The translations under genes were made by a program, and so were the position numbers. Shown piece by piece: positions 1-20,000 of a DNA stretch of 20,000 nucleotides. Source of the stretch: an uncultured virus (IMG/VR IMGVR_UViG_3300018424_000012) (Duplodnaviria; Heunggongvirae; Uroviricota; Caudoviricetes); the IMG/VR virus record IMGVR_UViG_3300018424_000012; one strand, given 5' to 3'. Every line of letters starts with the position of its first letter. Positions within the stretch are counted from its first letter, which is position 1. The notes under the pieces are model-generated. The model had not been told where the DNA came from. It made no database searches and saw only the letters and a list, made by a program, of their open reading frames with translations.

Positions 1-104
1 TCAGCGATTGGTGCAAAAATTAAAAATGCTACGCCAGCGCCAATAAGCACTGCTCCATCCCAACTAGTTCTTTCGCCAATTCTTGCGTTAATCCATTTTC
101 TCAT
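1..104 (-). CDS. small membrane protein, partial (runs off window)
   Basis: Not in ORF track. ATG at 104 preceded by AAGGAGAAG; reads MRKWINARIGERTSWDGAVLIGAGVAFLIFAPIA..., hydrophobic stretch. Confidence 0.75.
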   Translation of the reverse strand, partial: MRKWINARIGERTSWDGAVLIGAGVAFLIFAPIA

Positions 105-117
105 TTTACTTCTCCTT

Positions 118-864
118 TCAGGCAACTTGTCGCATCTTCTTATCTACGCTTTCAAATATACCTTCATATTGTTTTTGGTTCTTGCTTATTATATATTCTT
201 TCACAAGACCGCTTCTTACAATATCTTCTTCAGTAAAGTCAATTGTTTCAAAAGATTTCATATTTTTGATTATATCCATAAACTGAATAAGACCTCGTTG
301 TTCTGCATTGTTCTTCAAGTCAGTTTGCATGAAGTCCCCACAGAAAAAGATACGACTATTATCTCCCACTCTTGTAATGATTGTGTCTAACTCATGAAAG
401 TTTAGATTTTGACATTCATCTACAATAATGAAAGCATCTCGTAATGTTACACCTCTTATATATGAGGTCGGCACAAATTCTACAATGTCTTGATACTTAG
501 CGAGTTCGTATGGATTCTCTACATCTGGAAACATTTCATCAAAGAGAGAATAGTAAGGTTCAGTATATACACTTGTTTTTTCTTCTTGTGAACCTGGCAA
601 GAAACCTATGTCTCTTGTTGGTAACATTGACCTAACAATATAAACTTTCTGTTGGTCAACTTGTCTAGATAAAACTGCTCTCATTGCAAGATAAAGCATA
701 ATAAATGTTTTACCTGTTCCAGCACATCCATGCATCATCAAATGTTTATCTTCGTTAAACGCCTCAAATGTTCTGAGTTGATTATCTGTAATCGGATTTA
801 TTTTCTTTAGTGATGATTTAGTTAAGCATTTTGCTCTTACCGCTAAGGACTTTTGTTTTGACAT
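118..864 (-). CDS. phoH: PhoH-like ATPase
   Basis: Walker A GCAGTGKT, IGFLPG, YIRGVTL, IIVDECQN, GDFMQTDL and DIVRSGLVKEYI motifs typical of phage PhoH; AGGAG RBS. Confidence 0.96.
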   Translation of the reverse strand: MSKQKSLAVRAKCLTKSSLKKINPITDNQLRTFEAFNEDKHLMMHGCAGTGKTFIMLYLAMRAVLSRQVDQQKVYIVRSMLPTRDIGFLPGSQEEKTSVYTEPYYSLFDEMFPDVENPYELAKYQDIVEFVPTSYIRGVTLRDAFIIVDECQNLNFHELDTIITRVGDNSRIFFCGDFMQTDLKNNAEQRGLIQFMDIIKNMKSFETIDFTEEDIVRSGLVKEYIISKNQKQYEGIFESVDKKMRQVA

Positions 865-915
865 TAATTTCTCCTCTACATGTCATGCATTGTATTGAAG
901 CATCAAATAACATCA

Positions 916-1929
916 TCAATCATCTTTATTATATGGACACACTCCTTTTTGTTTATACCCAAATACTTCTTTGAATTTTCTATATGCTTTCGCTCCACTC
1001 CAGTGAGCATTCATAAAGTAAAACATCTGACGGTCTCTTTCACGCTCTTCTTCTGTAGACTTTCGAACTTCTAATGGTAACATTTCTCTTTTGATTGGTA
1101 TATGACAAATCAATGGGTCACCAAAATTCATAGAAAATTGAATACCTTTTCTCTTAATAAAGAAAAACATATTACTTTCGTGCCAGTAATCTGTATTTAA
1201 TATACCTGGCATTACTTGCAGACAATCATTAAAATGATATGTTGGATCAGTGTATAAAACACTCCAACCAGGAGGAGTACATATTCTCCAAGGTGTTTCT
1301 AATTTAAGTAAAGTGGTGCACCACTCTTCAGGTAGTTGTTCTACCATAGTAGTGTATTGAGCATCAGGATGTATTTTAAAATTAACTGTGGTTTCAGGTC
1401 TTTTTTGAAATGCTCTCCAGTCTCCAATTTCTTCTGTAGTATATCCTATACCTTGTAAGTATTGATGCACGGTATCACTGTCTGGATTCAACATTTCAAG
1501 TTTAGTAAAGTCACTACTTCTAGTTTCCCAGTCGGCACCTATTGTTTCACTTCCATCAGTTGCAGTATGGGTAAGTACTTGTGTTCCGTCTAATGTTGTA
1601 GTAATAATAGCATTAGACCAGAAAGGGACCATGTATCCAGTTGTCATGATATCTTGCATACCAGGACATGTTTTGATAGTCTGTCCATCAGTTCCAAAAT
1701 CAGGATGAATACCTATAGGGGCGTGCCTTTGTAATTGTTCCGCTAAAGGTTTAGTATTTTCTACATTTTGTTTAGGTAATTTTTTATACCACTCTGGAAT
1801 CCAGCGAGACATTGGTTTAGGTGCCGCCCACTTTTCCATACCTTCAACATGCGAATAGTATTGCATCTTTGGTGGAGTGTAACTTTTCTTTGCTAACCAT
1901 TGAGCAAAGTCTTGAATGACTTCTCTCAC
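916..1929 (-). CDS. hypothetical phage protein (possibly DUF6065-like beta-rich fold)
   Basis: 337 aa ORF; CPG..D..TTGY..P.W and PW.I.TPPGWS.L...P...PGILNTD motifs resemble a recurrent aquatic phage family; family label recalled, not searched. Confidence 0.6.
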   Translation of the reverse strand: MREVIQDFAQWLAKKSYTPPKMQYYSHVEGMEKWAAPKPMSRWIPEWYKKLPKQNVENTKPLAEQLQRHAPIGIHPDFGTDGQTIKTCPGMQDIMTTGYMVPFWSNAIITTTLDGTQVLTHTATDGSETIGADWETRSSDFTKLEMLNPDSDTVHQYLQGIGYTTEEIGDWRAFQKRPETTVNFKIHPDAQYTTMVEQLPEEWCTTLLKLETPWRICTPPGWSVLYTDPTYHFNDCLQVMPGILNTDYWHESNMFFFIKRKGIQFSMNFGDPLICHIPIKREMLPLEVRKSTEEERERDRQMFYFMNAHWSGAKAYRKFKEVFGYKQKGVCPYNKDD

Positions 1930-2219
1930 TTTTTATTCCTATGCTTTTCCAAAATACTTTTTGTTTTAACTTCAGCATTCGTTTTAGAACGATAACTATC
2001 TAAGTTCGAACCTGGATTCTTTTCTGCAATTCTAGAAAATACTTCTCGCATACCATCGGATTCTTTATTGCGAATAGAAACTCCACCCACAATAGCAGGT
2101 GCAGATACAATGCTATCGAGATGCGGGTTCGTTTTTTTGAAATCATCCAATTCTGAAATTGACATGAAATGTTCTTCAACTTCTCCAGTTGCTTGGTTTA
2201 TAAAATTATATGTTGGCAT
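1926..2219 (-). CDS. FmdB-like regulatory protein (T4-like phage type)
   Basis: Starts MPTYNF..TGEVEE.FMSISE...NPHL, the N-terminal pattern of phage FmdB-like proteins; zinc cysteines absent. Confidence 0.7.
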   Translation of the reverse strand: MPTYNFINQATGEVEEHFMSISELDDFKKTNPHLDSIVSAPAIVGGVSIRNKESDGMREVFSRIAEKNPGSNLDSYRSKTNAEVKTKSILEKHRNKK

Positions 2220-2787
2220 ATTCTGTATCACTATTTAGATTTGTAAGATTGTACCAGTCAGGTACATTACGTTTAGACCACACAGCAAAAGTCTTTTTTG
2301 CCACGCGATAGAAATTACGATAAGCAGAAATACTATCACCTTCTACCATGCATTGCGGAAATTGTTTCATTGCTTGTGGAGGTTCGACAAAAGATTTGTC
2401 TTCGATGTTACTAGGGGGTGTTGCTAGAATTTCATTGAGTAAATCGTAACTTTTGTGGGAGTGTCCGTAACGATATACGAATTCTTTATGAAGTTCAGTC
2501 CAGAGTGAGTACAACCACTCATAATGAGAACGAGACTGACGAGTCCAAACACCCGAAGGATGATTGACATGACATGCTTTGTATATAATGTTCTCATAAT
2601 TGTCGGATAGTCTCCAGCGTTTTACTCTACGACCAGTCTGCGATTTACCTATGTATTCATCGCCGTCTAAGACCCTGTGGGCGGTCGACATCAGTTGTGC
2701 ATACTCGACAAGCATCTTGCTCACATGTTTGTCTACATGCCACTCAGCGCACGTTTTAGGGTCATTATGTAAATAGAATATATTCAT
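2206..2787 (-). CDS. pyrimidine-dimer DNA glycosylase / endonuclease V-like protein
   Basis: MNIFYL..DP..CA..H.DKHV.KM..EYAQL.STAH, H.NHPS..W, AYR.FY motifs; GAGG RBS before ATG 2787. Confidence 0.8.
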   Translation of the reverse strand: MNIFYLHNDPKTCAEWHVDKHVSKMLVEYAQLMSTAHRVLDGDEYIGKSQTGRRVKRWRLSDNYENIIYKACHVNHPSGVWTRQSRSHYEWLYSLWTELHKEFVYRYGHSHKSYDLLNEILATPPSNIEDKSFVEPPQAMKQFPQCMVEGDSISAYRNFYRVAKKTFAVWSKRNVPDWYNLTNLNSDTEYANI

Positions 2788-2829
2788 TGTCACCTCTTTG
2801 TATCATACAGTATTCATTATGTCAAGTAT

Positions 2830-3081
2830 TTATTGTTCTTCAAGTTTCTTTTGCAACTTGCGCCAGCGTCTTACTGCTTCTTTTTTCTTACGCTGTTTCT
2901 TTTCGGATGGTTTTTCAAATTGCTTACGCATCTTCAGTTCTTTGAGTACTCCTGCTTTCTGCACTTTCTTCTTAAAGATACGCATTGCTTTCTCTAGATT
3001 ACCATCTCTAACAGTAACAGTTAATCCCTCATCTTTAGGGGGTCTTTCTTTTCTTGTGTGTTTATAGTTTTTATAAGTCAT
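2830..3081 (-). CDS. rpsU: ribosomal protein bS21 with N-terminal extension
   Basis: V.VRDGNLEKAMRIFKKKVQKAGVLKELK.R..FEKPSEKKQRKKKEAVRR is the bS21 signature. Confidence 0.93.
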   Translation of the reverse strand: MTYKNYKHTRKERPPKDEGLTVTVRDGNLEKAMRIFKKKVQKAGVLKELKMRKQFEKPSEKKQRKKKEAVRRWRKLQKKLEEQ

Positions 3082-3087
3082 GCAATC

Positions 3088-3116
3088 AATATACTCTACT
3101 TATCTATCTTTGTCAA
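3088..3116 (-). promoter_or_regulatory. sigma70-type promoter directly upstream of rpsU
   Basis: TTGACA (3116-3111), 17 nt, TATATT (3093-3088). Confidence 0.65.
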
Positions 3117-3746
3117 GACAGATTCCTCATATTTACCGAAATTCATGGCAATAGTCATTCTATCTTTTTCTAAATCAAACTCTGTCATTTTTTTTCTTAT
3201 ATAAGGTACTGTGTGTAGCATGTAACCAGGAAAGATTACAAGTGTGCCCGTCTGGGAATATGCTTCATATGCTCTTCTAGTGACTTCAGTTACATCACAA
3301 GCATCATAATGATTATGAAAAGTATGGTGATTAGGATTTAAGAATAGAGTAGGTGTCAAATCATTAGTAGCATAATAGATAGCACACACTTCATGATTGC
3401 CATGATTGTGTGCTTCTTGAAAATGATGACCTTCAATATATCTGTTGAACCACATTTGAGTAATTTTATTCGGTAGGTGTGGTTTGTACCAACCAACTTC
3501 TACCATATATTGATTTACATGCTTCTCAACAACTTCAATAAAAGAAATGTTGTCTCTCGCAAATTCAAGATTGATTTCTTCATTTTCAAATGAAGTTATA
3601 AGTTTGCAATCCCAGAAATTGGATGCGCTATTCTCATCTATAGTTTCTGATAATTCAATGACAGACTTAACAATACTATCATTATTCACCTCATCACTTA
3701 TATCCAATCTTGCAATTGGATGTGGAAACACATAATCTATTTGCAT
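3096..3746 (-). CDS. putative 2OG-Fe(II) oxygenase (TIGR02466-like)
   Basis: FP.PI start, WFNRY, HNH, IYY, LVIFPGYMLHTV, R.TIAMN motifs. Confidence 0.85.
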   Translation of the reverse strand: MQIDYVFPHPIARLDISDEVNNDSIVKSVIELSETIDENSASNFWDCKLITSFENEEINLEFARDNISFIEVVEKHVNQYMVEVGWYKPHLPNKITQMWFNRYIEGHHFQEAHNHGNHEVCAIYYATNDLTPTLFLNPNHHTFHNHYDACDVTEVTRRAYEAYSQTGTLVIFPGYMLHTVPYIRKKMTEFDLEKDRMTIAMNFGKYEESVLTKIDK

Positions 3747-3760
3747 AATAAAATTCCTAT

Positions 3761-4357
3761 TTAAATATTATCTATATTATCGTCATCTTCTTTAAGAATG
3801 TTTGTGCGTACTCGCTTCATATCAGCAGGTAAAGTACCATCTAATCTTTTAACAACTCTATATTGGTCTACAGTCAAGACTTCTTTAATACCGAAATAGT
3901 CACCATCCATCCACTTTACTGAAATAGTCCAATCCATGAAATTTCTAACATGTATCACTTTTGCTAACTTTTTGTGTTTTCTCTCGTTTCCAGGAAAGTT
4001 TCCTTCAACAAGGTCACCAGGAAAAAGTTGTGAATTTTTAGGATACTTTTTATTACCATAGTAAACATGTGTTACACTATCATCTACATCATCTTCATAG
4101 GTAAATTTAAGTCCTTGTTTCGCAAGTTCTTCTTTAGATGGTATTAGACCCTGTTCTATCATCTGCTTATAATTTTTTCTGGAAATTTCAGGAGGAGTAT
4201 TTGGCATTCTAGCAGTAGCAATATCAGCATTAGACAGAACACCCACTTTGCTGACAATATTGTCCCTACCATTATTTGTAAATCTACTACCGCCTTTAAT
4301 AAAAGTAATAGTTCCATCAGGATTCAACTTACGTTGAGTTTTATCGTAATCTGACAT
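3761..4357 (-). CDS. hypothetical protein (late-promoter driven)
   Basis: 198 aa ORF with GAGG RBS; TATAAATA boxes upstream. Confidence 0.75.
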   Translation of the reverse strand: MSDYDKTQRKLNPDGTITFIKGGSRFTNNGRDNIVSKVGVLSNADIATARMPNTPPEISRKNYKQMIEQGLIPSKEELAKQGLKFTYEDDVDDSVTHVYYGNKKYPKNSQLFPGDLVEGNFPGNERKHKKLAKVIHVRNFMDWTISVKWMDGDYFGIKEVLTVDQYRVVKRLDGTLPADMKRVRTNILKEDDDNIDNI

Positions 4358-4384
4358 TTTGTTCCTCTACTATAATTATATGAG

Positions 4385-4431
4385 TATTTATACGATAGTT
4401 GGTTTTATAAATACTTTCATAGTTATTTATA
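4385..4431. promoter_or_regulatory. cluster of three T4-type late promoter boxes, divergent
   Basis: TATAAATA on - strand at 4385-4392 and 4424-4431, on + strand at 4406-4413, between divergent genes. Confidence 0.8.
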
Positions 4432-4445
4432 ATCGGAGAATAAGC

Positions 4446-5153
4446 ATGTCTAAGAAATATTCGGAACTTAAAGATGATATCATCGTTGAGCAAATTAAAG
4501 AACTGAATGAAGGCGTTTATGATCCAGGCATCTTCAAAGCATTCTTTCTAGCAGGAGGTCCTGGTTCAGGTAAGTCTTATGTTCAGAAAAAGACGACTTC
4601 AGGTATGGGACTGAAAGTTGTAAATTCTGATGACGTTTATGAAAAGATGCTCAAAGATGCTGGTCTAGATACTACACCAGAAGATATCTACTCAGATAAA
4701 GGTCAAGAAATTCGTGGTAGAGCAAAAGCAACTACCAAGCGAATGCAGAGTAATTTCTTGATGGGTCGTCTTGGTGTTGTCATTGATGGTACCGGTAAAG
4801 ACTTTGAAAAAATTCAAAGACAAGCGGCGGCACTAAAGCAACTTGGTTACGACACTTACATGATTTTTGTAAACACTTCAGAAGAAGTTGCACAACAGAG
4901 AAATCAAGAAAGAAAAAGAACACTACCTAGAGAAGAAGTTACAAAGATGTGGAATGGTGTACAACAAAACATCGGTGCATTTCAGCGTTTCTTTGGTGGT
5001 AAGAACTTCATCATTCTAGATAACAATGGTCCAAATGATGATGTGCTTCAAATGGTGTTTAAGAGAGTTCGTGGACTAGTTAAAACACCAGTCAAAAACT
5101 ATATTGCTAAACAATGGATTGCTAACGAGTTAGAAAAGAAAAGAAGGAGATAA
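4446..5153 (+). CDS. zeta-toxin-like / AAA_33 P-loop kinase
   Basis: KAFFLAGGPGSGKS Walker A, VNSDD, VIDGTG, MIFVNTS...A..RN..R.R; GGAG RBS favours ATG 4446 over track start 4359. Confidence 0.85.
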   Translation: MSKKYSELKDDIIVEQIKELNEGVYDPGIFKAFFLAGGPGSGKSYVQKKTTSGMGLKVVNSDDVYEKMLKDAGLDTTPEDIYSDKGQEIRGRAKATTKRMQSNFLMGRLGVVIDGTGKDFEKIQRQAAALKQLGYDTYMIFVNTSEEVAQQRNQERKRTLPREEVTKMWNGVQQNIGAFQRFFGGKNFIILDNNGPNDDVLQMVFKRVRGLVKTPVKNYIAKQWIANELEKKRRR

Positions 5154-5163
5154 TTCTCCTTCT
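5142..5163. terminator. hairpin between convergent genes
   Basis: AGAAGGAGA-TAAT-TCTCCTTCT perfect 9 bp stem at junction of convergent ORFs. Confidence 0.6.
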
Positions 5164-5165
5164 AC

Positions 5166-5363
5166 TTAGTTGTCATCCAACATTATTCTTTTTGCCTCTT
5201 CATAGTAACCCATTTGTGATAATGCATGTGCCGCTCTTGCACGTCCTGCAGTCTCACTAATTGTGATTACAAATACTAAACCCGCAATAAATGCAGTTCT
5301 AATCACCTCACATGCTTTGCATGTGTATTCATAACTGTTGTGTAATGCTATGCCAATCGACAT
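5166..5363 (-). CDS. small hypothetical protein (GRARAA..L..MGY.EEAK family)
   Basis: 65 aa ORF with AGGAG RBS and hydrophobic middle segment. Confidence 0.75.
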   Translation of the reverse strand: MSIGIALHNSYEYTCKACEVIRTAFIAGLVFVITISETAGRARAAHALSQMGYYEEAKRIMLDDN

Positions 5364-5369
5364 TTATTT

Positions 5370-5531
5370 CTATCTCCTGTATTTTATATAATTGTTATAG
5401 TACGCAAGCGCATCATCGTCTTGTAGATGTTTCGTATCATCAGAAAATTCAGTTCTAATAAAACGAATAATGTCCGAGTTTGGGTTTGATCCTACTAATG
5501 TATTGAATAATTTTTTGAACAAGTTCTTCAT
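5370..5531 (-). CDS. small hypothetical protein
   Basis: MKNLFKKLF... 53 aa with AAGGA RBS; upstream part of track ORF likely untranslated leader. Confidence 0.7.
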   Translation of the reverse strand: MKNLFKKLFNTLVGSNPNSDIIRFIRTEFSDDTKHLQDDDALAYYNNYIKYRR

Positions 5532-5639
5532 GCTATTATCCTTAAACGCCCGCACCACTTTTGACTTGACCCCTTGGCACAAGTCATATATACTAGTGTA
5601 TAGTGTGATGATGTTGTACAGTGTTGCACTGCACAAATC

Positions 5640-5670
5640 TATTTATACAAGAGACTAGAAAAAAGGTCAA
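5640..5670 (-). promoter_or_regulatory. composite sigma70 / late promoter
   Basis: TTGACC (5670-5665), 17 nt, TATAAA forming the start of a TATAAATA late box (5647-5640). Confidence 0.65.
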
Positions 5671-5737
5671 CAGTATTGATGTTTTTTTAGAATAACACAT
5701 GTGACAAAAACGCACAAGTAACATAATGGAGCATATA

Positions 5738-6397
5738 ATGAAAGTAAAGTTGATTTCATATTCGCAACCACCACTCGGTGACATTGAAGGTTTAGATGAT
5801 GTACAAGACTTAATCGCTTATTGCGCGAGAGTATCAAACCCTAGCGGACAGATGAACTCCGCAACATCTAAAAAACTTCTATCATATCTAGCAAAGCATA
5901 GTCATTGGTCACCTTTTGAGATGGTGTCTGCTTGTTTAGAAATTGAGACTACAAGAGATATCGCAAGACAAATTCTCAGACACCGTTCATTCAGTTTTCA
6001 AGAGTTTAGTCAACGGTATGCTAATCCAACAGAAGATTTAGAGTTTGTAATTAGAGAAGCGAGATTGCAAGATGAAAAAAATAGACAAAACAGCATCGCC
6101 ACAGAGGATGAAATTCTACAAGAAGCATGGGCGGCAAGACAAAGAGGTGTTATTGATGAAGCAAATAGTGCTTATCAATGGGCAATCGAAAACGGTATTG
6201 CTAAAGAGCAAGCAAGAGCAGTCTTACCAGAAGGTAATACTATGTCACGTTTGTACATGAATGGTACACTTCGTTCTTGGATGCATTACATTGAACTTCG
6301 CGCCGCTAATGGAACACAGTTAGAGCATATTGAAATTGCGAAAGCATGTGCAGAAGTGATTGCAGGTATATTTCCACTTGCGGAGGACTTAGTATGA
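5738..6397 (+). CDS. thyX: FAD-dependent thymidylate synthase
   Basis: AYCARVS, HWSPFE, RHRSFSFQEFSQRY ThyX motif, KEQARAVLP, TQLEH; GGAG RBS before ATG 5738. Confidence 0.97.
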   Translation: MKVKLISYSQPPLGDIEGLDDVQDLIAYCARVSNPSGQMNSATSKKLLSYLAKHSHWSPFEMVSACLEIETTRDIARQILRHRSFSFQEFSQRYANPTEDLEFVIREARLQDEKNRQNSIATEDEILQEAWAARQRGVIDEANSAYQWAIENGIAKEQARAVLPEGNTMSRLYMNGTLRSWMHYIELRAANGTQLEHIEIAKACAEVIAGIFPLAEDLV

Positions 6398-6960
6398 TTG
6401 AAGTATTGAGTTTATTTCCATCGGCGATTGCAATAAAAGACACTCGCATTGATACCAGTAAAATGTTAGAAACCTGTCTGCAGATAGAGAGTGGAGACCA
6501 TGGACTACTACATGGTGAAGCGACAAGTACCTATACTAAAGAAATGAATATTCTAGAGCATTCGGATTTTAGTTTGTTGAAATCGGTAATCACATCAGAA
6601 GTGAAAGCATTCACAAAACAAGTCGGTATTGACATGAGTAATATGAAGTTAGGTAGAAGTTGGTTCAATATTCAAAAGCGAGGTTCTACTGTAATGCAAC
6701 ATAATCATAGACTCTCGGTTATCAGTGGAGCATTTTATATTTACGCTGATAAAGATGCGGCGCCTATCACTTTTGCTAATCCACTCATGGCGCATAAGAT
6801 GCACGAACCTACTATAGGAGGTAGTACAGACTATGATATTGAGTTTTTTAATGTACCCGCAGAGACAGGAAAACTAGTTCTATTCCCATCTTGGTTAGAA
6901 CACTATGTAGGATACAATAATTCAGACATGAGAGTTACACTTTCTTTTAATTTTTCTTAA
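6394..6960 (+). CDS. putative 2OG-Fe(II) oxygenase (TIGR02466-like)
   Basis: LFPS start, SWFN, HNH..S.ISGAFY, G.LVLFPSWLEH.V, R.TLSFN; ATGA overlap with thyX stop. Confidence 0.88.
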   Translation: MIEVLSLFPSAIAIKDTRIDTSKMLETCLQIESGDHGLLHGEATSTYTKEMNILEHSDFSLLKSVITSEVKAFTKQVGIDMSNMKLGRSWFNIQKRGSTVMQHNHRLSVISGAFYIYADKDAAPITFANPLMAHKMHEPTIGGSTDYDIEFFNVPAETGKLVLFPSWLEHYVGYNNSDMRVTLSFNFS

Positions 6961-7010
6961 AAAAAATTCTAAGTGCTTGATTTGCATGGTAAACTTTTTT
7001 CAATTTTCCC

Positions 7011-7039
7011 TTGACATTCACCGAAATATGTCCTATAAT
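7011..7039 (+). promoter_or_regulatory. early sigma70 promoter
   Basis: TTGACA-17 nt-TATAAT perfect consensus. Confidence 0.9.
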
Positions 7040-7077
7040 GTATATGTAAGATGAGTTGAGAGAGAAAGGAAATCAAC

Positions 7078-7506
7078 ATGGCATATATTTCACAAGAGAC
7101 TAAGAAAGAACTTACTCCTGCCATCAAAGCAGTTGCTAAGAAATACGGTGTCAAAGTGACAATCGGTATTAATCATCATTCTTCTTTAGTTGTCAAAATC
7201 AAAGAAGGTGCGCTTGACTTGATTGGTGCTTCTAACAAGTACTACGAACAAGAAAATGAGCGCCGTGGTTTCAACTACTTCGGTGGTGTCAGTGACTACT
7301 ACGACATTAACCCTTACCATTCTGCTGATTGGTACAGAAAAGTCGGTGCTGAGAAAGAAGCAAACTTTGTTGATGAGATGATTGCCGCAATGAAAGGTAC
7401 TAAGTGGTACGATAACAGCGATGCAATGACTGACTACTTCGACACTGCTTACTACTTGTCACTGAAAGTTGGTCAGTGGAACAAACCTTACATTTACACC
7501 GCATAA
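7078..7506 (+). CDS. conserved phage early hypothetical protein
   Basis: 142 aa, AAGGA RBS, C-terminal WYDNSDAMTDYFDTAYY motif recurrent in T4-like phages. Confidence 0.85.
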   Translation: MAYISQETKKELTPAIKAVAKKYGVKVTIGINHHSSLVVKIKEGALDLIGASNKYYEQENERRGFNYFGGVSDYYDINPYHSADWYRKVGAEKEANFVDEMIAAMKGTKWYDNSDAMTDYFDTAYYLSLKVGQWNKPYIYTA

Positions 7507-7515
7507 GGAATAAGT

Positions 7516-7737
7516 ATGAATATAGAACAATTTTTCAATGAAGCATCCATGCACGATTGGTTCTATGACTATAGTGATGACCATCGTGTTTGGACTGCAG
7601 GTCGTGATAACCAGCAACGATTATACAACCTTGCTGAAGGTAGCGAAACCAAGATGCAAATAATGTCTGCGTTTCGTTCCTATGTTCGTGGTAATCGTGA
7701 GCGTCCTACCTTAGAGGAGTTTATTTCAAATGATTAG
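7516..7737 (+). CDS. hypothetical protein
   Basis: AAGGA RBS; HDWFYDYSDDHRVW motif. Confidence 0.8.
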   Translation: MNIEQFFNEASMHDWFYDYSDDHRVWTAGRDNQQRLYNLAEGSETKMQIMSAFRSYVRGNRERPTLEEFISND

Positions 7738-7942
7738 AGCAAAAGAAAACCGAACACCTGTCATTGACCTGACGGGTCCTGAGGGTAACGCATTCTTCCT
7801 TCTTGCTAGAGCAGAGAAATGGGGGCGTGACTTGGGGTTTGATACAGAAGAGATTATTGAAGAAATGAAATCAGGTGATTATGAGAACTTAGTCAGTGTG
7901 TTTGACAGGTTCTTTGGTGACTATGTTATCTTGGAAAGGTAA
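7730..7942 (+). CDS. conserved phage hypothetical protein
   Basis: GAGGAG RBS; IDLTGPEGNAF.LL...M.SGDYE.L...FD..FG motif. Confidence 0.85.
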   Translation: MIRAKENRTPVIDLTGPEGNAFFLLARAEKWGRDLGFDTEEIIEEMKSGDYENLVSVFDRFFGDYVILER

Positions 7943-8061
7943 AGGTTTTATTTGTTTCTGAAAAGGGGACACCCTATATAGTATTGGGTAACGTCAAATT
8001 CAGAGTTACCATGGCGAAAGTAGCGGTAAAAGATATTTTTTATTCTTGCCATACAAAACAG

Positions 8062-8091
8062 TTGACATTGCAGACATAACTATAGTATAGT
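8062..8091 (+). promoter_or_regulatory. sigma70-type promoter
   Basis: TTGACA-18 nt-TATAGT. Confidence 0.6.
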
Positions 8092-8123
8092 AAGAAACTT
8101 ATTACACAGACGCATAGGAGAAA

Positions 8124-8357
8124 ATGATGCGCTATCTAAAGAAGAATGAAATGAATATGGATACACTTCCATCGTACAACTTCAGAGGGTTTGTATATTC
8201 ACCCTCATCTCACGCTGGTAAAGTCTACCACACTGTCTATAAGAACTATAGATTTGTGACCGACTTATCAGGTCCCACTAACGCAGTCTTCTCTAAGAAG
8301 GAGTTTATCGATGCCATCCAAAAAGGATTTCAACGATACAACCCTCGCAAGTCTTAA
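8124..8357 (+). CDS. hypothetical protein
   Basis: AGGAG RBS, downstream of promoter. Confidence 0.65.
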   Translation: MMRYLKKNEMNMDTLPSYNFRGFVYSPSSHAGKVYHTVYKNYRFVTDLSGPTNAVFSKKEFIDAIQKGFQRYNPRKS

Positions 8358-8643
8358 AGTTACCGACACGGAACTGCCTGACGGTTCCGCTGTCTTTACT
8401 TTTGATGGTAGTGATGAAGATATGGGTCTGGTAGTCAGAGCAGGCATTCGAGATGTAATCAACAAAGACTTACTTGAGGTTGAGAACTTTCTCGCACCAA
8501 ACTTTGAAAATCTATCAGATGATGACCAAGTCACAAACTACTTCTTTGCATATACGGTGAAGATTGGTTTGTATAACATGTTAGATGACATGGAAAAAGA
8601 AAAGCAAGGCAATCTGAAATTAAATGAATCCACAGAACGGTAA
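8311..8643 (+). CDS. hypothetical acidic protein
   Basis: AAGGAG RBS; 110 aa; overlaps upstream ORF by 47 nt. Confidence 0.7.
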   Translation: MPSKKDFNDTTLASLKVTDTELPDGSAVFTFDGSDEDMGLVVRAGIRDVINKDLLEVENFLAPNFENLSDDDQVTNYFFAYTVKIGLYNMLDDMEKEKQGNLKLNESTER

Positions 8644-8743
8644 AGGTTCTGCACCTCGTAAGAATGCAGACGATAAAAAATTCAAAGAAAATTGGTCAAA
8701 AATTTTCGAAAAAAAATTGAAAAAAATTGAAAAAAAGACTTGA
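8624..8743 (+). CDS. small basic phage protein (GKGS.PR...NW..IF type)
   Basis: Not in track: MNPQNGKGSAPRKNADDKKFKENWSKIFEKKLKKIEKKT, 39 aa. Confidence 0.6.
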   Translation: MNPQNGKGSAPRKNADDKKFKENWSKIFEKKLKKIEKKT

Positions 8744-8768
8744 CAAACATGTATTCTTTTGGTATAGT
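8740..8768 (+). promoter_or_regulatory. early sigma70 promoter
   Basis: TTGACA-17 nt-TATAGT preceded by A-tracts (UP-element-like). Confidence 0.85.
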
Positions 8769-8802
8769 TATAATGTAAGTTGAATAGAGAAGAGAGAAAA
8801 TT

Positions 8803-9141
8803 ATGAATCAAGTGACTGAAAAAAACATCGCTGACTACATTGACTATGTTCATGCAGACTGGATTGACTGGTGTGAACGTGCCGAAATCAACAGTAGTCA
8901 GAAAGATGATATGAAGTGGATTGCTAAAGAAGGTCGAAACTACATTAAGATTATTCAGTGTCGTGGCGATGATGAACGTAGCGTTCACAGTTTCATTGTG
9001 AAGAAAGCAACAAAGAAATTTGTTGAAGGTGATGTGTTGATGGCGGCAGGATGGAATGCTCCTGCTACAAACTTCGCAAGAGCGACAGTGTTCGACACAG
9101 ATAGTTTTGAAGGTCGCATTCGTTGGGCGGGAATCCACTAA
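8803..9141 (+). CDS. conserved phage early hypothetical protein
   Basis: G..YIKI....SVH.FI....GD.L.AA.W.APA...AR motif recurrent in T4-like phages. Confidence 0.85.
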   Translation: MNQVTEKNIADYIDYVHADWIDWCERAEINSSQKDDMKWIAKEGRNYIKIIQCRGDDERSVHSFIVKKATKKFVEGDVLMAAGWNAPATNFARATVFDTDSFEGRIRWAGIH

Positions 9142-9152
9142 GGAGATATATT

Positions 9153-9470
9153 ATGAAACTAGCAGTTATTCACACAGCATTTGAAGAGACACCTCGCACT
9201 GTTGCGTTTGTCGATGTTCCACTTAACACAGTTGAAGCAGGTATCGATGCTTGTCTTGAGTATGCGTATCGCTGGACACAAAACATCAATGACAGTTGGT
9301 CTATGAAAGGTGAACAAGATGGTAACGATAATGTTACTCTTATGGCGCCTCTTCATGTTGACAAAGATGGTAAAGAATGGGGTCTTCGTTCTACATCAGT
9401 CAATGACCAAATCTTATTTGGTAATAAAAAGTATCGCGTAGCATTCGCAGGGTTTGAGGAAGTAACATGA
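9153..9470 (+). CDS. hypothetical protein (YodL-like C-terminal motif)
   Basis: AAGGAG RBS before ATG 9153; GLRSTSVNDQI...Y.VA..GF. Confidence 0.75.
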   Translation: MKLAVIHTAFEETPRTVAFVDVPLNTVEAGIDACLEYAYRWTQNINDSWSMKGEQDGNDNVTLMAPLHVDKDGKEWGLRSTSVNDQILFGNKKYRVAFAGFEEVT

Positions 9471-9667
9471 CATTAGATGAATTGCAAGAATATCTAGATG
9501 TGCTAGAAAATGAAGTTGAACGTAAGATTGAATGGACACTAACCGACCATATATCTCTTGCTGAAGCACGGCGTTATACCGGTGCAATGCAACTCGCAAT
9601 CACTGCACTAAAGACAAAAGTAGATGAACTTGAAATTATTTCCGCTTTTAATGACGAAAATGATTGA
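9467..9667 (+). CDS. hypothetical protein
   Basis: GAGG RBS, ATGA overlap with upstream gene. Confidence 0.75.
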   Translation: MTLDELQEYLDVLENEVERKIEWTLTDHISLAEARRYTGAMQLAITALKTKVDELEIISAFNDEND

Positions 9668-9692
9668 CAAAGTAATTTAACTATGTTATAGT
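9664..9692 (+). promoter_or_regulatory. sigma70 promoter with extended -10
   Basis: TTGACA-17 nt-TATAGT with TG upstream of -10. Confidence 0.8.
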
Positions 9693-9722
9693 ATATACAT
9701 AATGTTGATGAAAGGTAAAATT

Positions 9723-10055
9723 ATGAAGAAGATTTTGATGACTGCCGCTCTTGTATTTACAGCGACAACTGCAAATGCTGGCGACTTAGACAGTTGGAAA
9801 CTTCCTGCAAACAGTGTTTGGAATGATAGCAATACTGCTCTTCAACTTCCGCACGATGTTCGTTACATTTTCAATCAAGGTCTTGACCTTGAGCAAGCGG
9901 CAAGAGCAGTAATTAGCACTGTGATTGATCCGCGCGGTTATAGCGGGAAAGCATATCCTAACGGTAAGCGTCCTAAACTCAACTACAAATTAGGTAACTT
10001 GGGGACTGGTAAATGCTACAGCGATCCAAAAGGCAATGGTATTTACTGCCCTTAA
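9723..10055 (+). CDS. putative secreted protein
   Basis: MKKILMTAALVFTATTANA: Sec signal peptide ending A-N-A; AAGG RBS. Confidence 0.75.
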   Translation: MKKILMTAALVFTATTANAGDLDSWKLPANSVWNDSNTALQLPHDVRYIFNQGLDLEQAARAVISTVIDPRGYSGKAYPNGKRPKLNYKLGNLGTGKCYSDPKGNGIYCP

Positions 10056-10171
10056 TATTCGTACTATCTGGTTGTACTACAACTGAACTTGCAATAGACA
10101 TGTATCAGAGTTGTAAGTACCGAGATAAATGTCCAGTTGAGTTAGTTGGTAATTGGTTGAATGGAGGATAG
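10013..10171 (+). CDS. small putative lipoprotein
   Basis: Not in track: MLQRSKRQWYLLPLIFVLSGCTTTELAIDMYQSCKYRDKCPVELVGNWLNGG, lipobox LSGC, GGGGA RBS. Confidence 0.7.
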   Translation: MLQRSKRQWYLLPLIFVLSGCTTTELAIDMYQSCKYRDKCPVELVGNWLNGG

Positions 10172-10174
10172 ATT

Positions 10175-10702
10175 ATGGATGCACCTTGTGATTATGACCA
10201 ACAGGTCGTATCGAACTGGCAACATACTATTGAAGAAGTTCGTAATATAGACCGAAAAGTTTTTCCTTACATAGATGATACTCGTAAATGTATTATGAAG
10301 TTTGATGTAACCATTGATGGAGTTGAACACTACACTTCAGGTTATTATGTGTTTGGTCCAGACGTTACAGAAAATTATGCATGTGAACAGGCGATGACAA
10401 AAGGTAAGAAAGATATTATTCAACAAGTATCTCCAGAAGTTCTTACTGCTAAAACAGAAATGAATTGTTCATTGAAGCAAGAACAAGAACCTGTAGTGGC
10501 ACAGTCTGATGCATTACCTACACATACACCAATACCTCAACCTGAGGTGCAGATTGTAGAACGAGAAGTAATAGTTCAACAAGCACAACCGGTGATACGA
10601 TTTGTTCCAATCAATGGCAATAGTGGGTACATACAGACGAATCCAGTTGACAAAGCAATATCAAGTGTGGTAGATTTGATAATAGGTAATAACAGATACT
10701 AG
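10175..10702 (+). CDS. hypothetical protein (four Cys, Pro/Gln-rich tail)
   Basis: 175 aa, GGAGG RBS. Confidence 0.8.
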   Translation: MDAPCDYDQQVVSNWQHTIEEVRNIDRKVFPYIDDTRKCIMKFDVTIDGVEHYTSGYYVFGPDVTENYACEQAMTKGKKDIIQQVSPEVLTAKTEMNCSLKQEQEPVVAQSDALPTHTPIPQPEVQIVEREVIVQQAQPVIRFVPINGNSGYIQTNPVDKAISSVVDLIIGNNRY

Positions 10703-10708
10703 GAGTTT

Positions 10709-10855
10709 ATGATGAAGTATTTGGTGGGTTTTATTTTGGGTGCAGTTGTTATTTACAACTTTCCTGAATTGATGACGAACATTGATCCGATGGGTTGGTT
10801 CGTTGATAGTGGTCTTCGTGACCAAACTGTTGAAGTGCTAGAAGGAGTGAAATAG
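10709..10855 (+). CDS. small membrane protein
   Basis: Not in track: MMKYLVGFILGAVVIYNFPEL...; AGGAG RBS; 48 aa. Confidence 0.7.
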   Translation: MMKYLVGFILGAVVIYNFPELMTNIDPMGWFVDSGLRDQTVEVLEGVK

Positions 10856-11511
10856 TGAAACAGTATATTATGATGGGTACCGCATGTCTTGCACTTGCGG
10901 CGTGTAGTTCTAACGATGTGAAGGTTGCTGGTACTGCACCGCCTAATACAGTTGATGTTGCATCGTATGAATATAAAGCAAATGTTGTACAAGACAATGT
11001 TGCAGTAATTCCTAAATGGTTTACAGAGATGCCAGAGAGTGACAAAGCAATCTATGCAGTAGGCACTACAGCATCACCAGACTTGCAGTTGTCTTTTGAC
11101 ATGGCAGTTCTGAATGCAAAGACTACTCTTGCTGACCGTATCAATGGTCGTGTTCGTAGTCAGACAAAATCATTTATGTCAAAGATTGGTTCTGATGAAA
11201 CTGATACTGCCGTACTCTCGGAGATTGAAAAGACTACTAGCAATCTAATTGCTGATGTAGATGTTGCTGGTTATAAAGTTGCTGAGAGTAAGGTTGTATC
11301 TAGTGGCACACAGTATCGTGTCTATGTACTACTTGAGTATTCCGATTTGCAAGCGCAGAAGATTTTGCTGAACCGCTTGCGTAAAGACCGCATCTTACTT
11401 TCAAAGATTTCTGCTACGAATGCATACAAAGAACTTGATTCCGCAGTAGAAGCACAAAATGAGCAAGATGCAATTGAAGATAAAACTGTCACGGAGATTT
11501 TGACACAATGA
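10855..11511 (+). CDS. lipoprotein, LPP20-like
   Basis: GTG start, lipobox LAAC; IP.WF...IYAVGT..S.DLQ...D.A...AK..LA pattern. Confidence 0.8.
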   Translation: MKQYIMMGTACLALAACSSNDVKVAGTAPPNTVDVASYEYKANVVQDNVAVIPKWFTEMPESDKAIYAVGTTASPDLQLSFDMAVLNAKTTLADRINGRVRSQTKSFMSKIGSDETDTAVLSEIEKTTSNLIADVDVAGYKVAESKVVSSGTQYRVYVLLEYSDLQAQKILLNRLRKDRILLSKISATNAYKELDSAVEAQNEQDAIEDKTVTEILTQ

Positions 11512-11729
11512 GTAATCAACGTCCAGGTAAATATCAAAGCAAAGCAATGTTCAATGATAACGGCGCAATGCTAAGACAAGCAATTGCATTTGCTAGAGAT
11601 GCTCAAGAAGCACTAGAACGTCAAGGTGAAGAGGACTCTGCTTTTTACTTTGAGCAATTGAAAGATTGGTTGACAGAAAATCCTGGTAAAGGGTTTAGAG
11701 AGAGTGCATCTAAAATCTTAGGATTATAA
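11508..11729 (+). CDS. hypothetical protein
   Basis: ATGA overlap, GGAG RBS. Confidence 0.75.
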   Translation: MSNQRPGKYQSKAMFNDNGAMLRQAIAFARDAQEALERQGEEDSAFYFEQLKDWLTENPGKGFRESASKILGL

Positions 11730-11743
11730 CATAGAGGTGATAA

Positions 11744-11932
11744 ATGCAACATAAAATATCAGACTTATGTGATAAGATAAATGTTATCTACGAGAAATCA
11801 ATGAACCTTCGTAGATTGAAATACGATACACCAAAAACCGAACAGAATGCTGAACTCATTCAGTTTATGATTGATGATATTCAGAGTATGTGTCGAATGA
11901 TTGGTGCTGATACAAATAAGTATCAGAAGTAA
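11744..11932 (+). CDS. hypothetical protein
   Basis: GGAGGTG-like RBS (AGAGGTG), 62 aa. Confidence 0.7.
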   Translation: MQHKISDLCDKINVIYEKSMNLRRLKYDTPKTEQNAELIQFMIDDIQSMCRMIGADTNKYQK

Positions 11933-11938
11933 AAGTAT

Positions 11939-12015
11939 CTGCCCGTAGTTCAGTTGGATAGAACAACGGATTTCTAATCCGTAGGTCGTGGGTTCGAATC
12001 CTACCGGGCAGGCCA
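11939..12015 (+). tRNA. tRNA-Arg(UCU)
   Basis: Acceptor CTGCCCG/CGGGCAG, anticodon arm ACGGA-TTTCTAA-TCCGT, GGTTCGAATCC T-arm, encoded CCA. Confidence 0.95.
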
Positions 12016-12018
12016 ATT

Positions 12019-12093
12019 CTTGCGGTGGCAGAAAGGTGATGCGACAGATTGCAAATCTGTTCTATGGAGGTTCGAATCCTCTCCGCAAGTCCA
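12019..12093 (+). tRNA. tRNA-Cys(GCA)
   Basis: Acceptor CTTGCGG/CCGCAAG, ACAGA-TTGCAAA-TCTGT, U discriminator, CCA. Confidence 0.93.
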
Positions 12094-12107
12094 TACGAGG
12101 AAATAAA

Positions 12108-12428
12108 ATGAGTGAAAATAGGTTCGGTAAAACCCGATTTGATTTAGAACATGCGATGAGTGATATTCGCAGTACAGCAACAGACATACAAACCGTTGCG
12201 GATATGATGTATGATAGTAGTCTCATTTATACTGAAGACCGCACACACACCGTTCTGAGTGGTCTAGCAGAAGTATTAGAAGCAAAGTGTGAGAATGCTG
12301 AGATTATTTTTAAGCAAGTCTTCGAACTAGATGAGTATGCTCCTCAATATTATAAAGATGAAGATGGATGTTTGCGTTGGCGAGATACAGACCAACCATT
12401 AGAAAGTCAGTTGTGGGATAAAGTTTAA
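12108..12428 (+). CDS. hypothetical protein within tRNA cluster
   Basis: GAGG RBS before ATG 12108 (MSENRFGK...); track start 11988 overlaps tRNAs. Confidence 0.75.
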   Translation: MSENRFGKTRFDLEHAMSDIRSTATDIQTVADMMYDSSLIYTEDRTHTVLSGLAEVLEAKCENAEIIFKQVFELDEYAPQYYKDEDGCLRWRDTDQPLESQLWDKV

Positions 12429-12505
12429 CGGAGATTAGCGCAGTCTGGTAGCGCATCTGCTTTGGGAGCAGAGGGTCGTTGGTTCGAATCCAGCATCTCC
12501 GACCA
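12429..12505 (+). tRNA. tRNA-Pro(UGG)
   Basis: Acceptor CGGAGAT/ATCTCCG, TCTGC-TTTGGGA-GCAGA, GGTTCGAATCC, CCA. Confidence 0.95.
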
Positions 12506-12509
12506 ATTT

Positions 12510-12584
12510 GCCGATGTAGCACAATGGTAGTGCAACTGATTTGTAATCAGTAGGTTGGGAGTTCAAATCTCTCCATCGGCACCA
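12510..12584 (+). tRNA. tRNA-Thr(UGU)
   Basis: Acceptor GCCGATG/CATCGGC, ACTGA-TTTGTAA-TCAGT, GTTCAAATC, CCA. Confidence 0.95.
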
Positions 12585-12606
12585 TTCTGGAAGGATATAT
12601 AATAAC

Positions 12607-13098
12607 ATGATACAATTTGTTGATAATCTTTTCACTAAGAATGAAGTTGAACTATTCTATAGAGAAGTGAAAGAGTTGCCGTATAATATCAATACAACAG
12701 ATGATGGCGCCTTTCAATCTGGAGCATCAGCACCTGTTCCATATGAATGGAAGTTTCATGATTTGATGTTGAATGGAATATTTAAAGCATGGCCAGAGTT
12801 AAGAGAATTAGATTTATATGATTGTCATACTAATTGCTTTTGGCCTGGAGAACATACGCAATTTCATCGTGACAATCAAATAGAAGGTTCTGTTACTGTA
12901 ATATGTTATGTCGATAATAATGAATTTTATGAGGGTGGTACAGAAGTATTGTTTGAAGATGAAAAAAGGGTTGAAAGCATTCTGCCAATACCTGGACGAA
13001 TAATGCGTATGCCGGGCAATCAACTCCATAGAGGAACATCTTATCGTGATAAGAAAAGACTTAACGTAGCATTTAAATTTAGACCACATGATGATTGA
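12607..13098 (+). CDS. 2OG-Fe(II) oxygenase (prolyl-hydroxylase-like)
   Basis: H.D (FHRD), GGT, PGR, distal H (LHRG), R..VAFK. Confidence 0.85.
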   Translation: MIQFVDNLFTKNEVELFYREVKELPYNINTTDDGAFQSGASAPVPYEWKFHDLMLNGIFKAWPELRELDLYDCHTNCFWPGEHTQFHRDNQIEGSVTVICYVDNNEFYEGGTEVLFEDEKRVESILPIPGRIMRMPGNQLHRGTSYRDKKRLNVAFKFRPHDD

Positions 13099-13750
13099 AC
13101 AAAAAAATTATGATGCCAGTTTACTCTGGTTAAAAAAATATATTGATGAGAACTGTATTGTTCGTGGACAATACATGAAAGGTAAAGTACCAGGTACAAA
13201 TTATACTTGGTGCTTCTATCTTCGTAAAGGTCTATACAATCCTGAATTCAATAAGCACTTGACAATTTGTTTCTTATATAAGATACAAGAAGAGATAGGT
13301 CACTTCAACTTTCAGATGTCTGGTCTAGAGACTGCCGCAACACCTATGATAACTTCTATACCAATCTATGCTAAACATTTATTAGACTTAGATATACACT
13401 CTTTTATATTTCGAAAAGCACCAAAAGAATATGGATTAGAAGAACCTTGGGAAGGTACGCCTAAGTTTGATATGCCTGTACTTCTGTGTGATGACTTAGC
13501 AAACTCAACAATGTCTTTGAAGATTGCTTCGGATATCTGCAGAAACTATGATATTCCTAAAATGCAATATGCATTTGTTGTAGTCAATAAAGTCAATCGT
13601 AGTTATTATGATATGGGATTACCAGAAGAAAGATATAGTGTGAAAGAACATGAACTGAGACAGATGCATGATATGTATCTAGACCCTAGTGTAAAAATAA
13701 TTAGTTTATTCGATATGGATGAATTTAATCTGAAAGGAGCAAGTCATTGA
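13088..13750 (+). CDS. phosphoribosyltransferase-like protein (orotate PRTase-like fold)
   Basis: GLETAATP, RK..KEYG, VLLCDDLANST degenerate PRPP-binding loop. Confidence 0.7.
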   Translation: MMIEQKNYDASLLWLKKYIDENCIVRGQYMKGKVPGTNYTWCFYLRKGLYNPEFNKHLTICFLYKIQEEIGHFNFQMSGLETAATPMITSIPIYAKHLLDLDIHSFIFRKAPKEYGLEEPWEGTPKFDMPVLLCDDLANSTMSLKIASDICRNYDIPKMQYAFVVVNKVNRSYYDMGLPEERYSVKEHELRQMHDMYLDPSVKIISLFDMDEFNLKGASH

Positions 13751-14313
13751 ACCATTTTAAACTCGCTGAAAATCTAAATGTTCTACCAATGCTCAAAGAA
13801 GTAGCAATGCAATGGGATGACTTTAACTTAGAAACCGGTAGACAAGATACTATCGAATGTCAACGCATGACACAAAGCATTAATCTAAGAAAAGCAAAAC
13901 TACATAACTTGCATATTAATGATACTCACACAACAACCGATACTGAAACTTATGCGCGATATCCAAAAGTGAGAGAGTTTATGAATTGGTTTGTAGAACA
14001 GTACGGCGGTGAAGTATATCGTATTGCTATTGTACACTTACCTAAAGATGGTGTAGTAGATGCACACATTGATGAAGGTCAGTACTATGCAGACAAAGAT
14101 AGATTTCATTTAGTTCTATCTGGTTACTATGAAAATATAGTCATCACTCCACCTCAACTTAATACTGAGTTTGAGGGTGATGAAATTGAACTATACTCTG
14201 CTGGAGAGTTGTGGTGGTTCAATAATAAAGAAACTCATCATGTAGAAAACAAATCTGAACTATCCCGCATTTCAATTATTTTTGATGTAAAGAATTCAAA
14301 ATGGCGCGGATAA
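13747..14313 (+). CDS. aspartyl/asparaginyl beta-hydroxylase domain protein
   Basis: TTG start with AAGGAG; HIDEG.YY...DRFH, GELWWFNNK..H.V.N....RI..IFD. Confidence 0.85.
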   Translation: MNHFKLAENLNVLPMLKEVAMQWDDFNLETGRQDTIECQRMTQSINLRKAKLHNLHINDTHTTTDTETYARYPKVREFMNWFVEQYGGEVYRIAIVHLPKDGVVDAHIDEGQYYADKDRFHLVLSGYYENIVITPPQLNTEFEGDEIELYSAGELWWFNNKETHHVENKSELSRISIIFDVKNSKWRG

Positions 14314-14390
14314 AAACAAAAAAAAATAAACTTTTTTTCTAAGTCCTTGTTTTTACAAGGATTTTTTTTTATTTTTTATGTGGATTTCTA

Positions 14391-14419
14391 TTGACATTAG
14401 TGTAAAAGTAGGGTATATT
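14391..14419 (+). promoter_or_regulatory. early sigma70 promoter
   Basis: TTGACA-17 nt-TATATT, T/A tracts upstream. Confidence 0.85.
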
Positions 14420-14460
14420 ATATAAGTAAGATGAGTTGAAAGAGAGAAAGAGAGATTGAT

Positions 14461-14721
14461 ATGACTTGTTTCCTTGATGCCCTTGAGAAAAAGATTGTTG
14501 TTTATAAAGATGTCGGTCATGAAGTTGGTCGGGCGAAAACCGCAAAGATGTTGAAATACATTCTTGAGACCCACAAGTTGACTGAAGAGACCTTCTACTA
14601 CGGAAGCACTATGGACTTCGCTGATGAAGAAGGGTTCGCCCACTACGATGATGCTAAGAAGATTGTCGATGAGTGTTTTGAAATGATTAAGTGTGATAAA
14701 GTTGCTGAGGAGTTAGCATAA
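14461..14721 (+). CDS. hypothetical early protein
   Basis: First ORF after promoter; STMDFA.E.GF motif. Confidence 0.8.
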   Translation: MTCFLDALEKKIVVYKDVGHEVGRAKTAKMLKYILETHKLTEETFYYGSTMDFADEEGFAHYDDAKKIVDECFEMIKCDKVAEELA

Positions 14722-14888
14722 TGATTGAATTTAAAATTACTACTTTCGATGTTGCAGGTAAAGCAATTGCCGAAACTATTCGTAACACTAAAGAAGGACT
14801 TGATAATGTTCTTGCTGAAGTTGTCAAAGATATGAATGACACTACTACAGCAGTTGACTTCTTTACTGTAGAGGAGCGCACAATATGA
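14721..14888 (+). CDS. hypothetical protein
   Basis: Not in track: MIEFKITTFDVAGK... 55 aa, GAGGAG RBS. Confidence 0.7.
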   Translation: MIEFKITTFDVAGKAIAETIRNTKEGLDNVLAEVVKDMNDTTTAVDFFTVEERTI

Positions 14889-15064
14889 ATATCGATCCAA
14901 AATTCAAAGCATTCATGGACAACATGTGGTCCGTGTCTGAAATCAATGGCGTCAAAGTTATCGCCCGTCACTTAGGGTTCGGCGCGTTGCCTGATATCAA
15001 GTTCACTATGGAAGATGGAAGTTTCATCAGTGCAAAAAAACTGTGGGAGGAAGTTAATGTTTAG
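14885..15064 (+). CDS. hypothetical protein
   Basis: Not in track: MNIDPKFKAFMDNMW... 59 aa, GAGGAG RBS, ATGA overlap. Confidence 0.7.
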   Translation: MNIDPKFKAFMDNMWSVSEINGVKVIARHLGFGALPDIKFTMEDGSFISAKKLWEEVNV

Positions 15065-15314
15065 TGCTTTCAAAAAAGGAGACTGGTTGAAACTGAAAGG
15101 TATCACCCGTCATGGAAAGAACCGTATTCAACAACACGGTGATTGGTGGGAGATAGATGCAGTAGGTACCTTTAATGGTTTTACTGCAGTCCGTCTAAAT
15201 AGTCGTAACGAGACTTTCAACATCGGTAAAGGTCATAAGTGTCGTGACCAGCGATGGGTGCATATAAAGGACGACAAAGACTTTGAGGCAATCGCACATG
15301 CAGTCAGTCATTGA
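15057..15314 (+). CDS. hypothetical protein
   Basis: GGAGG RBS before ATG 15057; LKG.TRHGKNRI.QHG..W motif. Confidence 0.78.
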   Translation: MFSAFKKGDWLKLKGITRHGKNRIQQHGDWWEIDAVGTFNGFTAVRLNSRNETFNIGKGHKCRDQRWVHIKDDKDFEAIAHAVSH

Positions 15315-15423
15315 TAAAATACTTCATCCGATTGAACATACTGTTCTTCGGTTCGTCCATGAGCATCCGTATCAAACCATTGCACTAATAGCAATACTAA
15401 CCTTTATGAGGAACTTCATATGA
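15298..15423 (+). CDS. small hypothetical protein
   Basis: Not in track: MQSVIDKILHPIEH... 41 aa, GAGG RBS, fills gap. Confidence 0.55.
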   Translation: MQSVIDKILHPIEHTVLRFVHEHPYQTIALIAILTFMRNFI

Positions 15424-15692
15424 AATTTTCAGATTTAAACTTTCATGAATTGTATGACGGCGTTCAAGCAGTCATGGGTATAGGCGACTATGAGTTGTCG
15501 GTTGTTAAACATTCTAGTTCTTATGGTGGCAAGCAAGGTCTCTATGAGATTATGGTATCTGATGGCATCAATGGTGTCTCACTACCTGGCATCACAAATG
15601 ATGGCGATAGTGTAAAAGGATACTTGACAGAAGATGATGTTTCATCTATAATGAAGAAACTAGCAATGGTAAAAGGACCATATGATGAGTGA
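15420..15692 (+). CDS. conserved phage hypothetical protein
   Basis: Y..SVV....SYGG..GLYEI...D.V.G.LT...V motif. Confidence 0.82.
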   Translation: MKFSDLNFHELYDGVQAVMGIGDYELSVVKHSSSYGGKQGLYEIMVSDGINGVSLPGITNDGDSVKGYLTEDDVSSIMKKLAMVKGPYDE

Positions 15693-15780
15693 TTATATTG
15701 CAGTAAGAATGGCACAAGTTTTTCTTGTAGTCGTTTTTCTAATGGGCGTAGTCGCCTTTGTCGAGGACTTTGTATTATGA
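15682..15780 (+). CDS. small membrane peptide
   Basis: Not in track: MMSDYIAVRMAQVFLVVVFLMGVVAFVEDFVL; AAGGA RBS. Confidence 0.6.
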   Translation: MMSDYIAVRMAQVFLVVVFLMGVVAFVEDFVL

Positions 15781-16031
15781 GTAAGAAGCAATACACTTTA
15801 ATGATTGACCCTACGCCCCAAGGTTGGGCATATGGGTTTCCTAAAGCACTACCGAAAGAAGCGGTAGGCGGAACTGGTCATGACTTGTTTATTCTCACTA
15901 GTTTTGATTTGACAAAGTGGGTAGTAGAGCAAGGATATCCTGAAGAGAGTTTTCAGCATTATCGACTGTTCGTGCAAGAAGTCGAATACTTCGATGAGTA
16001 TTATCAACCAGCAGGAGATGTGCAACTATGA
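15777..16031 (+). CDS. hypothetical protein
   Basis: GAGG RBS; IDP...GW.YGFPK motif. Confidence 0.78.
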   Translation: MSKKQYTLMIDPTPQGWAYGFPKALPKEAVGGTGHDLFILTSFDLTKWVVEQGYPEESFQHYRLFVQEVEYFDEYYQPAGDVQL

Positions 16032-16216
16032 GTTATAAGTTTATTCAAGAAACACCTGAGGCACATAAACCATTTACAGCAACACATAGAATTGAATTCA
16101 CTGTTCAAGATGAAGCATCACTAGATGAGATGTTGGAATCGTTCTCATATTTTCTGAGAGCAAGCGGTTATCATATTGATGGTCGCATAGATGTGGTGCC
16201 TGACGATGAAACTTGA
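16028..16216 (+). CDS. hypothetical protein
   Basis: AGGAG RBS; L.E....F..FLR..GY motif. Confidence 0.78.
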   Translation: MSYKFIQETPEAHKPFTATHRIEFTVQDEASLDEMLESFSYFLRASGYHIDGRIDVVPDDET

Positions 16217-16388
16217 TATCAACAGACTAGGGCATGAGCAATACATGCGGTGGTTGGATAAGCGAGACATTCTTATCACGAACACAGTTCAACAATTGAG
16301 AACTCTAGAAAGAGAATATGATATTCCACAGACAGAGTTACAAGAAATTTATCGACAGATATCGGAGAGATATGAAAAAACTAACTGA
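16206..16388 (+). CDS. hypothetical protein
   Basis: Overlapping start/stop with neighbours; MKLDINRL... Confidence 0.65.
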   Translation: MKLDINRLGHEQYMRWLDKRDILITNTVQQLRTLEREYDIPQTELQEIYRQISERYEKTN

Positions 16389-16641
16389 AGAAATCACATT
16401 GATTAAGACACAAGGTCTCACTTGGTGGATTAAGTGGATGGCAACTATCATTGTCATCATTGCAGTCATGTGTCGGTCAGTAGAAGAAGTGCCTCGTATC
16501 TATGACCAAGTGTTCAGTCTGATAGGAACACTGATGTGGTTATGGGTCGGACTGCAATGGAAAGACCGAGCATTGACAGTATTGAATTCAGTTCTTGTCT
16601 TCGTATTAGGCGTTGGTGTACTTAGATATATATTCTCATAG
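16372..16641 (+). CDS. three-helix membrane protein
   Basis: GGAG RBS before ATG 16372; W.IKW.AT...W.WVG..W.DRAL..LN, three hydrophobic segments. Confidence 0.8.
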   Translation: MKKLTEEITLIKTQGLTWWIKWMATIIVIIAVMCRSVEEVPRIYDQVFSLIGTLMWLWVGLQWKDRALTVLNSVLVFVLGVGVLRYIFS

Positions 16642-16647
16642 GAGTTG

Positions 16648-16941
16648 ATGATGGTATGGATTAAAAAATTCAAAAACGATATTCGTGATTACATTGTGCA
16701 AGAAAAAGAAGTTGAGATGAGAGCAGTAGAAGTACCATCTTATCTTGAAGTGCAACAAGATTATAACTTATCTCAAAGATATGAAATAGTACTCATGCAA
16801 TACACAGATGAAATAACAGGTAAGCAATCATACTTCTGGTATGATGAACAAAATAAAGCAGAACTCAGTCCTAAGTTTGTGGCAAGACAGTTAGCAGAAA
16901 TGTGGATGAAAGAACGAGAAGAAAAATATGGCAAAGTATAG
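16648..16941 (+). CDS. hypothetical protein (SPxF paralog 1)
   Basis: AGGAG RBS; ELSPKF...A..W. Confidence 0.75.
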   Translation: MMVWIKKFKNDIRDYIVQEKEVEMRAVEVPSYLEVQQDYNLSQRYEIVLMQYTDEITGKQSYFWYDEQNKAELSPKFVARQLAEMWMKEREEKYGKV

Positions 16942-17188
16942 TAACTACGGATCAACAGTTAAAAATAATCTAGAAGAAGCATTTCGTGGTATTGAACAGT
17001 TCGCAGTCAATACTGCAGACACAGAAGACTTAGTAACGCAACTAGTCGTGCGTATGGGATGCTGGTTTGAAGATCCGGAACCTCAGTTCGATGACTACTT
17101 CTCTCGGTGTAATCAAAAGCAGTTAGAAGTATCGTATCGCTATCTACGAGAACTTGATAGAAAGTTTAGAGTATTGAACGATGAGTGA
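16928..17188 (+). CDS. hypothetical protein
   Basis: 86 aa, tightly overlapping neighbours. Confidence 0.72.
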   Translation: MAKYSNYGSTVKNNLEEAFRGIEQFAVNTADTEDLVTQLVVRMGCWFEDPEPQFDDYFSRCNQKQLEVSYRYLRELDRKFRVLNDE

Positions 17189-17417
17189 TAAAGCATCTGA
17201 CTATACAACAGAGAATAGATTTCTGATGTACGGTAATGGTGCGCCTGGATGTTTTTGGGTAACTAGAGACAGACTTAAAAGAGGACATACACAGATTAGT
17301 CCTGTCTTCAAAGATGAGCATGAAGCAGTTGAGTGGTTAAAAGACTTTGATGCAAAAGTCAAGCAGACGAATAATGTTGTTCCGTTCAATAAAAAAGTAC
17401 AGGGTTTATTTAAATAA
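17181..17417 (+). CDS. hypothetical protein (SPxF paralog 2)
   Basis: QISPVF...A..W. Confidence 0.72.
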   Translation: MSDKASDYTTENRFLMYGNGAPGCFWVTRDRLKRGHTQISPVFKDEHEAVEWLKDFDAKVKQTNNVVPFNKKVQGLFK

Positions 17418-17420
17418 TAC

Positions 17421-17449
17421 TTGACACACTCGTAAAAGTGTGTTACATT
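17421..17449 (+). promoter_or_regulatory. early sigma70 promoter
   Basis: TTGACA-17 nt-TACATT with extended TG. Confidence 0.8.
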
Positions 17450-17486
17450 AATAGAGTAAGATGAATTGTAACAGAGAGGTTTTCAA

Positions 17487-17897
17487 ATGGTTACAGAACG
17501 TCCAAAATGTCAAGTACCTGGTTGTACGAAACCAGCACAGAACACAGGTCATGGTCGCTGGCGCAAAGCAACATGGGTTCGTGAAGAATTCGGTGTTCAA
17601 GAGGGTTACGTCTGTCACGAACATCACTGCACAAACTATGGCATCGGAGGTTGGGAGTACAAGCAACATCGCAAAGACTACTGTGAAAACATCGATGGTC
17701 GTCTAGGTCACGGCAAATGCACAACAACAATAATTGATGCAGAGTGGCAGTTAGAAGTCGACCACATTGATGGTAATCACGACAACAATGAAGAGAGCAA
17801 TCTGCAAACACTGTGCGCTTGCTGTCATCGTCTAAAGACAAGAGACAATCAAGACTACTTGTCACTACCTACTGTATTCATGAAGAGAGCGGCGTGA
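17487..17897 (+). CDS. HNH endonuclease-family protein
   Basis: GAGG RBS; LEVDHIDGNH.NN...NLQTLC..CH..KT HNH motif plus N-terminal Cys/His cluster. Confidence 0.9.
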   Translation: MVTERPKCQVPGCTKPAQNTGHGRWRKATWVREEFGVQEGYVCHEHHCTNYGIGGWEYKQHRKDYCENIDGRLGHGKCTTTIIDAEWQLEVDHIDGNHDNNEESNLQTLCACCHRLKTRDNQDYLSLPTVFMKRAA

Positions 17898-18121
17898 TGC
17901 CAGACTTTAAATCAATGCGAGAACACTATGATGACTTGATGAATCCTCATGCATCAATCGTATCGAATGAAGAACTTACCGACCACATGTACACATGCGG
18001 CAAGTGCGGTTCATGGTCACACCAAGACACAATCTTTACTGATTACTTCTCTTGTATTCAGTGCGGTTACGAAACTACTAAAGTCCATCATGTTGTCTTG
18101 AAAAAAAGTGAACACGCATAA
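17897..18121 (+). CDS. small zinc-ribbon protein
   Basis: ATG 17897 (MPDFKS); CGKC...CIQC. Confidence 0.65.
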   Translation: MPDFKSMREHYDDLMNPHASIVSNEELTDHMYTCGKCGSWSHQDTIFTDYFSCIQCGYETTKVHHVVLKKSEHA

Positions 18122-18312
18122 TGGCAGTATCACTCATGAAAGTACAAGTGCATGACAGTGAACACGCAACATCTACTGAAACACATAGTCTTCAGAGAAC
18201 AGTGTACATGTACTGTAATGAAGATGGGTATCAGTTATCTCCAGAATTTCAATCTGTTGTACAAGCAAGAGAATGGTACGCAGAGATGATGAAAGATTAT
18301 CCATATGGATAA
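18121..18312 (+). CDS. hypothetical protein (SPxF paralog 3)
   Basis: QLSPEF...A..W. Confidence 0.7.
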   Translation: MAVSLMKVQVHDSEHATSTETHSLQRTVYMYCNEDGYQLSPEFQSVVQAREWYAEMMKDYPYG

Positions 18313-18454
18313 TAAATTGTGTGATGAGTATAAACGTCTTAAAGAATATGAGAAAATGTTACGTCAGCATTTCAAGATAGACTTAACGACACTCAGAGCA
18401 ATGTGTAAGAAAGCAAATGAATTGAAAATGAAGAAAGTGAAAAACAATGAGTAA
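18305..18454 (+). CDS. small basic hypothetical protein
   Basis: Not in track: MDNKLCDEYKRLKEYEK... 49 aa, overlaps both neighbours. Confidence 0.55.
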   Translation: MDNKLCDEYKRLKEYEKMLRQHFKIDLTTLRAMCKKANELKMKKVKNNE

Positions 18455-18626
18455 GTATACAGAACTGTTGCAAACACGGGTCACAAAAGAGCAGATGCAA
18501 ATGATAAAGAAAGAAAGTGCTTTGTTCAAAGAACCAATGAGTAAAATACTTCGTGATGCAATCTATCGTGGACTAGAAGAGAGGCGTCATTTTTACGCCG
18601 ACTTGAGAACCGACTTGAGAAAGTAA
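18447..18626 (+). CDS. putative ribbon-helix-helix (CopG/Arc-like) DNA-binding protein
   Basis: Not in track: MSKYTELLQTRVTKEQMQMIKKESALFKEPMSKILRDAIYRGLEERRHFYADLRTDLRK; strand LQTRV, helix, then S.ILR.AI helix. Confidence 0.65.
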   Translation: MSKYTELLQTRVTKEQMQMIKKESALFKEPMSKILRDAIYRGLEERRHFYADLRTDLRK

Positions 18627-18801
18627 AATTTTTGTCCGGAAAATTTTTTGGATTCCTTAACCCCCCATAGTGCATTTCAGTTTTCGTGCAGTGGTATGTT
18701 TGCCATAGTTTGAAGTGCGGAAATTGTGCCGGCGCTAAGAGAGCGACTAAAGGGGTCGCACACCACAAAAATATTACATATGTAGGGGGGTCTAACCTAC
18801 T

Positions 18802-18830
18802 AGTATATCACAGTACGTCACAGTTGTCAA
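18802..18830 (-). promoter_or_regulatory. leftward sigma70 promoter with no obvious downstream gene
   Basis: TTGACA (18830-18825)-17 nt-TATACT (18807-18802). Confidence 0.8.
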
Positions 18831-18864
18831 CAGTTATTTTTCAGTGGCGTGCAGTTAATCCCTC

Positions 18865-18893
18865 AGTATAGCACATATGGCAACTGTTGTCAA
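18865..18893 (-). promoter_or_regulatory. second tandem leftward sigma70 promoter
   Basis: TTGACA (18893-18888)-17 nt-TATACT (18870-18865) with extended TG. Confidence 0.8.
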
Positions 18894-18897
18894 GCAG

Positions 18898-18956
18898 AAA
18901 ATAAAAAAAAGCGCACGCCCGCAAACCGTTGATACACAAGGGTTACAGGGTGCGCT
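18898..18956 (-). terminator. probable intrinsic terminator of the leftward arm
   Basis: AGCGCAC (18910-18916)/GTGCGCT (18950-18956) closing an extended imperfect stem, followed on - strand by a T-run. Confidence 0.55.
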
Positions 18957-18989
18957 ATAACAGCATAGGTAAAAGGGAGAGAGAAAACC

Positions 18990-19229
18990 CTATGCTGGTA
19001 CTCGGTCTACGCCACACAGTTTATAACCGGTGACCTTTCGACCATCTTTAATGGGGACTACACCATACGGCGTCTTTGTTTTTATCTCCCACATATACGT
19101 TGAGATGCGGTACATGTTCACACCTGCTATCTCACACTGTTGCTTGAACTCTTCAAGTGTAGCAGTATAGTTCTCTGCTTCCTTCAGTACGTTCAAGACT
19201 TTCTCATATTGTCCCATTGCTTTTGCCAT
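18990..19229 (-). CDS. putative winged-helix DNA-binding protein
   Basis: YRISTYMWEIK...KDGRKVTGYKL helix plus beta-wing pattern; AAGG RBS. Confidence 0.7.
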   Translation of the reverse strand: MAKAMGQYEKVLNVLKEAENYTATLEEFKQQCEIAGVNMYRISTYMWEIKTKTPYGVVPIKDGRKVTGYKLCGVDRVPA

Positions 19230-19232
19230 AAC

Positions 19233-19427
19233 TTAACCTTTCATAATAAACAGTGCGCCTAGAGCAGTCGCACCAATTCCCATTGAGAAGTACGCAAGTG
19301 TCTGACCTATTGTCATTGCGTTCTCCATACACTTACCATCACAGTCAGCACCAGCAGTACCGAGTACTATAAAAATGCCAACAAAAACAAGCAGATAACC
19401 AATCATCTTACTTAGATACAAATGCAT
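19233..19427 (-). CDS. two-helix membrane protein
   Basis: GAGG RBS; two hydrophobic segments flanking DCDGKC loop. Confidence 0.78.
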   Translation of the reverse strand: MHLYLSKMIGYLLVFVGIFIVLGTAGADCDGKCMENAMTIGQTLAYFSMGIGATALGALFIMKG

Positions 19428-19455
19428 AATAAACCTCTTCTCTCATTGTTCTTAT

Positions 19456-19484
19456 ACTATACCACAACGCAACGGTATTGTCAA
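19456..19484 (-). promoter_or_regulatory. early sigma70 promoter
   Basis: TTGACA (19484-19479)-17 nt-TATAGT (19461-19456), GAGAGAAGAGG leader. Confidence 0.85.
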
Positions 19485-19492
19485 GCACTATT

Positions 19493-19702
19493 TTACACTT
19501 TTGCCGTCCAATATTCGTTCCACTGTTCATTCGCTACTTCATCGATGATGTTACCAGCGATGTAATCAGGTAGCATTTCGTCAAGTTTTTCAATGAGTTC
19601 GCCTACATGCTCACACTCAGCAACAAGAGCATCAGTAATAGCATCGAATACGTCTTGCTCCATGGCAAGAGTTTTAATGGGTTTAGTCATATCGTAATTC
19701 AT
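19493..19702 (-). CDS. hypothetical acidic protein
   Basis: AAGGA RBS, 69 aa. Confidence 0.78.
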   Translation of the reverse strand: MNYDMTKPIKTLAMEQDVFDAITDALVAECEHVGELIEKLDEMLPDYIAGNIIDEVANEQWNEYWTAKV

Positions 19703-19723
19703 AATACATTCCTTTTAAAGTTC

Positions 19724-19809
19724 ATAGAGACTTGCAGTTCAATCTAGTATCGCGCCAGTTCTCCCTTAGGGACATGCAGTTAATCTAGCGATACGCCAGT
19801 AGTCTCTAT
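19724..19809 (-). repeat. pseudo-symmetric repeat / candidate structured leader RNA
   Basis: Direct repeats 19733-19759 and 19775-19800 with mutually complementary 7 nt cores, flanked by 9 bp inverted repeat. Confidence 0.75.
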
Positions 19810-19824
19810 CTCGACTATGTTTAT

Positions 19825-19853
19825 AGTATCGCATACTTTCTGGTAAATGTCGA
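19825..19853 (-). promoter_or_regulatory. probable sigma70 promoter upstream of the structured element
   Basis: TCGACA (19853-19848)-17 nt-GATACT (19830-19825), A-tracts upstream on - strand. Confidence 0.55.
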
Positions 19854-20000
19854 GTGTTTTTTTGCTTTTTTTTTAACTTTTTTTCGCTTTTTTCTCTTGA
19901 CACGGGCGCTCGTATGTGCGAAAAGCAGAGATGATATTCCCTATTATATTTAATTGCGTTATTTCGCCCTTTTGAGCAATTCATTCTTACCATATCTGTG

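Follow-up and report, generated by a model that had tools for sequence, protein, structure and literature searches.

The locus at 19809-19724 raises the question of what a compact, two-fold-symmetric sequence does between a promoter and the ribosome-binding site (RBS) of a very small gene, and whether it acts as RNA or as DNA. It lies near one end of the window, the whole 20,000-nt stretch of viral DNA that was analyzed. An earlier note, whose reading of the letters agrees exactly with the - strand, described near-identical direct repeats of 26/27 nt with cores that pair with each other, closed by an outer 9 bp stem. The 9-nt arms are indeed 100% complementary, the units differ only in their 7-nt cores and one extra G, and the cores are exact reverse complements (Table 1). 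The open reading frame (ORF) that the same note had placed at 19493-19702 is present on the - strand, with its start at 19702, and a promoter scan recovers the promoter that had been guessed at 19825-19853. The unit pattern ACTGG-N3-30-TAGA-N2-14-ACTGMA matches the 20-kb window twice, both times inside the element; 0.03 matches are expected in shuffled sequence, and none of 200 shuffles contains two. The fold predicted for this single sequence is only modestly more stable than expected (z = -1.92, with 9 of 200 shuffled versions equally stable), so the real support for structure comes from relatives.

Table 1. Coordinates of the element, its parts and the neighboring features in the window.
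Feature	Position	Strand	Remarks
A-rich tract upstream of the -35 hexamer	19857..19893	-	UP-element-like (putative); T-run repeat family D1 on the + strand
Sigma-70-type promoter, TCGACA-17-GATACT with TG extended -10	19853-19825	-	Promoter scan
Whole element	19809-19724	-	86 nt, two-fold-symmetric, in putative 5' leader
P1, 5' strand, ATAGAGACT / AUAGAGACU	19809-19801	-	Perfect 9-nt inverted repeat
S1 of unit 1, ACUGGC	19800-19795	-	ACUGG invariant in 24/24; sixth base A or C
Core 1, GUAUCGC	19794-19788	-	Pairs with core 2 to give helix P2
S2-S3 of unit 1, TAGATTAACTGCA / UAGAUUAACUGCA	19787-19775	-	Invariant alignment columns
Apical hairpin P3, UG UCCC UAA GGGA GA	19774-19760	-	Sequence and length vary in relatives
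S1 of unit 2, ACUGGC	19759-19754	-	Alignment conservation
Core 2, GCGAUAC	19753-19747	-	Partner of core 1
S2-S3 of unit 2, TAGATTGAACTGCA / UAGAUUGAACUGCA	19746-19733	-	Hairpin inserted between UAGAU and ACUG in 6 relatives
P1, 3' strand, AGTCTCTAT / AGUCUCUAU	19732-19724	-	Complementary to the P1 5' strand
Linker with Shine-Dalgarno-like AAAGGAA	19703..19723	-	21 nt; unpaired with the element in predicted folds
69-aa ORF, small acidic four-helix protein	19493..19702	-	Usual gene behind the element in clade 1
64-aa membrane-like ORF	19427-19233	-	Own promoter at 19484-19456
79-aa winged-helix-fold ORF	19229-18990	-	End of the small-gene cluster (cluster remainder 18990..19427)

Pattern scans locate the element in six IMG/VR viral contigs and, in metagenomes, in at least 37 of at least 118 loci scored with R1, a covariance model built in this analysis. 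Among the metagenome loci listed, 33 score at 65-103 bits and four three-unit loci at 23-36 bits; the remaining R1 matches in that list reach 25 bits at most and are single chance units. A prokaryotic scan with one genome per species (185,579 species) returned 32 loci, none of which has the element: all are single units scoring no higher than 25.3 bits, with no second unit nearby. Each of five viral records examined holds one copy, and their completeness of 22-47% at 39-82 kb implies genomes of roughly 110-180 kb for these element-carrying phages. Apart from one chance-like match, the five records contain no additional modules elsewhere, and none of six candidate single-unit matches with pairing flanks is convincing. 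Among 50,697 deposited phage genomes, blastn with window queries of 601 nt and 106 nt gave no match. A clade-2 query matched through its promoter part only (35 nt, 88.6%), in 299 Vibrio phage records, and the covariance model detects no element in one such promoter-matching Vibrio phage genome of 114 kb. The three-unit blastn query retrieved only weak, unrelated matches from cultured phages. Two window proteins (337 aa and 69 aa) and the 114-aa L134 protein found no match in cultured phages by tblastn, and a PhoH query matched widely and uninformatively.

The relatives provide the details of the secondary structure. In alignment A2, which comprises 24 distinct two-unit elements aligned with MAFFT, several of them closely related and with the structure taken from one member (the three-unit type and two truncated copies are left out), double-sided change is seen at 21 of the 22 proposed pairs. 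The three helices claimed from the window all undergo compensatory change among these 24 relatives, the outer stem P1 at 9 of 9 pairs, the core helix P2 at 7 of 7 and the apical P3 at 5 of 6. Standard pairs fill 90.9% of 504 cells, as against 58.4% in column shuffles, and 92.7% of the cells of P2; sliding the partners by 1-3 columns leaves only 33.1-44.7% of cells paired. The covariation score of 0.771 compares with 0.065-0.145 for slid partners and is reached by none of 500 shuffles. P1, the core and P3 each exist in roughly ten or more unrelated sequence versions. The strands between the helices, for which two equivalent internal loops had been proposed, show little or no variation, with ACTGG, TAGA and CTG identical in all 24 sequences and in both units. 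Each module is built from three near-invariant strands, ACUGGM, YUAGAU and ACUGMA, and contributes roughly 18 invariant junction nucleotides.

This pattern of conservation bears on one possible role, that of a passive structural leader in which a stable 5' domain would protect the mRNA from 5'-end-dependent decay or aid ribosome loading with no specific ligand. The location of the element, about 9 nt from the presumed transcription start and at a fixed, short distance from the RBS, suits such a role, as does its behavior as an independent folding domain in predicted folds of the leaders; other leaders of this phage are short and purine-rich. A passive domain has no need, however, of about 36 unpaired nucleotides per two-unit element that stay invariant across lineages with complete helix turnover, nor does simple protection need duplicated modules, and this account is rather improbable.

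In the core helix, 11 of 150 cells are A·C mismatches, and all of them fall at the ends of the helix, in the terminal pairs. The transcribed strand has 21 A·C cells in total and 3 G·U cells, so the opposite strand would pair slightly better. With only three G·U cells a wobble-based strand test is weak, and the strand call follows mainly from promoter and ORF orientation. The excess of A·C over G·U is in keeping with action at the DNA level, whether as a tandem operator for a DNA-binding protein, as a site of recombination or through a hairpin or cruciform formed by single-stranded DNA, and so are the 26-27 bp direct repeats that adjoin the promoter and the winged-helix-fold gene in the cluster. 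The double-stranded operator or recombination site offered as an alternative in the earlier note nevertheless leaves unexplained why the cores co-vary as pairing partners, and a double-stranded operator likewise gives no reason for pairwise co-variation in P1 and P3. Unit spacing, moreover, differs among relatives, the -10 hexamer precedes the element in every case, with the element inside the putative transcribed leader, and two lineages carry G·U pairs inside P1 on this strand. Action as DNA is on these grounds extremely improbable.

A second fold fits the data about equally well as the rod in which the cores pair as P2. RNAalifold keeps P1 and P3 and pairs each unit locally, CUGG with YUAG, so that the cores would meet as kissing loops, the core-core pairing becoming a loop-loop kiss inside a four-way junction. 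Three of the four CUGG/YUAG pairs never vary; the fourth is G-C in 19, G-U in 4 and G-A in 1 of the sequences in unit 1, and G-C in 18 and G-U in 6 in unit 2. Nearest-neighbor energies do not separate the two models. Co-variation of the terminal core pairs favors the rod: a last core base changed to U is matched by a partner A in 10/10 cells, and one A-U occurs besides. The local stem is favored by a pyrimidine at the last core base in 47 of 48 units, and also by the inner module of the three-unit type, which has no core partner and can be closed only through CUGG/AUAG.

The module is also found in more elaborate settings. Six sequences have an additional small hairpin in unit 2, where it separates UAGAU from ACUG (AUC/GAU in five, ACUC/GAGU in one) and converts the internal loop of that unit to a three-way junction. 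In the three-unit type, represented by L041 and its copies, a longer P3 encloses ACUGAA, a capped hairpin, ACUGGA, a 7-nt loop and UAGAUUAA, in that order. The strands of this third module follow the same cyclic order around the junction as in the standard module, and its entry helix sits where the optional hairpin inserts in the other clade; within the one sequence type concerned, the third module might be a circular permutation of the standard one. Duplication extends to whole elements, two of which occur in one leader in L099, and one behind each of two successive promoters in L145/L170. The number of modules per leader or element varies accordingly between 2, 3 and 4, with units spaced 38-42 nt apart in two-unit elements and 49 and 28 nt apart in the three-unit type.

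Hammerhead and twister ribozymes vary in a comparable way, through helices that are differently open or capped. A conserved junction core whose helices are opened or capped by hairpin insertion or in the apparently permuted third module could, by this analogy, mark an RNA that is processed, whether it cleaves itself as a new ribozyme or is cut by a host or phage ribonuclease such as RNase III. Cleavage would shorten the leader and define where the early mRNA begins. The sporadic distribution of the element, its presence or absence among close relatives and its occasional tandem copies are consistent with this proposal. Irregular hairpins cut by RNase III precede T7 early genes and also lie in the lambda N leader, and the element resembles these sites as an irregular hairpin with internal loops between an early promoter and a first gene. 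It differs from them in that its loops are large (6 x 13 nt) and sequence-invariant; loops of this size break up the extended duplex required by RNase III. Known self-cleavers do not typically contain duplicated modules in a single body, and no Rfam ribozyme model matches either the window (E up to 10) or eight variant loci (E up to 1), the hammerhead, twister, twister-sister, pistol, hatchet, hairpin and HDV-like models among them. A processing function is fairly improbable in light of these features.

The element had been placed between a promoter and an RBS, an arrangement that holds well beyond the window: by script, a sigma-70-type promoter lies directly upstream in 26 of 31 loci, its match ending 12-32 nt before the element. 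The five loci with no scripted promoter comprise one second element of a tandem, two that are cut off, and two with near-consensus promoters by eye (TTGCAA...TATAAT in L103 and TTGTGG-17-TATAAT in L165). Relatives have TTGACA at the position of TCGACA in the window, and A-tracts like that upstream of the -35 hexamer here also precede the promoter in related loci. Placed from the -10 hexamer, the transcription start would be near 19818, giving a putative leader of 116 nt of which the element makes up 86 nt. On the other side, 22 of 31 loci have an ORF preceded by a Shine-Dalgarno-like site, its start codon 14-38 nt (mostly 16-22 nt) beyond the element, and besides these 22 the ORF spacing of L129 and L148 fits by eye. 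Another promoter rather than a close ORF follows the element in L145a and L137, and in L134 the ORF begins 114 nt past it, so a pure translational-operator role cannot hold for these three. In predicted folds of 10 of 10 leaders the RBS does not pair with the element (mean unpaired probability 0.43-0.70), and the - strand has no predicted terminator-like site from the element as far as 18990, where the three-gene cluster ends.

The site put of phage HK022 and the nut sites of lambda resemble the element in position. A put-like cis action on RNA polymerase, or a nut-like site for loading an antiterminator, would be well placed directly downstream of strong early promoters, the more so where a promoter rather than an ORF comes next. 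Antitermination of either kind is nonetheless very improbable, given that the - strand offers no terminator-like site for it to overcome as far as the end of the cluster, that each gene of the cluster has its own promoter, and that tight spacing to the start codon would be unexpected.

Six RNA runs contain part of positions 19300-20000 of the window, and four of these were inspected, as assembled contigs only. Their contigs span the ORFs from 18900 to ~19660, leave 19714-19787 uncovered and are uninformative on transcription of the element. In a contig of run X19, 19704 is joined to 19818 through 28 other letters, an arrangement read only as that of an element-less relative.

Close relatives that have the same promoter type and gene family, namely L020, L238 and one RNA-run contig, have short purine-rich leaders that lack the element, which is therefore dispensable. 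As judged from these sequences, the element is a discrete, dispensable cassette within what would be the typical early leader of these phages. Its independence extends to the genes that follow. In clade 1 the conserved cluster encodes proteins of 69 aa, sometimes 48 aa, then 60-64 aa (membrane-like) and 79-82 aa. The 69-aa protein belongs to no Pfam or PHROG family, and its AlphaFold2 model, a small helical bundle with a pLDDT of 85, has no structural match (best E 4.2). Across the loci, the downstream ORFs are 33-114 aa long and represent five or more unrelated families, and none of these has a match in Pfam or PHROG, which indicates that the element goes with promoter and leader and not with one protein.

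The 79-aa protein of the cluster yields a winged-helix model with a pLDDT of 89.2, and its top Foldseek matches are the winged helices of forkhead, Fur, MarR and Orc1, all of them weak (E 0.046-0.25, none at E 0.001 or below). This protein was rejected as a specific partner of the element, which lies within 2.5 kb in only 4 of 68 viral loci of the family, the four being those already known. The three-unit type has no winged-helix-family gene within 1.5 kb downstream. The 79-aa protein is accordingly a candidate partner, not a supported one.

Taken with the structural conservation, this arrangement suggests, with slightly less than even confidence, a modular 5' leader whose identical junction modules, two or more in number, would be docking points for a trans-acting factor. 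Host sigma-70 RNA polymerase would transcribe the leader from its strong promoter, so that an early phage mRNA would begin with a structured RNA domain. One conserved junction module occurs twice, or three or four times in some relatives, and its copies would be held in opposite orientation by the free-sequence helices P1, P2 and P3, giving a body with pseudo-two-fold symmetry in which the invariant module would be the recognition site. The factor would most likely be a dimeric or multimeric protein, of phage or host, a multimeric protein being the simplest fit. Assignment of a trans-factor site is suggested by junction strands that stay constant amid freely changing helices, by the presence of two or more identical modules, by the lack of a visible switch platform, by the fixed spacing to the RBS, and by the independence of the element from the downstream protein. 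Because a nearly constant 16-22 nt separate the element from the start codon, a bound factor could govern the initiation of translation at the small early ORF that follows, or the stability of its mRNA; the leader, as a presumably highly expressed RNA, could also titrate the factor. Counting against this reading are the close relatives with no element, the loci where no ORF follows closely, the competing fold, the A·C cells of the core helix and the loose association with the winged-helix family. Transcription of the element and binding of a factor are both presumed here from sequence, and an effect on expression is presumed on the same footing.

A riboswitch-like aptamer would use the same modules in another way. 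Each would bind a small molecule, at two sites or with one symmetric ligand bridging the two, and binding would alter expression of the early ORF. Invariant junction nucleotides, ~18 per module, amid freely covarying helices are the usual signature of a ligand pocket, and the pseudo-two-fold architecture, the three-way junction of modules with the inserted hairpin and the 5' UTR location are all compatible with an aptamer. The c-di-AMP (ydaO) riboswitch and guanidine-II are likewise pseudo-two-fold RNAs, and the hairpins of guanidine-II contact each other through their loops. The element shares with both the symmetric arrangement of two equivalent conserved sites, and in its local-stem model it would, like guanidine-II, have two similar hairpins touching by their loops. 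It differs from both in lacking sequence or model similarity (the Rfam ydaO and guanidine-II models give no matches) and an expression platform, and in its setting, a phage early leader with ORFan genes. An RBS that is unpaired with the element in 10/10 folded leaders, together with the lack of a - strand terminator, is easier to reconcile with a bound factor than with a classical riboswitch. Downstream genes that are unrelated tiny ORFans with no metabolic theme, a module number that varies (2, 3, 4), close relatives with no element and the lack of a match to any Rfam riboswitch model argue in the same direction, and an aptamer of this type is unlikely.

A broader proposal, that the invariant module is either a new small-molecule pocket or a new catalytic core, is also unlikely, with a somewhat more appreciable chance of being right; it draws on the ~18 invariant nucleotides per module, the free helices, the optional third helix and the apparently permuted copy. 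A new pocket would place the element in an undescribed aptamer class, pseudo-symmetric and located in the immediate-early leaders of phages, which might for example sense a symmetric nucleotide signal that the infected host produces. A catalytic core would define a new class of self-cleaving ribozyme with naturally permuted forms.

Recognition of the paired modules by a trans-acting factor has precedents of differing closeness. In the operator of E. coli thrS, two equivalent modules near the RBS mimic tRNA anticodon arms and are bound by a symmetric homodimer in competition with the ribosome. The leader studied here also carries two equivalent modules just upstream of the RBS, and the thrS operator may be the closest symmetric precedent. 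Its modules contrast with those of the element, which are junctions or internal loops with no recognized mimicry. ToxI antitoxins of type III systems consist of identical repeats processed by a ToxN-type endoribonuclease encoded downstream, and phages can carry pseudo-ToxI sequences. The short tandem direct repeats of the element, behind a promoter and ahead of a protein gene, are similar in layout. A type III toxin-antitoxin (ToxIN-like) assignment nevertheless does not fit unit cores that differ, are complementary to each other and co-vary, and no ToxN/AbiEii-type gene was identified; in contrast to the ToxIN arrangement, the proteins behind the element, of 53-114 aa, match no Pfam or PHROG family.

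The closest published architecture appears to be that of the 5' UTR motifs bound by Aca proteins. According to the report on these regulators (PMC13551039), Aca1 and Aca2 bind RNA motifs directly after the transcription start of anti-CRISPR operons, and the position of the start codon is conserved in the leaders so bound. The two systems have in common a strong early phage promoter, a motif directly after the transcription start (presumed, in the present case), a conserved distance to the start codon, small diverse ORFan genes downstream, and a small gene of nucleic-acid-binding fold in the cluster, here the winged helix. The Aca motifs are simple hairpins resembling the DNA operator, whereas the element is a two-module body with large invariant junction strands, and no matching inverted repeat is seen in its promoter. 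The winged-helix family also differs from Aca in not being specifically linked to its proposed RNA target (4/68 loci), and no anti-defense function is known for the genes behind the element.

The view that the element belongs to no named family, put forward from the window alone, is borne out by Rfam 15, whose 4227 models give no match to it in the window or in eight variant loci. In the whole window only four tRNAs match; in 19600-20000, at E up to 10, the sole match is to an unrelated snoRNA model (15.8 bits), on the other strand and outside the element, and the eight variant loci return one unrelated match at E up to 1. Possible resemblances to the hairpin ribozyme loop B strand, the T7 gene 10 translational enhancer and CRISPR repeats have no model match in their support. 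Full-text literature searches found no description of the motif. Three strings from it are likewise not found in six supplementary files of a 2023 catalog of 10,006 viral candidate RNAs (PMC10690425), and as these files are part of that catalog, the element may be listed there unnamed. It is rated a new RNA family within the structured phage leader RNAs.

Riboswitches, ribozymes and protein-RNA control circuits have been discovered among structured RNAs of this sort, which combine a conserved core with strong covariation. The present example is small (86 nt), has exceptionally strong compensatory support and is modular, with two-, three- and four-module forms, and its element-less relatives provide natural controls. 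Its setting is of interest as well: in large uncultured marine and estuarine phages it would come into play when infection has only just begun, a stage that is poorly understood and involves many uncharacterized small genes. Identifying what the module binds would reveal either a new code by which proteins recognize RNA in phage early gene control, or an RNA fold, for ligand binding or catalysis, that is new.

Two shorter similarities within the window were considered and dropped. An GATTAACTGCA repeat at 18859, behind another promoter, is attributed to chance because roughly 0.7 chance repeats are expected (~76 eleven-mers, 40 kb; author's estimate). The 9-mer GCGATACTA common to core 2 and the -10 region (D7) was rejected because relatives decouple element and promoter: those with the same element have another promoter, and those with the same promoter have another core.

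Many small ORFs of the window are preceded by promoters close to the TTGACA-17-TATAAT consensus, each followed by a short purine-rich leader resembling AGAGAGAAAG (examples on both strands are listed in the table). Against this pattern, the 86-nt two-fold-symmetric element seems to have been inserted into a leader of this type. Upstream of its promoter, within a non-coding gap of ~400 nt, lies a further block (19895-19990, minus strand; …AAAAGGGCGAA…TTCGCACATACGAGCGCC…GTCAAG…), which recurs in the related loci L005 and L010 and also in L238, a relative that has the same gene and promoter without the element.

Another of the consensus promoters may serve a transcript of a different kind. A convincing ORF was not found in the ~170 nt downstream of the promoter that begins at 18830 (region ~18620-18830, minus strand), and this stretch contains a long-range complement, CCCCCC...GGGGGG, with a U-rich tail at its end. 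Because most of this sequence is kept in the related locus L017 (by approximate alignment coordinates, with an uninformative consensus fold), the stretch is a possible small non-coding RNA; searching the whole window against Rfam gave no hit there.

Features of the window
Feature	Coordinates	Strand	Basis
Near-consensus promoters, examples	7011, 8740, 14391, 17421	+	Promoter scan
Near-consensus promoters, examples	19484, 18893, 18830, 3116	-	Promoter scan
Consensus promoter	18830-18802	-	Promoter scan
Four-tRNA gene cluster	11939-12581	+	Rfam search
Ribosomal protein S21 homologue, 83 aa	2830-3081	-	Pfam Ribosomal_S21, E 4.6e-19, 68.3 bits
79-aa protein, winged-helix fold	18990-19229	-	Confident structure model

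The winged-helix protein, encoded by the last gene of the small-gene cluster behind the element, matches no Pfam family above threshold, and members of its family occur in 68 viral contigs. The S21 homologue, whose gene is preceded by the consensus promoter at 3116 (minus strand), carries an extension of ~20 aa at its N-terminus. Also encoded in the window are PhoH, thymidylate synthase, two 2OG-Fe(II) oxygenases and an endonuclease V-like protein.

Promoter sequence offers a hint as to the hosts of clade 2, one lineage of element-bearing relatives. The clade-2 promoter part of the related locus L147 (562-596) matches 299 Vibrio phage genomes, each ~114 kb long (OZ195730.1, for example), over 35 nt at 88.6%, in three places per record, which points weakly to Vibrio-like hosts for the clade-2 phages; a covariance-model search of one such ~114-kb genome did not find the element. 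As to the window's own phage, 0.61-0.78 of the words sampled from 19300-20000 are present in each of 14 DNA runs whose labels read salt marsh or freshwater metagenome, suggesting an estuarine or marsh habitat.
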